Shown here in pieces: positions 1-64,000 of a DNA stretch of 64,000 nucleotides. Under the pieces are notes generated by a model. The model was not told the origin of the DNA and did no database searches. It saw only the letters and a list, made by a program, of their open reading frames with translations. The position numbers and the translations under genes are program-made. Within the stretch, counting starts at the first letter, position 1; the number at the start of each line of letters is the position of its first letter. The DNA is from a virus: positions 17,781 to 81,780 of IMG/VR virus record IMGVR_UViG_3300034037_000036; one strand, given 5' to 3'.

Positions 1-1
1 T

Positions 2-304
2 CCTCCATTTGATTTTCTTGATGATACTTCTTTATCCAAATATAAATTGCAATTATCGTTTTATGGGAGATTATTTATAGACATGCTTAAAAACAGCAAA
101 TATAAAAACCTTCCGTTCTTGGGTGGTATCATTGTTAATTTAAAACGAAATGGTGATTTTAATGAATACATGATAGAGAAAAAAATAATAAAAAAGGTTA
201 TGAAGATTGACCCATTGGAAAATATTAATATGGTTTATGAACAAGAAAGAAATGAAAAAAGAATAATAAAAGAAATTGAAAATAAATTAAATGGAAAAAA
301 TTAA
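2..304 (+). CDS. PD-(D/E)xK (Cas4/RecB-like) exonuclease, C-terminal fragment, 5'-truncated by the window edge
   Basis: The frame is open from base 2 (PPFDFLDDTSLSKYKLQLSFYGRLF...), so the ORF-track start at 47 is not the real start. KYKLQLSFY matches the YxxQLxxY motif of RecB/Cas4-type nucleases. It lies directly upstream of sbcD. Confidence 0.6.
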   Translation, partial: PPFDFLDDTSLSKYKLQLSFYGRLFIDMLKNSKYKNLPFLGGIIVNLKRNGDFNEYMIEKKIIKKVMKIDPLENINMVYEQERNEKRIIKEIENKLNGKN

Positions 305-1118
305 ATATATAGCACATATTGGAGATATACACATAAGAAAATATAAAAGACATGATGAATATGAGAAAGTGTTCAATAAATTATATAAAAAATTATATGA
401 TTTATTTAATGGTGTTGAATATGATTTTAGGAGGATTGTGATTGCTGGTGATTTATTTCATGATAAGGTTAATGTTACTAATGAATTATATATGTTTACA
501 TATAATTTTATTAAAAATTTATCAGAGATTAGTCCTTTAATAATAATTCCAGGAAATCATGATTTATTAGAAAATAATGTTGATAGAATTGATACAATAA
601 CGCCAATAGTTTCAGCATTAAAAGAGAATGGTAAGACTATTGGTTACTTAAAAGAAAGTAAATGTTTTGTTGATAAAAATATAGTATGGTGCCATTATTC
701 TATTTTTGATGGATATAAAAAACCAAATATTGAAAAATATAAAAGAAAATATGGTGATAATAAAGTTTTTATTGGTTTATATCATGGTCCATTAAGTGGT
801 GCAATAACAGATACTGGATATGTATTTGATGATACAAATATTTCAATGGATATATTTGATGGGTTAGATATTGTTATGATGGGGGATATACATAAGAGAA
901 GTTTCTTTAAATATAAAGAAACCATATTAGCATATCCTGGAAGTTTGATACAACAAAATTTTGGTGAGAGTGTAAGTAAACATGGGTTTTTATTTTGGGA
1001 TATAGAAAACAAGAAATATGAAGAGGTTAATATTTACAATGAACATTCATTTTATTCATTTAAAATATCGGATATTACAGATTTTGATAACATAAATTTT
1101 AATTGGTTAAATAAGTGA
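291..1118 (+). CDS. sbcD: SbcD/Mre11-like (T4 gp47-like) metallophosphoesterase nuclease
   Basis: Calcineurin-like motifs HIGDIH, IAGDLFH, PGNHD, YHG, MGDIHK, YPGSLIQQNFGE. An SbcC gene follows. Confidence 0.92.
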   Translation: MEKIKYIAHIGDIHIRKYKRHDEYEKVFNKLYKKLYDLFNGVEYDFRRIVIAGDLFHDKVNVTNELYMFTYNFIKNLSEISPLIIIPGNHDLLENNVDRIDTITPIVSALKENGKTIGYLKESKCFVDKNIVWCHYSIFDGYKKPNIEKYKRKYGDNKVFIGLYHGPLSGAITDTGYVFDDTNISMDIFDGLDIVMMGDIHKRSFFKYKETILAYPGSLIQQNFGESVSKHGFLFWDIENKKYEEVNIYNEHSFYSFKISDITDFDNINFNWLNK

Positions 1119-1486
1119 TAAAAGAGAGTTTATATAATGAAATATTGGAATATTGTAAATTAAACAATATTGAAGATGTGGAAGGTTTAATAAATAAAAT
1201 GCTTGAAAGAGGGTTTCAAATTGAAAAATATGGTGAAACACCAATTAAAATAAATAATGAAATTGTTAAAGAAAAAATAGTATATTTGAACAATGATGAA
1301 GAGGTATTAAAAATGAATGATATTATAAAGGATAAGGATAATGAGATAGAGAAATATAAAGTGATGGTTGAGGAATTAAAGGAAGAATTAAATAAAATTA
1401 AGAATGGTGATGATGATATATATAACGAAGAAAAAAAAGGTATCTTTGGGTCTAATATAATGGATTTATGGAAAAAGAAAAAATAA
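1115..1486 (+). CDS. hypothetical protein
   Basis: ATG overlaps the sbcD stop and the end overlaps the sbcC start. Coiled-coil character. Confidence 0.75.
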   Translation: MIKESLYNEILEYCKLNNIEDVEGLINKMLERGFQIEKYGETPIKINNEIVKEKIVYLNNDEEVLKMNDIIKDKDNEIEKYKVMVEELKEELNKIKNGDDDIYNEEKKGIFGSNIMDLWKKKK

Positions 1487-3828
1487 AAATATCTGAAAAT
1501 TCTAGGATTCGCATATATTGGGAGGACGATCCGTTCAAATATACTAAAGATAATAAGAATATTATTAAAGAAAGATTTTCAGAAAGGTATGGTATAAATA
1601 AAAAAAACATTGAAGTAGTATTTCACCCCAAATTAAAAAACGTTAATGAAAAATCAAATAATTTATTAGATATTGGTAATACATTTTTTAAAAACACAAG
1701 AGATTTAAAATATCATCACGAACTTTTTAAGGAGTGTATAGAAAGAAATGTATTAGATGTTAATTTTGATGAAATTAAAAAAATAGATGAGAAGGTAAAC
1801 TCATTATTAGATATTGATTTAGCAGAATCAAACATTTATAAGATAAATTGGATAGAGTTAAATGGGTTTTTATCATATGGTTATGATAATTTTTTAAACT
1901 TTAAAGATTTAAATGGTTTAATTATAGTAAATTCAATACCTTCAAATCAAGGTGGTAAAACAACATTATGTATAGAATCTTTAAAATTTTTATTTTTTGG
2001 TAAAACTAATAAGGCTAATAATACAACCCAAATATTTAATAAATTTATAAATGGTGAGGTGGCTTCAGTAAAGGGTTCATTTAATATAAATGGTGAAGAA
2101 TATATTATTGAGAGATCATTAACAAGAACTAAAAATAAATCTGGTAGATTTAATAAAACAATAAAGAGTAAGGTTAATTTTTATAAAAAGGTTGGGGATG
2201 AGATTATAAATATGAATGATGAAGATTCAATATCAACTAGTAATAAAATTAAGAATATAATTGGTAATGAAAATGATTTTGAATTTAGCATATTAACAAC
2301 TTTAAGAAACATTGATGATTTTATTTCATTAGGTCCAACAGAGCTTACCAGAATAATAAATAAATATATTGGTCTTGATATAATTGAGAAGAAAGAACAA
2401 ATTGCAAAAGATTTATTTAATAAATTTAGTAAAAAATTAAATAAAAATTTATATTCAATAGATGATTTGAAAAAAGATATTGAAAATTTAAATAAAGATA
2501 AAACATCATTGGAAGATAAAAATAAAGAATTAAATGTTTTATTAGAAAAGAAAAGGTCGGAGTTAAAAGAATTGGAAAAGGAGAAAGAAGATTTAATATA
2601 TAGCAAGAAACCAATTGATGATGAAATAAAGGGATTAAATTTGGAAAATTTAAATAATGAATTAAAAACAATAATAAAAGAAGGAAAATCAGTTTCCTCA
2701 AAGATTAATAAATTAAAAGAAGAAATTGATACATTATCTGATATAGAATATGATGATAAAAAATATATAGAAACAGTAAATAATTTAATATCAATAAATG
2801 ATGAAATCAGCACAATAAACAACCTTATTTCATTAAAGAAATCAGATATAAAAACTTATTTGGAAGAACAAATATGTCCAAAATGTAAAAGACCATTAGA
2901 TGGTATTGATAATACGGAAAAAATAAATAAATTAAATAATGAAATTGAAGATTTGAATAATAAATTATTGACATTAAATAATAAGAAAAAAGAAATTGAA
3001 AAAGAAAAAGATGAGCTTGAGGAATTAAAGAAAGAACATGATTATAAATCATCACTTGAAATTAAGTTGGATAAATATATTGTTGAAAAAGAGGGGTTGG
3101 AATTGAAATATAAGACAGTAAAAAATAAAATAAATAAGATAAAAGATTATAATAAAGTAATAGAACATAACATATCTATAGATTGTAAAATAGAATATGT
3201 TAAATCCCAAATACAAATAAAAAACAATGAGATTGAAAAACTTATAGGTGAAATTGAAGGAAACAAAGGTAAAATAGATAATATAAATGATAAAATAATT
3301 GACAATGAAGAATTAATTAAGATAATAAATAAAGAAATTGAGGATGAAAAAAATTTTAAGGATTATTTATTATTAGTGGGGAAAGGCGGTATTAAAAATT
3401 TGATATTAAAATCAATATTACCAATTTTAAATTCTGAAATAAAAAGATTGTTAGATGATATTGTTGATTTTGATGTTGAATTGGTATTAAATAACAACAA
3501 TTTAATTGATTTTATTTTAGTAAAAGGCGATAAAGAAATGCCTTTAAAATCTGGAAGTGGATTAGAATTATCTGTAAGTTCTGTAGCAATAAGGTCATTA
3601 CTTGGAAGGATGTCATCATTACCAAGACCAAATTTTATTGTATTTGATGAGGTATTTGGGTCAATTTCTGATGAAAATATTGAAAAAATAAGACCTTTAT
3701 TTTATAAGATAAAAGACATGTATGAAAAAGTTTTTATAATAACCATGAGGGAAGAGGTTAAAAATTGGGCAGATACCACAATAACAGTAGTAAAAGAAAA
3801 TAATATATCTAAATTAAAAATAAAGTAA
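1468..3828 (+). CDS. sbcC: SbcC/Rad50-like (T4 gp46-like) ABC ATPase
   Basis: Walker A (NQGGKTT), long coiled coil, CPKC zinc hook, signature (SGSGLE), Walker B (IVFDEVFG). Confidence 0.93.
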   Translation: MEKEKIKISENSRIRIYWEDDPFKYTKDNKNIIKERFSERYGINKKNIEVVFHPKLKNVNEKSNNLLDIGNTFFKNTRDLKYHHELFKECIERNVLDVNFDEIKKIDEKVNSLLDIDLAESNIYKINWIELNGFLSYGYDNFLNFKDLNGLIIVNSIPSNQGGKTTLCIESLKFLFFGKTNKANNTTQIFNKFINGEVASVKGSFNINGEEYIIERSLTRTKNKSGRFNKTIKSKVNFYKKVGDEIINMNDEDSISTSNKIKNIIGNENDFEFSILTTLRNIDDFISLGPTELTRIINKYIGLDIIEKKEQIAKDLFNKFSKKLNKNLYSIDDLKKDIENLNKDKTSLEDKNKELNVLLEKKRSELKELEKEKEDLIYSKKPIDDEIKGLNLENLNNELKTIIKEGKSVSSKINKLKEEIDTLSDIEYDDKKYIETVNNLISINDEISTINNLISLKKSDIKTYLEEQICPKCKRPLDGIDNTEKINKLNNEIEDLNNKLLTLNNKKKEIEKEKDELEELKKEHDYKSSLEIKLDKYIVEKEGLELKYKTVKNKINKIKDYNKVIEHNISIDCKIEYVKSQIQIKNNEIEKLIGEIEGNKGKIDNINDKIIDNEELIKIINKEIEDEKNFKDYLLLVGKGGIKNLILKSILPILNSEIKRLLDDIVDFDVELVLNNNNLIDFILVKGDKEMPLKSGSGLELSVSSVAIRSLLGRMSSLPRPNFIVFDEVFGSISDENIEKIRPLFYKIKDMYEKVFIITMREEVKNWADTTITVVKENNISKLKIK

Positions 3829-3829
3829 T

Positions 3830-4372
3830 ATGGATAATTTATCAATGTTTACTTACCTTATAATATTTTTTGGTGAGTTGGAAGATGAAAAAATTGAATA
3901 TCTAAATTCAATAAATAATATGAGTAATGGAAATTTTTGTATGAAATACAAAGGCAAAACATTTTATGTAATGCATACAAACCATTATATATTTGAGATG
4001 AAAGAATTGTTGGAAAGAAAGATTAGTTTGGAACATGTCATAAATATGTTTGAAGATATAGGATTTTCTTGGAAATTTAATGATGATAAAATAAATAAAT
4101 TTTTAGATGAAAATATATTAAAGATTAAATATATAATTGAAAATATGAAAAATAGTTTTTTTATTCCAAGCCCATTTAACAAAATGTCTAAAACAGATCA
4201 GGCAATTTATAAAAAAAGAGAATTAAATTTAGATGATGTAAAAGATTTATCAATAGATGAAATAAACAATATGATAAATAAATATTTGGATTTTGGTATA
4301 AATAAATTAGATGATGTGGACAAGAGGAATTTAGAGTTATTAACAAATTTGTTAAATGAAAGAAAAAAATAA
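3830..4372 (+). CDS. hypothetical protein
   Basis: 180-aa ORF abutting the sbcC stop; no recognised motif. Confidence 0.75.
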   Translation: MDNLSMFTYLIIFFGELEDEKIEYLNSINNMSNGNFCMKYKGKTFYVMHTNHYIFEMKELLERKISLEHVINMFEDIGFSWKFNDDKINKFLDENILKIKYIIENMKNSFFIPSPFNKMSKTDQAIYKKRELNLDDVKDLSIDEINNMINKYLDFGINKLDDVDKRNLELLTNLLNERKK

Positions 4373-4396
4373 TAATATGTTAAAATCGTTATTTAA

Positions 4397-5125
4397 ATGG
4401 GTAATCAATGGAACAATGAATTTTCAGAAGAGAATGTTTTGAGATATTTTAAAGATGTTAAAGAAAGCGAAACAGATTATAATGAAGAAATTGAACTTTT
4501 TAAGAAAATAAAAAAAGGTGATAAGAAATCACGTGATTTAGTATTAAAGAAACATTTAAGATTTGTAATAAAAGTAGCTAAAACATATAAAGGTTGTGGT
4601 TTACCAATTCAGGATATTATTGGATTTGGGAATTTAGGTTTAGTTAAAGCCATAGATACTTTTGATATAAATAAAAATTGTAGCTTTTTAAGACATGCTT
4701 ATTTTAGCATAAAAGGTGAAATATTGAATAATTTAAGACAACATTCAAATATAATCAGAATACCAACATCTACAATGAGGAAAAATAAAGATAATAAAAA
4801 AATATATTCATATGAATATGATTTAGTAAAATTATATAATGTTTTGTATAGTGATTCTGATGGTAATTATAAATCAGCAGATTATGATATATTATTATAT
4901 GAAAAAGACTTTTTTTATAATAAATTAATTGAAAAAATTGAATTATTATCAGATGAAGAAAAAGATATAATAAAGAAAAGTTATGGTATTAAATGTAAAA
5001 AAGTTGGATTAAACGATTTATGTAAAGAATATGGGACACATAGACCAAAAATTGTTGAAATAAGAAAAAATGGTCTTAGAAAATTAAGGTATTTTCTTGC
5101 AGATGATATTAAAGAATATATTTAA
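4397..5125 (+). CDS. sigma-70 family RNA polymerase sigma factor (divergent)
   Basis: Region 1.2 (YFKDV...EEIELFKKIKKGDKKSRD), region 2 (HLRFVIKVAKTYKGCGLPIQDIIGFGNLGLVKAIDTFD), region 4-like HTH (LSDEEKDIIKKSYG...KIVEIRKNGLRKLR). Confidence 0.85.
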   Translation: MGNQWNNEFSEENVLRYFKDVKESETDYNEEIELFKKIKKGDKKSRDLVLKKHLRFVIKVAKTYKGCGLPIQDIIGFGNLGLVKAIDTFDINKNCSFLRHAYFSIKGEILNNLRQHSNIIRIPTSTMRKNKDNKKIYSYEYDLVKLYNVLYSDSDGNYKSADYDILLYEKDFFYNKLIEKIELLSDEEKDIIKKSYGIKCKKVGLNDLCKEYGTHRPKIVEIRKNGLRKLRYFLADDIKEYI

Positions 5126-5164
5126 TATTGAGAGGTAATATAATTAAATATAAAAATAATTAAA

Positions 5165-6187
5165 ATGAATAAAAGATTTATCGGTTATATAACTATAATT
5201 TTTGCTATAATTTTATCATCTAGTGCAGCATATATTTCTATTATTGGTTGGGGTAAATTATTTTCTGGAAATTCTGTATTGGTTATGATTGTTATGGGAG
5301 TATTAGAAGCAAGTAAAATAATAGTATCATTATATTTACATAAAGTTTTTAATAGTGTAAATAAAATAACATTTAGTAGTATTTTAAAATCAATATTTTC
5401 TATTGAATCTTATTTAATAATTGGTGTAATAGTTACGATGTTCTTAACATCTATTGGTATATACGGATTTTTAAGTTCATCATATAAACAAAGTTTTAAT
5501 GGGTTAACCAAACATGAGGGAAGAATAAAGATAATTGAAAATAAGATAAAATTTTTTAATGATAATAAAAAGGATATTGAAGATTTAATTGAATATAAAA
5601 AGAAACGAATTGACCAATTGGTTTCAATAAGAGTTCAGCAGGAAGCAAGGTTGGATTCGTTAATTAAAAATAACCATTGGTATAATGTAAAAAAAACACG
5701 TGAAGATATAAACAATGCTAATAATGAGATAAAAAATTTAAATGTAGAAATTGGTAATCTAAATAATAATTTATTAAGTTTACAGGATTCAATAAATAGA
5801 TATAATGAAAAGAAAATTGATATTGAAACATCAACAAATGAAACATATGAAATTGGTCCAATATTATATATGGCAAAATTATTAAATAAAGATTTAGATG
5901 ATATTGTTAATTATGTTATATTTTTAATAATATTTATTTTTGATCCAATGGCAATTTCTTTATTGATTGTATCAGATAAAATATTGAGTGAGAAAGTTGT
6001 AAATGTGAATAAAGTTGAACCTAAAGTATTCAATTATCAAAAAAAAGAGGAAAATAATAATATAACCAATGATAACAGAGGATTTAGCACTAATATACCC
6101 AACCCTAAAAAAGTTGTTGAGAGAAAGTTAGGTACTAATAAAAAAATAGTTGATGACAATACTATAATCTTTAAGAAAAAAAGATAG
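5165..6187 (+). CDS. multi-pass membrane protein with a large coiled-coil loop
   Basis: Three N-terminal hydrophobic helices, a long heptad region, then a further TM segment (YVIFLIIFIFDPMAISLLIV). Confidence 0.75.
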   Translation: MNKRFIGYITIIFAIILSSSAAYISIIGWGKLFSGNSVLVMIVMGVLEASKIIVSLYLHKVFNSVNKITFSSILKSIFSIESYLIIGVIVTMFLTSIGIYGFLSSSYKQSFNGLTKHEGRIKIIENKIKFFNDNKKDIEDLIEYKKKRIDQLVSIRVQQEARLDSLIKNNHWYNVKKTREDINNANNEIKNLNVEIGNLNNNLLSLQDSINRYNEKKIDIETSTNETYEIGPILYMAKLLNKDLDDIVNYVIFLIIFIFDPMAISLLIVSDKILSEKVVNVNKVEPKVFNYQKKEENNNITNDNRGFSTNIPNPKKVVERKLGTNKKIVDDNTIIFKKKR

Positions 6188-6228
6188 TTAAAAACCATAT
6201 AATCTGTATTTAATTTAATATTAGCCAC

Positions 6229-6245
6229 TATTTATATAGTGGATA
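6229..6245 (+). promoter_or_regulatory. candidate phage promoter (TATTTATA motif, extended TATTTATATAGTGGATA)
   Basis: The 17-nt string is identical to the one upstream of the scaffold gene (38336-38352, minus strand). It lies between co-directional genes. Confidence 0.5.
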
Positions 6246-6300
6246 AACTATGGGAATTTAATATAATTCCCATTTTAATATTATTTTAAAATTATTATTT

Positions 6301-6681
6301 ATGGACGAAAGAGAATATAGTGTTAAAATATTGAATTTATTTAGAAATAAAAAGATTATCACAGAAGAGGTTGAGACTAATATAAATATTGATGAAGTTA
6401 AAGAAGAGGAAAAAAGATTACGTAATTTTATAGATTCATCAATAAAGATAATTAGTTTCAATGTATATAAAGATGTTAATAATGTTGTAATGTATTGTCA
6501 AGCAATTGGAATGGAGGGTATTGAATTTCAATTTACATTAGAAGATAGTAATGGTGTTTATATAACATTAAATAATGCAAATTTGACAGAGGATTTATTA
6601 AACAAATTGGGTAAATTATATAGGTTTTATAAACAATGGAGAGATAGGTGGTTTGAATATTTAAATGAAACAAATGTATGA
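6301..6681 (+). CDS. hypothetical protein
   Basis: 126-aa ORF; its stop overlaps the next start (ATGA). Confidence 0.75.
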   Translation: MDEREYSVKILNLFRNKKIITEEVETNINIDEVKEEEKRLRNFIDSSIKIISFNVYKDVNNVVMYCQAIGMEGIEFQFTLEDSNGVYITLNNANLTEDLLNKLGKLYRFYKQWRDRWFEYLNETNV

Positions 6682-7421
6682 TTACTAAATTAAAAAACAT
6701 ATCAATAATTGTTTTGGTTATAATAATCATTTTATTATTGTGGAATAATAATAAGATAAAAAATGATATATCATTATATAAAAACAATATTGAATATCTT
6801 AAAGATTCTTTAAGATATGAACATGAATATAATGATAGATTGGTAGCATCACATAGAGCTTTGGTTATTGAAAGAAAAAACCTTAAAGAGATTAATAAAA
6901 AATTAGATGAAGAAATAAAAAAAGTAAAAGGAAAAGTAATTGAAGTTATTAAAACAAAAAGCGTTATTGTTCATGATACGGTTGAAGTTGTAACCAATTA
7001 TACTGTTTACAACACAAATGGAATATATAATTTAAAACTCAATTGGGAATATGATACTTCATTTACATCAGAAGATTGGTATGTAATATCTGGTTATAAT
7101 GATGTGAAGTTAGATAGTTCAATGGGAGTTTTGGATGTTAAAACTGTTATAACAAAACATGATATTGGATTTTCATTAATTACTGGATTGCGTGAAAAGG
7201 ATAAAAAAGTTGAAATTTTTGTTACCAGCAATTATCCAGGATTAAAACCAACAAGCATTGATGGTGCGATAATAGATCCCAAAAAACACCCAATTTTTAA
7301 GAAATATTCAAAAAAGAAAAAGATTGGTATTGGTCCTTATGTTGGGATTGGTATTAATGGGGTAGGAAAACTATCTCCGCAAATTGGTGTTGGTTTACAA
7401 TATAATTTAATAAAATTTTAA
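6678..7421 (+). CDS. membrane-anchored coiled-coil protein with a C-terminal beta-strand/aromatic tail (spanin-like candidate)
   Basis: N-terminal TM (ISIIVLVIIIILLLW), coiled coil, Gly-rich amphipathic C-terminus ending GVGLQYNLIKF. Confidence 0.55.
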   Translation: MITKLKNISIIVLVIIIILLLWNNNKIKNDISLYKNNIEYLKDSLRYEHEYNDRLVASHRALVIERKNLKEINKKLDEEIKKVKGKVIEVIKTKSVIVHDTVEVVTNYTVYNTNGIYNLKLNWEYDTSFTSEDWYVISGYNDVKLDSSMGVLDVKTVITKHDIGFSLITGLREKDKKVEIFVTSNYPGLKPTSIDGAIIDPKKHPIFKKYSKKKKIGIGPYVGIGINGVGKLSPQIGVGLQYNLIKF

Positions 7422-7429
7422 TATTTATA
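7422..7429 (+). promoter_or_regulatory. candidate phage promoter TATTTATA
   Basis: The motif fills the short gap just before ATG 7432, between co-directional genes. Confidence 0.4.
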
Positions 7430-7431
7430 TT

Positions 7432-7626
7432 ATGACAAAAAAAGAATTTAAAGAGTTTTTGAAATCTGATGAATTTAAGAAATTGGTAAAGAAGGAAATT
7501 TTGGATGGCTTAAAGAACGACAATAGAGTAAGGCAGGAAGTTTATGAGATTTCAAAAGACGTTTTAATTAAATTATATAAAGCATTTTGGGTAAAAAGAA
7601 ATTTTTGGACTAATTATATTAAATAA
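7432..7626 (+). CDS. hypothetical protein
   Basis: 64-aa ORF in a co-directional run. Confidence 0.7.
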   Translation: MTKKEFKEFLKSDEFKKLVKKEILDGLKNDNRVRQEVYEISKDVLIKLYKAFWVKRNFWTNYIK

Positions 7627-7628
7627 TA

Positions 7629-8723
7629 TTGAGAAAAATGAAATTGATAATAACTGAAAATCAGGTAAAATATTTAATTAAGAAAATACATAAGAAGAGT
7701 GATAAGATTGATAATGAAGAAAACGATTCAAAGTCATTTAATTTTTTTGTAAATAAAACTCTAAATTTTATAAATAAACTATTATTTGATCCTAATTTAA
7801 CTATAAGTGATAAATATATAAATGATTTGTCAATAAATTCTGATGATTTTATCAGATTATTGTTTCATGTTGGTATATTAAAAAAGGATGATAAAAGAAT
7901 AATTGTAGATAAATCAAATTTAAGAGACAAATTAAAGGATTTATATAATATAATGCTATCACCAGCATTGGCTACTGAAAATACAACTACAGCCTCTAGC
8001 GGAGCTTATGTTGGTCCAATGATTATCACACCAATAAAAAGAGATTTTAACTTATTTAGTCCTTTATTTGAAGATGTGGATATTGAATTATTGGATGAAA
8101 GTTTATTATATGAAATATCTTCAACAATTTTACCTAAAAATGAGAAAAAAGAAGATGTTTCTTATTTATTGGATAGTTTAAAATATAAATGTTTTGCATT
8201 ACCAAAATTTGGTTCTTATTGTATAAACAAAGCATATAAAGTTATAAATGGTGATAAAACTATATTTGAAATACCTTTAATGTCAGATGATGATAATTCT
8301 GAAAAAATAGAATTATTATACACTAAAACTGGAGATAATAAGGGAGATTTATTTGTTTATTTTGTTGATTATGGAATAATTAAAGATGCGTTTTTATTAT
8401 TTCCAAAAGAATTTAGAGTATTATTGTTAAAAGAAATTATAGAAAGATTGGAAGAAGGTAATAAATTAATTGATGAGAATACTGACACTTCATCTGTTGG
8501 TTATTATGCAACACCTGGTTTTTTGGGTAGCGATTTTTTTGGAAATAAAAATGGTAAAGGTATTGTAAATAAAGGCATAACACATAAAAAACCATTTTTT
8601 GCAGGTGGTAAATTTGTTAAATTTGATGATTGTGTAAGACCCAATAATAATAAAGAAGCACAAAATGGAGGCTGTTCTCAAGGTGCAGCTGATAAAGTTG
8701 TTAAATTAGTAGATAAATTATAA
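7629..8723 (+). CDS. hypothetical protein, candidate protease-processed internal head protein (probable start ATG 7638)
   Basis: Leader MKLIITENQ; two related internal motifs, LATENTTTASSGAYVGP and LIDENTDTSSVGYYATPG. Confidence 0.65.
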   Translation: MRKMKLIITENQVKYLIKKIHKKSDKIDNEENDSKSFNFFVNKTLNFINKLLFDPNLTISDKYINDLSINSDDFIRLLFHVGILKKDDKRIIVDKSNLRDKLKDLYNIMLSPALATENTTTASSGAYVGPMIITPIKRDFNLFSPLFEDVDIELLDESLLYEISSTILPKNEKKEDVSYLLDSLKYKCFALPKFGSYCINKAYKVINGDKTIFEIPLMSDDDNSEKIELLYTKTGDNKGDLFVYFVDYGIIKDAFLLFPKEFRVLLLKEIIERLEEGNKLIDENTDTSSVGYYATPGFLGSDFFGNKNGKGIVNKGITHKKPFFAGGKFVKFDDCVRPNNNKEAQNGGCSQGAADKVVKLVDKL

Positions 8724-8743
8724 CATTAAAAAATTATATAATT

Positions 8744-9835
8744 ATGGATTTAAAGAAAATTATAAAAGAAGAAGTTCATATAGCAATGGGAACTATAAAA
8801 AATATCCTAAATAAGGATAAAGAATTTAATGAAGATTATTATGAAAATGTTGGAAAAAAGTTTGAAGAATATTATAAAGATTTAAAGGATGATTCTAAAG
8901 AATTGGATAATAAATATGAAATGACTGATGAGGAAAAAGAAATTCATGATTTGTATGAGATAAGAAATGGTCTTGAAATGATTGAATATGATAATGAACC
9001 ATCAGAAAAATTTAAAGAAAGGGCAAAAGAAGCGATTGTAGGAAGTTCAAAAATGGGAAATCCAAAAGAAACTGGTGGTAAAGGTTTCAAACCATCAAGT
9101 GTTGATGAGAATGAAAAAATTTTTAAGGATGCATTAAAAAGCAAGAAAAAAAGAGATGAGGCGAAATTAAATTATATTAGTATGGGAGATGATATTGAAA
9201 TGATAAACGGTGGAAAGGGAAGGAAAAATAAAAGAAAATTGGCATTTGAAAGCGAAGAATATGAAGAAAAACTTAAAGGTGGATATGCTGATAATATGAC
9301 ACCAGAAGATATTGCAGAAAAACATGGTGTTGATGTTGATAAAATATATAAACAACTTGAAAAGGGAATTAAGATTGAAATGGAACATACCAACAGTAAA
9401 GATGTGGCAAGAGAAATTGCTTTGGATCATTTGTTTGAAAACCCAGATTATTATGATGATTTAGAAAGAATAGAAAATGAAGAAGAAACTGAAGAAATTG
9501 TTGTTGAAAATAAAAATGTTTTTTATTCAAAAGAAAAATTTAATAGTTTTGAAGATGCTTTAAATTTAATTACTGAAGATAAAAAAGTTGATGGTAATAA
9601 AGTAGTTGTTACTGATGGGAATGAAAAATATGAAATTTTATTTAAAGATGGTGAACCAATTGTTGAAAATTATGAAAATAAAAAAATGTTAGAAGAAAGT
9701 ATAAACAAAATAAATAAGTTATATAATTTTGATCAATTCAAAGAGTTTGCAGGCTTAAATGGAAATGAAAGAAAATCTGAAGATGATAAATTTTCTGATA
9801 TATTGAAAAAAATGAAAAACCTTGCTGAAAAATAA
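8744..9835 (+). CDS. acidic protein with a DUF5661-like motif, candidate internal head protein
   Basis: KGIKIEMEHT...AREIALDHLFENPDYYDDLERIE resembles DUF5661 (recalled, not searched). Leader MDLKKIIKEE. Confidence 0.6.
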   Translation: MDLKKIIKEEVHIAMGTIKNILNKDKEFNEDYYENVGKKFEEYYKDLKDDSKELDNKYEMTDEEKEIHDLYEIRNGLEMIEYDNEPSEKFKERAKEAIVGSSKMGNPKETGGKGFKPSSVDENEKIFKDALKSKKKRDEAKLNYISMGDDIEMINGGKGRKNKRKLAFESEEYEEKLKGGYADNMTPEDIAEKHGVDVDKIYKQLEKGIKIEMEHTNSKDVAREIALDHLFENPDYYDDLERIENEEETEEIVVENKNVFYSKEKFNSFEDALNLITEDKKVDGNKVVVTDGNEKYEILFKDGEPIVENYENKKMLEESINKINKLYNFDQFKEFAGLNGNERKSEDDKFSDILKKMKNLAEK

Positions 9836-9855
9836 TAATATTTAAATCTAATTTG

Positions 9856-9890
9856 AAAAATCCCACAATATGAATTTGTGGGATTTTTTT
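9856..9890 (+). terminator. rho-independent terminator
   Basis: AAAAATCCCACAA-tatgaat-TTGTGGGATTTTT plus a T-run, just after the stop at 9835. Confidence 0.8.
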
Positions 9891-9912
9891 ATTTTTGTTT
9901 TATTTTTTTTGG

Positions 9913-9920
9913 TAATTTTG
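9913..9920 (+). promoter_or_regulatory. Bacteroidota-type -7 promoter element (TAATTTTG)
   Basis: Matches TAnnTTTG, is followed by CA, and lies 11 nt before ATG 9932. Confidence 0.5.
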
Positions 9921-9931
9921 CAATTAAAAAT

Positions 9932-10168
9932 ATGAATAAAGAATTGGAAATATTAAAAAAAACTGTTCTTTTAGAAATTGAAAAAATAGAAGTAGAAATA
10001 AATAATATTTTACATAACGAATCATTAAATATTGATGATAAAATTGATCAATTAAAAAATTTAATTGAAACATTTACAATAAAAGAATTATCTTTAACAT
10101 TAATAAATAACATTATCAATAATACAACAAAAAAACAAAACGAAAATGGAAAAATTGATGAGACTTAA
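9932..10168 (+). CDS. hypothetical protein
   Basis: The ORF-track start (9878) runs through the terminator; ATG 9932 (MNKELEILKK) follows the -7 element. Confidence 0.6.
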   Translation: MNKELEILKKTVLLEIEKIEVEINNILHNESLNIDDKIDQLKNLIETFTIKELSLTLINNIINNTTKKQNENGKIDET

Positions 10169-10322
10169 AGAATTAATGGTGTTAATCGAAGAAAATGCCA
10201 AAGAAACTTTTGAAAAAGGTGTTAAAGCATCAGCTGTTAGAGCAAGAAAGTATTTGCAAGAAATGAAAAAATTGGCTCAAGAATTAAGAATTGAATTGAA
10301 TGAATTAAGAAAATCAAATTGA
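10146..10322 (+). CDS. histone H1-like Hc1-family small protein (58 aa, absent from the ORF track)
   Basis: Manual translation: MEKLMRLKELMVLIEENAKETFEKGVKASAVRARKYLQEMKKLAQELRIELNELRKSN. FEKGxKAxAxRARK is the Hc1/Bacteroidota histone-H1-like signature. A terminator follows. Confidence 0.8.
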   Translation: MEKLMRLKELMVLIEENAKETFEKGVKASAVRARKYLQEMKKLAQELRIELNELRKSN

Positions 10323-10325
10323 TGG

Positions 10326-10346
10326 AAAGCCCTTAAAGGGCTTTTC
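10326..10346 (+). terminator. rho-independent terminator
   Basis: AAAGCCC-ttaaa-GGGCTTT hairpin right after the Hc1 stop. Confidence 0.65.
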
Positions 10347-10360
10347 ATTATTAAAAAAGT

Positions 10361-10873
10361 TTGAAAATGGAAGAAAAAATTTTAAAATTATCTGAATATA
10401 TTAAATCAATTCAATTTCCAAAAGATGGGAATATTGTATATATAGAAATATTGTTGCCATTAAATTGGAAAACATTTGAAGAAAATTTGGTTAAAATTGT
10501 AAAGGGTGAAGTTGAAGGGGATAAAGTATCATATTATGTGTATTCTGAATCTAACAACGATATAAGTAGATTACTTAATTATGTAGATAAAGTTGTTAAA
10601 TTAAATAAAGAACTTGAAGAGAAAAAGAAATTATTAATAGGAAAGATAAATGAGTTAAAAGAAATTTTTAATGAAAAAAGTTTAGAAGAATTGAGAAACA
10701 TCAAATTTGTAATAGAAGATAATATAGATTTAGATATTACAACCGATGGAGACAATTCATTGATGGTTGATTCATCAAATCTAAATGAAGACATTATTGA
10801 TAATAAAGAAAAAGGTGAAGAGAATGGTGATAATATAATTAATAATGAAAAAACTAATGTAGAAGATGTTTAA
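10361..10873 (+). CDS. hypothetical protein (probable start ATG 10367)
   Basis: 170-aa ORF with an acidic C-terminus. Confidence 0.7.
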   Translation: MKMEEKILKLSEYIKSIQFPKDGNIVYIEILLPLNWKTFEENLVKIVKGEVEGDKVSYYVYSESNNDISRLLNYVDKVVKLNKELEEKKKLLIGKINELKEIFNEKSLEELRNIKFVIEDNIDLDITTDGDNSLMVDSSNLNEDIIDNKEKGEENGDNIINNEKTNVEDV

Positions 10874-11249
10874 GGATGATTTTAATGAAAGAGAAATTTC
10901 TATTGAACATTTATTAAATATTGCTAAACACCAAATCAAAGAAGAGGTTGATAATATTAAAAAAGAAAAAGATGATTCTGATTTATTAGATGAAGAATCT
11001 TATGATAAAGAAGTAAAAAAATTAAATATTGATACTGAAATTCATAAAAAAAGATTAGCCCAACAATATTTGACTGAATACAAAAAAGAAATTACTAATT
11101 GGGAAAAATTAAAATATAAATTAGTTTTAAAGAATATTTTTAGAAGATTTATATTTAAAGTTAGAAAAGTTTTACTGAAGATAAAAGTTTTTTTCTATTT
11201 TTTATTTTATTTGATAAAATTTTTTTTTCAAAAAAATAAAGGAGATTAA
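10866..11249 (+). CDS. hypothetical protein
   Basis: Overlaps the previous stop; basic/hydrophobic C-terminal helix. Confidence 0.7.
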   Translation: MFKDDFNEREISIEHLLNIAKHQIKEEVDNIKKEKDDSDLLDEESYDKEVKKLNIDTEIHKKRLAQQYLTEYKKEITNWEKLKYKLVLKNIFRRFIFKVRKVLLKIKVFFYFLFYLIKFFFQKNKGD

Positions 11250-11252
11250 ATT

Positions 11253-11567
11253 ATGTTAACCTCTAAAGAAGATAAATTGATTGATAAAATTCTTAAAGAT
11301 GTTTTTCTAATTGAGAAATCATTAAATGGGAAACCAAATTTCTCATTATTATATGAAGTCAGTAGTGAAGAATTTAATAAAATATGTATAGAAACAAATA
11401 ATTATAACCAAGATATTGGTATTTTATATATTAAATTTAGTAATACTAATATTATAATTATTAATGAAAATTTTGATTTTAAATTGGTAAATAATGGTAA
11501 TGGGAAAGATAATGTTGAAAAAAATAAAAATTTTTTTAAAAAAATAATAAAAAAATTTGGATTTTAA
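11253..11567 (+). CDS. hypothetical protein
   Basis: 104-aa ORF in a co-directional run. Confidence 0.7.
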   Translation: MLTSKEDKLIDKILKDVFLIEKSLNGKPNFSLLYEVSSEEFNKICIETNNYNQDIGILYIKFSNTNIIIINENFDFKLVNNGNGKDNVEKNKNFFKKIIKKFGF

Positions 11568-11579
11568 AAAAATTTTTAT

Positions 11580-11587
11580 TATATTTG
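11580..11587 (+). promoter_or_regulatory. Bacteroidota-type -7 promoter element (TATATTTG)
   Basis: TATATTTGCA upstream of the lipoprotein gene at 11611. Confidence 0.6.
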
Positions 11588-11610
11588 CATAAACAAAAAA
11601 ATCAATAGTT

Positions 11611-12096
11611 ATGAAAAATTTATTTTTATTTATGTGTTTGTTTTTAATTCTGTCTTGTAAAAAAGAACCTGTTGAACCAGTAGTTCAACAACAAGACATG
11701 GTTGATTCTTTAGATAATGAATATGAATATGGTGGTGTATATCAGAATGGGACTGGTGCTGATGTATTAACATTATCAGGAACTGAGTGGGTTTTGGAAA
11801 AGGTTGTTTTTAAACCTGCCACAACTTATGAATATCCAAAAGATACTGTAAGATTTATAAGTGATAGTGAATATACAATAAATTCCGACACATTAAAAAG
11901 AAAATATGTATTATCACCTGTTATGGGGTCAACAAATTATAGTTTGAGTTTGTATTTCTTTGAACCATTTGGTGGTAGTTTATATGGAGGTCAAATTGGT
12001 GCATATTCAATACAAAGTGGTCAATTGTCAAATGTAGAATTTGATGATTTGCAAGATGATTCAAAATATGTTACTGCATGGTTTGTTAAACTGTGA
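11611..12096 (+). CDS. lipoprotein (Bacteroidota-type, lipocalin-like)
   Basis: Signal peptide II MKNLFLFMCLFLILS-C followed by KKE; LSGTEWVLEKV resembles the lipocalin N-terminal GxW motif. Confidence 0.75.
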   Translation: MKNLFLFMCLFLILSCKKEPVEPVVQQQDMVDSLDNEYEYGGVYQNGTGADVLTLSGTEWVLEKVVFKPATTYEYPKDTVRFISDSEYTINSDTLKRKYVLSPVMGSTNYSLSLYFFEPFGGSLYGGQIGAYSIQSGQLSNVEFDDLQDDSKYVTAWFVKL

Positions 12097-12097
12097 A

Positions 12098-12784
12098 TTA
12101 CCACTTAATTTTATTCTTTCTAATTTTAATAAAACTCCATCCAGTAAGTTCCATTAATAAATCATATTTTAATAATTTAGCATAAGGATCTTCAATGACA
12201 CCAGTAAAAACAAGAGATTTGTTCCATCGGCTTTTGGCAGATTTTTCTATCTTCTTATAAAGTCTTATTGCATCTTCTTTTGTTTTACATAATACTATTA
12301 CCAATTCACTGTCTGAAAATTTTACTACTTTATTATTTATTACGTAAACTTCAAAAAAATCGTTCTTTGACAACCTGTTCCTTAAAAAGATTTCTTCAAT
12401 TTCTTCATACTTTAATCTTTTATAATCTTTACCACTATTGATATATACAGTAAAAACTTCTTCTACTTTCCATAATGCTCTATCAACCACAAGCATTCCG
12501 CCTACTAAATCTTCTTTAACTAATCTTCCCAATTCATCTCTTACAATTCTTGGTTCATCACCTTCATCTAAATACCTTTTTAATATTGCGATTTCATATT
12601 TTACTGGTTTTATTTTATATTTAACTCTAACATATTGTTTTTCAAATTTTACATCATTGTTTTCAGCAATCATTGAATTAAAGTTGATATATGCTGAATC
12701 CAACTTATGAAAAAACCTTATTTTTTTTAATATTTTTGAGTTTCGTAATAAGTATAGACCATATTTTGCTATGTTTCTAGCCAT
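12098..12784 (-). CDS. hypothetical protein
   Basis: 228-aa basic ORF convergent with the lipoprotein gene. Confidence 0.75.
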   Translation of the reverse strand: MARNIAKYGLYLLRNSKILKKIRFFHKLDSAYINFNSMIAENNDVKFEKQYVRVKYKIKPVKYEIAILKRYLDEGDEPRIVRDELGRLVKEDLVGGMLVVDRALWKVEEVFTVYINSGKDYKRLKYEEIEEIFLRNRLSKNDFFEVYVINNKVVKFSDSELVIVLCKTKEDAIRLYKKIEKSAKSRWNKSLVFTGVIEDPYAKLLKYDLLMELTGWSFIKIRKNKIKW

Positions 12785-12822
12785 TTTTTTTAAAAAAAAT
12801 TTTTTTATTATGAAAAAAATTA

Positions 12823-12830
12823 TATATTTG
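12823..12830 (+). promoter_or_regulatory. Bacteroidota-type -7 promoter element (TATATTTG)
   Basis: TATATTTGCA upstream of 12870. Confidence 0.6.
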
Positions 12831-12869
12831 CATTCAATAATAAATAATAAACTTTAAAAATTAGTTGTT

Positions 12870-13283
12870 ATGAAGAACTACAGAGAACCACAAGAAGAAA
12901 CAAGAAAAATTATTGAAGAAGTATTTTCAAAGACTGATTTGGATAGAATTATATTTTTGGATATTTTATGTGATGATAATCAAAAAGATCTCTTTAGATT
13001 ATATAAGACGAATGAAATAACCAGATATTTGACAAAAAAAGATTTAATTATTGTGGTTAATGAAAAGGCATTTGATATGTTACCAGAGGATATTAAACTT
13101 CTCAAATGTGAAGAAGTGTTTTCTTCAGTATATTGGGATTTTGAAAAAAGTGTGTTAAAAATAAATAAAGGTGATGTTAATACATTTAGTTTATTCTTAA
13201 AAAAATATGGTTATGATACATTTGAAAGAATGGAGGAATCTATAAAATCTGTATTTGACACCCTTAAAAATAAAGAAGAATAA
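12870..13283 (+). CDS. phage putative metallopeptidase-family protein, degenerate active site
   Basis: DLIIVVNEKAFDMLPEDIKLLKCEEVFSSV...GDVNTFSLFLKKYG follows the PhageMetallopep pattern, but HExxH is absent. Confidence 0.55.
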   Translation: MKNYREPQEETRKIIEEVFSKTDLDRIIFLDILCDDNQKDLFRLYKTNEITRYLTKKDLIIVVNEKAFDMLPEDIKLLKCEEVFSSVYWDFEKSVLKINKGDVNTFSLFLKKYGYDTFERMEESIKSVFDTLKNKEE

Positions 13284-13289
13284 AATTTA

Positions 13290-13628
13290 TTGTTTATGGG
13301 AATGATTAAATTTGAAATTAAAGATATTCATTTATCTTTATTCAAATACATTGATTTAAAAAATTATTATAAGTTTATTTTAAAGTTTGATGATGAAATA
13401 ATTTTTGATAATGATGATAAGGATTTAGTGGAATTGATAAATGAGTTTGGTTTGGTAATTTATGGGAAAGAAGGTGGGTTTATGAATTATAATGAAGAGC
13501 AAATTGAGAATATAAAAGAACATATAAAAGATTTTGAAAAAGTAATACAAATATTTCAATGTAATTCCAATATTGAGACAGGAAATTATGTTACAAGAAC
13601 TTTTAACATTGATTGGATAAAAAAATAA
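13290..13628 (+). CDS. hypothetical protein
   Basis: 112-aa ORF in a co-directional run. Confidence 0.65.
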   Translation: MFMGMIKFEIKDIHLSLFKYIDLKNYYKFILKFDDEIIFDNDDKDLVELINEFGLVIYGKEGGFMNYNEEQIENIKEHIKDFEKVIQIFQCNSNIETGNYVTRTFNIDWIKK

Positions 13629-16600
13629 TCACTATGGACAGTAAAATACTAACTAATTTATTAAATGTTAATAAATCATGTGATTTAACTTCAAAAGAAT
13701 GGGATAGTGAATATGTTGAATATGTTGAAAATTATGGTCCCGCATTAACTTCAAAAGGGATTAAATATTGTGCTGAATTATATTTAAATGACAACTTATC
13801 AATAGATGATAAAATAACTAAAATAGTAAAAGAATTTAATGTTCCACCAAGTATAGCCATTTATCTATATCCGATAAATGTTAATGTGAATGGATATAAA
13901 GACAATGTTTATTTTAATAAAATAAAGAAGTTATACGGAATTTCAGATAAAGATATATATAAAATTTATGAAATTTTTAAAAAAGAAAAAAGTATTGTTG
14001 AAATTGTAAGAAAAGTTTTGAATTTCACTGATTTAAGTGAAATAGAAATAATATCAATATATAATTTTTATAAATATAAATTATCTGATGATGGTAAAAG
14101 ATATTATTTATCTACACGGTATCATTTTATAAAATTATCAAACTTATTTTTAAATTTTAGTGGTAGAAGTAATATATATAGGAAATTCTTTTTATCAAGT
14201 GATTATTATAATTTTTATTATAAAAAATTTTTAGATTTATATTTGTCTGATTATGATTTTATTAAACATTTATATAGTAATTTAAAGAGTGGTAATTTAT
14301 TTTATAATTCAGAAAAATATAAAGTTAATTATGATGGTGCTAAAGTTTTATTGAATATATACAGAAGTAAATTAGAGAAAAAAGAAAAAATAAATTTAAT
14401 TAAAGAAATATTTGATGTGAATAGTAAGATTGGGAATGATTTAATTCCCAATTTTATTATTAATAATAAAGTTTATATAACATTATATTCAGGTATAAAA
14501 AATTATTTGGGATTATCTGAAACAGATTTTAATAGGGTGTTGGATATATTAAATGGGGAATATTCTTTTGATGATAAAATCAATAAAATATCAAAAATAG
14601 TAAATCTTGATTATGATATTATCTTTAATTGGTGTTTGGCTAAAAATGAAATGTTATTTGTAAATAATATTATTTTAAAAGAATTAAATAAAATAAAATA
14701 TGAAAATTTAAGAAAATTAAAATTTTGTTTTATAGACATTAAAAAAGAAATTACTTTAAATGAAAATATAAGTGATATTGAAAGTGAAATAAAAAAATTA
14801 AAAAAGGTAAAATATATAGGTTATGATAGTTTGGGTATATATGAGTATAAAAAGTTATTTGATTTTAAGATAAAAGAAAAGTATTCACATAACATTATAT
14901 ATTTAATATCCAAATTTTTTAATATAGATGAAAATGAAAGTAAAAAGTTAGAACCTGTTTATGTTTTTAACATTAAAAATGATAATTTATCAGAAAAAAT
15001 ATCTAAATTATATAAAATAGATGAATCTATTTCTAATAAAATAATCAGAATAATTGGTAATAAAAAATATGGTTTAGATAATAAGATAAACTCTATAATA
15101 AAATTAACTAAAGTAAATTATTTTACAGTTAAGTTTTGGTGTCTTAGATATTATAAATGTTTTTTATTAACAAATTATGATATTGAAAATATAATAAAAA
15201 CCATAAAAGAAAATGAGTTAAATTATAAAACAGCTATAAAATATGTGATGTTGTATTATATGGTATCTTATAACTTTGTGAAGAAAAATTTAAAAGATAC
15301 GATATTAGAACATTCTAAAGGTGAAGGGGGTGTTGATTATAAAAAATTAAATAAATTGATTTATGTGGGTTTTGATGATATAAAAAGAACAGATAATGAA
15401 AACAATTTAGATGAAAAAAATGATGATAATAATAAATATGAAACTGGTAGAAATAGTTTATTTAGTTTTTTGGGTGATAAATTAAATGGATTTTTTAATA
15501 TATTTGCAAAAAAGAATAAAAAAAGTAATATGGGAAAAAATAAAATTAAAGAAACTAACGACATAAATAGTGATGAAAAATTAAATAAAGAAAAAGATAA
15601 GGAAAATGAAGTAAATGAATATGAAATTGCAAAGGAGAGAGAATTTGATAAGAATAAAAAATATTTTTTAATAACATGGGCGCAGAATAATACAAAAGTT
15701 CATAGACAGTTTTTCTATAATTTGAAAAAATATGCCGAATATCTGAATGCAGATATACATGTTATTGCTGGAAGATATAAAAATCCAAATTCATTATCCG
15801 CATATAAAAAAATAGATGAAAAATGGTCAAAAATTGTTAGTCCATACTTGGATGCCAATAGACATAAATTACATAAAAACATATGGATTATGTCCGATAT
15901 AAAGATACAACCAACCGCAATAAACCCAATGAGCGGTATGGAAGCATTGTCTAGAAATAATTCTTGTATATTTGGGCATCCAAAAGTACATTTTCAAGTT
16001 ATCCCAACAATAAATTCTGAAAATCCAAAAGTTATATTAACTACTGGTGCTTGCACTATTAAAAATTATACGGATTCAAAAGCGGGTAAAAAGGGTGAAT
16101 TTAATCATCAACTTGGATTTTGTATTTTGGAAATACATGATGAAGAAACTTTTTATGTTAGACAAGTTACTGCTGATGAGAATGGTGATTTTATTGATTT
16201 AAATAAAAAAGTATATTTTAAAGGAAATATTATAAAGAAGAAAGTTAATGATGAATCATATTATGAGAGTTTTTTTGAGGATGATGATTATGAGTTTAAC
16301 GGAGAATTTGTTGTAGAAACTATTAAGGAGGTTGAATGTTGTGTCATGGGAGATATTCATTGTGGGAAAGAAGATAAGAAGGTTGTCAATGAAACTTTTA
16401 ATATGTTTAAAAAATTAAAGCCAAATACAGTTGTTTTACACGATATATTTGATGGATATTCAATATCTCATCATGACGCAAAAGATCCGTTTATTCAATA
16501 TTCAAATGAATTTCATAATAAAAATTCTTTGAAAGATGAATTGGATTATATGTTAAAATTTTTAGATAAATTTAAAAAAATAAAAAATGTGGTTATTGTT

Positions 16601-17110
16601 AGAAGTAATCATGATGATTTCTTAGACAGATGGTTAAAAAATAGTGATTGGAAAAAACAACCAACACCCAAAAATTATAAATTATATATGGAAATGAGTA
16701 AAATTTTAATGGAACAATATGAAAAAAATCCAAATTATGTTAAGGGTGTTATTCCTGAAATAATAAATAATAAATATCCAAATTATATAACATTAGCACG
16801 TGATGATTCATTTAAAATAAAAGGATGGGAACTTGGGATGCATGGGGACAAGGGGATAAATGGTGCTAGACCAAATGTAAATTCTTTTAGAAAACTAAAT
16901 ACACGGCTTATTGTTGGTCATTCACATTCACCAGAGAGAAAAGATGGGGTTATTGTTGTCGGGACTTCAACAAAGAAAAAACTTGGGTATAATGTTGGTC
17001 CTAGTTCTTGGGCTAATGCTCATGCAATAATACACCCTAACGGTAAAGCTCAATTAATATTATTCTTTACAGATTTAAACAATAAAATAGGATTTTCTGA
17101 CATATTGTAG
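13613..17110 (+). CDS. large protein: repetitive helical N-terminus plus C-terminal calcineurin-like metallophosphoesterase
   Basis: C-terminal motifs VMGDIH, VLHDIFDG, SNHDDF, MHGD, VGHSHSP. The N-terminal ~640 aa contain recurring D(D/N)KI(T/N)xIxK segments. Confidence 0.75.
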   Translation: MDKKIITMDSKILTNLLNVNKSCDLTSKEWDSEYVEYVENYGPALTSKGIKYCAELYLNDNLSIDDKITKIVKEFNVPPSIAIYLYPINVNVNGYKDNVYFNKIKKLYGISDKDIYKIYEIFKKEKSIVEIVRKVLNFTDLSEIEIISIYNFYKYKLSDDGKRYYLSTRYHFIKLSNLFLNFSGRSNIYRKFFLSSDYYNFYYKKFLDLYLSDYDFIKHLYSNLKSGNLFYNSEKYKVNYDGAKVLLNIYRSKLEKKEKINLIKEIFDVNSKIGNDLIPNFIINNKVYITLYSGIKNYLGLSETDFNRVLDILNGEYSFDDKINKISKIVNLDYDIIFNWCLAKNEMLFVNNIILKELNKIKYENLRKLKFCFIDIKKEITLNENISDIESEIKKLKKVKYIGYDSLGIYEYKKLFDFKIKEKYSHNIIYLISKFFNIDENESKKLEPVYVFNIKNDNLSEKISKLYKIDESISNKIIRIIGNKKYGLDNKINSIIKLTKVNYFTVKFWCLRYYKCFLLTNYDIENIIKTIKENELNYKTAIKYVMLYYMVSYNFVKKNLKDTILEHSKGEGGVDYKKLNKLIYVGFDDIKRTDNENNLDEKNDDNNKYETGRNSLFSFLGDKLNGFFNIFAKKNKKSNMGKNKIKETNDINSDEKLNKEKDKENEVNEYEIAKEREFDKNKKYFLITWAQNNTKVHRQFFYNLKKYAEYLNADIHVIAGRYKNPNSLSAYKKIDEKWSKIVSPYLDANRHKLHKNIWIMSDIKIQPTAINPMSGMEALSRNNSCIFGHPKVHFQVIPTINSENPKVILTTGACTIKNYTDSKAGKKGEFNHQLGFCILEIHDEETFYVRQVTADENGDFIDLNKKVYFKGNIIKKKVNDESYYESFFEDDDYEFNGEFVVETIKEVECCVMGDIHCGKEDKKVVNETFNMFKKLKPNTVVLHDIFDGYSISHHDAKDPFIQYSNEFHNKNSLKDELDYMLKFLDKFKKIKNVVIVRSNHDDFLDRWLKNSDWKKQPTPKNYKLYMEMSKILMEQYEKNPNYVKGVIPEIINNKYPNYITLARDDSFKIKGWELGMHGDKGINGARPNVNSFRKLNTRLIVGHSHSPERKDGVIVVGTSTKKKLGYNVGPSSWANAHAIIHPNGKAQLILFFTDLNNKIGFSDIL

Positions 17111-17172
17111 AAATGTTATGGGAGTCGTATTATTTAATTAAATTCATTTATAACACATAAAAAAATATAACA

Positions 17173-17505
17173 ATGAAAAAAAATAAACTAACAATTCATG
17201 AATACGAAAGATTTTATAAGATTATCATGAATAGACTTGAACAGTTAAGAAACAAAACTAAAGAATATGGTAAAGAAAATGATATATTTGATAATTTTAA
17301 TAGAGCTTCATCCATTTTAAATATGCCACCAGAAGATGTTATTGTTTGTTATAAAACAAAACATACGGTATCAATTGATAAAATTAAAGAAGAATTATTA
17401 AATGGCGAAAAATTTGATAATGATTTTATTTTAGAGAAAGTTTGTGATTCAGTAATGTATGAAATATTACTAGGAATATCATTATTAAATCGTAATAATG
17501 ATTAA
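17173..17505 (+). CDS. nucleotide-modification-associated (Nmad1/DUF1599-like) protein
   Basis: KTKEYGKENDIFDNFNRAS...KTKHTVSI...EKVCDSVMYEILL fits the MazG-related KxxDYG...F.NF pattern. Confidence 0.55.
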   Translation: MKKNKLTIHEYERFYKIIMNRLEQLRNKTKEYGKENDIFDNFNRASSILNMPPEDVIVCYKTKHTVSIDKIKEELLNGEKFDNDFILEKVCDSVMYEILLGISLLNRNND

Positions 17506-17534
17506 TTTTATGTCTAACCATAAAAATTTATAAT

Positions 17535-18443
17535 ATGAGTAATAGAAAAAGATATAAAAGTTGCGTTGTATTATTGGAGAGAATATTAAATCCAAGTGAA
17601 GGCGCTGTAAAAAATTATTTTAAAGATGTCAGAGACCAAAAGACATTAACAAGGGAAGAAGAAATTGATCTAATAAGAAAATATAAAGAAGAGGGGGATA
17701 TTAAGGCAAGGGATACTGTAATAAATGCCAATTTAAGATTTGTTATTTCTGTTGCAAAAAGTTTGTCAATTTGGGATGTTGATATAATGGATTTAATAAA
17801 TGAAGGAAATATTGGTTTAATAAATGCAATAGAAACTTTTGATTATAAAACAGGTAATAAATTTATTTCTTATGCCGTATGGCATATAAGAAAGGAAATA
17901 ATGTCGTTTATAAGGTCTCATAGTTCTTCAATTAGAATACCAGAGAACAAATTATCCAATATTGCAAAAATGAAAAAAGTAATTAATAAACAAGAACAGA
18001 TTTTGGGCAGAAATGTTTATCCAGATGAAATTGATTTTAAAGATGAGATTGGTGAATATACTGATTTTGAAATTAGATTTTTAGAAAATGAAAATATTGC
18101 CAGACCAATTTCATATGATAAAAAAATAAAAAGTGAAGAAGATTCAAATGATTTATTATCTTTATTAAGTTCCAATGATAATTTTGAAAAAAACTTTATT
18201 ATAAAAAATGATTTAAAGTATATATTATTTAGATTATTGTGTAGATTAGATGAAACTACTAGGAAAATTATTTTATTGTATTTTGGTATAAATGATGAAA
18301 ACATAAGATATACTTATGAAGAAATAGCCCAAAAATGTAATTTAACAAAAAAAGAAGTTATCACAAAAAAGAATATGGGTATATATACATTAAAAAAATT
18401 CGCAAGAATGAAATATAAATCTATTAAAGAAATATATAGTTAA
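17535..18443 (+). CDS. sigma-70 family (RpoD/RpoS-like, no region 1.1) sigma factor
   Basis: YFKDV...LTREEEIDL...ARDTVINANLRFVISVAK...DLINEGNIGLINAIETFDYKTGNKFISYAVWHIRKEI; region 4 HTH (YTYEEIAQKCNLTKKEV). Confidence 0.92.
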   Translation: MSNRKRYKSCVVLLERILNPSEGAVKNYFKDVRDQKTLTREEEIDLIRKYKEEGDIKARDTVINANLRFVISVAKSLSIWDVDIMDLINEGNIGLINAIETFDYKTGNKFISYAVWHIRKEIMSFIRSHSSSIRIPENKLSNIAKMKKVINKQEQILGRNVYPDEIDFKDEIGEYTDFEIRFLENENIARPISYDKKIKSEEDSNDLLSLLSSNDNFEKNFIIKNDLKYILFRLLCRLDETTRKIILLYFGINDENIRYTYEEIAQKCNLTKKEVITKKNMGIYTLKKFARMKYKSIKEIYS

Positions 18444-18670
18444 TTTTTTGTTTGATTTTTTTCATTAAATTCATAACAGATTATTACTAATGTATTGTTT
18501 GATATATCATGTATAAAATTATGAATTACATAATATTTATTTAATTTTCTAATATATATTAATTCACCATAACTTGGTGGTTTTAATAGTTTGTTTGTTT
18601 CAAATAGTAATTCCCAATTTTGGTCTATTATTTTAATTCTTTTTTTAAAGAAAAATTGTAATAATTTCAT
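18440..18670 (-). CDS. hypothetical protein
   Basis: 76-aa ORF overlapping the next gene by 4 nt. Confidence 0.6.
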   Translation of the reverse strand: MKLLQFFFKKRIKIIDQNWELLFETNKLLKPPSYGELIYIRKLNKYYVIHNFIHDISNNTLVIICYEFNEKNQTKN

Positions 18671-18906
18671 TTAGAAAATTTTTCTGAAGCTATTGTACCT
18701 AAACCAGCTAATATTATTGTGATGATACCATCATAAATATATTCATCAATTTTAAAATTAAACATTAAATTCATTAATGTTATAATCGTGATTAAAAACA
18801 TACCAATTATTGTAACTAATCTTTTGCTGGAAATTTTTTTATCCTTGTCTAATAAGGATTCTACTATTTTATCTTTAATATTTTCAAGTTTCAAAAATCC
18901 CATCAA
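18667..18906 (-). CDS. small two-TM membrane protein, holin-like
   Basis: SSKR followed by TM1 (LVTIIGMFLITIITLMNLMF) and TM2 (GIITIILAGLGTIA), with a charged C-terminus. Confidence 0.5.
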   Translation of the reverse strand: MMGFLKLENIKDKIVESLLDKDKKISSKRLVTIIGMFLITIITLMNLMFNFKIDEYIYDGIITIILAGLGTIASEKFSK

Positions 18907-19095
18907 CTATAAATATATTAAATAATTGAAAGAAACGATTATTTTTTTTTTGTATTTTTATGATATTGAACATAAATTAATTAAAAAAATATGAAGGCGG
19001 GAATGTTAAATCCAAATTTAATTAAAATAATTAGTGAAGAAAATAAGATTGGTATGAAAGAAATAATTATTGAAGAAATAAATAAATTATTTAAA

Positions 19096-19560
19096 TCAAG
19101 TTGATAAAATATCAAATCTAATAATTAGCAAAATATTAAATATTAACCCAATTAAAAAAAATATTGTTCTATTCACAGGTGTCATATATTTAGTTAATAT
19201 TGCAGTTGATGTAGTGCTTTGATCAAACCACTTTTTATCATATATTGGTTTTTTCTTTCCTAATTTTTTATCAATTAAATTTCTATAATAATAAATTATA
19301 CCATTATGTATGAAACTAAACATAAGCATATATGATACTGGTATTATAAACAACATAATTCCTTCATAATAATAATAGAAATTTAATAATGTTAATGATA
19401 CAATAAATATCATTCTTTGAACTGAAAATAATGGGTGTAATTCTATTGAGGATAATTTATCTTTTTTATTATAATTTGCTTTATAAAACCATAAAAAAGA
19501 TTCTCTATAACCTTCTAAAAAAGAAAATAACATAAATAATATTAATGTTAATAAAATCAT
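19096..19560 (-). CDS. membrane protein
   Basis: About four hydrophobic segments. Confidence 0.7.
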   Translation of the reverse strand: MILLTLILFMLFSFLEGYRESFLWFYKANYNKKDKLSSIELHPLFSVQRMIFIVSLTLLNFYYYYEGIMLFIIPVSYMLMFSFIHNGIIYYYRNLIDKKLGKKKPIYDKKWFDQSTTSTAILTKYMTPVNRTIFFLIGLIFNILLIIRFDILST

Positions 19561-19823
19561 TTTTTCTTTTTAGATTTATAGTCTCTTATAGGATTTATTA
19601 TTAGTCCATATATTATCATAATAAAAGAGAATCCAACAATATAAAGTGTTGGTATAATAGCAACATATAATGCCCAATCATTATAACCTTCTGAAAAATT
19701 ATATAATAATTTATGAATGGTAAGAAATAATATTGCTAATATAAATGATGATAACAATCTACCAATATTGGACATATATAAAAATTTAATTTTATCAGAG
19801 ATGTTTTTTTTAGTTTTAGCCAT
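19557..19823 (-). CDS. two-TM membrane protein
   Basis: Two hydrophobic helices; overlaps the next start. Confidence 0.7.
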   Translation of the reverse strand: MAKTKKNISDKIKFLYMSNIGRLLSSFILAILFLTIHKLLYNFSEGYNDWALYVAIIPTLYIVGFSFIMIIYGLIINPIRDYKSKKKK

Positions 19824-19950
19824 AATAAAATATTATTAATATATTATTAATTTGAGAAATGGTTTCTCATATTATATCAATTATTTTATTACACCAAATA
19901 TTGGTGATTAAAATTTTTATGAAATAAATATGAAAAAATATATTTTATTT

Positions 19951-20190
19951 TTACATTTCTTCTCCAGTCAAGAAATCATCCATTCTTTTGTCAATATTAA
20001 CCTCTTCTGCTGCTTCTTCTATGTTTTCTTCTTTTTCTACAGCTTCTTCATTTTTTTCAGCTAAACAATCTGGACAATCGCTTATTTTAAAATTTTCTAA
20101 TGGATTAGCTTGTTCTTCTGTTAATATTCTTTTAACAACATTTTCTACAATAAGTTCTAATGTAGCTAAATTAATTTTTTTTACTTTCAT
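19951..20190 (-). CDS. small acidic protein with an I/L-x-E leader and CxxC
   Basis: MKVKKINLATLELIVENVVKRILTEEQ...CPDC. Confidence 0.65.
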   Translation of the reverse strand: MKVKKINLATLELIVENVVKRILTEEQANPLENFKISDCPDCLAEKNEEAVEKEENIEEAAEEVNIDKRMDDFLTGEEM

Positions 20191-20218
20191 TTTTTTAGTT
20201 TTATTAAAATGTTATACT

Positions 20219-20893
20219 TTAAATTTTACCAGGTCCTAGATATACATATTTAAAATGTGGATTTTTCCATACTTTACCACCAGCTGCTATTTTAGCAATT
20301 CTATCTAAAATTAGTAATTTATGGTTAATATCATATTTATTTGCTGACGGTTTTCTTTTAGGTAAATACTTGTAAACAGTTTCTTTATCAATTTCTTTCC
20401 ACCCATCATCTTCTAAAACAGAATATGAAGATTTGGCATCTTTTGCATTTATTGGCATATATAATCCACTTTTTCCAGCCAATATCAAATCATAACCAGT
20501 AAATTTTTGAAATTCGCCTTTTCTTTTTTCAGGTACAAAACTTTCATCGCCACTTTTTCTTCTAACAGCTTCAGTATATGTTTCACCAAAATTAAATAAG
20601 AAAAGATTATTTTTAAACAATTTTCCATATAACGGATTTGGAACTTTTTCACCATTTTCATCAACAATAAATTTGTTTAATCTTACTGGTGAAGTATAAT
20701 ATACATAAGCAAATGTGTTTTTTGAAGGTTCGTCTTTAAACAAATCAAAAAAATCAATTATTTCTTTTGATACTTTTTCAGCTTCATTTTTGGGTTTATC
20801 TTCTGATACCCCTTCAGCATTACCATTTTCATCTTCTTGAATGATAATGGCATTTTTAAGTATCTCTTCCATAAATAATTTATAATCTTCCAT
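20219..20893 (-). CDS. hypothetical protein, candidate internal head protein
   Basis: Leader ...NAIIIQED; preceded by TATTTATA (20939-20946, minus strand). Confidence 0.7.
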   Translation of the reverse strand: MEDYKLFMEEILKNAIIIQEDENGNAEGVSEDKPKNEAEKVSKEIIDFFDLFKDEPSKNTFAYVYYTSPVRLNKFIVDENGEKVPNPLYGKLFKNNLFLFNFGETYTEAVRRKSGDESFVPEKRKGEFQKFTGYDLILAGKSGLYMPINAKDAKSSYSVLEDDGWKEIDKETVYKYLPKRKPSANKYDINHKLLILDRIAKIAAGGKVWKNPHFKYVYLGPGKI

Positions 20894-20938
20894 TTTTATA
20901 ATTTTTTATTTTAAAATATAATAATTGGTTATCTATAC

Positions 20939-20946
20939 TATAAATA
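20939..20946 (-). promoter_or_regulatory. candidate phage promoter TATTTATA
   Basis: Lies downstream of a terminator and upstream of 20893, between co-directional minus-strand genes. Confidence 0.45.
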
Positions 20947-20953
20947 TAAAATT

Positions 20954-20986
20954 AAAAAAAAACCGCCATAAAAGGCGGTTAAAAAA
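20954..20986 (-). terminator. rho-independent terminator
   Basis: AACCGCC-ataaaa-GGCGGTT flanked by A-runs (a U-tail on the minus strand), after the stop of 21005-21352. Confidence 0.8.
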
Positions 20987-21004
20987 TGGTATTAAATTTT
21001 AAAT

Positions 21005-21352
21005 CTATGTTGATTTTGAAGATTTTAATGAATCAATTTTTTCTTTAATCTCAGCAGCTTTCCTATAATCTTCCCTAGACACAGCTTCATTAAGTTCCTT
21101 TTCAAGCATTTGTATTTTGTTTTTTTCAATAAATTCATTTTTAAATGTTTTAAGTTCTTCAATAATATTATCAATTGTTTCTTCATTTAATTCACCATTA
21201 AATTTAATTACCAATTTTTTTTCTGTTTTGTTTTCTATGTTAAATGGTGAAATATTAAAAAAAGGATCATTAAAAAAATTTAAGAAAGGATTGAATGTTG
21301 AAAAATGCTCATTTAAAATTAAAATTTCTGGTTTTTTTCTTTCCATAGGCAA
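21005..21352 (-). CDS. UVR (UvrB/C motif) domain protein, candidate ClpC adaptor
   Basis: The C-terminal LEKELNEAVSREDYRKAAEIKEKIDSL is a canonical UVR helix pair. Confidence 0.75.
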   Translation of the reverse strand: MPMERKKPEILILNEHFSTFNPFLNFFNDPFFNISPFNIENKTEKKLVIKFNGELNEETIDNIIEELKTFKNEFIEKNKIQMLEKELNEAVSREDYRKAAEIKEKIDSLKSSKST

Positions 21353-21458
21353 ACATTTTTTTTTATGTTATTATTTTTAATAAAACATTAATCAATAATT
21401 GTGCAATAATATATAATAAGAAAAATTGTCAATAATTTAACAGTCAAATTTACAGATT

Positions 21459-23654
21459 ATGATAAAAGTATTAGTTGTTCCAAGTGATAAAGCGGGTGTT
21501 GGTTATCATCGTTCAATATCTGGTCATGTATATCTTAATAAAAAATATGGGGATTTATTTAAGGTGGACATAACATATGATTTTAATATAAACAATATTG
21601 ATTTTATAAAACAATATGATATAATACATTATCATAGAACATTAGGTTCTTATGAAGATATGGAAAACACGCTTAAAACCCTTGATGATTTGGGAATAGT
21701 AACAATAATGGATATTGATGATTACTGGGAGCCTAGTAAGGAACATCCTGCATATCATTCTATAAAAATGAATAATATTGATAAAAAGATATTAAATAAT
21801 ATAAAAATTGCAAGAAATGTAACAACCACAACTGATATTTTCAAAGAAGAAATTGAAAAATATAATAAAAATGTTTTTGTTATTCCAAATGCAGTAGATG
21901 ATGAAGAAAAGCAATTTATCAGCAATCCAGTTGAGAGTGATAAAATAAGAATTGGTTGGCTTGGTGGTTCTTGTTATGATGAAGACACTGAAGTATTGAC
22001 AAATTATGGTTGGATGAAATTCAAAGACCTTATGGGTCATGAAAAGGTGGCTACATTGGATAAAGAAAGTGGAAATATTGAATATCAAACACCAGTAAGA
22101 TTTATTAAGGAAGATTATAATGGTGTTCTTAATGTAGGAAGGAATAATTATATTGATTACAGGGTTACACCAAACCATAATATGTTTGTTTGTTTAAGAG
22201 GTGAAAAAGAATTTAAATTAATTGAATCTGAAAAAGTTCATAAGAAAAGTTTAAGGTTTAAAACTACTGGGAATTGGGAAGGTGATGAATATGAAAAATT
22301 TCCATTTTTAACTTTTGGTGATAGGAATGAAAAATTTGAAATGGATGATATGATGATATTATACGGTTTCTTTTTATGGTGTGGTGAATTTAAAAAAATA
22401 AATGATGATAAGTGTATTAAGTTTGAAGATAAAACAAATCATATTCATTTAAAAAGAATTATAAAAAAATATTTTGATTCTGATATACCAGTTATTTTTG
22501 AACCCAAAGTAGTTAGATTTTTTGAAGAGATAAATAATAAAAATAAAAGAATACCAAGAGATTTCTTAAATATTTTTTCTAAAAAACATTTGGAAAAAAT
22601 ATTATATGGTTATAAAATTGCTTGTGGTGATGTTATTAAAGATGTAGATAATTTATATACAAAGGAATCAAGGTTAGCTGATGATTTTCAAGAATTGTTA
22701 TTTAAATTAGGTGAACATACCATAAAATCCAAAAAGAAAGAGAAAATTGATGGTTTATTATATTATAAACTTATAAGTGTAAAAAATGATAAAGATTATG
22801 TAACTTTAAAACCATCCCAACAAAAAGAGGTTGAATATAACGGAAAAATATATTGTGTTGAAGTTCCAAACCACATTCTTTATGTGAGGAGAAATGGAAA
22901 ACCTTATTGGTGTGGTAATAGTCATTTAAAAGATTTGGAAATACTTAATGGTGTTGTATCAAAATTTAGAAAAGAAGGATTGTTAGATAAAGTTCAGTTT
23001 GTTTTATGCGGTTTCGATACAAGAGGATATATTACATTTCTTGATAAAAAAACTGGTAAACAACATAAGAGAAAAATAAAACCTGAAGAAAGTGTTTGGT
23101 ATAAATATGAAAAAATATTTACAGATAATTATTCAACAGTTTCAGATAGATATAAAAAGTTTTTAATGGAGTTTAAGAATGAAGAATATGATGATGTTGA
23201 TAATGAACCTTATAGAAGAGTTTGGACAAAACCAATAACAAGATATGCAGAAAATTATAATTTATTTGATATTTCATTAGCTCCGCTTGTGGAAAACAAA
23301 TTTAATAAAATGAAATCTCAATTAAAGGTTATTGAAGCTGGTGTACACAAAAAGGCTTTAGTTGCACAAAATTTTGGACCATATACTATTGATATTATCA
23401 ATGGTTTTGTAAAATCCAATAATAAAAAAATGCAATCATATTATTCAGATGAGGGAAATGGTATTTTAATTGATACTAGTAAAAATCATAAGGATTGGTT
23501 TAGACATCTTAAATATTTGGTGGAGAATAAAGATTATATAAATATACTTGGAGAAAATCTTTATAAGACAGTTAAAGGTAAATATACATTGGATTCTGTT
23601 ACAGATATTAGAAAAGATTATTATATTAAATTGTATGAAAAAAATAAAAAATGA
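21459..23654 (+). CDS. GT-B (GT4-like) glycosyltransferase interrupted by an intein
   Basis: GVGYHR, IVTIMDIDDYW, VIPNAVD, IRIGWLGGS|intein|SHLKDL, FDISLAPL...FNKMKSQLKVIEAG. Confidence 0.85.
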   Translation: MIKVLVVPSDKAGVGYHRSISGHVYLNKKYGDLFKVDITYDFNINNIDFIKQYDIIHYHRTLGSYEDMENTLKTLDDLGIVTIMDIDDYWEPSKEHPAYHSIKMNNIDKKILNNIKIARNVTTTTDIFKEEIEKYNKNVFVIPNAVDDEEKQFISNPVESDKIRIGWLGGSCYDEDTEVLTNYGWMKFKDLMGHEKVATLDKESGNIEYQTPVRFIKEDYNGVLNVGRNNYIDYRVTPNHNMFVCLRGEKEFKLIESEKVHKKSLRFKTTGNWEGDEYEKFPFLTFGDRNEKFEMDDMMILYGFFLWCGEFKKINDDKCIKFEDKTNHIHLKRIIKKYFDSDIPVIFEPKVVRFFEEINNKNKRIPRDFLNIFSKKHLEKILYGYKIACGDVIKDVDNLYTKESRLADDFQELLFKLGEHTIKSKKKEKIDGLLYYKLISVKNDKDYVTLKPSQQKEVEYNGKIYCVEVPNHILYVRRNGKPYWCGNSHLKDLEILNGVVSKFRKEGLLDKVQFVLCGFDTRGYITFLDKKTGKQHKRKIKPEESVWYKYEKIFTDNYSTVSDRYKKFLMEFKNEEYDDVDNEPYRRVWTKPITRYAENYNLFDISLAPLVENKFNKMKSQLKVIEAGVHKKALVAQNFGPYTIDIINGFVKSNNKKMQSYYSDEGNGILIDTSKNHKDWFRHLKYLVENKDYINILGENLYKTVKGKYTLDSVTDIRKDYYIKLYEKNKK
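21972..22919 (+). mobile_element. intein (316 aa) in the glycosyltransferase
   Basis: Starts CYDEDTEVLT, block B VTPNH, ends YCVEVPNHILYVRRNGKPYWCGN with +1 Ser. LAGLIDADG remnants LYGFFLWCG and ILYGYKIACGD. Confidence 0.9.
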
Positions 23655-23668
23655 ATTATTTTTTATGG

Positions 23669-23676
23669 TATTTTTG
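23669..23676 (+). promoter_or_regulatory. Bacteroidota-type -7 promoter element (TATTTTTG)
   Basis: TAnnTTTG 10 nt before ATG 23687. Confidence 0.4.
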
Positions 23677-23686
23677 AAAATAAAAA

Positions 23687-24241
23687 ATGTTGACAGAACA
23701 AGAGATTAAATTAGAATCTGAAAAGTATTTTAAGAATGGAATAAAATATGGGGCATTAACGGAAGATTTGATAAATGACTTTGGAATTAAATTAATGAAA
23801 AGCCCCCTTTTTTCTACAGCTGATCAACCCTGTTCATATGAGGGTGGTTTAATATTATTTTTAAATAAAACAGCTGAATATTCTTATAGATGTGGTAAAA
23901 TGTTGGATATTGGTGATGATAATTTAAATTCATTAGCTAAAGTATCATTATTGCATTATATTGGGAGATGTTTTTTCTTTAAAAAAGTTAATAATGAATG
24001 GAAATTAAATAAAGGGATATTATATGAATATAATGATAATTTAATGGCATTAACAACTATCAATTATACAATAAATTTATGCTTAAAATATGGGATAAAA
24101 TTGAATGATTATGAATATGAAGCAATTGTTAATGTAGATAAAGAATCTTATCAGGACAAATTTTATGGTGGTATCATATCAAGACTTCTTAAAATTGGAA
24201 GAGAAATGGCTATAACCAAACTTAAAATGGATGGTAAATGA
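23687..24241 (+). CDS. HD-domain-like protein with a degenerate HD motif
   Basis: YEGGL...LAKVSLLHYIGR...KYGIKLNDYEYEAI follows the phage HD-hydrolase pattern, with HY in place of HD. Confidence 0.55.
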   Translation: MLTEQEIKLESEKYFKNGIKYGALTEDLINDFGIKLMKSPLFSTADQPCSYEGGLILFLNKTAEYSYRCGKMLDIGDDNLNSLAKVSLLHYIGRCFFFKKVNNEWKLNKGILYEYNDNLMALTTINYTINLCLKYGIKLNDYEYEAIVNVDKESYQDKFYGGIISRLLKIGREMAITKLKMDGK

Positions 24242-25095
24242 AAAAAATTAAATCACTAATAACGGCTTTTTTTATGGGTATTAAAAAGATAGAAGATAAA
24301 ATAACTTCAAACAATGATTCTGATGTATTATATAGAGAAGATATAAATGCGAACAGACTATCAGATGCTTTGCTCAGAGGTGAATTAACTGAAGAGGTTA
24401 AAAAATTAAGATGGAGAATATATAAAATATTATCTTATTATGATGAAAAAGATTTTGTAATAAAGGGTTATGATGAAAATGACATCCCTATAATTGAAGC
24501 TAAAAAGAAAACTGTTAATATTAAGAAATTAAACATATACAAAGATGATAACGATATAGAAATGATAATTAAAAATGTAAATTATTATTCAGGGGTTTCA
24601 GATGCTTCAGGGAATGAAAAATTAGATTTAATTGGGATGGAAAATGAAACAAAGTCAAATACTAAAATAGAAATTGAATATAATTCATTACCCAAGTTCA
24701 ATTTAGAAGAATATATAGAAAAAATGGTGGTTAAGAAAAAGGGTGAATCTTATATAAATGAATTATATGTTAATAAGTATGAAAAATGTGAATATAGGAG
24801 GCGTGATAAATTATTTTTATCTGAAATTAAGAAAATTAAAGATAATAATTTTAAAAGTAGTATAACTGATATTAAAAAAATAAAATTTATTTCAGATTTT
24901 TCAGATTTAAAAGTTAAATTATTACATGAATTTGAATTTGATATTATAAAGTTAATTGATGTAATAGAATATGATTATTGGTATATAATTAGACTTGAAT
25001 CAAAAGAAGGGGAAATATTTAATAGAGCTATATATGAAGATTACATAAATAAAGAATTAGAGGAAAAATATAAATTAAAGGCTAGAAAAAAATAA
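24238..25095 (+). CDS. hypothetical protein
   Basis: 285-aa ORF overlapping the previous stop. Confidence 0.75.
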   Translation: MKKIKSLITAFFMGIKKIEDKITSNNDSDVLYREDINANRLSDALLRGELTEEVKKLRWRIYKILSYYDEKDFVIKGYDENDIPIIEAKKKTVNIKKLNIYKDDNDIEMIIKNVNYYSGVSDASGNEKLDLIGMENETKSNTKIEIEYNSLPKFNLEEYIEKMVVKKKGESYINELYVNKYEKCEYRRRDKLFLSEIKKIKDNNFKSSITDIKKIKFISDFSDLKVKLLHEFEFDIIKLIDVIEYDYWYIIRLESKEGEIFNRAIYEDYINKELEEKYKLKARKK

Positions 25096-25097
25096 TA

Positions 25098-25496
25098 TTA
25101 TTTTTCATCTTCTTTATTTTTCTTTTTTACTATTTTAAAACCCAATACAACTAACCATTTGTTTAACAACAAAACCAAGTCATCTAAAAAGACTTGTACC
25201 ACAATGAATGAATATATTATATATATCAATTGTTGATAATATCTTATTGGATCAGCAAACAAAATCGGGATATATCTTATTATTTCCAATATTGCTAATA
25301 CAGTTCCTATTAACCAAACACCTTTTGTTCTCCCTTTTTTCCTAACAGGTGAAAAGAACCAATTAATCCAATTAAAATTTTCTGAAAAATATAATCCATA
25401 CGAAACCAATATCACAATTAACATATATTCATAATCTAAATTTTTGATAAATTCAGTTATTGTTTGTGATATTAGTTCAGTTCCTAATTCTTTCAT
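25098..25496 (-). CDS. membrane protein
   Basis: Three hydrophobic segments. Confidence 0.7.
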   Translation of the reverse strand: MKELGTELISQTITEFIKNLDYEYMLIVILVSYGLYFSENFNWINWFFSPVRKKGRTKGVWLIGTVLAILEIIRYIPILFADPIRYYQQLIYIIYSFIVVQVFLDDLVLLLNKWLVVLGFKIVKKKNKEDEK

Positions 25497-25619
25497 TATG
25501 AATTTTAATGTTTGATATTAATAGCTTCTAATATTAAATATTTAACAAAATTCAATTACATATTTGTTATTATATTTATTTTTAATTTAAGTTTTAAGAA
25601 TAAATAAAAAGATTTATTT

Positions 25620-26225
25620 ATGGTAAGATTAGGAATATCATTAAATGACGTAATGAGAGATTTTATTGGTCAATTGGAATATGTATATATGAAATATTAT
25701 GACAATGATTTTGAAATTGATTATGATACTATAGTTGATTTTGATAACTTACATAAATATTTTAATTTTAAAACAAAAAAAGAATTTTATAAATTTATTT
25801 ATGAGGATGCACCATTGGAAGTTTTTGGTCATGCATCTCAAAAACACGATAATTTATTTAATGATTTTAATAATTTTATATTGGATATTGAAGATTTTGA
25901 AGAACCATTGGACGTAATTGTTGTTAGTAGAGAATTTTCCACATCAATACCATCAACATATTTTTTTCTATCAAAAGTTTTATGTAAATCAAATAAAGTA
26001 ATTTTCTATAAAGAATATGAAGATGTTTGGAAACATGTTGATATATTGATTACAGCAAATCCAATAGAGATTAGTAATAAACCAATAGATAAGGTAGTAA
26101 TTAAATCATTAATGCCATATAATAAAAATATTATTGCGGATTATACATTAGAAGATGTTAGAGAATTTTTTAATGATTATAAATTTAGAAATAAAATAAT
26201 AGAAGAAAAAAAATTATTATCATGA
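25620..26225 (+). CDS. HAD-fold 5'(3')-deoxyribonucleotidase (NT5C)-like protein, motif I degenerate
   Basis: RLGISLNDVMRDF at the position of IxIDxDGVLxDF; later IVVSRE and VDILITANP. Confidence 0.6.
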   Translation: MVRLGISLNDVMRDFIGQLEYVYMKYYDNDFEIDYDTIVDFDNLHKYFNFKTKKEFYKFIYEDAPLEVFGHASQKHDNLFNDFNNFILDIEDFEEPLDVIVVSREFSTSIPSTYFFLSKVLCKSNKVIFYKEYEDVWKHVDILITANPIEISNKPIDKVVIKSLMPYNKNIIADYTLEDVREFFNDYKFRNKIIEEKKLLS

Positions 26226-26566
26226 TCAAATCAGGAAATTATTCATTTTATTTTGATTTAGAAAGAATGAATGAAGTAATTCATAACAGAGAAGATTTAA
26301 AAGCTGGATGTATTGAAGATGTTACTGAATATATTAAATATGATTCAGAAGGAAAGGTATTAAATAAAACAATAATTAAAAAGAAAAAACATAAAGAAGA
26401 ATTATATGATGGTCCATTATATGAAATGATTTCAAATATGATATTTGCTTTAATGGGAATGGACTATGATGATGATACTATAAATATAGATTTTGAAAAT
26501 ATGAGTTTTAATAATAAACTAATTTTTAACACATTGTTAAATTTAGGAATAATAAAATATAAATAA
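26222..26566 (+). CDS. hypothetical protein
   Basis: 114-aa ORF overlapping the previous stop. Confidence 0.7.
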   Translation: MIKSGNYSFYFDLERMNEVIHNREDLKAGCIEDVTEYIKYDSEGKVLNKTIIKKKKHKEELYDGPLYEMISNMIFALMGMDYDDDTINIDFENMSFNNKLIFNTLLNLGIIKYK

Positions 26567-26594
26567 ACATAACTTAAAATAAAACTTTTAAAAT

Positions 26595-27722
26595 ATGAGC
26601 GAATTAGAAAAAAAGATTTCTGATGTAGAAAATTCAATTGAAAAATTGAAAAATAATGAATTTAATTTTCATTTTATTACTATAGACAGTAAAGGAGTAC
26701 CAAATGATTATGTGGAAAACATTTATGACCATGTTAAAACATTAACAGAAATGGGTCATAATGCAAATATATTATATGAAAAAGAAGATTATGTTGATGC
26801 TTCTGAATGGCTTGGAGAGGAATATAAAGATTTGAAAAAATTAGTTATAGAAGGAAGTGATTTAAAAGTATCAATGCATGATTTTATTGTAGTACCAGAA
26901 GCATTTCCAAATATTATGAAACAATTAAAAAATCTACCAAGCAAAAAGATTGTATTATGTCAAAATTATGATTATATTCTTGACACATTGCCTTTTACTT
27001 CAAGATGGGTTGATTATGGATTTGTTGAAGCAATTGTAACATCTAATTGGCTTGGTGAAATCACCTCAACATTATTTCCAAACGAATCCTTAAATATCAT
27101 ACCATTTGGCATTGACACTAAATTATTTAATAAACCGAATAAAAAGAAAGATTGTAAGATTGCAATATATACAAATGATAGTGGATTAAGTGCTAGGATA
27201 ATCAAAGCATTTTATTTAAAATATCCAATGTATAAATGGTTAACTTTTGTTGATTGTAAATCATTAACACCTCAAAAATTATCTGAAGAGTTGAAATCTT
27301 GTTGTTTATCTGTTTGGATTGATCCAAATACAACCAACTCAACATTTCCGTTAAAATCAATAGAGTGTGATACTCCAGTTATTGGAAAAATACCTGAAAT
27401 TATTCCAGATTGGATGAAAAATGTAAACGAAGAAAATGGTTCATTTACCATTGAAGATAATGGTTTGTGGATTAATAGTACAATAGCCATTCCTGATATT
27501 ATTGCACAATATATGAAAAATTGGTTTGAGGATAATAAATATGAAGTTCTCAATGAAAAAATGGAAGAATTGAGAGGAAAATATACAAAGGATAAACAAA
27601 AAGAAGCTATTCAAACTGTATATAAATCATTAATTGAAAAAAGATTATCAGAATTAAATAATGTTTTAAATAATTTAAAAGAATTACAATCTAAAAATTT
27701 AGTGTCAGATGAAGAAAAATAA
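26595..27722 (+). CDS. GT-B (GT4-like) glycosyltransferase
   Basis: HVKTLTEMGHNA, DFIVVPE, IVLCQN, IIPFGIDTKLF, PLKSIECDTPVIG (PLEAMACG-like). Confidence 0.75.
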   Translation: MSELEKKISDVENSIEKLKNNEFNFHFITIDSKGVPNDYVENIYDHVKTLTEMGHNANILYEKEDYVDASEWLGEEYKDLKKLVIEGSDLKVSMHDFIVVPEAFPNIMKQLKNLPSKKIVLCQNYDYILDTLPFTSRWVDYGFVEAIVTSNWLGEITSTLFPNESLNIIPFGIDTKLFNKPNKKKDCKIAIYTNDSGLSARIIKAFYLKYPMYKWLTFVDCKSLTPQKLSEELKSCCLSVWIDPNTTNSTFPLKSIECDTPVIGKIPEIIPDWMKNVNEENGSFTIEDNGLWINSTIAIPDIIAQYMKNWFEDNKYEVLNEKMEELRGKYTKDKQKEAIQTVYKSLIEKRLSELNNVLNNLKELQSKNLVSDEEK

Positions 27723-28527
27723 AACAGATATTACAGTATTGATTCCAATTCATGAATTGGATGAGAGTACACAATCACTATTTGAAAAAGCAATTAAAAG
27801 TGTTGAAAATCAAGAAATGTTGCCGCAAAAGGTAATGATTATTGTCCCCAAAGGAAGTTATGTGATAGATTTACTTAAAAAAATGGATTATGGGGATATT
27901 AAAGATATTGTAGAAATTGTTGAAAATGATAGTGGTGATACTTCATTTCAGGCACAAATAAATTATGGTGCTAATAAAGTTGAAACAAAGTATTTCACAA
28001 TATTGGAATTTGATGATGAAATGGGTTCTATTTGGTTGAGAAATGCCCATGAATATATTGAAGAAAAAGGAAATGAAGTTGATGTATTCCTACCAATAGT
28101 AATTGATACGGATAAAAATAATGTATTTGCTGGATTTACAAATGAAGCTGTTTGGGTATATGGTTTTAGTGAAAGAATGGGATATTTAGATAGTGAAGCA
28201 TTGGATAATTATAATAGTTTTTCTATTGATGGGATGGTAATTAAAACAGAGGTTTTTAATGAAGTTGGTGGATTGAAAACAAAAATAAAAATATATTTTA
28301 TATATGAATTTTTATTGAGGCTGGCTTATCTAGGTCATAATATTTTTGTAATACCAAAATTTGGTTATAAACATACAAACGAAAGGGAAAACTCATTATT
28401 TTACAATTATAAAAAGGAAATTAGACCAGATGAGGCAAAGTGGTGGCAATCGGTTGCAAAAAGAGAATATATGTTTAAAGAAGATAGAGACATTCCTATT
28501 TTGGAGAAAGTTGATGATTCTGAATAG
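27709..28527 (+). CDS. GT-A (GT2-like) glycosyltransferase
   Basis: DITVLIPIH...AIKSVENQ...QINYGANKVETKYFTILEFDD...FNEVGGL...YEFLLRL. Confidence 0.85.
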   Translation: MKKNKTDITVLIPIHELDESTQSLFEKAIKSVENQEMLPQKVMIIVPKGSYVIDLLKKMDYGDIKDIVEIVENDSGDTSFQAQINYGANKVETKYFTILEFDDEMGSIWLRNAHEYIEEKGNEVDVFLPIVIDTDKNNVFAGFTNEAVWVYGFSERMGYLDSEALDNYNSFSIDGMVIKTEVFNEVGGLKTKIKIYFIYEFLLRLAYLGHNIFVIPKFGYKHTNERENSLFYNYKKEIRPDEAKWWQSVAKREYMFKEDRDIPILEKVDDSE

Positions 28528-28558
28528 TTAAGTTATTATAAATAAATAATATTAAGTT

Positions 28559-28598
28559 ATTTGGTGGGATTCATTAACCCAATAAAATCCCACCAAAT
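28559..28598. terminator. 13-bp stem-loop (terminator-like)
   Basis: ATTTGGTGGGATT (28559-28571) pairs with AATCCCACCAAAT (28586-28598), 14-nt loop, intergenic. Confidence 0.55.
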
Positions 28599-28664
28599 TA
28601 ATTTTAATATAGAAAATTATATCCAATATGTTATGTTTAATAAAATGAACAATATTTTTTATGA

Positions 28665-29384
28665 ATGGGAAAGAAAACAAATAAAAACTATTTTGGCAAA
28701 GAAGAAGAGGAAGCTGTAGTTAGATTTATTTCTACAGACGATCCGATAGAAAGGGATAAAATTTACAGGGAATATCTTGAAAAACCATTAAATAGAATGG
28801 TTGATTCTATTATCAAAAGATATAAATTGATAAGAAAACATATTGATTATAGTGAATTGCATGCAGACACATTATCTTATTTATTAACAAAAACAGACAA
28901 ATTCAAACCCAGCAAAAATAAAAAGGCATATTCTTATTATGGAACAATATGCAAAAATTATCTTATTGCATCATTATTAAATGATAATAAAAGATTAAAA
29001 ACATTTCTTGAATTTGATCCCCATAAAACACAGATTGATAAACGTGATGATTTGGTTTATTATATAGATAATGAAGATTTTGACACATCAAAATTATTTA
29101 GCAATATAATTGAAGAAATTAGTAATATATTAGAGAACGGAGCTTATGAAAATAAAAAATTAAATGATAATGAAATAAAAGTTGGAAAATCTCTTATTGA
29201 AATTTTTACAAATTGGGAATTGATTTTTGGTAACTTTGGCAAAAGTCCAAAATATAATAAAAATTTTGTTTTAAATGTGATTAGAGAATATACAAATTTA
29301 AGCACAAAAGAGATTAGAGATTCAATGAAGAAATATAAGATAGTATATAATATTATAAAAAACAATCAATTAAATTCTGATTAA
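28665..29384 (+). CDS. phage sigma factor (gp55-like / sigma-70 region 2)
   Basis: YFGKEEEEAVVRF...PLNRMVDSIIKRYK...DTLSYLLTKTDKFKPSKNKKAYSYYGTICKNYLI parallels the F(D/K)P..K.(F/Y).Y..I pattern of sigma region 2.3. Confidence 0.65.
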   Translation: MGKKTNKNYFGKEEEEAVVRFISTDDPIERDKIYREYLEKPLNRMVDSIIKRYKLIRKHIDYSELHADTLSYLLTKTDKFKPSKNKKAYSYYGTICKNYLIASLLNDNKRLKTFLEFDPHKTQIDKRDDLVYYIDNEDFDTSKLFSNIIEEISNILENGAYENKKLNDNEIKVGKSLIEIFTNWELIFGNFGKSPKYNKNFVLNVIREYTNLSTKEIRDSMKKYKIVYNIIKNNQLNSD

Positions 29385-30209
29385 ATGGAACAATATCATA
29401 AATTGATAAGATATGTATTGGATAATGGAAAGGAAAAATCAAATAGGACTGGCATAAATACAATTAGTGCATTTGGTTATCAAATGAGATTTAATTTATC
29501 AGATGGTTTTCCAATTGTTACAACAAAGAAAATACATTTTAAATCAGTTGTTCATGAATTATTATGGTTTTTAAAAGGTGATACAAATATAAAATATTTA
29601 AATAAAAACGGGGTTACAATTTGGGATGAATGGGCAAATGAGAACGGTGATTTAGGTCCGATATATGGTTATCAATGGAGGAATTGGAATGGGGAAGGTA
29701 TTGATCAAATAAGTAATGTAATTAAAGAAATTAAAGAAAATCCAAATAGCAGAAGGTTAATTGTAACCGCATGGAATCCATCGGTTTTGCCAGATGATAA
29801 AAAAAGTTTTTCAGAGAATGTTACAAATGGTAAAGCAGCATTACCGCCATGTCATTCATTTTTTCAATTTTATGTGCAAGACAATAAATTAAGTTGTCAA
29901 TTATATCAAAGAAGTGCTGATGTGTTTCTTGGTGTTCCATTCAATATTTCATCATATTCTTTATTATTGCATATGGTAGCACATGTTTGTTCATTAGAAC
30001 CTGGTGAATTTATACATACATTTGGAGATGTTCATATATATAAAAATCATTTAAGTCAAATTGAAGAATTATTATCAAGAGATTTTAAAGAATTACCTAA
30101 ATTAGAGTTAAATAAGGATATAAAAAACATATTTGATTTTAAATATGAAGATATTAAATTGATAAATTATCAATATCATCCGCCAATTAAAGCTAATGTA
30201 GCCATATAA
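29385..30209 (+). CDS. thyA: thymidylate synthase
   Basis: [38 protein letters not shown] (catalytic Cys), [20 protein letters not shown]. Confidence 0.98.
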
Positions 30210-30223
30210 TTTTAAAATTAAAC

Positions 30224-30231
30224 TATTTATA
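30224..30231 (+). promoter_or_regulatory. candidate phage promoter TATTTATA
   Basis: Between thyA and the tail/spike gene run, co-directional. Confidence 0.45.
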
Positions 30232-30267
30232 TATGTGGAATATTAATACATATAAAAATTTTACATT

Positions 30268-30636
30268 ATGGCTACAAGAAGAACATTAAAAATAAGATTA
30301 ACTAACAAAAAAAGTGTTGAAACATTATTACAAGAAGTATATAATGACGCATGCTTACAAGTAATTGATGTTAACAATACTATAAATGAACTAAAAAAAA
30401 CATTTGAACCCGAAGATATAAATGAATTAGCTTTAATTACAAAAGAAAAATCAACATTATTGAAGGTAAAAGATTCGGCAATAAAAATAAAATTGGATGT
30501 GGGTAGATTATTATCAGATATTATGAAAAAAGGTGGGGATATTGAAGAAGTTAATGAAATGAGAAAAGCTGAAGGGTTACCAACTCTTGATGAATATGGG
30601 AAAATTAGAGAGATGTTAAAAGAAATGAAAAAATAA
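30268..30636 (+). CDS. hypothetical protein
   Basis: 122-aa helical ORF heading the structural gene run. Confidence 0.75.
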   Translation: MATRRTLKIRLTNKKSVETLLQEVYNDACLQVIDVNNTINELKKTFEPEDINELALITKEKSTLLKVKDSAIKIKLDVGRLLSDIMKKGGDIEEVNEMRKAEGLPTLDEYGKIREMLKEMKK

Positions 30637-30646
30637 AATATGTATC

Positions 30647-32089
30647 ATGTCATTAAAAGATACGAAAGAAGAAGTATTTGGAAAGATAGCTGCATTAAGG
30701 GTATCAAACGAGGGATTCCCGTCCATAAATTTAAAAAATTCATTTGATTCAATAAATGAATCAGCCAATCCAATTGATTTTATAATTGATGTTTTAAAAT
30801 CTGTAAAAGGTTCAAGTGGTGATATAAAAAGCACTTTAATAGATATATTAACATTTAAGATTGATGATATTGAAAAAACCATTAAAGAAAATTTAAAACT
30901 TAAAATAAGAGAATATGGTTTATGCGGAATATCACCATCAATACCAGATTATATAAAACATCATACCATAGTTCCTCAATCAACAGGGGTTGATTTAGAG
31001 TTAGATAAATTAGATTTCTTTAAATTGTTTTTTATAAATCCTACAAGTGATAATGGTAAGTTGTTATATTTTGACAACAATTCATCAACAAATAGTGAGG
31101 ATTTGAATGTGGTTTTATTTGAAACGGTTCAAAACGATAATGTTGAGGTTAATTGGGGTTCTCAAACAACAGACAATGATATTTTTTCATTTGTGTTTAA
31201 ATCATCCACCACAAATGGCAATAATATATTAAATGTTAAAGTAAGTCAATTTTATAGTGATCCTTCAAATAATAAAACATTTGTTGATTTAATATCTGAT
31301 TATATTGATTCAATTAAATTATTTAATACCACAAATATAATTACTGGTGTGTTTGACAGTTTATTTGGAACAATATCATCAGCAATTGATAAATCAATTT
31401 CATTATTGGAAAAGGAAACAGAATTTGAAATAATTATTGAAAGGATAATAAACAGCATTGATGAGGAAGAGATTGATGATTCTTATTTTTCATTTTCAAA
31501 TGATTTGGGATATATAAATGAAATTGCAACTAATAAAAGGAAGGGTATTACTAAATTTTTAACATGTACAGAAGAAGAGAAAAGTGTTGTGAATGATAAA
31601 ATAATTGAAATGAATGATGGGATATTAAACTCATCAAGCAAAGTTGAAGTTAAAGAAGTATTAAAAAACACGTTTGATAGCGTTGTTAGTGATTTTAGCA
31701 CAAATGGTGATGTTAATAAAGATGCAAAAGAAGTACATTTTTTTACAGAATTTTTTAAGAAATTATCTTTAATTTTAACAAAGGGCATTTTTACACCGAA
31801 AATATATTTTATATTATTATTTGTAAGCAATGTGGTTTTGAATAAACAAAATGAGACACCCATAGAATGGATTAAAAATAATAGGGAGTTAATCAGAAAT
31901 ATTTTAAAAGAAATACGAGAATACATTATTGATATTATATTAAAAGAGATATTAAAAGAATTGAAAAAATTGATTGTGAAGCATTCATTAAAATTATTGG
32001 AAGAAAAGGTTTTAAACAGAAAATTGCAGATGAGCAGTTTGAGTGGGTTGCCCCCAAATGTTTTGAGAGCAATAAAAGATTTAAAATAA
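30647..32089 (+). CDS. hypothetical protein, probable tail/baseplate structural protein
   Basis: 480-aa ORF. The product call comes from context (upstream of the gp5-like gene) only. Confidence 0.6.
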   Translation: MSLKDTKEEVFGKIAALRVSNEGFPSINLKNSFDSINESANPIDFIIDVLKSVKGSSGDIKSTLIDILTFKIDDIEKTIKENLKLKIREYGLCGISPSIPDYIKHHTIVPQSTGVDLELDKLDFFKLFFINPTSDNGKLLYFDNNSSTNSEDLNVVLFETVQNDNVEVNWGSQTTDNDIFSFVFKSSTTNGNNILNVKVSQFYSDPSNNKTFVDLISDYIDSIKLFNTTNIITGVFDSLFGTISSAIDKSISLLEKETEFEIIIERIINSIDEEEIDDSYFSFSNDLGYINEIATNKRKGITKFLTCTEEEKSVVNDKIIEMNDGILNSSSKVEVKEVLKNTFDSVVSDFSTNGDVNKDAKEVHFFTEFFKKLSLILTKGIFTPKIYFILLFVSNVVLNKQNETPIEWIKNNRELIRNILKEIREYIIDIILKEILKELKKLIVKHSLKLLEEKVLNRKLQMSSLSGLPPNVLRAIKDLK

Positions 32090-32095
32090 TATATT

Positions 32096-32494
32096 ATGAC
32101 AGGAATTGATAAAATTTTAAATGTATTAAAAGGGGCAATGGATATTGTAAATATTCCAATAGAACCATTACCCCCTCCATTGGTATTAACGGGAGCAAAC
32201 ATAAGACCAGGACTGTCAGCAAGGAATATTGCATCAAGAATAATACAAAGACAATCAGAAGCTGGCGCACCACAAGGTGCAGTTTTTTCAGAAGGGGAAA
32301 ATATATCAGAAAAAATGGAATTAATAAGAATTGAAGAAATATTATATGCATTATTAAATGAAAGCAAAATAGAAATAGCAATACCACCAGCATCTATACA
32401 GGTTTCAACAGTCGGTGTCGGAAACTTGGGAATACCAATAATAACAAGTGGAGCTAATACAAATATAGTTCCAGGTGTTGGTGTTATAAGATAA
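32096..32494 (+). CDS. Pro/Gly-rich hypothetical protein, probable baseplate/spike-associated
   Basis: PLPPPLVL...RPGLS and a Gly/Val/Ile-rich beta-type C-terminus; context next to the gp5-like gene. Confidence 0.6.
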   Translation: MTGIDKILNVLKGAMDIVNIPIEPLPPPLVLTGANIRPGLSARNIASRIIQRQSEAGAPQGAVFSEGENISEKMELIRIEEILYALLNESKIEIAIPPASIQVSTVGVGNLGIPIITSGANTNIVPGVGVIR

Positions 32495-32507
32495 ACAATA
32501 TAGGATT

Positions 32508-32807
32508 ATGAGAGAAATAAAAAACATATCAAATTATGAATTATTTGAAGAAATAAAACATTGTGAGAAAGTTTTTGAAGAAATAAAAAATGAAATTCTC
32601 CGTGATTTGGATATTATTGAAGAAATAAAAAAAGATGTTGATAAAATTAATAAGGGTGAAGAAATTGATGAATTAAAAATTAACAAGTTAAATTTTGATT
32701 TAAATATAATAGAAGAGGCAATTGAAAACAATCTAATAAGATTAAATAAAATTGAAGAATTATATAATAACCTTATAAAAGAATATAGAAAAAGATTAAA
32801 CATATAA
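32508..32807 (+). CDS. hypothetical coiled-coil protein
   Basis: 99-aa heptad-rich ORF. Confidence 0.65.
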   Translation: MREIKNISNYELFEEIKHCEKVFEEIKNEILRDLDIIEEIKKDVDKINKGEEIDELKINKLNFDLNIIEEAIENNLIRLNKIEELYNNLIKEYRKRLNI

Positions 32808-32808
32808 T

Positions 32809-33714
32809 ATGTCATTAAGAAATTATATATTAGGTAAATCAATATATGAAGGAAATACAATAGATAATATTTTTTATTGGGGTGAAGTTGTATCAGTTAC
32901 AGATCCATATGATGCAAATAGGATAAAAGCAAGAATTAAGGGTATTGATGATAAAAAAAGTGATGAAGAATTACCATTTGCTTTCCCAATGATGCAAAGA
33001 TTTTTGCATATAGTTCCAAAAGTTGGTGAAACCGTAATTATATTTGTACCTAATAAAAATAATATTGAGGTTGATAGAATGTATATTGGTCCAATAATTT
33101 CACAACCACAATTTTTGGAAAAAGATAAACATTTATTTACCTCAAAATCATTGTTAGATAGTGGTTATAAAAACCCAATACAATCTCATAAAAAAAATCC
33201 AAAAACAGCAGGCGTTTTTCCAGAAAAGGAACATATAGCACTACAAGGAAGATTAAATACAGATATTTTATTTAAAGAAAATGAAATCTGTATAAGGGTT
33301 GGAAAATATATTGAAAATTCTAATAAACAATTTGAATTTAATAAAAAAACACAAGGATATATAAATATAAAACATGATTATGAAATAGATGAAAATACAA
33401 AAGGTTCAGTAACAAATATTGTTTCAAATAAAATAAATTTATTAACATATGATGGACATGACAAAAAAGAACTTGCTGATAATAAAGAGCAAATAAAGAA
33501 AGAAGTATTGGATGAAATTTTGGAAAAAGCACAACCTCTTGTTTTTGGTTATGAACTTTTGGAATATTTAAAATTAATGAAGGACGCTTTTATAAACCAT
33601 TTACACAGATACCCTGGATTGCCACCAGAAGATCCGTCAGGTACTGAATATATTGATAAATTTGTTAATTTTGATTTAAATAAATTAATATCTAAAAATA
33701 TAAGAATAAATTAA
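32809..33714 (+). CDS. baseplate central spike, gp5/GpV-type OB-fold protein
   Basis: YWGEVVSVTDPYDANRIKARI...LPFAFPMM...VPKVGETVIIF (OB fold); C-terminal NHLHRYPG (HxH spike-apex-like). Confidence 0.75.
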   Translation: MSLRNYILGKSIYEGNTIDNIFYWGEVVSVTDPYDANRIKARIKGIDDKKSDEELPFAFPMMQRFLHIVPKVGETVIIFVPNKNNIEVDRMYIGPIISQPQFLEKDKHLFTSKSLLDSGYKNPIQSHKKNPKTAGVFPEKEHIALQGRLNTDILFKENEICIRVGKYIENSNKQFEFNKKTQGYINIKHDYEIDENTKGSVTNIVSNKINLLTYDGHDKKELADNKEQIKKEVLDEILEKAQPLVFGYELLEYLKLMKDAFINHLHRYPGLPPEDPSGTEYIDKFVNFDLNKLISKNIRIN

Positions 33715-33715
33715 A

Positions 33716-33723
33716 TATTTATA
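33716..33723 (+). promoter_or_regulatory. candidate phage promoter TATTTATA
   Basis: Occupies the 12-nt gap before ATG 33727. Confidence 0.4.
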
Positions 33724-33726
33724 AGT

Positions 33727-35121
33727 ATGGTAATAAAAACATATTTTGATAAAGACAACGTCATCGTTTATAATGATGACATCAATACTGGAAGAAATGA
33801 AATATTGGAATTGTTTTATGGTGGTGATGGTATAAATTATGATTATAGCAGAGCATTAATTTATTTTGACGAATCAAGAATTAAAAAATTCTATGAAGAT
33901 GGTTATTTTTGCGATTTATCAAAATTAAAACATACATTAAAGTTATATAATGCCACATTTTTTAACGAATCTTTATTGGGTCAAGAAACGTGTGATGGTA
34001 AAAAAAGAGCTTGTTCTTTTGATATGATTGTGTTTAAAATACCTCAAGAATGGGATGAAGGAATTGGTTATGACTATTGTAATAAAACATATATCGGTGA
34101 TCAAGAATTAATATCTACATGCCCATCAAATTGGTTATATGCAAAAGAAAATGTTTCTTGGAATAATGGAAATGGTGTTTATTCTGGAATACCACAATCT
34201 GAAATAATAGCAACACAACATTTTGATTGGGGCAACGAAAATCTTGAAGTTGATATAACGGATTATGTTAATGGAGTTCTAACAGGTGATACAAATTATG
34301 GATTGGGAATAGCCTTTTCTTCTGATTTTGAATTAACAATAACCAATGAAAAAAAATATGTTGGCTTTTTCTCAAGACATACAAATACCTTGTTTGAACC
34401 ATTTGTAGAAACAAGATATGAAAATTATATAACTGATGATAGATATGATTTTTATGCCAATAAAACAAATAAATTATATCTATATGTTAATATCGGTGGA
34501 CAAATGGTTAAATTAGATAATCCACCAGTTGTTACAGTATATGATAATAATGATAATATTTTTTCTTCAATAACATCAACTTGTGAAAGTAAAGGAATAT
34601 ATTCAATAGAATTAAATGTTCCATATAACAATTCTTATGAAGATTGTCCCACATTTAAAGATGTATGGAGTAATATATTTTTAAATGGAACACCATTAAG
34701 TGATGTTGAAATGGAATTTATTGTTAAAAATCCTAATGATTATTATATGCTGTCTAATGAAATCGGTGATGATGTTAGATATGATGTGAAAGTGTATGGT
34801 ATAGGTTCTAATGAGAGAATTAAACGTGGAGATATTAAAAGGATAAATGTATTGGTCAGAAAACCTTATGATGTAGATGGTAAAATTACAATAGATAATA
34901 TGTTTTATAGGATTTATGTTAAAGAAGGTAATTCTGAATATACAATAATTGATTGGGATAATGTAAATAGAGCAAGTAATTCAAATTATTTCCTTTTAGA
35001 CACTAATAGTTTAATTCCTACAACTTATTATTTGGAAATAAAAGTAAATACATTAAATGAAGTATATACAACAACACCAATTAAATTTGAAATTATTGGT
35101 AATGCTGAAATGAAAAATTAA
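33727..35121 (+). CDS. virion structural protein (DNRLRE-like N-terminus, beta-rich C-terminus)
   Basis: YFDKDNVI...NTGRNEILEL...SRALIYFD...W.EG.GYD...LEVDITDYV resembles DNRLRE/CBM96 domains. Confidence 0.55.
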   Translation: MVIKTYFDKDNVIVYNDDINTGRNEILELFYGGDGINYDYSRALIYFDESRIKKFYEDGYFCDLSKLKHTLKLYNATFFNESLLGQETCDGKKRACSFDMIVFKIPQEWDEGIGYDYCNKTYIGDQELISTCPSNWLYAKENVSWNNGNGVYSGIPQSEIIATQHFDWGNENLEVDITDYVNGVLTGDTNYGLGIAFSSDFELTITNEKKYVGFFSRHTNTLFEPFVETRYENYITDDRYDFYANKTNKLYLYVNIGGQMVKLDNPPVVTVYDNNDNIFSSITSTCESKGIYSIELNVPYNNSYEDCPTFKDVWSNIFLNGTPLSDVEMEFIVKNPNDYYMLSNEIGDDVRYDVKVYGIGSNERIKRGDIKRINVLVRKPYDVDGKITIDNMFYRIYVKEGNSEYTIIDWDNVNRASNSNYFLLDTNSLIPTTYYLEIKVNTLNEVYTTTPIKFEIIGNAEMKN

Positions 35122-35144
35122 AATTATTTAATAAATTAAATGAT

Positions 35145-35176
35145 AAAAAAAAGCGGGAAAAATTCCCGCTTTTTTT
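35145..35176. terminator. bidirectional rho-independent terminator
   Basis: A8-GCGGGAA-aaa-TTCCCGC-T7 between the convergent 35121 and major capsid stops. Confidence 0.85.
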
Positions 35177-35195
35177 ATTTGGTGTTTACATTAAA

Positions 35196-36983
35196 TTAAC
35201 GCAATTCTGCAACGTTAAAGGTAGGTACACCATCAACTCGTACATGTCCATAATAACGGTTGTTAACAACCTTTTTAGCATAACGAGTCATAATACCTTT
35301 AACATTTGCAAAGTTAAACGGATTTGACAATGTTTGAGTCAATTGCATAGGTACATAAGGTGCATAAATATAACCAGTATCTAGCAATGAACGACCTTTA
35401 TGTCCAACAATAACTGACCAAGAAGGTGCATACGGATCTCTATAAACTTGGTAACGTCCTTGGAATGTTCCAATTCTTTCGATACCCATGTTATAAACAT
35501 CTTGTTCAGGAGAAGCATCGCTTGCATGGAAATATTCAAGGTCATTGAAGATTGCAGACACTTCAGAAGAAACTACAATAAAGTTAGCACCTCCACGCAA
35601 AGTTGTTTTATGGATTTGTGCAGACAATTGATTGATTACAGTAATCAAAGTCTGATTCCATTCTTTTTGAGTGTAAGGTGAAGCAGCATTAGATGCTTTT
35701 CTCCATCCGTTGTAGTCCCAACGAAGTTGCCAAGCAGCAGCTTTACGCAAGTCTCTTAATACTTCTCTGTCAATTTCAGCAGCAATTTGCTCAGACAAAG
35801 TTGCAGTCAATTCTGCTTCAGCATCAATGTTATGGAATGCTGCAACATCTTGTGCTTGTTCAGGAGACCAAGTAGCTCTTAATTTTCTTTCTTCAACAGA
35901 TACGGTAACAAAATCCAAAGTAAATGAAACTTCACCAATTTCAGTTTCAAATTCAAGAGTACCATATTCTGCCCAGCTTGCAATGAAATCGGCACCAGTC
36001 ATTCCTGAATGTGCTGAAAAATCAAGACCAATGTAGCCATCATAAGTTTCAGTACCATTAGCTGCAGCAGGATGAGTTAAATCCAATTCAAGATAAATAA
36101 TTCCATTAGCATCGCAAACATCACCATACTGAACAATTCCTTTTCCATATTTTTGAGTAACAACTCTAAAAGGAATTTCAGCATTAGCTGCAACTACAAC
36201 ATTACCATCAGGGTCAACCAAATCAGTTCCCCCATTTACAACTTTTAGAGAAGCAAGGAAACTTTCAGTATCCATAACATTTCCATCAGGTCCAGTAAGA
36301 CGACCAGCTCCAGCAGAAGTAAATCCAGATACAGCAATCATTAGATGTCGCAAAGTTCCATCAGTAGCTAAAGGTGCAGTAGAAGCATCAGCTTCAACAG
36401 TAAATTCACCACCAGCAGTAATTTTTACAATTGAAACTGCTCCAGTTTGAATAGTGATAGCACCTTTTGAATGATCGAACAATCCATCATTATAGAAGAT
36501 GTCATAAAGATTTTTCTTTTGGAATTGAGTTAATGAACAACCAGCACCTTCAACAACACAATCAGGCAATTGTCCATCTGCCAATCCTGTATGTGCGCTG
36601 TATTGAGGATCAACATGAGGATCACCAGGATCTCCACTTGCATTAACTCTGCTGGAAACAAGAGGTACATAGTAATACAATCTACCGATAGGCATTGTTA
36701 ATGCTTGAACTGATGCAATGTCGTTTACTAAAAGTTTAGAATAAACTCTTCGCACAATGGGGAATGCAACAGTTTCAAAAGAACCAGAGTTATCAGCCCC
36801 AGTGTTTTCTGTAATTAAGGTTTTAGCTTGGTTTTCATATAGAACTGCAATATTTTCTTTGATAGGACCTTTTAATCCATCAAGAATACCAAGAGATGAC
36901 CATCTATTTAAGATTTCTTCTTTTAATTGTTTTTGTTGGTTATATTGAATATTTCCAACAATTCCACTTTTTAATATACTCAT
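35196..36983 (-). CDS. gp23: major capsid protein (T4 gp23-like)
   Basis: IAVLYENQ, FPIVRRV, VQALTMPIG, RKLRATWSPEQAQD, DAEAELT..LSEQIAAEIDRE, VYRDPY, GYIYAPYVP, GIMTRY. Confidence 0.95.
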   Translation of the reverse strand: MSILKSGIVGNIQYNQQKQLKEEILNRWSSLGILDGLKGPIKENIAVLYENQAKTLITENTGADNSGSFETVAFPIVRRVYSKLLVNDIASVQALTMPIGRLYYYVPLVSSRVNASGDPGDPHVDPQYSAHTGLADGQLPDCVVEGAGCSLTQFQKKNLYDIFYNDGLFDHSKGAITIQTGAVSIVKITAGGEFTVEADASTAPLATDGTLRHLMIAVSGFTSAGAGRLTGPDGNVMDTESFLASLKVVNGGTDLVDPDGNVVVAANAEIPFRVVTQKYGKGIVQYGDVCDANGIIYLELDLTHPAAANGTETYDGYIGLDFSAHSGMTGADFIASWAEYGTLEFETEIGEVSFTLDFVTVSVEERKLRATWSPEQAQDVAAFHNIDAEAELTATLSEQIAAEIDREVLRDLRKAAAWQLRWDYNGWRKASNAASPYTQKEWNQTLITVINQLSAQIHKTTLRGGANFIVVSSEVSAIFNDLEYFHASDASPEQDVYNMGIERIGTFQGRYQVYRDPYAPSWSVIVGHKGRSLLDTGYIYAPYVPMQLTQTLSNPFNFANVKGIMTRYAKKVVNNRYYGHVRVDGVPTFNVAELR

Positions 36984-37009
36984 TTTTTTAAATTTTTTTG
37001 AGCGTGTTA

Positions 37010-38275
37010 TTAACTAATTTTATTGATTATTTCTTTAATTCTAGAAATACCTAAATCATCTGATTTGTAAGCCGTATTTTCAGCAATGAACTCTTTTCTT
37101 TTTTCAGAATAAGGTTCTTTGGAAGCACTGTCAATAGGCTTATTGAATTTTTCATCAATTGATTCAATAATAGGTTTACCCTTTTCTAATTCAGAAATGA
37201 TTGTTTTATAAAGCATTTTTGATTCTGTGATTGTTTTAGCTTCAGAATCAAATCTTTTCATAATCATTTCTTTTTCACTTTTAGAAGTCGGGTATTTTGT
37301 TAAGATTTTAACAACGTGTTGTAGATTTGTATTAAATACAACGTGTTCAACAAGGACTTTTTTAAATTCACCTAGAAGAGTTTTGAATTTTTTGTTTTCC
37401 TCTTTTAATTTTTTAAATTCATTTAAAAATTCTTCAGTTAAAAGAGGTTTTTCAGTTTCTTTATTTTCAACCAACTCTTCTTTTCTTTTTGGATGATGAT
37501 CATCACCACCATATTTAGCACCTTGTCGTCCAGCATAACCACGTGTGCTACCCAGATTTTCTTCAATTTCTTCTTCTGGGGATTCTAACTCTATTTCATA
37601 ATAGACTTCCTCTTCATCTGATGGTTTATCTGAAGTACCATCACTTTCTTTTTCAAGCTCAACTTGGATTTTTGAGCCACTTTCTTTGTCTTTAAATTCA
37701 ACTTTTTTGTCAGAGACAACAACCACTTGGTCGTCATCTTTGAGCTTCATATAAACAGACAAAACTTCTTCTGGTGATTTATCAGTCAAGTCAACGATTT
37801 CTTGACTTTCTTCACCACTTTCATCTTTTTCGTGGTTTTCACCACCTTCCATTTCAGTATCAACTAAATTTTCTATAGTATTATCAATTTCAGTATTTTC
37901 TTCTTGAGATTCTTCACCAGTTTGAGTTTCCTCACCAGTTTCTACTTCTTCACCAGTTTCACCTTTTTCCTCATTTTCTACTTCTTCACCAGCTTCAACT
38001 TCTTCTTTGATTTCTTCACCAGTTTCAACTTCTTCCTCATTTTCTACTTCTTCACCAGCTTCAACTTCTTCTTTGATTTCTTCTTGGGGTTCAATTTCCT
38101 CAACCTTTTCTTTACCTTCATCCATTATATCAGATATTGATTCGGTTATAATACTTTCAATTTCTTCTTTTGCCACAGTTTTCAATAACTCTTTAGCATT
38201 ACTTTTTAATGCTTCGGTTAATTGATTTAATTCTAAAATTGATTCCTCAATTATTGATTTTTTTTCTTGAGACAT
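37010..38275 (-). CDS. prohead core scaffold protein (gp22-like position)
   Basis: Highly acidic coiled coil between the protease and capsid genes, with many I/L-x-E sites. Confidence 0.75.
   Translation of the reverse strand: MSQEKKSIIEESILELNQLTEALKSNAKELLKTVAKEEIESIITESISDIMDEGKEKVEEIEPQEEIKEEVEAGEEVENEEEVETGEEIKEEVEAGEEVENEEKGETGEEVETGEETQTGEESQEENTEIDNTIENLVDTEMEGGENHEKDESGEESQEIVDLTDKSPEEVLSVYMKLKDDDQVVVVSDKKVEFKDKESGSKIQVELEKESDGTSDKPSDEEEVYYEIELESPEEEIEENLGSTRGYAGRQGAKYGGDDHHPKRKEELVENKETEKPLLTEEFLNEFKKLKEENKKFKTLLGEFKKVLVEHVVFNTNLQHVVKILTKYPTSKSEKEMIMKRFDSEAKTITESKMLYKTIISELEKGKPIIESIDEKFNKPIDSASKEPYSEKRKEFIAENTAYKSDDLGISRIKEIINKIS
37967..38083. repeat. 66-bp-period tandem repeat within the scaffold gene
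   Basis: An identical 51-nt block starts at 37967 and at 38033, encoding EEIKEEVEAGEEVENEE twice; degenerate GEE repeats flank it. Confidence 0.85.
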
Positions 38276-38335
38276 CTTAAAAATGTTTATTTTTGTTATT
38301 TAAAAAAAATAATATTAACAAATTATTGGATTTTA

Positions 38336-38352
38336 TATCCACTATATAAATA
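38336..38352 (-). promoter_or_regulatory. candidate phage late promoter TATTTATATAGTGGATA
   Basis: Upstream of the scaffold-capsid genes; identical 17-mer to 6229-6245. Confidence 0.55.
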
Positions 38353-38373
38353 TGTGTTATTTTAAAAAAAATA

Positions 38374-40092
38374 TTATTTTTTTAATTTATTCAAAAAAGA
38401 ATTTAATTTTTGTTTTATATCATCATTTCCTTTATTTTCATTTTCAACAAACATAGATGCTTCTGTTGTATTGTTAAATAGGAAACTTCCAGGTGAACTT
38501 GGTCTATGAACAATATCCCAACAAATCAAATCAAAATCATCAGCTACTTTAACAACACCACTATTATCTCTAACTAAAGTTCCAGCACCTCTTAATGAAA
38601 TACCTATTGTTACATTATTTCTTAACAAGTTTGCAATTCTATCACCTTCACATGATATGATACCTTGTTCAACAAAAGCAGGAGACATTAAAATTTCAAT
38701 TTTACCCAAAATTGTGTTTTTATCCCACCAAATATCTCTTATTATATGAGAAACATTTTTATTATGAATTGAAGGTCTTGTCGGATGGTCGCTATTATGT
38801 GTCCATAAAATTGAATCATTAAATTTCATTAACCAAGTTCCATTTTCTACGGTAACACAATAAACCATATCATCATAAGGAATTTTTTCAGCTTTTAAAG
38901 AACCATCATATAATCTAATACCATTATCTTTTTTTCTAATGGTGATTATTGTTTCATATTCATCTTTTATTTCATCCAACCCAAAAACAAGTTCTTTTTT
39001 TACTTTATTTATGGTTAATTGGTAAGAAGATTTTAATGCAATTTCTGTGATAAGAGATAAATAATTTTCATTTATATTTCTATAACTTTGTTCAATATAA
39101 TTTGAACATACATTTGATATGTTTCCATTACCAACATGCATCCAATCAAAAATTAATTTGAAATGTAAATCACTTAGATTTTTTATACTATCAGGTAATG
39201 CTCTTTCTTTTAAAGAACCAAATTTTGCTAATTCAGTAATAAGATTTTCATCACTTATAATAATATTATAGTTATCAGTATCGTAATAATTTAATTTTAA
39301 TTGATTTAATATTGATTTAATAGGATTTATATTATTTTGGTTATAATTTATAATAATGTTATTATTGTCAATATAACCAGCAGATAAATAAATGCCAACA
39401 AATTTAGCCCACAAAAAAGAATTTAATTTTTTATTTCCTATTTTAATAGAATGGGTAATTTTACCTTTCCAATTACCACTTGATTTTATATATGAATTTA
39501 ATACTTTTTTATCATTTTCTTTTATTTTATTATATAAATCTTCTGCTAATAATATATATGGTGAATTATTTTCATCCCAAAGAACAATTTTATGATTTTT
39601 TGTGACCATCATCTCAATACCACTTTCATTTTTTATTTTAATTAAATCATCTTTATAGTGGTGAGATGGTTTTTTTAATATTTTCTGTATTTCAATTTGA
39701 TTAGTTTCAAGATTAAGAGTATAAATTTCATCATCGTCTTTTAAATCTTCAATATTAACCCAACCATTTTTTGTAAAAATTTTTGTCCCTTTTGGAACAC
39801 ATTCACCAACGGCTTGATTTGTTTTTATATATTCTTTATATTTTTCAACCTCTCTTTCAAGAATGTATTTTTCATAAATTCTATTGTTTCTATTAACAAC
39901 ATTTGCTTTTCCTAATATTGCGATAAATTCTAACGGTTCTTTTATTTTAATTCCATTATCTGTTTTAATAAAACTTTCTGATATAATTTTTTTATTTTCA
40001 TTATTATTGGGATCTATTGAGCCAAATTCACTTTCAATAATAATTCCATATTTGTTAATATCTTTATTCGTCAAAATTTTAAATTTATCCAT
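38374..40092 (-). CDS. gp21: prohead core protease (T4 gp21-like) with an intein
   Basis: ANVVNRNNRIYEK..LEREV, AVGE|intein|SDHP, VSHII, GKIEIL, IGISLRGAG, DFDLICWDIVHRPSSPG. Confidence 0.9.
   Translation of the reverse strand: MDKFKILTNKDINKYGIIIESEFGSIDPNNNENKKIISESFIKTDNGIKIKEPLEFIAILGKANVVNRNNRIYEKYILEREVEKYKEYIKTNQAVGECVPKGTKIFTKNGWVNIEDLKDDDEIYTLNLETNQIEIQKILKKPSHHYKDDLIKIKNESGIEMMVTKNHKIVLWDENNSPYILLAEDLYNKIKENDKKVLNSYIKSSGNWKGKITHSIKIGNKKLNSFLWAKFVGIYLSAGYIDNNNIIINYNQNNINPIKSILNQLKLNYYDTDNYNIIISDENLITELAKFGSLKERALPDSIKNLSDLHFKLIFDWMHVGNGNISNVCSNYIEQSYRNINENYLSLITEIALKSSYQLTINKVKKELVFGLDEIKDEYETIITIRKKDNGIRLYDGSLKAEKIPYDDMVYCVTVENGTWLMKFNDSILWTHNSDHPTRPSIHNKNVSHIIRDIWWDKNTILGKIEILMSPAFVEQGIISCEGDRIANLLRNNVTIGISLRGAGTLVRDNSGVVKVADDFDLICWDIVHRPSSPGSFLFNNTTEASMFVENENKGNDDIKQKLNSFLNKLKK
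38794..39801 (-). mobile_element. intein (336 aa) in the prohead protease
   Basis: Starts CVPKGTKIFTKNG, block B VTKNH, ends YCVTVENGTWLMKFNDSILWTHN with +1 Ser. Confidence 0.92.
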
Positions 40093-40256
40093 TCACATAA
40101 ATTTTAATTTTATTATTAAACATCTAAAATCCATCACTATTACAAATAAATATGATGAATTGTTTTTATATTCCTTAATATAAATATTAAATTTTAATAT
40201 ATTGTGTTAATTTATTAAGAAAAAAGCAATATTTTTAAAAAAAATGAAATTAAGAT

Positions 40257-40619
40257 ATGGGTGTTAAAATTGTTGATAAAATAGATAAGGATTATAAAAT
40301 TATGTCAATTGGAAATGATTGTTTTTCAATTATTAAAATTAAAAGTAATTTTATAAAAAAAGATGGTGAATTAAATATTTATTATGTTAAAAATAAATTG
40401 TGGGTTTTTATCAATAATCTAATAAAAAATAAATATAATGATTATTTTAAAGATACTTTTTTTATAACTTATACATCAAAATTCAAAAATATAAATAAGA
40501 ATAAAAATCTAATAGTTTTTGAAATAAATATATTCCCTAAAAAAAATGAAAACTTTGATGAAAAAATACGTGAGTTTATTGATGATATTGACTTAAATGA
40601 GATTATTAAATTGATATAA
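40257..40619 (+). CDS. hypothetical protein
   Basis: 120-aa ORF opposite the head operon that exactly fills the gap. Confidence 0.55.
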   Translation: MGVKIVDKIDKDYKIMSIGNDCFSIIKIKSNFIKKDGELNIYYVKNKLWVFINNLIKNKYNDYFKDTFFITYTSKFKNINKNKNLIVFEINIFPKKNENFDEKIREFIDDIDLNEIIKLI

Positions 40620-40982
40620 TTATTCCCCCATCTTTTTCCAAAAGATTAAAAACCCCATAATAGCTTGTATTATAGACCATATAGTAATAGCTTTAACTTT
40701 AAAAGTTTTTAACGAATCAATTTCATTATATAAATGATCGATTTCTTCTTTATTTAATAATGGTTCAACTTCATTTTTCCATTTCTTTATTGATTTTAAA
40801 TCATCAATGGAAATTACCTCATCCAAATTATCCTTCCACTTGGTTATTGAATCCAACACAACAATACTTTTATCAATTCTATTAATATTTTCATACAAAT
40901 AATCTAACTTATTATTTATGTCTTTTTGCGTTTCTCTAATCTCATCCAATCTATGTATGATAATGTCTATATTTGAACTCAT
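40620..40982 (-). CDS. coiled-coil protein with a C-terminal TM (XhlA-like architecture)
   Basis: Heptad N-terminus (RLDEIRETQKDINNKLD) and a terminal hydrophobic helix (AITIWSIIQAIMGFLIFW). Confidence 0.6.
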   Translation of the reverse strand: MSSNIDIIIHRLDEIRETQKDINNKLDYLYENINRIDKSIVVLDSITKWKDNLDEVISIDDLKSIKKWKNEVEPLLNKEEIDHLYNEIDSLKTFKVKAITIWSIIQAIMGFLIFWKKMGE

Positions 40983-41764
40983 TTTAAGCTATTTTTTAAT
41001 GATATTAAATTTATCGCAGTTTGATTAAATGTATCTTCATAAAATTCACTATTTTCAATAACCTCATTTGCCTCTTTTAGTAGATTAAGAAGTTCACCAT
41101 CATTTTCATTATTTTTGTAATTTTCTTCAATCAATTTCTTACAATCACTTTTTAATTCTTCTAAAAAATTTATTTTTTTATTTGTATCGTTTTCAATAAT
41201 TATTGATAATAACTTTTTTTCTTCTTCATTTAAATCACGATATTTTTCATTAAATTTTTTAGTCGCTATTTTTAAAAATGCAGTTGTTGGAATAATATCA
41301 GTTTCTTCAGCAATTACATTTTTATCTGTATCATTAGTTAAAACTTCTTCACAAATATTGTTTATACATTCAATTAATAATTTTTTATTATTTTTGTTTA
41401 TCGTATAATTTTTTATATTTTCAAATAAAATATCTTCACTTAAATCAGATTCTATGTCAATTTTATTTTCGATTAAAAAAGTTTTCAATTTTTCAATTGA
41501 ATTATCAAAATCACTTTCACTATACCCATTCAATTCTGAAAGATTCATATTCACATATTCAATAAGCAATGGTTTTTCTTTAAACTTATTATTTTCAATA
41601 GCATGATATACTTTTATTAATTTTTTTAATTTTTTATCTTCAGTAATGAGTTTTATATATTTTTTTAGTAATTTTTTACCTTCTTCTTTTGATTTTAAAG
41701 TTCTTTTAAGAATTTCAGTAACTATGCTATCTTTTATATTTTTAAAATTGTTTGTTAATGACAT
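40979..41764 (-). CDS. hypothetical protein in the head module
   Basis: 261-aa helical ORF between portal and protease. Confidence 0.75.
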   Translation of the reverse strand: MSLTNNFKNIKDSIVTEILKRTLKSKEEGKKLLKKYIKLITEDKKLKKLIKVYHAIENNKFKEKPLLIEYVNMNLSELNGYSESDFDNSIEKLKTFLIENKIDIESDLSEDILFENIKNYTINKNNKKLLIECINNICEEVLTNDTDKNVIAEETDIIPTTAFLKIATKKFNEKYRDLNEEEKKLLSIIIENDTNKKINFLEELKSDCKKLIEENYKNNENDGELLNLLKEANEVIENSEFYEDTFNQTAINLISLKNSLK

Positions 41765-41865
41765 ATTATTAGTTTTTATTTTTTATTATTTCTAACATGA
41801 ATCTGTAATACCTTACACTTTTAAATATCGGGAAAAAAAGAAAAAAGGTTAAGTTTTGATAGTAT

Positions 41866-43668
41866 TTATTGGTTGTCTTTTGTTAATATATCATTAATTT
41901 CTTTAATTATCCCATCAATGCTTTCATTTATAATAAATTCTTTTGAATATGGTTTTGTATTTGTAATTATTGTTTTATTTTTTAATTTTTCATAGGATTC
42001 TTCAACATTTTCTTCATTGGTTTCAACATTTTCTTCACTTCCAATTTCCTCAAAAGCATTTCCAACAGATGGTGTTCCTCCCATACCTCCAATTTCCTCA
42101 TTATTTTCTTCTTCACCATTTTCTGCATTACCATAATCTGGATTACCATATAATTTATCTACTTCATCAAATAGTCCACTATTTTTAATAACATTTGATG
42201 TATTTTTAATTTCGTTACTTGCAGCAGCTTCAAGTCTTTGTTGCAAGAAATCCAATTTTATATCACTTTCATTCCATCCAAGAATTAGTTCTTTGGCTTT
42301 AGTCATACTCATTGGAGCAAATCCATTACCAATATCCCTTGTAGCATCATGGAACAATTGTATTTTTTGTTGCATTTGTTCCACCTTCAACATTTCAGCT
42401 TGGTTTGATGGATTGTTTAAGGTTAATGTGAAATTGGTTAATTCATCTTCAAAACCAAGTATCAATAAATGTGTTATTGCAATTTGATTAAGACCTCTTA
42501 ATATTGATTGCTGTATTCTATTTACAGTTCTTGAAAATCTAATATCTTTCAATGCTAAATTTTTACCCTCACCAACAGCTTCCTCAAACCCAATAAATTC
42601 TTTTGGTATTCTTAAACTTGATAATAATTTCTTTTGTAAATATTCAATATCAGCAATATCGGATAGGTTTTGTGCGCCAGGTAAAACTTCTATAGGACTT
42701 GGTGCATTTTCGTCTCTAACAGGAATAAAAATATCTTGGTCATTTGCTAATTGATTATATCTTAAATCAATTTGACCAGTTTTAGGGTCTATGATGGGAC
42801 TTCTTTTAAATCTATTAGCAATTTCATTTACATAAGAATATACATCTTCATCATCAATATTACCAACATATATTTTATAAATTCTTCTTTCTGCTGCTCT
42901 TGTTACTCTATATATTAACATTGCATCTTCTGCTAAAACAAGTTGCTTCCAAATTCTTCTTGATTTTTCTAATATTGAAGTTCCGTATGGTAATCTTCTG
43001 TCATCTCCTAATAATCTAAAATGTATGACTTGCCAGGGTTTAAATGTTATATTATTTGATCTCCATACAAATTCAACCTTTTGTTCTTTAAGAGTTCCAT
43101 CATCATTAATTTGTTTCTTTAAATTACCCTCTCTTCTTTCAATTTCAATGTTTGGTAATTGTCTTGCACCAATAATCCCATTTTTATTGTTTATATTTAA
43201 TAAAATAAAATTATCACCATACTTACACAAATTTCTTACCCACATTGGTAATACACTGTGTAAATCTAATCTGTTGTAAAATAAATCTTCAAGAATTTTT
43301 ACAATTCTTTTTGATTTTGAATATATATTTAGCATTTTACCATTTGAATCTACAGTTGTACTTTCTTCCATAAAAATATCTAATGCTGCAGATATTTCAG
43401 GGTAAAATTCCATAGATTCAAAATCAGAATATGCTGCTAATCTTGTAGTCTCATAATTGACACTATTTCTATAAACTTCATTTTCAACTTTAACCCATAA
43501 ACTGTTTAAGAATTTTTGTTGTTGTTTTTCAAGTTTAATTCTATTATATTCATCTATATTTTTAGCTATATATTCCTTTCTATCTGATAAGTCAATAAAT
43601 CTAGATATATTACCAACATTAGTATTAAATTGTTCAGATAATTTTTGAAAAACAGTTTTTTTTGACAT
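41866..43668 (-). CDS. gp20: portal protein (T4 gp20-like)
   Basis: YPEISAALDIF.EE, LPYGTSILEKSRRIWKQLVLAEDAMLIYRVTRAAERRIYKIYVGN, QDIFIPVR, IADIEYLQKKLLSSLRIP, DIRFSRTVNRIQ. Confidence 0.95.
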   Translation of the reverse strand: MSKKTVFQKLSEQFNTNVGNISRFIDLSDRKEYIAKNIDEYNRIKLEKQQQKFLNSLWVKVENEVYRNSVNYETTRLAAYSDFESMEFYPEISAALDIFMEESTTVDSNGKMLNIYSKSKRIVKILEDLFYNRLDLHSVLPMWVRNLCKYGDNFILLNINNKNGIIGARQLPNIEIERREGNLKKQINDDGTLKEQKVEFVWRSNNITFKPWQVIHFRLLGDDRRLPYGTSILEKSRRIWKQLVLAEDAMLIYRVTRAAERRIYKIYVGNIDDEDVYSYVNEIANRFKRSPIIDPKTGQIDLRYNQLANDQDIFIPVRDENAPSPIEVLPGAQNLSDIADIEYLQKKLLSSLRIPKEFIGFEEAVGEGKNLALKDIRFSRTVNRIQQSILRGLNQIAITHLLILGFEDELTNFTLTLNNPSNQAEMLKVEQMQQKIQLFHDATRDIGNGFAPMSMTKAKELILGWNESDIKLDFLQQRLEAAASNEIKNTSNVIKNSGLFDEVDKLYGNPDYGNAENGEEENNEEIGGMGGTPSVGNAFEEIGSEENVETNEENVEESYEKLKNKTIITNTKPYSKEFIINESIDGIIKEINDILTKDNQ

Positions 43669-43689
43669 TTAAAATAAATTTATGTTTAA

Positions 43690-43923
43690 TTATTCAACAT
43701 AATCACATTCAACATATGCAAGTCTATATTTTTTATTTTTCTTTTCGTCATAATGTATTTCATAAACATAATCAACAAAATAATCTTCACCAAGCGGATT
43801 TGAAGCTGTAGCGTTACAAAATTGTTTTACAATAGTATCATCATCACTAACTTTTGGGTTTAGTGTTGTGGTTGGTGTCCATTTTAAACCACCAATTTTA
43901 GAATAGAAAAATTTTTTGCTCAT
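43690..43923 (-). CDS. hypothetical protein
   Basis: 77-aa ORF overlapping the terminase stop. Confidence 0.65.
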   Translation of the reverse strand: MSKKFFYSKIGGLKWTPTTTLNPKVSDDDTIVKQFCNATASNPLGEDYFVDYVYEIHYDEKKNKKYRLAYVECDYVE

Positions 43924-46900
43924 TTTTTAAAGTTTTTTCCGAATAACCAAATATAATCATCATTTTGGTTATTGTTATTATTATTAATAAACCAATCAGT
44001 TTTGTTAGGTCTTTTATTATAAATATTCTGTTTAAGATCTTTTCCCGAAACCCATGCATTAATCATTGCTTTTGTCATATTTTTTGATTTTTCCAATTCT
44101 TTAAAAGACCTTTCAAGAACCCATAAAGCCATTGCCGAAGCCATTATTAAATCATCATTTTTTCCTGGCTTATGATCTGGTCTCCCCTTATTATTATATA
44201 CAAATGTTTTTAATTCATTTACTAATCTTATTGACCTTATTTTAAATTCATTATTTCTTAACATATATTCAAAATGTGAAATCATTTGAAGTCTAACACC
44301 AGAAGCATTAAATCCTGGTATTTTCCCATCTTTTGAATGTATATTTAATTTTTTATTTAATGAATTTCCAATACTTTTATCATAATATAATTTATCATAT
44401 CCTTTATTTAATAATTGTAATATTGTTGAAACACCAATACCACCAGCAATATCAATAACTGTAAATGCATTATATAGATTCCCATATTCTTCTATTATTT
44501 CTGCAAATTCATCTGGCAAACATTTTCCTTGATATTCCATAACTTGCTCCATCTCATCAGTATCAATAACAACAATTGTTGAATAATCTTTACCATCACC
44601 TCTTGCCACATCGCAATTATGTGTGGTTATATGATGACAAATATAAGTATGAGTATCACATTCAAAATTATATACAACACCAGAATATTTGGTGGTATCT
44701 ATGTTAGATATGGTAAATAATATATAATCATTATTTTCAATGAATTTTTTTTGAATGTTGTTTGGTTCTTTAATTAAATCTGCTGTAATAATATTATCAT
44801 TAACATTTATTTCTTTTAATATTTCATTTAATAATTTATAGCTATAATAGTTATCTAATTTTAGATAAATAATATTTAGGTTATGTATTGGATTATATAA
44901 TAATTGGGACATTTCTGAAAAAACTCCCAATGATAATAAAATATTTTGAATTGATTCCAATATCTCAATATCATAATGTACAAATAATATTTCTAACACT
45001 TCTTCATTAAAAATATTATATTCCCCACAGCCATCAAAAAATCCTTTTATTATATGTTTTTTAAAATTTAAATCAAGATGTTTTATTTCTTCCGATATTA
45101 TTTTATTATTTTCATTATAAAATACTTTATTGAAAAATTTATATAATATATCATCATTTATTTCTATTTTAATTGTATTACTACAAAAATCTATTTTTAA
45201 ATCTATATTTAATTTATTGGCAATATTATTTTTTATATTTTCTAATATACGTTTTTGTTTATCATGTAATACTATAGTAATATTATCATTTAAAGCCGTT
45301 CCTTTTGCAATAAACACACCAACAAACCACCAAAATATTTCATCTTTAAAAATATATTCTTTATCTTCGTCTATAAAATCTTTAATAATAGTATTAATAT
45401 CAATAATATTTTTTTTATATACATTTGGGAATTTTATTATATCACCAACATTTACATTTTCACATTTTACGTATTCAAAATTATCCCCACCATCTTTTGA
45501 AACCAATATCGGATGTTCTTTTGTGAATTTTGTTGTTCGTAAAGTGTGAGATAATTTTATTTCATATAAAGGTTCATCTTTTACCTCATATATTTGTTTA
45601 TTGATAATATTAACATATTCACCATTTTCATTTATCAGTTTAAAATTATTATCAATATCTTCAATGTTTTTTAATCCTTTATTTGTTAAAACTTTTTCTC
45701 CTGGTGGTAAACATCCCATTATATATTTATGATCGTTTTGTGGATATTTCCATATATAAAACTCATCATTTTCCCCACCAATCCATTCTGGTTCTTTAAC
45801 ATTGGTTTTTTCATGCATCATTATAACATCATCAGATATTACATTTCCACCAGAACCAATAAAAGAAACATCCAATTCTTGTGCAATCATTCTTTTGTTA
45901 CCATTTAAAGCATCACACATTTCAATATACCAATCAGATATTGGTTTCCACCCATCCTCAATTCTTTTGTTATAAGATTCAATTGTAAAGTCTTTTTCAT
46001 ATTCAACTATTTCATCAAACCCACCATCATCTAATGGTATTTTCTTTACCCATCTTAAATTTTTATTATATCTTGGATCTTCATACCATCTTAATTCAAT
46101 AACATTAAACCCGTTCTTTTTTTCTTTTGCTTGTATATATGTTTCATAATATAATGGGTCTTGACCATTTGGGGTTTGGTGTCCCAATATACCATTATAA
46201 ATTATTGAATGACACCAAAAATCTTCACTATGGGGTAGTGAAAAATCATATGTATAATTTTCAGATGATTTTATTGATATAATTTTATCCCAATATATAT
46301 TTTCAGATATTATAGATAAAATATCAAAATCAACATCAGTAAATTCAAATGGTTTTTCTTTTAATAGTTTATGTTTTAAAATTATTAAATCTTCTCTATT
46401 TATTTCGTTTTTGTATTTATTAATAATTTCAGACGCTTTTAATTTAGTTTCTGAATACTCAACACATCTATTTTTTATTGATACAACCCAATTCATTAAA
46501 TTAGGTATATTATCTTCAGAATGATAATCGTAATCAAAATTAAAATTTGATGGGAATACCAATCTGTTGAACAATGAATAAACTACATTAAGAAATTTAC
46601 CAGTAATTGATAATTTATAAGTTATTGAAGTATTTTCAAAATCATTATCAATAAATTTTGTTATTTTAGATAAAACACCAAGATTATTTAATAACATTGA
46701 AATTTGTCTTAGTAAAAATAAAGATTCTGATTCCAAATACAATTCACCATTTTTATATTTTGAACCAGTAAAAATACCTTCCAGAAGTCCAATTGTAGCT
46801 TTTTTTGAAAGAGACATCAATTTTTTTGGTAATACAATTTCGGAAACATCGCAATTTATCTCAATACCTATGGATTTTATTAACCTTAAAAAAGAATCCT

Positions 46901-48935
46901 CAGATATATTTATTCGTTTTAACGCATTTTTTACTTTTGATGATAATAGTTTCCTACCAATAGTATATTTGTTTGAAATTATATAACCAATAATAACAGA
47001 TATTTTATCATCAATGGATGTTATTTTATCACCATTTTTATAAGTTATATCATCAATAGTTAAGTCATCGTTCCCCCATATATTCATTCCATACTGTATA
47101 GCTACACGATCACCAACTCTTAAATTTTTTAATTTTGTCCATTTAAAACCTTCCCCATTTATATAAGTAAACAATTTATGGTTTAAAGAACCTTCAATCC
47201 AAGAATATTCTGTTAATATTTTTTTAGTTTCAACATATCCATTATTTTTAAATAAATTTCCTTTTCTTAATTTATCTTTTCCAAGAACATTGTATTCATC
47301 AATTTCATAACCACCAATTTTATCTTCATCTATAAAATCATATACATTTCTTAATCCCTTGTCAGTAAAAACAAACGTATCTTTTGTTACACATGATATT
47401 AATGTGGCTCTACCACCAGTATTGTGTGAAATAAAACCATTACTAATAAATGAATTTGTTTTAGGTACATGTAAATCATAAGTTACATCTTCATAAGTTT
47501 CTATTGATACTATTTTATCAAAATAATATGATATGTTGGGATATTGGGCAATTTCTGCAATAAAATCATTATATATCATTATATAATTGTTGCCAATTTT
47601 AGGAATGTAACCTAAATTGAGTAATAAAACACCTAAATCATTTAACACCTTACTATTGTTACAGAAATATTTTATATTATCATTTTTTCCTCTTGCAATT
47701 GGATATATAAAATTTTCAACTACTATCTTTGGAGAAGTCAATATTTTTCTTGGGAAAACATTGTCTTTATCAGGCATTATATCATTTACAAATGAAATAA
47801 AATCTTTACTATCAATAATTAAATTATCATTTTCATAATAAAAATTAACTAATAAAGTATTTAATGTTTTTTCTATTTTTTCAGAATCATATATAAATTC
47901 TTTTTTTATTGATATTTTATCTGAAACTTCGCCAAAAAAGAAAATTAAACCCAATATTCTACATAGTTGTTCATCTTGGGATAAATTTAACGGTAAATTT
48001 ATATCAAAATAATCACCAATGATTTCATCATTTTTTCCAAACATTTGTTGAGAAAATGTTATTAAAGGAGAATCACCCACCTTTAAATCACACATTTTTA
48101 CCCATTTATTTTCATCATCCCCACCAATTAATATTGGATGTTTCCAACTACCTTCAAGAGTTAATCCTAACCTTGTTTTTATTTTATATACTGTTGATTT
48201 TTCTGATACAAATGTTTTGGTAACATCTTCTAAATATCCTGAATAATTACATACTTTAAATTTGTTTTTTAATTCAGAAAATCCAACTGTTTCTTTTTCT
48301 TCCAGCAAATCATACAATTCAACCAAACCATTTTCAGTTAATATTAAAGTATCTTTTTTTAAACAACCTAACGACATTAATGCAGCACTAAATACTTCAA
48401 CACCATTATCAATAAAAGCCGCCTCATCCATAACAAGATAAGTTGGTGTATATCCCCTAAGCGCATCTTTTGAAGTTGCAACGGCTTTTGCACGGGAACC
48501 ATTTGGTAACAACAATTCTTTTTTTGATTCTCTAATAAAAATATTTAATGTGCTATTGATATAATATTCGTATCCCCATACCCATCTTGGCATTTGTGAT
48601 AAGAAGTCTTTAACTTTTGCAAGAAATTCTTGTGCCATATCCTGCTTATTTGCAAGAATAAGTATAGCTTCAGGACTATTTTTATCGGCAAAAGCAATTT
48701 TAACGGCAAGATATGCTGCTGTAACAGTAGATACACCCGCTTGTCTTGGTTTTGCAATGATATTTAATCTATGATCTTCATATGCTTTAATAATGTCTTT
48801 TTGTTTTGGAAATAATTTGAATTGAACAAATTTATCTTGTGTTTTATCAAATGTTTCTAAATACGTTTCAATTGCATATATTGGGTCAATTAAACATTTT
48901 GCATATTCTTTTATTATTTCATCTCTAGATAACAT
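43920..48935 (-). CDS. terL: terminase large subunit (gp17-like) with three inteins; about 584 aa after splicing
   Basis: KPRQAGVST (Walker A), LVMDEAAF (Walker B), IS|TPNG coupling motif, AQELDVSF, YIMG|CDVARGDGKDYS nuclease motif, NDDLIMA. Confidence 0.96.
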   Translation of the reverse strand: MLSRDEIIKEYAKCLIDPIYAIETYLETFDKTQDKFVQFKLFPKQKDIIKAYEDHRLNIIAKPRQAGVSTVTAAYLAVKIAFADKNSPEAILILANKQDMAQEFLAKVKDFLSQMPRWVWGYEYYINSTLNIFIRESKKELLLPNGSRAKAVATSKDALRGYTPTYLVMDEAAFIDNGVEVFSAALMSLGCLKKDTLILTENGLVELYDLLEEKETVGFSELKNKFKVCNYSGYLEDVTKTFVSEKSTVYKIKTRLGLTLEGSWKHPILIGGDDENKWVKMCDLKVGDSPLITFSQQMFGKNDEIIGDYFDINLPLNLSQDEQLCRILGLIFFFGEVSDKISIKKEFIYDSEKIEKTLNTLLVNFYYENDNLIIDSKDFISFVNDIMPDKDNVFPRKILTSPKIVVENFIYPIARGKNDNIKYFCNNSKVLNDLGVLLLNLGYIPKIGNNYIMIYNDFIAEIAQYPNISYYFDKIVSIETYEDVTYDLHVPKTNSFISNGFISHNTGGRATLISCVTKDTFVFTDKGLRNVYDFIDEDKIGGYEIDEYNVLGKDKLRKGNLFKNNGYVETKKILTEYSWIEGSLNHKLFTYINGEGFKWTKLKNLRVGDRVAIQYGMNIWGNDDLTIDDITYKNGDKITSIDDKISVIIGYIISNKYTIGRKLLSSKVKNALKRINISEDSFLRLIKSIGIEINCDVSEIVLPKKLMSLSKKATIGLLEGIFTGSKYKNGELYLESESLFLLRQISMLLNNLGVLSKITKFIDNDFENTSITYKLSITGKFLNVVYSLFNRLVFPSNFNFDYDYHSEDNIPNLMNWVVSIKNRCVEYSETKLKASEIINKYKNEINREDLIILKHKLLKEKPFEFTDVDFDILSIISENIYWDKIISIKSSENYTYDFSLPHSEDFWCHSIIYNGILGHQTPNGQDPLYYETYIQAKEKKNGFNVIELRWYEDPRYNKNLRWVKKIPLDDGGFDEIVEYEKDFTIESYNKRIEDGWKPISDWYIEMCDALNGNKRMIAQELDVSFIGSGGNVISDDVIMMHEKTNVKEPEWIGGENDEFYIWKYPQNDHKYIMGCLPPGEKVLTNKGLKNIEDIDNNFKLINENGEYVNIINKQIYEVKDEPLYEIKLSHTLRTTKFTKEHPILVSKDGGDNFEYVKCENVNVGDIIKFPNVYKKNIIDINTIIKDFIDEDKEYIFKDEIFWWFVGVFIAKGTALNDNITIVLHDKQKRILENIKNNIANKLNIDLKIDFCSNTIKIEINDDILYKFFNKVFYNENNKIISEEIKHLDLNFKKHIIKGFFDGCGEYNIFNEEVLEILFVHYDIEILESIQNILLSLGVFSEMSQLLYNPIHNLNIIYLKLDNYYSYKLLNEILKEINVNDNIITADLIKEPNNIQKKFIENNDYILFTISNIDTTKYSGVVYNFECDTHTYICHHITTHNCDVARGDGKDYSTIVVIDTDEMEQVMEYQGKCLPDEFAEIIEEYGNLYNAFTVIDIAGGIGVSTILQLLNKGYDKLYYDKSIGNSLNKKLNIHSKDGKIPGFNASGVRLQMISHFEYMLRNNEFKIRSIRLVNELKTFVYNNKGRPDHKPGKNDDLIMASAMALWVLERSFKELEKSKNMTKAMINAWVSGKDLKQNIYNKRPNKTDWFINNNNNNQNDDYIWLFGKNFKK
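44616..45713 (-). mobile_element. TerL intein 3 (366 aa)
   Basis: IMG|CLPPGEKVLTNKG ... VYNFECDTHTYICHHITTHN|CDVARG. Confidence 0.92.
46176..47393 (-). mobile_element. TerL intein 2 (406 aa), C-terminal Gln
   Basis: LIS|CVTKDTFVFTDKG ... YDFSLPHSEDFWCHSIIYNGILGHQ|TPNG. Confidence 0.9.
47421..48365 (-). mobile_element. TerL intein 1 (315 aa)
   Basis: SLG|CLKKDTLILTENG ... YDLHVPKTNSFISNGFISHN|T. Confidence 0.92.
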
Positions 48936-49095
48936 TATAGTAATTATTTATTTAATCAAAAAATGCTATTATTAAAACCACCATACATAATTAAATATAA
49001 TGATTGTGGCTTTAATGTTAATTTAAAATTTAATCTTATTGACTGTTTTAAATGTTAGTTAAAACAATATCATGATGATATTTTCATAAATATTT

Positions 49096-49145
49096 CGGCA
49101 AGGAAACCCATTGGTCAGCTCTGCTGCCGATGGGAGGAATTGCCG
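49096..49145 (+). repeat. IS200/IS605 left-end subterminal hairpin
   Basis: CGGCAA...CCCATTGG-TCAGC-TCT-GCTG-CCGATGGG...TTGCCG imperfect palindrome. Confidence 0.8.
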
Positions 49146-49196
49146 CTCCGTAATTAAATTATTTAACAAAATTAGTAATTATAAGAAAATTATTTG

Positions 49197-49204
49197 TATA
49201 TTTG
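49197..49204 (+). promoter_or_regulatory. Bacteroidota-type -7 promoter element driving tnpB (probably leaderless)
   Basis: TATATTTG followed by CATT and the GTG start at 49209. Confidence 0.55.
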
Positions 49205-49208
49205 CATT

Positions 49209-50273
49209 GTGAAACTTACATTGAAAATAAAACTTTTGCCTACCGATGAACAGGTTAACTTGCTTCTCGAAACGATGAAAGAGGCTAATGCTGTTTGTAA
49301 TGCTATTTCTGATATAGCTTGGCAAGAAAAGATTTTCAATAAGTTTAAGTTGCATCATCGAGTTTACCACGCTTACAAGGCTACGTTTCAACTTTCCTCT
49401 CAAATGCTTATAAGGCAAATAGCTAAAGTTGCTGATGCTTATAAGTTGGATAAGAAAACTAAACGCACTTTTAAACCACTTGGAAGTATTGCTTATGATA
49501 GCAGGATAATAACTTACAAGTCCAATAATGTGGTTTCTTTGTGGTGTATAGGTGGCAGGCAAAATATTGATTTTGTTTGCCATAATCCTGCTTATATTCC
49601 CTATATTAAAGGAGAGGCTGATTTGGTTTACAAAAAGGGTAAATTTTACCTTTATCAAACTGTTGATGTTCCTGAAAAAGATGTTAATGATGTTGAGGAA
49701 TTTATTGGCTGTGATTTTGGTTTGACTGACATAATTGTAACTTCTGATGGTGTTAAGTATTCTGCTGATGAGCTTAACGCATATCGTAAACATAGACAAA
49801 AGGTTCGGAGTTCTATTCAACGCAAAGGCACGAAAGGGGCCAAACGCCTCCTGAAACGGCTTTCTGGCAAAGAAAGAACTCATGCTTCCATAATTAATCA
49901 CACTATTGCAAAGTCTATTGTTCAATCTGCTAAAAAGCAAGGCAAGGGAATTGCCATTGAAGACCTTACTGGAATTAGATTTACAAGTAAAAAAAGAAAC
50001 AAGAAGTTTCGGACTAAACTTGGTAACTGGAATTTCTCTATGCTTCGTAAGTATATTGAATATAAGGCTTTGCTTAATGGTGTGAAATGTATTGTAGTTA
50101 ACCCTGCTTATACAAGTCAAACATGTAGTACATGTAAGCATATTGGAAGACGAACCAATAAAGTGTTTAAATGCACTAACACAAATTGCAAAGTAGATAT
50201 TATTGACGCAGATTTTAACGCCTCTCAAAATATCTCTTTGCTTGGGGTTAGAAAACTGTTCATGAAAATTTAA
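49209..50273 (+). CDS. tnpB: TnpB RNA-guided nuclease of the outer IS element; native C-terminus displaced by the IS607 insertion
   Basis: GTG start (MKLTLKIKLLPT). RuvC-I GCDFG, RuvC-II IEDL, zinc finger TSQTCSTC..FKCTNTNC, RuvC-III DADFNASQNI. The tail VRKLFMKI is read from IS607 left-end DNA; the native tail lies at 52330-52382. Confidence 0.92.
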   Translation: MKLTLKIKLLPTDEQVNLLLETMKEANAVCNAISDIAWQEKIFNKFKLHHRVYHAYKATFQLSSQMLIRQIAKVADAYKLDKKTKRTFKPLGSIAYDSRIITYKSNNVVSLWCIGGRQNIDFVCHNPAYIPYIKGEADLVYKKGKFYLYQTVDVPEKDVNDVEEFIGCDFGLTDIIVTSDGVKYSADELNAYRKHRQKVRSSIQRKGTKGAKRLLKRLSGKERTHASIINHTIAKSIVQSAKKQGKGIAIEDLTGIRFTSKKRNKKFRTKLGNWNFSMLRKYIEYKALLNGVKCIVVNPAYTSQTCSTCKHIGRRTNKVFKCTNTNCKVDIIDADFNASQNISLLGVRKLFMKI

Positions 50274-50342
50274 GTAAAAATTAGGAAAGTTAGATAAAAT
50301 TATGTAAATTTGTTGAACTTTTTAATTTCATTGTATATTTAT

Positions 50343-50561
50343 ATGAAAACAAAAATACAAAAATTAATAGATAAAATGGAAAATATACAATACAAGGTAG
50401 TTCGTGTAACTAAAGAAGAATTTGAATTGGAAGGTGGTGACATTTATCCTCATACATTCGAATTGGATGAAGACATTACTGTTGAGGAATTTCAGAAATT
50501 ACTTGATTCATCAAAACAATTGGTGTTGGAGCAGATAAAAAGAATTAACGAAGAAGAGTGA
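50343..50561 (+). CDS. 72-aa acidic protein carried inside IS607, coupled to tnpA
   Basis: ATG 50343 follows TATTTAT directly, and its TGA overlaps the GTG start of tnpA. Confidence 0.7.
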   Translation: MKTKIQKLIDKMENIQYKVVRVTKEEFELEGGDIYPHTFELDEDITVEEFQKLLDSSKQLVLEQIKRINEEE

Positions 50562-51187
50562 GCAACCTACTAAACATAAAAGAAGCATCAGAGTACCTTA
50601 ACGTACATCCAGATACACTTAGACGTTGGGATAAGGAAGGTAAACTCATCCCTGTTAAAACTGACGGTGGACATAGAAGGTATCAACAAGAAGTCCTTGA
50701 TGAATTCATTGGTATCCATCAAAGAGAGGTTAAGGAAGTTGTTCTTCCTGTAGCAATATATTCTCGTGTGAGTTCACATGAACAGAAAGCAAAAGGGGAC
50801 CTTGATAGACAATCGCAGAGATTGAGTGAATACTGTGCAAAGAAGAAGTTTGTTGTTGGAGAAATTATAAAGGATGTTGGAAGTGGGTTGTCAGATACGA
50901 GAAGTGGATTCTTAAAGTTAACGAAGCTTGTGATTGAGAAGAAGATTTCTAAAATTATAATTGAACACAAGGACAGGTTGACAAGATTTCAGTTTGGGTT
51001 TATTGAGCGAATGTTCAATAGTTATGGTGTTGAGATTGTATGTGTGGAGAAGGTTGATGTAAGTGAAGAGGAAGAATTGGTTAATGACATCATGATGCTT
51101 ATGGCAAGTTTCAGTGGTAAATTATATGGTAAAAGGAGTGTTAAGAGAAGAAAAAATAAAAAAAGAAGAATTAAAGTTGATAAGTAA
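50558..51187 (+). CDS. tnpA: IS607 transposase TnpA (MerR-type HTH + serine recombinase)
   Basis: EASEYLNVHPDTLRRWDKEGKL..KTDGGHRRY; AIYSRVSS (catalytic Ser); DVGSGL; IEHKDRLTRF; EELVNDIM.LMASFSGKLYG.RS. Confidence 0.96.
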   Translation: MSNLLNIKEASEYLNVHPDTLRRWDKEGKLIPVKTDGGHRRYQQEVLDEFIGIHQREVKEVVLPVAIYSRVSSHEQKAKGDLDRQSQRLSEYCAKKKFVVGEIIKDVGSGLSDTRSGFLKLTKLVIEKKISKIIIEHKDRLTRFQFGFIERMFNSYGVEIVCVEKVDVSEEEELVNDIMMLMASFSGKLYGKRSVKRRKNKKRRIKVDK

Positions 51188-51190
51188 ACA

Positions 51191-52315
51191 ATGAAAATAG
51201 TTCGTTCATCCAAATGCTCATTAAAATTCTCAACTGACAATAAATTAAGTCAGTTGAGAACCATTCTTTCCGAATATGGAAGGGTGGTTAATATCTTTAT
51301 TGATTATTTTTGGGAATTGGATGAACTTCCTTCTAAAGGAAAGTTGTTAAAACCAATTGTTGATATTCCAACTTATGGAGATGAACCAAGTTGGCTTTCA
51401 GCACGACTGAGAAAGGTTGCTGCAAGAGAAGCGATAGATATGCTTCTTGCAATGAAAAATAGATGGAAGGATAATCCAAAGAAATTAAAGAAGCCAGTTC
51501 ATAAAGGCAAGAAAATGAATGTGAGTTCCACAATTGCTGACCTAATTTCGGCACAAAACGCAACTGAATTTGATTGCTGGCTTCATCTTTCATCCATTGG
51601 TAATAAGATAATATTGGATTTACCAATTAAATTACACAAACAGTTTCATAAGTGGAATGAACTTGGAAATAGACTCAATTCTTATATTATAACTGATAAA
51701 TATGTACAGTTTTCTTTTGAGATTGAGACTGGTAAGAAAAGAGAAGGTAAGAAGGTTGTTGGGATTGACACAGGAATAAATGCACTTGCTTCTTCTTCTT
51801 CTGGCAAACAATATGGGACTGATATTAAGGAATTGATTGAGAGAGTTAAGAGATGTAAATATGGTTCAAAAGGTCAGCAACGGGCAAGGAGAGCATTAAA
51901 ACAAAGAATTGATGAAATTGCTATTGAGGTAATTAGTAGTGAAAACCCAGATTTAATTGTTATTGAGCAATTAAAGAACATGGGCCATAAAAGCAAGGTC
52001 AAACGCCTATTGACCAAAAATATTAGGCGTTCTATCGGTATTTGGAATTGGAGGTACTGGCTTATGAGGATTGAACAACAGTGTGAATTAAACCGTGTTT
52101 CGTTCAGAACTGTTTCCCCATATTACACCAGCCAAACATGCCCAAACTGTAACCATGTCGATAGGAAGAACCGAAACGGGATTGAGTTTAAGTGTCAGAG
52201 TTGTGGTTACACTGACAATGCAGATATAAACGCTGCCTTAAATATCATGAATCGGTTCATCTTGGGAAAATACGGTTCCCAATACAAACAAGAGAACATA
52301 CGTAGTTTTACGTAA
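51191..52315 (+). CDS. tnpB: IS607 TnpB RNA-guided nuclease
   Basis: RuvC-I GIDTG, RuvC-II VIEQL, zinc finger TSQTCPNC..FKCQSCG, RuvC-III NADINAALNI; ends 14 bp from the element's right end. Confidence 0.92.
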   Translation: MKIVRSSKCSLKFSTDNKLSQLRTILSEYGRVVNIFIDYFWELDELPSKGKLLKPIVDIPTYGDEPSWLSARLRKVAAREAIDMLLAMKNRWKDNPKKLKKPVHKGKKMNVSSTIADLISAQNATEFDCWLHLSSIGNKIILDLPIKLHKQFHKWNELGNRLNSYIITDKYVQFSFEIETGKKREGKKVVGIDTGINALASSSSGKQYGTDIKELIERVKRCKYGSKGQQRARRALKQRIDEIAIEVISSENPDLIVIEQLKNMGHKSKVKRLLTKNIRRSIGIWNWRYWLMRIEQQCELNRVSFRTVSPYYTSQTCPNCNHVDRKNRNGIEFKCQSCGYTDNADINAALNIMNRFILGKYGSQYKQENIRSFT

Positions 52316-52329
52316 GTTTGATTGAACGG

Positions 52330-52382
52330 TATCCGTAAACATGCCTGAAAAATCGACTATGTATTGCTCTTTGCATTCGTAG
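52330..52382 (+). pseudogene. displaced 3' end of the outer tnpB (VSVNMPEKSTMYCSLHS-stop)
   Basis: In frame with ...SLLG once 50248-52329 is removed; the SVNxPE tail is typical of TnpB C-termini. Confidence 0.8.
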
Positions 52383-52390
52383 TTAGGTTT

Positions 52391-52429
52391 AAAGCCCATC
52401 CCATCGCTTTGCGTGGGTGGGTAGTTTAC
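52391..52429 (+). repeat. IS200/IS605 right-end hairpin and TTAC cleavage site
   Basis: AAAG-CCCATCCCATCGC-TTT-GCGTGGGTGGG-TAGTTTAC. Confidence 0.85.
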
Positions 52430-52450
52430 AGGGAAGAAAACTTTGTGAAA

Positions 52451-52487
52451 TGTGAATCCCATTTATTTAATAAGTGGGGCATTCACA
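52451..52487. terminator. stem-loop, probable terminator for the minus-strand run
   Basis: TGTGAAT-CCCA...TGGGGC-ATTCACA imperfect inverted repeat 4 nt from the stop at 52492. Confidence 0.5.
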
Positions 52488-52491
52488 GGTT

Positions 52492-52947
52492 TTAATTTAA
52501 TGATTTGATTGAAGAAATAATATAAGTTAATTTATTTTTTGGGACACCTATTTTTTCTGCAAAATATACAATAGCCTCTGCTTTTTCTTGTGGTGTATTT
52601 AACCTTTCGACAATGGTTTTCATTGTGTTGCTATCAAGTTTGTCCAATAATTTTTTAACATCGTTTTTAACATTCTCATCAACCTCTTCTTTAATATGAT
52701 ACTTTTTCTTAATAGATTTAACACATGATTCATATTTATCTTTATCATCTCTACCAACACTTTTGGTACATATTGCCCAGGGATTTATTTTTTTAGCCTC
52801 ATCAATAACCTTTATTGTTACATTATCATCATCACCAACCTTTCTAATAACATTTTCAAGATCTTCTTTATTCACAACCACCACAGCTTCTTCAATTAGT
52901 TTTTTAATATCTTTTTTCATGATACATAATTTAAGGTTATTATTCAT
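52492..52947 (-). CDS. hypothetical protein, candidate internal head protein (probable start ATG 52920)
   Basis: MKKDIKKLIEE leader; internal VIDEAKKINPWAICTKSVG...KYESCVKSIKK. Confidence 0.7.
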   Translation of the reverse strand: MNNNLKLCIMKKDIKKLIEEAVVVVNKEDLENVIRKVGDDDNVTIKVIDEAKKINPWAICTKSVGRDDKDKYESCVKSIKKKYHIKEEVDENVKNDVKKLLDKLDSNTMKTIVERLNTPQEKAEAIVYFAEKIGVPKNKLTYIISSIKSLN

Positions 52948-53366
52948 TCCTTTTCCTCAAAACTTACGAATTTATAATTATCCATTAAATCTCTCATAAA
53001 TAATTTTTCTTCAACATCAACAATACTATCACCAAATTTAAATACCAATCTGTTTTCTGGATAAGTTTCATATTCATCAATATTTTCCCACCCCAAAGCT
53101 ATAACACCATCTATACTATCCCACATTGAAAACAGTGAACTGTTTTGAACTGTTTCAATTACAACATCTGTTTTAATGGTTATTACTCCAGAAATAAAAT
53201 CTTTTGAGGGAGGTTTTGGTAAACCAGATGCTGGTAACATATCCCAATCAGTACCATCTATATCTTCAATATTTTTAGAAAAAATAAATTCATAAATAGT
53301 TAACCCCTCCCAATCTTTACCTACAGTATTGATAAATACAAGTTTTAAATCTTGATTTTTTTTCAT
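52944..53366 (-). CDS. hypothetical protein
   Basis: 140-aa ORF overlapping both neighbours. Confidence 0.75.
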   Translation of the reverse strand: MKKNQDLKLVFINTVGKDWEGLTIYEFIFSKNIEDIDGTDWDMLPASGLPKPPSKDFISGVITIKTDVVIETVQNSSLFSMWDSIDGVIALGWENIDEYETYPENRLVFKFGDSIVDVEEKLFMRDLMDNYKFVSFEEKE

Positions 53367-54745
53367 TATATCAATTCTTTAAATCTTTTAATGAAATAAT
53401 CAACACTTTCAGTTATATTTTCACTTTTTTCTTCTTTTTCCATTTCATTTTTAATTTCTTCTGGAATTTCTTCATTTTCGGAAGTTTCAGCTTCTTCATT
53501 TCCAACTTTTTCATTTTCAGATTTTTCATTTCCAGCACTTCGTATTTTCATAATAATATCTTCTTTATCTTCTTCATCCATCATAGCAGCATGTGTAGCT
53601 GAAATTATCATATTAATAACAAATTTTTCCAAATCAAAATCAGGATGTTCCAAATCTTTTGAATATTTTCTTAATTCTGATGCAAGTTTACCAGCCAAAC
53701 TTTGTATTCTTTTTTTAGGATCTTCATTCATTTCATTTGTTTGGGTTGCATCATTTTGTGGTTCACTTTCATTATTAAATTCTATAGGTATGGATAATTT
53801 ATAATCTTTATCTTCTGTTAAATAATCAGCATCATGACCATTGGGTTTTACGGTATTCATATAAAACACAGCCATTTTTCTTGCTTCTTCGCTGGTTCTA
53901 TATGCTTTTTTTGCACAAGAAATGTTTGGACCTTCAAAACCATGTTCTCTACACCATTCAGTGAATTTTCCTTTTTCAATAGCTTCATTTATTTGACAAT
54001 CTTCTTTTATGGGTGCAGTTTCTCTTTTGGATAAGAAATACTCTAATTTTAATGCAATATCATTGATAGTTTCATCTCCTTTTATTTTAATAATTGGTTT
54101 TCCGTTAAAATATAATGTTTTATCTTTAACAACGATTCTATCATCAGGGAATCTTTTGTCTAATTCATCTTTTAGAAATTTTTCAAAATCTGGTTTAAGC
54201 CCGCTATCAACCCAAGCGGTTTCTTCAGTTATTATATTGTCAAGGTTTTTTACTTTTTTAATAATTTCATCAATCATTTTATCAGATTCGGTTATAATAA
54301 CATCATCAAAATTTTCCATAATAGTTTTTTTTGAATTTTCTGTTTTATTATTTTCATTATTATCTTCTAATATTAGCTCACCAGTATAGTGTAAATTATC
54401 ATTTTCAAATACATTAACTTTTTCACCACCATATAATTCGTGTAGTGATAACATTTTTAAATTTAATTTTTTTAATGCTTTTGAATAAGATGGATATTCA
54501 TGATATTTTTTATTAATTTCTCCACCAATATATCTCAAATCTGAAGGTAATATATTATTTTTCTTTTCACTTTCCATTATATAATATTTATTATTCTCAC
54601 GAGCAATCGCATATACTTTACCATCAGGAGCTTTTTTAGTTAATTCAATTGACATATTAAATTTATTTTTCTCCGTTTCCTTAGGCATTAATCTATGCAT
54701 TTCAGAAATCAATTCTTTAGTTGTTTTGTTTTTAAAATGTTTCAT
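53366..54745 (-). CDS. hypothetical protein with many I/L-x-E sites, candidate processed head protein
   Basis: LILED, VIITES, IITEE, QINEA, YLTED, NITES; contains GKFTEWCREHGFEGPNISCAKKA. Confidence 0.7.
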   Translation of the reverse strand: MKHFKNKTTKELISEMHRLMPKETEKNKFNMSIELTKKAPDGKVYAIARENNKYYIMESEKKNNILPSDLRYIGGEINKKYHEYPSYSKALKKLNLKMLSLHELYGGEKVNVFENDNLHYTGELILEDNNENNKTENSKKTIMENFDDVIITESDKMIDEIIKKVKNLDNIITEETAWVDSGLKPDFEKFLKDELDKRFPDDRIVVKDKTLYFNGKPIIKIKGDETINDIALKLEYFLSKRETAPIKEDCQINEAIEKGKFTEWCREHGFEGPNISCAKKAYRTSEEARKMAVFYMNTVKPNGHDADYLTEDKDYKLSIPIEFNNESEPQNDATQTNEMNEDPKKRIQSLAGKLASELRKYSKDLEHPDFDLEKFVINMIISATHAAMMDEEDKEDIIMKIRSAGNEKSENEKVGNEEAETSENEEIPEEIKNEMEKEEKSENITESVDYFIKRFKELI

Positions 54746-54886
54746 TTTAAAAAAATTTTTATCTGTTATATTTCTTTATATTGGTTACTAATTTATATAA
54801 TCGACACCATCCTATTATTAAATAGTATTAATTTATTTAAAATCATTCTTTTTTTAGTCATATGGTTATATCATCTATCAATTTAA

Positions 54887-55117
54887 CTAAATAGTAGGGT
54901 CAAAAACCGTAAGTGGTGAACCTATTAAGAAAACACCGCTAGTAGATACTGAAATATCTTTAACTCTAATATCTAAAACTACTCCAGGTGTTAATGGTAC
55001 GGATGTTCCGTTTAATGTTATTGTGGTTGATACAGATGAATATATTTTTGTATATAAAAATTTAGTTAAATCAGCTTGTGTATATGCATCATGTATTACA
55101 CTATTTAAATTATTCAT
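54887..55117 (-). CDS. small beta-rich hypothetical protein
   Basis: 76 aa, Thr/Val/Gly/Ser-rich; possibly a virion decoration protein. Confidence 0.6.
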   Translation of the reverse strand: MNNLNSVIHDAYTQADLTKFLYTKIYSSVSTTITLNGTSVPLTPGVVLDIRVKDISVSTSGVFLIGSPLTVFDPTI

Positions 55118-55213
55118 TTTTTTTATTATGTTTTTTTATGTTATTTCATTTATTAAATAGTTTAATTTAATATTTATAATAGGAATATAAATATTTTTAA
55201 TTGGAATGTTAAA

Positions 55214-55789
55214 ATGATTAAAATATATGATTTATATAAAACAATAATTCAAGAAATGACTGTTGGAACGTTTGTAGCGTTTCATGGTAGCGATCACAAA
55301 ATAGAGAATTTTGTTGATGAATTTGTGGGGAGAGAAGAAGCATATGATGCGAATGGTCCAGGAATTTATTTTACAACAGATTATGATGAAGCAAAATTTT
55401 TTGGAAAATACATATATAAGGTGAAATTAGAAAATGGTAGATTCATTGATAACAAAACACCAAACACCAAAGTTAATATCAATGATGTTATTAAACTTGT
55501 TAAAATGTCCCCAAATTGGGAATATAAAGCAGAGAATTTTGATGAAGATCCAAATAAAGGTTTAAAAATGTTTGTTGATATGACATTAGAAGATAATGAT
55601 TCTGAGAAAGATGTTTTTTTGCAAGTATGGTATGACTTCTATAGATATGAACCTGTTGATTATGTTAGAAATATGGTAAAACTTGGTTATGATGGTTTAA
55701 TTGACGATAGTATTGCAAAAGATGGTCATAAACATATAATTGTATATAATACAAAAATAATTAAATTGATTGATGTTGAAGAAATTTAA
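55214..55789 (+). CDS. ADP-ribosyltransferase-like protein (ART-PolyVal-type)
   Basis: AFHGS...F...GPGIYFTTDYDEAKFFG..IYKV.L...GYDGL; N-terminal leader ending TIIQE. Confidence 0.7.
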   Translation: MIKIYDLYKTIIQEMTVGTFVAFHGSDHKIENFVDEFVGREEAYDANGPGIYFTTDYDEAKFFGKYIYKVKLENGRFIDNKTPNTKVNINDVIKLVKMSPNWEYKAENFDEDPNKGLKMFVDMTLEDNDSEKDVFLQVWYDFYRYEPVDYVRNMVKLGYDGLIDDSIAKDGHKHIIVYNTKIIKLIDVEEI

Positions 55790-55790
55790 A

Positions 55791-56222
55791 TTATTTTTCT
55801 ATAAAATTTTTATTTTTTTCCCATTTATCAATTATTGTTTCCATTAAATTTTTTAAAAATCCATTTCCGTTTTCAAACTCTTCTATTAATATTTTCATAT
55901 GGTTTACAATATCTTTTAATATTACAAGTTTTTCTTCATTTATAATATCATTTACTTCATTTTGCAATTGAATAGAATCATAAATTTCTTTTTTTAAGTA
56001 TTCAGCATTTTTGAACAATTGATTAAAAGTTTTTCCTTGTGATTCAGATGTTTCAAATCTTACATAGTCGCTATATTCAACATTTGGATATACATAATAA
56101 AAACCTTTGTTAAAATAAATTGTTAATGTGTTTTCATTTTTATCAAATATTGAATGCAAAATGTTAGATGAATCATACCAACATTTTATTATATTATTTT
56201 CATCTATTTTTTTTAGTAGCAT
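55791..56222 (-). CDS. KTSC-domain protein
   Basis: DSSNILHSIFD...TLTIYFNKG..YVYPNV....Y..F.TSESQGK.FN. Confidence 0.85.
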   Translation of the reverse strand: MLLKKIDENNIIKCWYDSSNILHSIFDKNENTLTIYFNKGFYYVYPNVEYSDYVRFETSESQGKTFNQLFKNAEYLKKEIYDSIQLQNEVNDIINEEKLVILKDIVNHMKILIEEFENGNGFLKNLMETIIDKWEKNKNFIEK

Positions 56223-56401
56223 TCTTCAATTTTTTTTATGTTTCTTATTTCAATTAAATGTGTAATTCTTTTTTTGTTTCCAAGACTATCATTTATTATT
56301 TCTTTCACAATTATATAAGGTGGTTTAATTTCATAGCTTTCAGCACTTATTTCTAATGGTTCTTTTTGGGGATTCTCATAAAATAATTTAATTTTATACA
56401 T
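56213..56401 (-). CDS. hypothetical protein
   Basis: 62-aa ORF overlapping the KTSC start. Confidence 0.6.
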   Translation of the reverse strand: MYKIKLFYENPQKEPLEISAESYEIKPPYIIVKEIINDSLGNKKRITHLIEIRNIKKIEECY

Positions 56402-56440
56402 TTTATTCCTTATTAAATTTGAATTATTAAAATTTTTTTG

Positions 56441-56448
56441 TATATTTG
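56441..56448 (+). promoter_or_regulatory. Bacteroidota-type -7 promoter element (TATATTTG)
   Basis: TATATTTGCA upstream of clpC; a TATTTATA copy also sits at 56464-56471. Confidence 0.55.
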
Positions 56449-56506
56449 CATTCGTTGAACGGTTATTTATATATGAAATAAATAAACATTAAAAACAAAA
56501 CGTAAA

Positions 56507-58957
56507 TTGGGTTGCAGATTGTCTGAAGAAATAAAACAATTAATGTTTGATGCCACATTTGAGGCAAAAAAAAGGAAATCAATTAAGGTATTTCCTGAAC
56601 ATGTTTTATTGACTTTTTCAAAATATGAAAATGAATCAGCAAATAAATTTTTTGTTGGATTGAATATAGATAGAAATGAATTTGTATATGAAATAAAACA
56701 ATCGTTCTATATTGAAAGCAGCATATATTCAAACGATTCTGTTGAGGTATCCCAATCTTTAGAATTAAAAAAAATATTTGAGAAAATGAGAAGTGAATGT
56801 GATGAATTTAATTGTGAAGAATTAAATTCATTACATTTGGTTTATTATATTTTTAAATTTTGTGAAAGATTAAATAAAATTTTATATAAATTTGATTTTG
56901 ATTTATTAACCTTAAAAAATATGATTATGAATGCAAATACCAATTTTATTGGCGGAACGCCTTTTAACAACACGAATAATAAAAATAAGAATGAAAAATT
57001 CTTAAAATTCTTTTGTGATGATATAACAGAAGATGCGTTTATGAAAAAAATTGACCCAGTTGTGGGGAGGGAAGAAGAAATTGACGATATGATTATCACA
57101 TTGTCAAGAAGGAAGAAAAATAATGTGATATTGGTTGGTGAAGCTGGGGTTGGGAAAACAGCGATAGTTGAGGGATTGGCACAAAGGATTGTTAATGGAG
57201 ATGTTCCAGACATTTTATCAAACAAAAAAATATTATCATTAAATTTAACATCCTTAATTGCGGGAACAAAATATCGTGGTGAATTTGAAGAAAGAATGTT
57301 AAAATTGGTTGATATATTAAAAGAAGAACCTGACACAATATTGTTTATTGATGAAATACATACCATTGTAGGGGCTGGAAATGTTTCAGATGGTTTGGAT
57401 GTTTCAAATATAATTAAACCATCTTTGGCACGAGGTGAAATACAAGTTATCGGGGCAACAACATTGGACGAATATAGGAAAACAATTGAAAATGATAAAG
57501 CCTTAACCAGAAGGTTTAAAGAAATTTTGGTTAATGAGCCATCCAATGATGATGTTATTAAAATATTGCATAATATAAAAGAAAAATATGAAGAATATCA
57601 TGGTGTGGAATATGATGATGAAGTAATAGAATTGATAGTTAATTTATCAGATAAATATATTACATACAGATCAATGCCAGATAAGGCAATTGATGTCATG
57701 GATGAAATTGGCAGTAGCAAAAGAATAAAAAGGGAAATACCAAAAGAGATAAAAAATAAAGAAATGGCATTGTCTGATTTGATAAAATTAAAAGAAGAAG
57801 CAATAATAAATAAGGATTATGAAAAAGCAGCAGAATATAGGGATAAAGAAAAAGAATTAAGAACGGAAATAGAAGAAGGTAGAAAAAAATGGTTTAATAA
57901 TTCCAATATTAGTAAAATAAAAATTAGTAAAGACGATGTTTATAGCATAATATCAAAAATTAGTAGAATACCTGTAAAACAACTTAATGAAGATGAAATT
58001 ACCAAATTAAAATATCTTGAAGAGGAATTAAAATCAAAAATAATTTCTCAAGATGAAGCAATTCATAAAGTATCAAATATAATAATAAATAATAAATTAA
58101 ATTTAAATAACAGGAATAAACCAATAGCTTCTTTAATATTAAGAGGTCCTACTGGCGTGGGTAAAACATATCTGGCTAAAAATGTTGCGAAATTATTATT
58201 CGGAGATGAAAAAGCAATAATAAGGTTTGATATGTCTGAATTTATGGAAAAATTTAATGTGTCCAGATTGATTGGCGCGCCTCCTGGATATGTTGGTTAT
58301 GATAAAGGTGGGGAATTAACAGAAAAAGTTAGAAAAAACCCATATTCAGTAATTCTATTTGATGAGATAGAAAAAGCACATAGAGATATTTATAACATTT
58401 TATTACAAATATTGGATGATGGATATATAACAGACGCTAGCGGTCGTAAAATTAATTTTAAAAATACGTTGATTTTTATGACAACAAATGTTGGTGTTAA
58501 GGAAGCTGTGGAAAAGAAAAGCAGTTTGGTGGGTTTTGATTTAAATAAAACAGAAAATTCAGATATGGTTTATTTTTCAAAATTGGATAAAGAATTTAAA
58601 AAATATTTTAGACCAGAATTTATAAATAGGATTGATTCTGTTATTGATTTTAATCCATTATCAAAAGAAGATTTAATAAATATATGTAAATTAGAAGTTA
58701 ATAAATTTTTGAATAATGTAAGGGAAAATGGTTATAATATAAAAATATCAGATATTGCAATGGAGAAAATGGTAGATTTGGTTTATGACCCAGCATACGG
58801 GGCAAGACCAATTGATAGAGGTATCAGAGAATATTTTGAGAATACAATCACAAAAAATATAATTGAAGGAAATGTGGTGAAGAATAAAAAATATAATTTA
58901 ACTTATTCCAAGAAAAGCAAAAGTTTCATAGTGAAAGAAATAAAAACTGGAAGATAA
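56507..58957 (+). CDS. clpC: ClpC-type Hsp100/Clp AAA+ ATPase
   Basis: Clp N-domain (PEHVLL); NBD1 DPVVGREEE, GEAGVGKT, LFIDEIH; UVR M-domain AIINKDYEKAAEYRDKE; NBD2 GPTGVGKT, PPGYVGY, LFDEIEKAH; ClpP-docking-type LVGF loop; YGARP. Confidence 0.93.
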   Translation: MGCRLSEEIKQLMFDATFEAKKRKSIKVFPEHVLLTFSKYENESANKFFVGLNIDRNEFVYEIKQSFYIESSIYSNDSVEVSQSLELKKIFEKMRSECDEFNCEELNSLHLVYYIFKFCERLNKILYKFDFDLLTLKNMIMNANTNFIGGTPFNNTNNKNKNEKFLKFFCDDITEDAFMKKIDPVVGREEEIDDMIITLSRRKKNNVILVGEAGVGKTAIVEGLAQRIVNGDVPDILSNKKILSLNLTSLIAGTKYRGEFEERMLKLVDILKEEPDTILFIDEIHTIVGAGNVSDGLDVSNIIKPSLARGEIQVIGATTLDEYRKTIENDKALTRRFKEILVNEPSNDDVIKILHNIKEKYEEYHGVEYDDEVIELIVNLSDKYITYRSMPDKAIDVMDEIGSSKRIKREIPKEIKNKEMALSDLIKLKEEAIINKDYEKAAEYRDKEKELRTEIEEGRKKWFNNSNISKIKISKDDVYSIISKISRIPVKQLNEDEITKLKYLEEELKSKIISQDEAIHKVSNIIINNKLNLNNRNKPIASLILRGPTGVGKTYLAKNVAKLLFGDEKAIIRFDMSEFMEKFNVSRLIGAPPGYVGYDKGGELTEKVRKNPYSVILFDEIEKAHRDIYNILLQILDDGYITDASGRKINFKNTLIFMTTNVGVKEAVEKKSSLVGFDLNKTENSDMVYFSKLDKEFKKYFRPEFINRIDSVIDFNPLSKEDLINICKLEVNKFLNNVRENGYNIKISDIAMEKMVDLVYDPAYGARPIDRGIREYFENTITKNIIEGNVVKNKKYNLTYSKKSKSFIVKEIKTGR

Positions 58958-59347
58958 TCAATCTTCCAGTTTTTTATATTCTTCAAGATAAGTATTAATT
59001 TTTTCAAATATTTTATCAGCTTTTTCTTCAAAATTTGAAATTTCTGAACTTATCATATAATAATCATCATCAGATGGTAATTGGTCAGCAGCTTCTTGTA
59101 AATCATCCAACATATTTTTTAATATGTTTTCCATTCTTTCCAATTCAAAAATGCTTTTTTTGATTTTTCCCTTTTCAAATATCACATCATTAACTGTAAG
59201 ATTGTTTGTTTTTTCAATTACATTATCAACCATTTCAGATATTTTTTCTAAACCTTTGTTTAAAGTTTCTAAAAGCCCTTCAACTTCTTTTAATGTTTTG
59301 ATTTTTATTGCTTGTTCTTCAGTTATTATTATTTTTCTATTTTTCAT
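58958..59347 (-). CDS. coiled-coil protein with a KIIITEEQ leader, candidate internal head protein
   Basis: MKNRKIIITEEQ; TATTTATA at 59397-59404 on the minus strand. Confidence 0.7.
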   Translation of the reverse strand: MKNRKIIITEEQAIKIKTLKEVEGLLETLNKGLEKISEMVDNVIEKTNNLTVNDVIFEKGKIKKSIFELERMENILKNMLDDLQEAADQLPSDDDYYMISSEISNFEEKADKIFEKINTYLEEYKKLED

Positions 59348-59412
59348 AATTTTTCATTTTTTGGTATTATTTAATTGTATGAACAATATCACATAATATA
59401 AATATTAAAATT

Positions 59413-60120
59413 ATGAAAATGAACATACTTGCTAAAATAATTGTCTTATTATTTATTATTTTTAATGCTAAAAGTTTAAATATCATAAACAAAAAATTTG
59501 AGAAGAGGGACGTTAAAAATTTTATTGAAAAAGAAAAAATACAATCTGATGAAACTTATAAAATTATTAAAAATAATTTAAAATATTTTAATAGTGAATT
59601 AAGTGATTATGAATTGGAGGTGATTTATAAAACAATAAAATTTTATTCAATGGATACCAATTATAATCACTTAAAATTATATTGTTCTCAATTAATGTTG
59701 GAGAGTGGTGTAAGACATGAAAAAAATGGTAACATAATAAAATCAAATACTGGAGCAATTGGAATTGCTCAAATAACAGGAACTACTGGATATTATTTTT
59801 TATTGAGAAAAATCACACCAAACGATAGTATTCTATTAGAGAAAATAAACGTTACGGATTTTTCTTTTGTTTATTCCAAAGAATTAAATAAGAATGAAAA
59901 AATAAGATTAGTGAGAAAGTGGTTGGAAAAGTATGAAAATAATATATTCATGTGGGGATTGATAAACCACCACAATTTTAAAATGGTTAATGATATATAT
60001 AAATCATTATTGATATATAATATAGGATATTCTGGCATGAAAAGGTATATCCAAGAAAATTCAATGTATAATCATGAATATATTATGTTGATACTAAAAA
60101 ATGTTGAAATATATTGTTAA
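59413..60120 (+). CDS. lytic transglycosylase (SLT-like) with an N-terminal hydrophobic anchor
   Basis: QLMLESG (catalytic Glu-Ser), GAIGIAQI, LLIYNIG; N-terminal ILAKIIVLLFIIF. Confidence 0.8.
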   Translation: MKMNILAKIIVLLFIIFNAKSLNIINKKFEKRDVKNFIEKEKIQSDETYKIIKNNLKYFNSELSDYELEVIYKTIKFYSMDTNYNHLKLYCSQLMLESGVRHEKNGNIIKSNTGAIGIAQITGTTGYYFLLRKITPNDSILLEKINVTDFSFVYSKELNKNEKIRLVRKWLEKYENNIFMWGLINHHNFKMVNDIYKSLLIYNIGYSGMKRYIQENSMYNHEYIMLILKNVEIYC

Positions 60121-60121
60121 T

Positions 60122-60277
60122 TTATTTTTTTAAATGTTTAATTTTTTCATAAATTGAATGAATCATCTCATATACTTTTCTATTCTCTTCTAAAATAGAG
60201 TGTAATATATTCAACTCTTCTTTAATATTTTGACTATCTGATGAATTATTTGATTTTATAATAACATTCGGTTTCAT
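60122..60277 (-). CDS. 51-aa hypothetical protein (absent from the ORF track)
   Basis: MKPNVIIKSNNSSDSQNIKEELNILHSILEENRKVYEMIHSIYEKIKHLKK; ATGA overlap with the upstream small ORF; fills the gap exactly. Confidence 0.5.
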   Translation of the reverse strand: MKPNVIIKSNNSSDSQNIKEELNILHSILEENRKVYEMIHSIYEKIKHLKK

Positions 60278-60375
60278 TTTTTCTCATTTTTTTTTCTTTC
60301 AATAACTTTTTTGGCTATTTTTTCTACCAATTTAACAAAATCACCTTTTTTAAGTAATACTTTTTTATTTTTCAT
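60274..60375 (-). CDS. 33-aa basic peptide (absent from the ORF track)
   Basis: MKNKKVLLKKGDFVKLVEKIAKKVIERKKNEKK; its TGA overlaps the ATG of the 51-aa ORF. Confidence 0.4.
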   Translation of the reverse strand: MKNKKVLLKKGDFVKLVEKIAKKVIERKKNEKK

Positions 60376-60490
60376 AATTTTGAATTTAAATATTGTTATT
60401 TTTAATAACTTCCCTATTATTAAATAGTGTTAATTTATTAAATGTTTTTAATTATTATGTTTTTCTATAGTCTGAAATGTATTGAAACTA

Positions 60491-61108
60491 TTATTCATTA
60501 TTTAAAAATTTTAATAAAAAATATTCTAATAGTTTTATTTTATTTATATATTTACTATCTACTAATTTAAGTGATATTAAATTATCTTTTTTATAATTAA
60601 AAACATTATTTAATTTAATTACTTTGGTTATAGTTATATCATCATTTTCAAAAAAATATCGTAATATATTTTTGTTATGTATTAAGAAACCAACATTAGA
60701 ATTATTTTGATATAACCATTCAAAGGTTATATTGTCTTTATATTGGTTAATTAAAGTTATTAAATATTTATGTAGGTTTTTAAATTTGATTATGCTATAA
60801 TCAATAATTTCTCTCATTTTTATGGTTGATTCATCATCTTCAATTAGGTCTTTATACAAAATCTTTTTATCTTTAATTGATAATGAAACAATTTCTTTCG
60901 GGAAATTTTCCTTAAATAATTTAAAATTTTCACTTATCTTATTTAGTTCATTTATGATATATTCAGTTTCATTAATATTATCAACTATATTATCATCATT
61001 TGTATTTTTAACAATATTGTTTACAAAATGTAATAGTTTGTATTTTTTGTATTCAAAATCAATTGGTGGTGATAAAAAATCGTCTAAGAATTGATTATAT
61101 AGTATCAT
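60491..61108 (-). CDS. hypothetical protein
   Basis: 205-aa ORF. Confidence 0.7.
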   Translation of the reverse strand: MILYNQFLDDFLSPPIDFEYKKYKLLHFVNNIVKNTNDDNIVDNINETEYIINELNKISENFKLFKENFPKEIVSLSIKDKKILYKDLIEDDESTIKMREIIDYSIIKFKNLHKYLITLINQYKDNITFEWLYQNNSNVGFLIHNKNILRYFFENDDITITKVIKLNNVFNYKKDNLISLKLVDSKYINKIKLLEYFLLKFLNNE

Positions 61109-61139
61109 TTTCTTAATTGTTAAAACATGTTATTTTTGA

Positions 61140-61772
61140 TTATAACATTTTATAATCAAAATTTATAAAATCATCATAAAACATTTCATTTATAAAAGTT
61201 ATATCTTCATTATCTAAATAATACATAAAATCTTTTCTTTCTCTATTATTTGATTTATTTTTATGTGGTAATTTAATGTTTTCATTGAAACCAATTAATT
61301 TTAATAATTTTTTCCAATCTTCTTGAATATTTTCAACCTTTCCAATAAAATCTATATCAATTTCATTATTTTCATTTATTAAAAAATCAGTTTGTCTTAA
61401 TTTGTGATCTAAATCTATTTTACTATAATGTCTTTTATACCAATTTTTAAAATGGTGTTTATTAAAATTAACGCCTTTATTAAACCAAAAATATTCAGAA
61501 ACAAATCTGTCATAAGGATTTCTTACAAAAGAAAATATAAATAAATCATTTTTAATTTTTTTTATTTCATCAAATTTCATTAAATCTATAAATCTTAAAT
61601 GTTGTGGTGCAAAACTAATACCATCAAAATTATATATGTTAGAAGTTTTAAAAAACAAATCTTCCCTTTGCATCCCAAAACAAATTTCAATAGAACTCCC
61701 ATAGCATTTTGGGATATGAATAAATAATATTTTTTTATTCGGGTGTAAAGGCATATCTTTATTTTTCACCAC
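61140..61772 (-). CDS. carbohydrate sulfotransferase family (Sulfotransfer_2-like) protein
   Basis: ILFIHIPKCYGSSI (5'-PSB-like), FSFVRNPYDRFVSEY (3'-PB), IDFIGKVENI..DW, YDDFINFDY. Confidence 0.85.
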   Translation of the reverse strand: MVKNKDMPLHPNKKILFIHIPKCYGSSIEICFGMQREDLFFKTSNIYNFDGISFAPQHLRFIDLMKFDEIKKIKNDLFIFSFVRNPYDRFVSEYFWFNKGVNFNKHHFKNWYKRHYSKIDLDHKLRQTDFLINENNEIDIDFIGKVENIQEDWKKLLKLIGFNENIKLPHKNKSNNRERKDFMYYLDNEDITFINEMFYDDFINFDYKML

Positions 61773-61849
61773 AATTTAGTCCACCAATGAATGGTGTATG
61801 TATCTTCTTTAATAAAATTTTTATTAAACTTTTGTTTATAACCGTATGG

Positions 61850-61893
61850 GTGAACTACCAACCCATCAGCTTTGCTGTGGGTGGGTAGTTCAC
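61850..61893. mobile_element. orphan IS200/IS605-end palindrome (PATE/MITE-like)
   Basis: GTGAACTACC-AACCCATCAGC-TTT-GCTGTGGGTG-GGTAGTTCAC; the 3' arm closely matches the right end at 52391-52429. Confidence 0.7.
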
Positions 61894-61909
61894 TTTTCAA
61901 TTAACGGTC

Positions 61910-62287
61910 TTAATCTTTCTCAAAAAATTCTTGTATGGTATGTATTAGCCAAGCACCCCCGCTACCAATAACCCCATCAATAAAAGTAAAGAAAATGTTG
62001 ATATTATATTTTTCAATAAACAAATAATCAAATAAATCTATTGATATGTTTGATTGTATTGGCATATTATTTATGAAGAAATTGTATGTTGGTGAATATA
62101 ATGTTATTGAATAAAATACCCCAACCCAAAAAGGAAGGCACATCATACACCCAAACAATTTACCTAAAAATGTTTGCGGTTCTTTATATACTCCAACAAA
62201 CTCTCTAAATCTTTGGAATATTGAACCATATACAATTATGTTTGATGTTGAATAAACGATTAAAAAGAAAAATACCATTGTTTCCAT
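61910..62287 (-). CDS. DUF1360-like membrane protein
   Basis: TM helices with FLGKLFGCMMCLPFWVG (CxxC..W). Confidence 0.65.
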   Translation of the reverse strand: METMVFFFLIVYSTSNIIVYGSIFQRFREFVGVYKEPQTFLGKLFGCMMCLPFWVGVFYSITLYSPTYNFFINNMPIQSNISIDLFDYLFIEKYNINIFFTFIDGVIGSGGAWLIHTIQEFFEKD

Positions 62288-62326
62288 AATTTTTTTTGTT
62301 TTAAAAATACCAAAAAAAATAAAATA

Positions 62327-63190
62327 TTATAATTTATTTTTTCCTGTAAAATATCCCAATTCAAATAATGTCTTAATATCATTAATATTAAAATCATTTA
62401 AAGAAATGTTTAAATCATCTTCAGGTCTCACAATTTTATGTTCAACGCCAGACATTTGCAATATTTTAATATCATCGTTTATATTATCAACGGATATTAT
62501 ATCCATAATTCTGTCGCCAAGTGCCAATATATTATTATTTTTAAATCTTTTTATTTTTAAATTTTGCGGGTGGGGAGTTATTAATGTTATGGAATAATCA
62601 TTTATATTATTTTTAATTATTTTTTCCAAAGCAAATATAACCCCAGCTGATTGTTTAATACCACCGTCCAAAAAAGGAACACCTTTTATTTCCTTTGGTG
62701 GCATAATTAAAGGTATGGATGCTGATGCAATTAGATAATCAAAAAAATCATCGCTTAACTGTGAAGAATATTCAATATCACCACTATATAAATTAACCGC
62801 ACCAACAAATATATCAACATTGGAATTTAATAAATTTTCTTTTTTTATAATATCTTTTACTTTATTTTCCATTGGCGTAAATTCTGCAAATCCTGCACTT
62901 TTGCTAAATAAAAAATCCATTACTAATTTAAAAAATGGTTTTTTTCTAACAATACTATTTGAGTTATGTATATTTTTAAACCAAAAATCAATTAATGTTT
63001 CCACAGATTCTTTAAATGTTTTTCCTTTACCCATTTCATTACATATAAACGCTCCATTTAAAGAACCTACACTTATACCAATTATTATATCGGGAGAATA
63101 ATTAGTTTCTGATAATGCTTTTAAAACTCCACATTCCCAAATTCCTTTTACAGAACCTCCACCTAATATTAAGATTTCTTTTTTTTCCAT
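62327..63190 (-). CDS. patatin-like phospholipase
   Basis: LILGGGSVKG (oxyanion), GISVGS (GxSxG), ASASIP, FLDGG. Confidence 0.92.
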   Translation of the reverse strand: MEKKEILILGGGSVKGIWECGVLKALSETNYSPDIIIGISVGSLNGAFICNEMGKGKTFKESVETLIDFWFKNIHNSNSIVRKKPFFKLVMDFLFSKSAGFAEFTPMENKVKDIIKKENLLNSNVDIFVGAVNLYSGDIEYSSQLSDDFFDYLIASASIPLIMPPKEIKGVPFLDGGIKQSAGVIFALEKIIKNNINDYSITLITPHPQNLKIKRFKNNNILALGDRIMDIISVDNINDDIKILQMSGVEHKIVRPEDDLNISLNDFNINDIKTLFELGYFTGKNKL

Positions 63191-63195
63191 GATTT

Positions 63196-63498
63196 TTATA
63201 ATTTAATTTGTTTTTTATTATCTATTTCATTAAAAGTTTTTAATATTGAAATATTTTCTTTTAATAATTCATTTATATTTTTATTTTCATAACACATTGA
63301 TAATATTATGTTATTTGGATTTTCACCATCTGAAAATCTATATTTAAATTCATCAACAAATTCATTCAATTTATTCTTTTTTAATATTTCCAACAAATAT
63401 TCATAAAATTCAAATCTGCTGCTAATTTCTTCTGGATTATTTCTAATAAATTCATTCTTTTTATTGTTGTAAGCACTATTTAAATAACTTTTTCTCAT
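63196..63498 (-). CDS. hypothetical protein
   Basis: 100-aa ORF. Confidence 0.7.
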   Translation of the reverse strand: MRKSYLNSAYNNKKNEFIRNNPEEISSRFEFYEYLLEILKKNKLNEFVDEFKYRFSDGENPNNIILSMCYENKNINELLKENISILKTFNEIDNKKQIKL

Positions 63499-63511
63499 AA
63501 TATAAAATTTT

Positions 63512-63871
63512 TTAAATTTTATTAATTTTTGAATAGAGATTTTTGTAGTCTGTTATTTTTTTTTTATTTTTTTTTAAAAAGTCTAATGTTATATTTTTTT
63601 TGTTAGAATTTTCTTCTGTGATTTCGTAGAGATATTTTTTATATTCGTTTTTATCTATTTTTTTTAATATTGAGGATACTTGATTATAGTTTAACCACTC
63701 CATTACTTTTGCATCAAATTCTTTTGAATTATCCCCATACTTTTCTTTGTAAATTTTTAATTCTTCCCTTATATGATTGAAATATATTTTTTCTAAAAAG
63801 GAAGTTTTTTTGTTAATATTTAAATTTTCTTTTATGACATTAATTATATTTTCAATCATCATCAATTCCAT
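63512..63871 (-). CDS. hypothetical protein
   Basis: 119-aa ORF; TATTTATA at 63915-63922 on the minus strand, upstream. Confidence 0.65.
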   Translation of the reverse strand: MELMMIENIINVIKENLNINKKTSFLEKIYFNHIREELKIYKEKYGDNSKEFDAKVMEWLNYNQVSSILKKIDKNEYKKYLYEITEENSNKKNITLDFLKKNKKKITDYKNLYSKINKI

Positions 63872-64000
63872 TGTAATATCTATATCTTTTGTTAGTTGCA
63901 GGAATCCCTCAATATATAAATAGAAATTTTAAAGACATTTTAGATAAATTTAATGAATAAAAAAAAAATATTTTTTATGTAATGGAATTTATTTTTTCAT

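Follow-up and report, generated by a model that had tools for sequence, protein, structure and literature searches.

The window, by which we mean the whole stretch of 64,000 nucleotides analysed here, comes from a very AT-rich phage genome. An ordinary nested insertion is found there, in an intergenic region next to the terminase gene: an IS607-type element lies inside the tail of a TnpB-only transposon. The GC content of the two elements is 34-36%, that of the phage 24%. All features described below are read on the given (+) strand. The outer element alone measures 1260 bp, and the composite formed by its two ends and the inserted IS607 measures 3342 bp.

The left border of the outer element abuts a motif, TTCAT(AA) (49083-49089), conserved in about 40 homologs, with unrelated sequence further left; it is presumably the target or TAM motif of this IS200/IS605-type family. 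The left end and the region upstream of tnpB (49090-49208, from the homolog alignment) carry a subterminal imperfect hairpin, CCCATTGG...CCGATGGG, at 49107-49134; 10 nt present in a near-identical sibling are missing from the window copy after 49179. At the other extremity the flanks of homologs diverge exactly after 52429, 3' of ...GGGTAGTTTAC, and a second hairpin occupies 52394-52422. Both hairpins show compensatory changes in their arms, and there are no inverted repeats. A first-pass annotation of this DNA had taken the outer ends to be intact, and the divergence of homolog flanks, left of 49083-49089 as well as at the right end, bears this out. The phage DNA directly 3' of this right end (52430-52449, AGGGAAGAAAACTTTG...), which begins where the divergence is observed, is the predicted guide of the outer TnpB. 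The native part of the outer tnpB (49209-50247; Pfam PF07282, 5.5e-19) comprises 346 codons counted from a GTG at 49209. As that annotation stated, the protein keeps its RuvC triad: D (GCDFG), E (IEDL) and D (DADFN) align to Cas12f and TnpB structures, the PDB matches to these proteins cover the RuvC and TNB domains, and a CxxC...CxxxxC zinc finger is present. No tnpA lies inside any of about 45 aligned copies of the family. On these sequence characters the outer element is an IS1341-like, TnpB-only member of the IS200/IS605 family. We collected 110 relatives of its TnpB in viral contigs; blastn against GenBank phages gave no match. At two loci (L082 and L066) the outer genes are truncated or frameshifted.

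The inserted element (50248-52329, 2082 bp) is organized as orfX-tnpA-tnpB, with ends common to its siblings. The first gene, orfX (50343-50561), codes for an acidic protein of 72 amino acids and its stop overlaps the tnpA start (GTGA). It is kept in 14/14 siblings, at 50-58% amino acid identity and with an overlapping ATGA, and has 75 homolog clusters but no Pfam or PHROG family. TnpA (50558-51187) is a serine recombinase (Pfam MerR 1.3e-13, Resolvase 2.1e-20; PHROG 6620, transposase, 7.9e-54), with an N-terminal MerR/HTH_17 domain at residues 4-51, a C-terminal catalytic Resolvase domain at 65-204 and a YSRVSS motif. The inner tnpB (51191-52315; 374 aa; Pfam PF07282, 5e-19), which has PDB matches to TnpB and Cas12f, displays RuvC residues D (GIDTG), E (IEQL) and D (NADINAA) and a CPNC...CQSC zinc finger; it is 64-67% identical to its siblings. 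Between tnpA and tnpB, a cargo slot varies among siblings. The right end (52230-52329), ending ...TTGAACGG, is conserved up to ...AACGG in 12 siblings and is presumably the inner TnpB's omegaRNA scaffold; when 48500-53000 was scanned with Rfam at E<=1, no omegaRNA, RAGATH-18 or other family matched.

The borders of this element are defined by comparison. The left end GGTTA... recurs in 14 siblings and, apart from G-GG at the left border and GG-T at the right, the flanks of siblings are unrelated. Across left flank and core the sequence is NGGG in 15/15 copies, and AACGG closes the right end in 13/13. In the window the ends are GG|TTAG... and ...GAAC|GG, without terminal inverted repeats. As candidates for the short direct subterminal repeats that bind TnpA in IS607 elements, and as raw counts in AT-rich DNA, there are three copies of TTAGRWAA at the left end, and TTGAAC and GTTCAT are each found at both ends. 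A near-identical copy (L102) is identical from GGGTTAG onward behind a different flank, and runs X1, X2 and X9 contain pieces of the element that have 0-2 mismatches, begin at 50245 and follow other flanks. IS607 insertions are known to show GG at both transposon-host junctions and no duplication (PMC6188088), with a GG or (G)GG target. The annotation had noticed GG(T) at both junctions and proposed crossover at GG, within the 3' end of an IS200/IS605-type element. This reading agrees both with the published rule and with the sibling ends, where GG(T) recurs in all 13-14 cases, a recurrence that, judged from these sequences, is far beyond chance. By the same characters the inner element belongs to the IS607 family, and the junction of its predicted circle would read ...TTGAACGGTTAGAAAA....

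The outer open reading frame proceeds to ...NISLLG and then runs into a foreign VRKLFMKI-stop (50248-50273), read from the left end of IS607. The junctions read CTTGGGG|TTAGAAAA on the left and TTGAACGG|TATCCGTAAAC on the right; the GGT common to both leaves the IS607 borders ambiguous by up to 2 nt leftward and up to 1 nt rightward. Deleting the 2082 bp in silico leaves a single GG, reveals no target-site duplication, restores the outer family's right end, stopping at 52429, and gives ...LLGVSVNMPEKSTMYCSLHS-stop. The displaced last 17 codons and stop (VSVNMPEKSTMYCSLHS-stop) are found at 52330-52383. This was the reconstruction offered by the first-pass annotation, and homologs uphold it: in 75/75 full-length uninterrupted homologs from viral contigs (50-81% identity), LLG is followed by a tail of the xSVNxPEKSxMYCSLHS type, and an RKLFMKI-like tail is seen in 0/75. 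The restored tail thus stands; the annotated length of 363 aa probably does not, the likely true start being the GTG at 49209, giving 358 aa. A GG-bounded uninterrupted allele also exists, side by side with the IS607 siblings that have the same ends. A hot spring contig (run X3), 99% identical and un-nested, spans 49932-50247 and 52331-52430, with a single letter between 50247 and 52331 and 3 other mismatches; runs X2 and X9 contain similar un-nested outer variants. Because both elements have un-nested, near-identical siblings elsewhere, the nesting event is recent.

What the insertion did to the guide RNA of the outer element is a more delicate matter. An omegaRNA-like core of 102 nt occupies 52328-52429 in an alignment of 46 sequences (A1). 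It consists of stem A (52328-32 with 52341-45), a pseudoknot linking its loop to the last 6 nt of the 3' end (52335-40 with 52424-29), stem B (52350-54 with 52386-90) and the right-end hairpin (52394-400 with 52416-22). An RNAalifold consensus derived from a 230-nt MAFFT alignment was poor because of gaps, and it was replaced by helices defined by hand and then pair-counted on alignment A1. In these helices 92.6% of cells are paired, versus 80.5% in shuffles and 30-49% in slid controls; 16 pairs changed on both sides, and the observed values were reached by 0/500 shuffles. The 5' arm of stem A is rebuilt by the terminal GG of IS607. Constraint on synonymous sites begins at the insertion point: the entropy of third codon positions is 0.60 bits in 52330-52383, versus 0.9-1.15 elsewhere in the outer tnpB. 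The long-range pairing of GTAAAC with GTTTAC might also be taken for recognition of a cleavage site in DNA by a Y1 TnpA. In IS608, the guide sits directly 5' of the foot of the hairpin. Here the partner lies some 85 nt away, inside a stem-loop, which makes an RNA pseudoknot the more likely interpretation. It appears, then, that the insertion separated the outer gene from its RNA core by 2 kb, leaving the nuclease core and the RNA core each intact, rather than breaking the RNA, the 5' limit of which we infer from conservation.

The first-pass annotation had reached the opposite view, namely that the functional outer omegaRNA reaches upstream of the insertion, so that the 2082-bp insert splits the RNA and probably disarms the outer TnpB. 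There is some substance to this proposal. Native TnpB omegaRNAs often exceed their core, that of ISDra2 being 231 nt long (PMC13639567). The tnpB transcript is the usual source of the omegaRNA, and the outer transcript now ends in foreign DNA. In an RNAfold prediction from the window's own sequence, moreover, a long hairpin immediately precedes the insertion. However, a hand check of the alignment found this hairpin out of register in homologs, a covariation scan of the 130 nt upstream revealed no conserved helix, and third-position variability there (1.12-1.15 bits) is at or above the gene average, whereas all four covarying helices are downstream. In ISDra2, deletion of -231 to -117 left activity unchanged or higher (review PMC13639567), which makes a core of some 100 nt plausible. 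We therefore consider a split RNA rather unlikely, even though function could have depended on a 5' extension that is not conserved, or on a promoter within the 3' end of tnpB, now lost.

The course of events that we favour, very probably the correct one, is that a serine-recombinase element integrated into an already resident 1260-bp TnpB-only element and parted its gene from its RNA. The TnpB-only element, which has no tnpA, lies beside the phage terminase gene. IS607 then integrated through exchange by its serine recombinase, with the GG of CTTGG-GG-TATCC as crossover; such (G)GGG sites are those that IS607 transposases prefer. On one side of this point lie the outer TnpB's last structured residues (...NISLLG), and on the other begins stem A of its omegaRNA core of roughly 100 nt, so that the outer protein loses only a 17-aa tail specified by RNA-constrained codons. 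The RNA core remained whole, its stem A rebuilt by the GG of IS607, and it now lies 2 kb from its gene, behind the inner tnpB. A scarcity of GGG in 24%-GC DNA, which might have forced IS607 into a GC-richer element, was considered as a reason for this siting and is a minor factor at most, as GGG-type sites are only 1.2-2.6 times denser there. It is simpler to suppose that a dispensable element tolerates insertions.

Two predictions go with this favoured course. Published CboIStron data, with a TGGG TAM that doubles as the preferred target, a guide 3' of the right end and a scaffold end ...UCGG, lead by analogy to a predicted guide for the inner TnpB in the DNA directly 3' of the IS607 right end (52330-52349, TATCCGTAAACATGCC...). 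Together with the left flank TTGGGG, these letters spell the uninterrupted outer allele. The inner TnpB, guided by TATCCGTAAAC..., would then cut un-nested outer copies. The outer omegaRNA, for its part, could still come from read-through of the inner tnpB; from the stop of that gene to the right end of the outer element no terminator-like site was found. A more elaborate scenario makes the locus a two-level selfish system. The inner guide would consist of the initial 16-20 nt of the outer omegaRNA region, beside a GGGG TAM, and repair of the cut copies would copy IS607 into them, a gene drive acting on another transposon. At the same time a single read-through transcript would supply both omegaRNAs in tandem and keep the outer nuclease armed. 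As a complete system we regard this as improbable.

Two further explanations deserve little credit. That the nest is an assembly chimera, joining reads from separate copies of two elements that are indeed repeated in metagenomes, is very hard to believe: assembler misjoins need shared repeats and these junctions share only GGT, both of them fall exactly at IS607 ends defined by 14 siblings, and removal of the insert restores a reading frame and an RNA stem to the base. To be sure, the nested junction appears in none of the listed public runs and no contig from the runs examined bridges 50247/50248, so that the source assembly is what documents it; a JGI contig of the source sample (3300034038) has the same arrangement, and is not independent of the window record. 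The empty phage site (49087 joined to 52430) was likewise absent from contigs of the runs examined, X1, X2, X3 and X9 among them. Nor does it seem at all probable that the composite is an established mobile unit spreading as one piece. Its outer ends look intact, and Y1_Tnp scored above the cut-off in 3/5 bacterial genomes carrying the outer family, a co-occurrence at the level of the genome only, but there is no Y1 TnpA on the 86.6-kb contig and no second nested copy among 80 viral and 76 genomic outer-family loci or 14 IS607 siblings. Excision of the single-stranded IS608 type also loses efficiency as the element grows longer. The composite might still be moved, as the annotation proposed, by a Y1 TnpA acting in trans.

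The nest has modest value as a natural map of where the outer TnpB protein ends and where a guide-RNA core of about 100 nt begins. This border, and the pseudoknot between loop and 3' end, should be useful when mining phages for compact TnpB or Cas12f-like editors, and the locus offers a case, open to experiment, in which an RNA-guided transposon is predicted to target a second one. With its conserved 72-aa gene and its swappable slot between tnpA and tnpB, the IS607 subfamily may even be of more interest than the nest.

How does this arrangement compare with known systems? The inner element resembles the TnpA_S/TnpB pair of CboIStron and the IS607 of Helicobacter pylori in its serine recombinase, which carries a MerR-type HTH at the N-terminus, and in the tnpB that follows in the same orientation. 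It also shares with them the lack of terminal inverted repeats and of target duplication, GG at both junctions, GGG to its left and a right end ...CGG (the CboIStron scaffold ends ...UCGG). It differs from both by its conserved, translationally coupled 72-aa gene before tnpA, by the T that follows the right-hand GG in all siblings and by its variable cargo slot; unlike the Clostridium botulinum IStron it has no group I intron, and no RAGATH-18 or other Rfam RNA is detected. The outer element looks like ISDra2 and IS1341-type elements, with a left end abutting a conserved 5-nt motif, subterminal imperfect hairpins at both ends and a tnpB that fills the element. As in the TnpB-omegaRNA complex of ISDra2, its scaffold overlaps the 3' end of tnpB, reaches the right end and has a pseudoknot adjoining the guide. 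Unlike ISDra2, the outer family lacks tnpA and has a scaffold core of only about 100 nt, and its TnpB sequence matches some Cas12f structures (9nzq, 8e-22) better than it does ISDra2 TnpB (2e-5). Nested insertion sequences are common, and as in other such cases (the 'safe haven' situation) one element interrupts another that can be reconstructed to the base. What sets this pair apart from the general case is that each partner encodes an RNA-guided nuclease and that the guide predicted for the inner element spells the intact allele of the outer element; a search of literature titles and abstracts found no description of such a pair. Each element fits a described family, and the nest is mainly a clean, base-precise example of nesting.

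The viral contig carrying the window is 86.6 kb long and ~23% complete (CheckV), so that the source is probably a large phage. Between its intein-bearing terminase gene (43920-48935, minus strand) and the next phage gene (52492-52947, minus strand) lie four plus-strand ORFs: an outer TnpB (354-359 aa, 49194/49209-50273), the 72-aa orfX (50343-50561), tnpA, encoding a serine recombinase whose N-terminus bears a MerR-type HTH (50558-51187), and an inner TnpB of 374 aa (51191-52315). Pfam and PHROG agree on all of these save orfX, for which neither had a matching family. The GC content of the outer and inner elements is 34-36%, against 24% for the phage. Comparison with related loci confirms that an IS607 element sits within the outer tnpB, the outer element having come first and the IS607 second; as far as sequence-level membership tests went, each is a member of its family.

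The outer ORF reads ...NISLLG, followed by VRKLFMKI-stop. The first-pass annotation had taken this for an interruption by foreign DNA (50248-52329), and relatives bear it out. From 80 loci fetched from viral contigs, all 75 full-length homologs (50-81% identity) run on past LLG into ISVNNPERCSMYSCSMHY, QTVNSAEKSTMYCSLHS..., AAINTPERQIMYCSLHS or a similar tail; an RKLFMKI-like tail, named beforehand as a check, occurs in 0/75, which favours nesting, and removing 50248-52329 restores ...LLGVSVNMPEKSTMYCSLHS-stop, fitting the C-termini of the family. This lost 17-aa tail differs in length among homologs; the RNA overlapping its codons accounts for its conservation. The proposed borders also stand: homolog flanks cease to be related beyond a conserved TTCAT(AA) on the left (49083-49089) and beyond ...GGGTAGTTTAC, ending at 52429, on the right. 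The left end lies ~120 nt from the tnpB start, with no space for a tnpA in any aligned copy, which points to the TnpB-only (IS1341-like) branch of IS200/IS605. The protein keeps the RuvC D, E, D residues, as previously noted, together with a zinc finger. Its closest cellular relatives come mostly from Bacteroidota bins and from Galbibacter isolates. Upstream of the gene, most homologs have a palindrome, TTTTCTGATATAAGAAAA, at 49179, of which the window copy retains the right half only, and a near-identical sibling in the crude-oil run X2 has 10 additional bases (TATTTTCCGA) after 49179; the window may thus have lost a regulatory site.

The insert had been assigned to IS607, with crossover at a GG, and this is upheld by 14 recombinase siblings (64-70% aa identity to the inner tnpA). 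Their DNA aligns with the window from a left end GGTTA... to a right end ...AACGG, and beyond these ends the flanks are unrelated, except that the left GG is preceded by a G and the right GG followed by a T. In the Logan contig L102, the sequence from GGGTTAGAAAA onward matches the window with only 2 mismatches, behind a different left flank. The target in the window is CTTG-G-GG-T-ATCC.

Contigs of four public runs were compared against 48800-52700. One from the hot-spring run X3 spans 49932-50247 and 52331-52430, with one letter between them and only 3 other mismatches; since it then enters a different right flank, it is an un-nested sibling of the outer element (~99% identity). Similar un-nested variants are present in X2 and in a second crude-oil run, X9, an RNA library, and IS607 pieces with 0-2 mismatches start at 50245 behind other flanks in X1, X2 and X9. 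A GG-bounded empty allele or an IS607 sibling with these ends had been proposed as a further check, and this too came out in favour of nesting, with un-nested outer variants in X3, X2 and X9, and with the 14 siblings and L102 for the IS607. These independent, near-identical copies show that the nesting event is recent. The nested junction was seen only in the source assembly, which also exists as a JGI contig: no contig of the four runs spans it, a 60-nt probe across it listed no public run, and the outer-family and IS607 loci fetched contain no second nested copy. Both elements are represented by near-identical pieces in metagenomes from hot springs, hydrothermal vents, crude oil and oil fields. 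A hydrothermal-vent contig of run X1 carries a defective derivative, an IS607 that is identical except for the loss of 558 bp inside tnpB (51684-52241).

The first-pass annotation had also considered the outer omegaRNA to be split by the insertion, and here it did not hold. An alignment of 46 right ends of the family reveals four helices in which compensatory changes are frequent: stem A (52328-32 with 52341-45, GGTAT/ATGCC); a helix formed at long range between the stem-A loop (GTAAAC, 52335-40) and the six terminal bases (GTTTAC, 52424-29), five copies having ATAAAC/GTTTAT instead, with both sides changed jointly; stem B (52350-54 with 52386-90, AAATC/GGTTT); and the right-end hairpin (52394-400 with 52416-22). 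Pairing cells reach 92.6%, versus 80.5% after shuffling and 30-49% with slid partners; 16 of 23 pairs changed on both sides, and 0/500 shuffles attain the observed values. This covarying structure lies wholly downstream of the IS607, and a conserved-helix scan of the last 230 nt found none within 130 nt upstream of the insertion. At codons for conserved residues, the third position has an entropy of 1.12-1.15 bits over the 50 codons that precede the insertion, no lower than the gene average; only past the insertion does it fall to 0.60. RNA-level constraint therefore begins at the insertion site. As the 5' arm of stem A opens with the very GG used for recombination, the stem is restored by the GG copy that ends the IS607. 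An RNA core of ~100 nt is plausible by analogy with ISDra2, whose omegaRNA can lose -231 to -117 with activity unchanged or higher (review PMC13639567). In our reading, the insertion breaks neither the nuclease core nor the RNA core; both stay intact but are uncoupled, and continued function of the outer system would hinge on read-through transcription across the IS607. The stretch from the inner tnpB stop to the outer right end holds no terminator-like site, which is weak evidence.

While event order, GG exchange site, borders of both elements and RNA structure are established, the guides are predictions from the homing model in the literature. For the inner TnpB, the guide would be the DNA that adjoins the IS607 right end on its 3' side (TATCCGTAAACATGCC...), with a GGGG/TGGG-type TAM; guide and TAM together spell the outer allele as it is without the nest. 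For the outer TnpB, it would be phage DNA, AGGGAAGAAAAC.... A Y1 TnpA acting in trans could in principle mobilise the composite. The 86.6-kb contig has no such gene; Y1 transposases score above the Pfam cut-off in three of five bacterial genomes carrying the outer family (mostly Bacteroidota).

Two features of the IS607 subfamily are possibly more interesting than the nest. The acidic orfX is kept in 14/14 siblings (50-58% aa identity), its stop overlaps the tnpA start, to which it is translationally coupled, and its homologs form 75 clusters in public data, all unnamed. Between tnpA stop and tnpB start, where the window has 3 bp without genes, siblings vary in content while both IS607 ends stay unchanged (variable DNA at L087:4638-7304, L090:4638-7426, L091:4638-7274, L096:4638-7406, L088:4644-5441 and L095:4635-7077). 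Four copies with differing flanks hold an SF2 helicase (ResIII/DEAD, 720-878 aa) and a small ORF of 147-164 aa; one copy holds an M24 metallopeptidase, a 72-aa ORF occurs elsewhere, and L095 holds a second IS607-like tnpA (40% identity) with a tnpB. The segment has the appearance of a cargo slot, or of a hot spot where more elements nest.

A motif upstream of the outer tnpB, TTTGTATATTTGCAT (49190-49206), recurs upstream of a phage gene (56437-56452), and the related TTGTATATTTAT adjoins the orfX start codon (50332-50342); the elements may have phage-like promoters. A near-perfect hairpin of 46 nt, GTGAACTACCAACCCATCAGC-TTT-GCTGTGGGTGGGTAGTTCAC (61848-61893), is similar to the outer right-end hairpin with its GGGTAGTT(T/C)AC tail. 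It is followed by TTTTCAATTAACGGT, which recalls how the IS607 ends on the right, ...TTAACGGT; the feature may be a terminator or the remnant of an element end.

Nesting of insertion sequences is a familiar phenomenon. Among the result titles and abstracts of the paper searches, none described an IS607 nested in a TnpB-only element, which is a matter of documentation and involves no new principle. The nest provides a base-precise natural example, and it locates the protein-RNA boundary of the outer TnpB family. IS607 is known to use GG or (G)GG targets without duplication on insertion (PMC6188088), and the ends in the window, in the siblings and in L102 agree with this. In CboIStron, a TGGG target doubles as the TnpB TAM and the scaffold ends in ...CGG (bioRxiv 10.1101/2023.11.20.567912); the window element agrees in both its TGGG-type target and its ...CGG end.

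Follow-up and report, generated by a model that had tools for sequence, protein, structure and literature searches.

The closest described relatives of the arrangement reported here are IS607 elements capable of TnpB-dependent homing. These elements integrate at GG, their TnpB uses the TAM TGGG and their scaffold ends in UCGG, while self and target are told apart at position -3, where a C versus a G separates the element from its target (bioRxiv 10.1101/2023.11.20.567912). G-rich TAMs have been published for IS607 TnpBs in two studies (bioRxiv 10.1101/2023.11.20.567912; PMC11061315). According to the homing rule, the guide of a TnpB equals the empty site of its own element (Karvelis 2021, PMC8612924; bioRxiv 10.1101/2023.11.20.567912).

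Here we describe a phage genome in which an IS607-family element (50248-52329) is nested within an outer tnpB-only IS605-type element (49088-52429) that measures 1,260 bp without the insert. All coordinates refer to the window, the 64,000-nucleotide stretch analyzed (positions 17,781 to 81,780 of IMG/VR record IMGVR_UViG_3300034037_000036); the source record is an 86.6-kb viral contig derived from a metagenome. Between 49.1 and 52.5 kb the plus strand carries a TnpB-type reading frame (49209-50273), a small one (50343-50561), a serine recombinase (50558-51187) and a second TnpB-type frame (51191-52315). The features on which the analysis rests are the following.

49083-49087, plus strand: outer TAM TTCAT, conserved immediately before the left end in relatives whose flanks are otherwise unrelated and in the X3 and L102 siblings.
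49088-52429, plus strand: outer tnpB-only IS200/IS605-type element, delimited by alignments with the IMG/VR relatives L004-L083 and by bridging or flank-diverging contigs.
49209-50273, plus strand: outer tnpB, truncated (Pfam Cas12f1-like_TNB, 5.5e-19; NCBIfam guided_TnpB, 160.5 bits, cut-off 100).
50244-50247, plus strand: predicted inner TAM GGGG (family consensus NGGG), from the left flanks of relatives and Logan copies.
50248-52329, plus strand: inner IS607-family element, 2,082 bp, from the sequence, family end alignments and near-identical copies elsewhere (runs X1, X2, X9).
50343-50561, plus strand: 72-aa ORF in the left part of the IS607, with a reading frame conserved in L089, L091-L095 and L100.
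50558-51187, plus strand: IS607 serine-recombinase TnpA (NCBIfam transpos_IS607 equivalog, 197.1 bits, cut-off 110).
51191-52315, plus strand: inner tnpB, 374 aa, intact (guided_TnpB, 108.1 bits, cut-off 100).
52158-52329, plus strand: predicted inner omegaRNA scaffold, ending ...ACGG, from a 14-sequence consensus structure with 54 pairs.
52328-52429, plus strand: outer omegaRNA scaffold at the right junction (SL1, SL2, SL3, UAGUUUAC), from single-sequence folds of relatives and covariation.
52330-52349, plus strand: predicted inner guide TATCCGTAAACATGCCTGAA, from the right-end boundary, SL1 covariation and siblings.
52430-52449, plus strand: predicted outer guide AGGGAAGAAAACTTTGTGAA, beginning at the first base past the conserved right end.
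52451-52497, plus strand: hairpin with U-run in the MFE fold, probably a terminator that also serves the convergent gene 52492-52947 (minus strand).

Joining nucleotide 50247 to 52330 restores an outer TnpB of 363 aa that ends in ...SLLGVSVNMPEKSTMYCSLHS and a stop codon (its C-terminus may also be written ...LLGVSVNMPEKSTMYCSLHS). The joined DNA aligned without gaps across the joint with 12 intact IMG/VR relatives, and the restored 3' end is collinear with that of 40 distinct relatives. The uninterrupted joint was also found directly, both in a hot-spring contig (run X3, record 19), which carries 49932-50247, one base and then 52331-52430, and in the metagenome contigs L102 and L103 (...CTTGGGGCATCCGTAAACATGCCTG...), while contigs from crude-oil DNA and RNA libraries (X2, X9) span this joint with a 5-nt variant. 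These results confirm that the nested insertion in the phage genome is real, as the first-pass annotation had proposed with sequences and coordinates that proved correct. Since the record is a metagenome-derived viral contig and both IS types are multicopy in such samples, we considered an assembly chimera, in which IS copies of different genomes were joined by the assembler and no nested molecule exists. However, both junctions carry the exact IS607 signature (NGGG left flank, AACGG end and common GG(T)) and the outer halves match to the base with nothing lost or duplicated, an outcome that a chimera would not reproduce, making this explanation exceedingly improbable. Within its own 86.6-kb record, neither element has a second copy, and a megablast search of 48940-52500 against phage GenBank records returned no match. 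The only extra match in the record was a 38-nt promoter-like stretch at 56415-56452.

The inner element carries the small ORF, a serine TnpA and TnpB. Its TnpA combines an N-terminal MerR-type HTH with a resolvase catalytic domain (Pfam MerR, 1.3e-13; Resolvase, 2.1e-20) and contains the motif YSRVSS; tnpB lies downstream of tnpA, the TAM in the left flank is G-rich and the scaffold ends in CGG, all as in IS607 elements. The RuvC triad and zinc ribbon of the inner TnpB are intact (GIDTG, VIEQL, NADINAA and CxxC...CxxC), and the protein is 62-68% identical to 17 IMG/VR relatives of like length. Family profiles and motifs thus both support an intact TnpA and TnpB of IS607 type. Compared with PDB sequences, the inner TnpB gave partial matches only, and the 72-aa ORF matched nothing in Pfam or NCBIfam. 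The inner and the outer TnpB share only ~30% identity across the RuvC halves.

The ends of the inner element were examined in 17 relative loci from IMG/VR, which together with the window represent 14 different contexts. The junctions read GGGG/TTAG... on the left and ...AACGG/TATCC on the right. AACGG followed by T was found in all 17 relative loci (13 distinct insertion contexts) and in the window, after which the sequences diverge. Both junctions have a GG core, also in the relatives, and the target is not duplicated beyond it; as GG(T) is common to both junctions, the exact boundary is uncertain by as much as 3 nt. The TAM consensus NGGG was deduced from only six independent left flanks, three with GGGG, two with AGGG and one with CGGG (the crude-oil copy); the TAM context had been given as TTGGGG, and GGGG at 50244-50247 indeed lies within it. 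Contig pieces with 0-2 mismatches to the IS607 occur in other contexts (vent and crude-oil runs), and these near-identical copies at other loci suggest that the IS607 was mobile recently. In run X1, an IS607 copy carries a 558-bp deletion in tnpB.

The outer element displays subterminal imperfect hairpins at both ends (left GGAAACCCATTGG...CCGATGGGAGGAA, right CCCATCCCATCGC...GCGTGGGTGGG), conserved with covariation, and is inserted 3' of TTCAT without duplication, which are the characteristics of the IS200/IS605 family. A Y1 (HUH) TnpA is missing from it: the 121 nt from 49088 to the tnpB start at 49209 contain no other ORF, and the relatives share this layout, in which the left end is followed by tnpB without a Y1 TnpA. 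The element is a non-autonomous tnpB-only member of IS200/IS605, and its family is common in viral contigs, with 110 confirmed relatives. Both tnpB genes of the locus encode the RuvC D-E-D triad and a zinc ribbon and score above the HMM cut-off; in the outer TnpB, the motifs GCDFG, IEDL and DADFNAS and the zinc ribbon are all encoded before the joint at 50247. Its native frame runs to ...NISLLG at 50247 and continues with eight foreign codons (VRKLFMKI) and a stop, so that the last 17 codons are missing. This lost tail differs in sequence and length between relatives and is encoded by covarying RNA stems, suggesting that it is probably dispensable. A partial outer-type tnpB (L082) was rejected as another interrupted copy, as it is a truncation without an IS607 insertion.

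The right end of the outer element is at 52429, where the homology of 40 distinct relatives stops after ...GGGTAGTTTAC and where the X3 and L102 siblings, which reside at other loci, diverge as well. The outer guide accordingly starts at 52430, as the first-pass annotation had placed it, and the predicted target is TTCAT-AGGGAAGAAAACTTTG. The outer TAM had been located correctly but given one base short, as TCAT; the conserved motif is TTCAT. No other close match to the outer guide was found in the window, and no meaningful guide match elsewhere in it. Extra matches to the right-end motif in L033-L036 were dismissed as chance matches within coding DNA. MITE-like derivatives of 289 bp (L102/L103) retain the omegaRNA region of the outer family.

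The last ~172 nt of the inner element, up to 52329, form a predicted omegaRNA scaffold with a conserved structure. In the family alignment, 93.9% of the cells were paired, compared with 34-45% when the partners were slid, 24 pairs showed compensatory change, and none of 500 shuffles reached the observed values; the window copy fits the family consensus structure. No Rfam family, RAGATH-18 included, was matched when 48000-54000 was scanned with cmscan at E <= 1, and the inner omegaRNA thus appears to belong to a class absent from Rfam. The AACGG ends of the relatives and the covarying structure ending at 52329 place the start of the inner guide at 52330, where it had been predicted. The predicted TAM and target read GGGG-TATCCGTAAAC..., and the donor joint specified by this guide is the uninterrupted outer tnpB/omegaRNA. 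The inner TnpB had been described as programmed against the outer transposon. Guide and TAM do match the outer element, but this wording is too strong, since any TnpB guide equals its own empty site and the match follows automatically from the homing rule and need not reflect evolved targeting of the outer element by the inner TnpB.

The insertion point lies in the last codons of the outer tnpB, which are at the same time part of the outer omegaRNA. In single-sequence folds of the relatives, three stem-loops (SL1, SL2 and SL3, the latter being the right-end hairpin) precede the terminal UAGUUUAC. SL1 consists of a 5-bp stem and a loop ending in GTAAAY. Its stem pairs completely in 37 of the 41 sequences compared, in 16 different arm combinations, showing that it covaries. 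The IS607 interrupts the 5' arm of SL1 after its second nucleotide (GG/TAT). In the MFE fold of 52150-52500, SL1 re-forms at the right junction as GGUAU-CCGUAAAC-AUGCC, the GG being supplied by the end of the IS607. The IS607 thus splits SL1, and its own terminal GG rebuilds the stem, a detail that is new and that leaves a complete outer scaffold next to the outer guide. The outer element thus keeps both ends, a TnpB with all catalytic motifs and a complete scaffold adjoining its own guide.

Both guides had been proposed to lie in tandem on one read-through transcript. They are spaced by 100 nt, and a consensus scan found no terminator-like site on the plus strand after 51289, while the predicted hairpin with U-run follows at 52451-52497; one read-through RNA that carries both units is therefore plausible, with the spacing and the lack of an intervening terminator-like site standing as observations and transcription itself as the presumed part. 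The hairpin at 52451-52497 was not called by the consensus scan, its loop being ~12 nt long and the limit of the scan 3-8. The RNA-library contigs (X9) are pieces of sibling elements from other loci and cannot show transcript ends. As the inner guide (52330-52349) comprises most of the nucleotides of the outer SL1, one RNA molecule would serve only one of the two nucleases, and on the basis of the predicted folds, a molecule trimmed into the inner RNA could not also start the outer RNA.

Our best explanation of the locus, to which we assign a probability of roughly 0.8, is a nested IS607 whose guide serves ordinary homing and retention at its own site. Anatomy, boundaries, conservation of RNA structure, protein integrity and sibling sequences are direct observations, and for transcription, RNA processing, cleavage and homing at the nested locus we infer the following course. 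The IS607 would have integrated at an NGGG/T site in the last codons of the outer tnpB. According to the published homing model, the inner TnpB would bind an omegaRNA derived from the 3' end of the inner tnpB itself, and as this RNA would run on into the flank, guide and GGGG TAM together would specify the sequence without the IS607. TnpB would then cut a vacated or empty copy of its own site, arising after TnpA excision or present in co-replicating phage genomes, and recombination with a filled copy would reinstall the IS607. The inner guide consequently most likely serves to retain the IS607 at this site and to re-copy it into empty versions of the site; among other copies of the outer element, only near-identical ones could be invaded.

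Alternatively, the nested insertion could have ended the career of both elements, with neither RNA-guided system working because the inner guide is locked in SL1 or the inner RNA is not made, and with the outer TnpB inactivated by the loss of its tail and the separation from its RNA. In the MFE fold, the first 16 nt of the inner guide are predicted to pair into a hairpin that also takes in the final two bases of the scaffold, and activity could be lower as a result; the last 17 codons of the outer tnpB are gone, and decay does occur, as the X1 copy with its internal tnpB deletion illustrates. However, all three reading frames of the inner element are intact and retain the catalytic motifs, the inner RNA of the window copy fits the family consensus, the variable outer tail is probably dispensable, and the near-identical IS607 copies elsewhere suggest recent activity. 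We therefore regard such a dead end as unlikely, for the inner as well as for the outer system.

The first-pass annotation went further and suggested that the IS607 nuclease would cut every uninterrupted sibling of the outer IS in co-infecting phages or the host. In this strong version, the nuclease would serve as a weapon or gene drive directed at the outer IS family as a whole, and several observations speak for it: the 110 confirmed relatives reside in viral contigs, near-identical siblings occur in several environments, and L-G codons (CTTGGG(G)) give many members of the family an NGGG-like motif at the place of insertion. Against this stands the target itself, which is a covarying stem and hence varies across the outer family, with 4-10 mismatches in the 20 guide nucleotides in 40 other distinct relatives, that is, at least 4 of 20 positions in each. 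Many outer relatives moreover lack NGGG at the equivalent position.

Near-identical siblings also deviate from the guide. The exact TAM and target (GGGG + TATCC...) are absent from IMG/VR, an exact-target scan of GTDB genomes gave no match, and a scan of JGI metagenome contigs and GTDB genomes in which C or T was allowed at guide position 1 detected no T form, and in the GTDB genomes no C form either. The JGI metagenome scan yielded three matches, two of which are the siblings L102 and L103 with C; the third (L101) was rejected as a chance match in unrelated GC-rich DNA. In all near-identical uninterrupted siblings found (X3, an X9 contig end and L102/L103), guide position 1 is C and not T, and in the X2/X9 sibling variant CGTCT replaces TATCC. 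The TnpB of the IS607 element ISFba1 cuts far less or not at all when a single mismatch falls within positions 1-13 (PMC11061315), which argues against efficient attack on such siblings, although a U opposite G at guide position 1 might be tolerated by the inner TnpB. Furthermore, a second IS607-interrupted outer copy was found neither among 80 outer-type loci nor by exact-junction scans of IMG/VR, JGI and GTDB. In view of both the near siblings with C and the mismatches of the remaining relatives, the claim that every sibling is cut is thus not supported, and a weapon against the whole family appears quite improbable. As attack on all siblings is not supported by the present data, the biological impact is probably local, namely that the IS607 is retained at this single site.

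The T at 52330 is probably derived from an ancestral C, as C produces a perfect GGCAT/ATGCC stem and is present in four sibling contexts. For the same reasons, we rejected the idea that C at guide position 1 is a resistance allele. The T could be a rare C-to-T variant that created an NGGG/T site, or a change tied to integration. The empty sites of the IS607 relatives L089 and L094, which would reveal the source of the T after AACGG, were both searched for and neither was found; in these two loci the T occupies the third position of a Gly codon, so that protein homologues are uninformative on this point.

A more far-reaching and rather doubtful reading considers the outer family a landing pad and the read-through RNA a two-headed precursor: the IS607 would drive itself through a multicopy tnpB-only IS and its 289-bp MITE-like derivatives, with inner guide and outer SL1 competing for the same nucleotides. 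Linked to this reading is the possibility that integration installs or requires the invariant T behind the right end; the C-to-T change at 52330 would then document how the site turned into a target. If the landing-pad reading were true, the locus would represent a direct RNA-level conflict between two RNA-guided transposons.

With ordinary homing as the preferred reading, both elements belong to known kinds and it is their arrangement that is instructive. The locus is a natural example of stacked RNA-guided transposons, in which one guide is made of the guide RNA of the other, and for two uncharacterized phage-borne TnpB families it supplies the exact boundaries, the TAMs (NGGG and TTCAT) and the conserved RNA structures. 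It also raises the questions whether a TnpB nested in a multicopy element spreads among the copies of that element, as in plasmids, and whether two nucleases compete for one transcript.

Among known systems, the inner element most closely resembles CboIStron/IS607 homing (Zedaveinyte et al., bioRxiv 10.1101/2023.11.20.567912; Science 2024). Both combine a serine TnpA with TnpB and have a GG core at both junctions, in both the G-rich TAM is the target motif of TnpA (TGGG there, NGGG here), and both scaffolds end in CGG, with the C at position -3 sparing the element itself. In both, the right flank acts as the guide, which makes the donor joint the target. Unlike CboIStron, the inner element lacks a group I intron and carries an extra conserved 72-aa ORF before tnpA; here, the right end is always followed by T, and the insertion site is the omegaRNA of another TnpB element. 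ISFba1 and other IS607 TnpBs guided by RAGATH-18-derived RNA (Ren et al. 2024, PMC11061315) are similarly compact (387 aa, compared with 374 aa here) and likewise have a G-rich 5' TAM adjoining the left end and a guide of ~20 nt downstream of the scaffold, but their TAMs are AGGAG/GAGGG instead of NGGG, and the locus described here has no match to Rfam RAGATH-18.

The outer element is comparable to ISDra2-type IS200/IS605 TnpB systems and tnpB-only (IS1341-like) elements (Karvelis et al. 2021, PMC8612924; Meers et al. 2023, bioRxiv 10.1101/2023.03.14.532601). Both possess subterminal hairpins and an A/T-rich 5-nt TAM (TTGAT in ISDra2, TTCAT here), and in both the omegaRNA overlaps the 3' end of tnpB and the guide runs from the first flank base onward. 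The outer element differs in belonging to a phage-borne family with 289-bp MITE-like derivatives and in lacking a Y1 tnpA, and must therefore be mobilized in trans. Finally, the TnpB gene drive in multicopy plasmids (bioRxiv 10.1101/2025.02.20.638934) follows the same idea, the cutting of unoccupied copies in order to spread. Its drive has been demonstrated experimentally, whereas no matching unoccupied copy was found here in IMG/VR, JGI metagenome contigs or GTDB; the carrier there is a plasmid, while at the present locus it would be another IS or the phage genome.

The T at 52330, directly 3' of the right end of the inner IS607-family transposon, is C in all four near-identical uninterrupted siblings of the outer tnpB-only IS605-type element (the outer IS). 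AACGG is followed by T in 14 of 14 independent IS607-family contexts. TnpA may require NGGG, the consensus of the left-flank TAM, followed by T, or the T may be fixed by integration.

Shortened derivatives of both elements were found. The outer IS has a MITE-like derivative of 289 bp at 3391-3679 of L102, a JGI metagenome contig carrying the uninterrupted outer-IS joint, and the same element is found in a second such contig, L103. In this derivative the left end is fused to the final ~109 nt of tnpB, followed by the complete omegaRNA/right end, with TTCAT directly 5' and its own guide, TTAATTTTCTAAAGTA; it is a mini-element with guide RNA only. A hydrothermal-vent contig (record 7 of sequencing run X1) holds an IS607 copy with a 558-bp internal tnpB deletion (window 51684-52241) that leaves the final 87 nt at the right end in place; this copy is a decaying or miniature derivative.

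Most of the public runs sharing 31-mers with the stretch (X1-X20) are labelled as samples of hot springs, hydrothermal vents, crude oil, oil fields, landfill or compost. Four of these (X1, X2, X3 and X9) were compared against the stretch. Between them they contain near-identical pieces of the two IS elements sited at other loci, and no pieces of the phage locus itself.

The IS607 relatives from IMG/VR (L084-L100) are 2.4-2.9 kb long, with extra DNA of variable extent between tnpA and tnpB. L087 contains a second TnpB-like stretch at 1414-2004, and L097 a TnpB fragment (17-565) immediately 5' of its tnpB. Two right-end-like AACGGT motifs lie 25 nt apart in L085 at 4100-4137 (…GGAACGG TAAATCTAAACGAACTATTGAACGG T…), where the doubling may be the leftover of a second IS607 end beside the first. 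Among relatives of the outer type, a tandem pair of right-end hairpins 116 nt apart, each ending in GGGTAGTTCAC, was observed at 6890-7056 of L077 and in the same region of L014. These hairpins are from another IS605-type element and could represent a solo right end or mini-element beside a full element, which would give two successive guide positions.

One further feature lies within the IS607 element:

50343-50561, small acidic ORF of 72 aa, 5' of the IS607 tnpA, conserved in relatives

Conservation was seen in the left parts of L089, L091-L095 and L100, which share ...KVVRV.K.EFEL..., and searches of Pfam and NCBIfam with this ORF gave no match. The motif TTGTATATTTGCAT precedes it at 50331-50344 (two mismatches), and also precedes the outer tnpB (49194-49207) and a clpC-like gene (56438-56451). 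Allowing up to two mismatches, 12 matches were observed vs 4.2 expected. Since TTGTATATTTGCAT includes TAnnTTTG, the Bacteroidota-type -7 promoter element, the motif hints at a host from this phylum.
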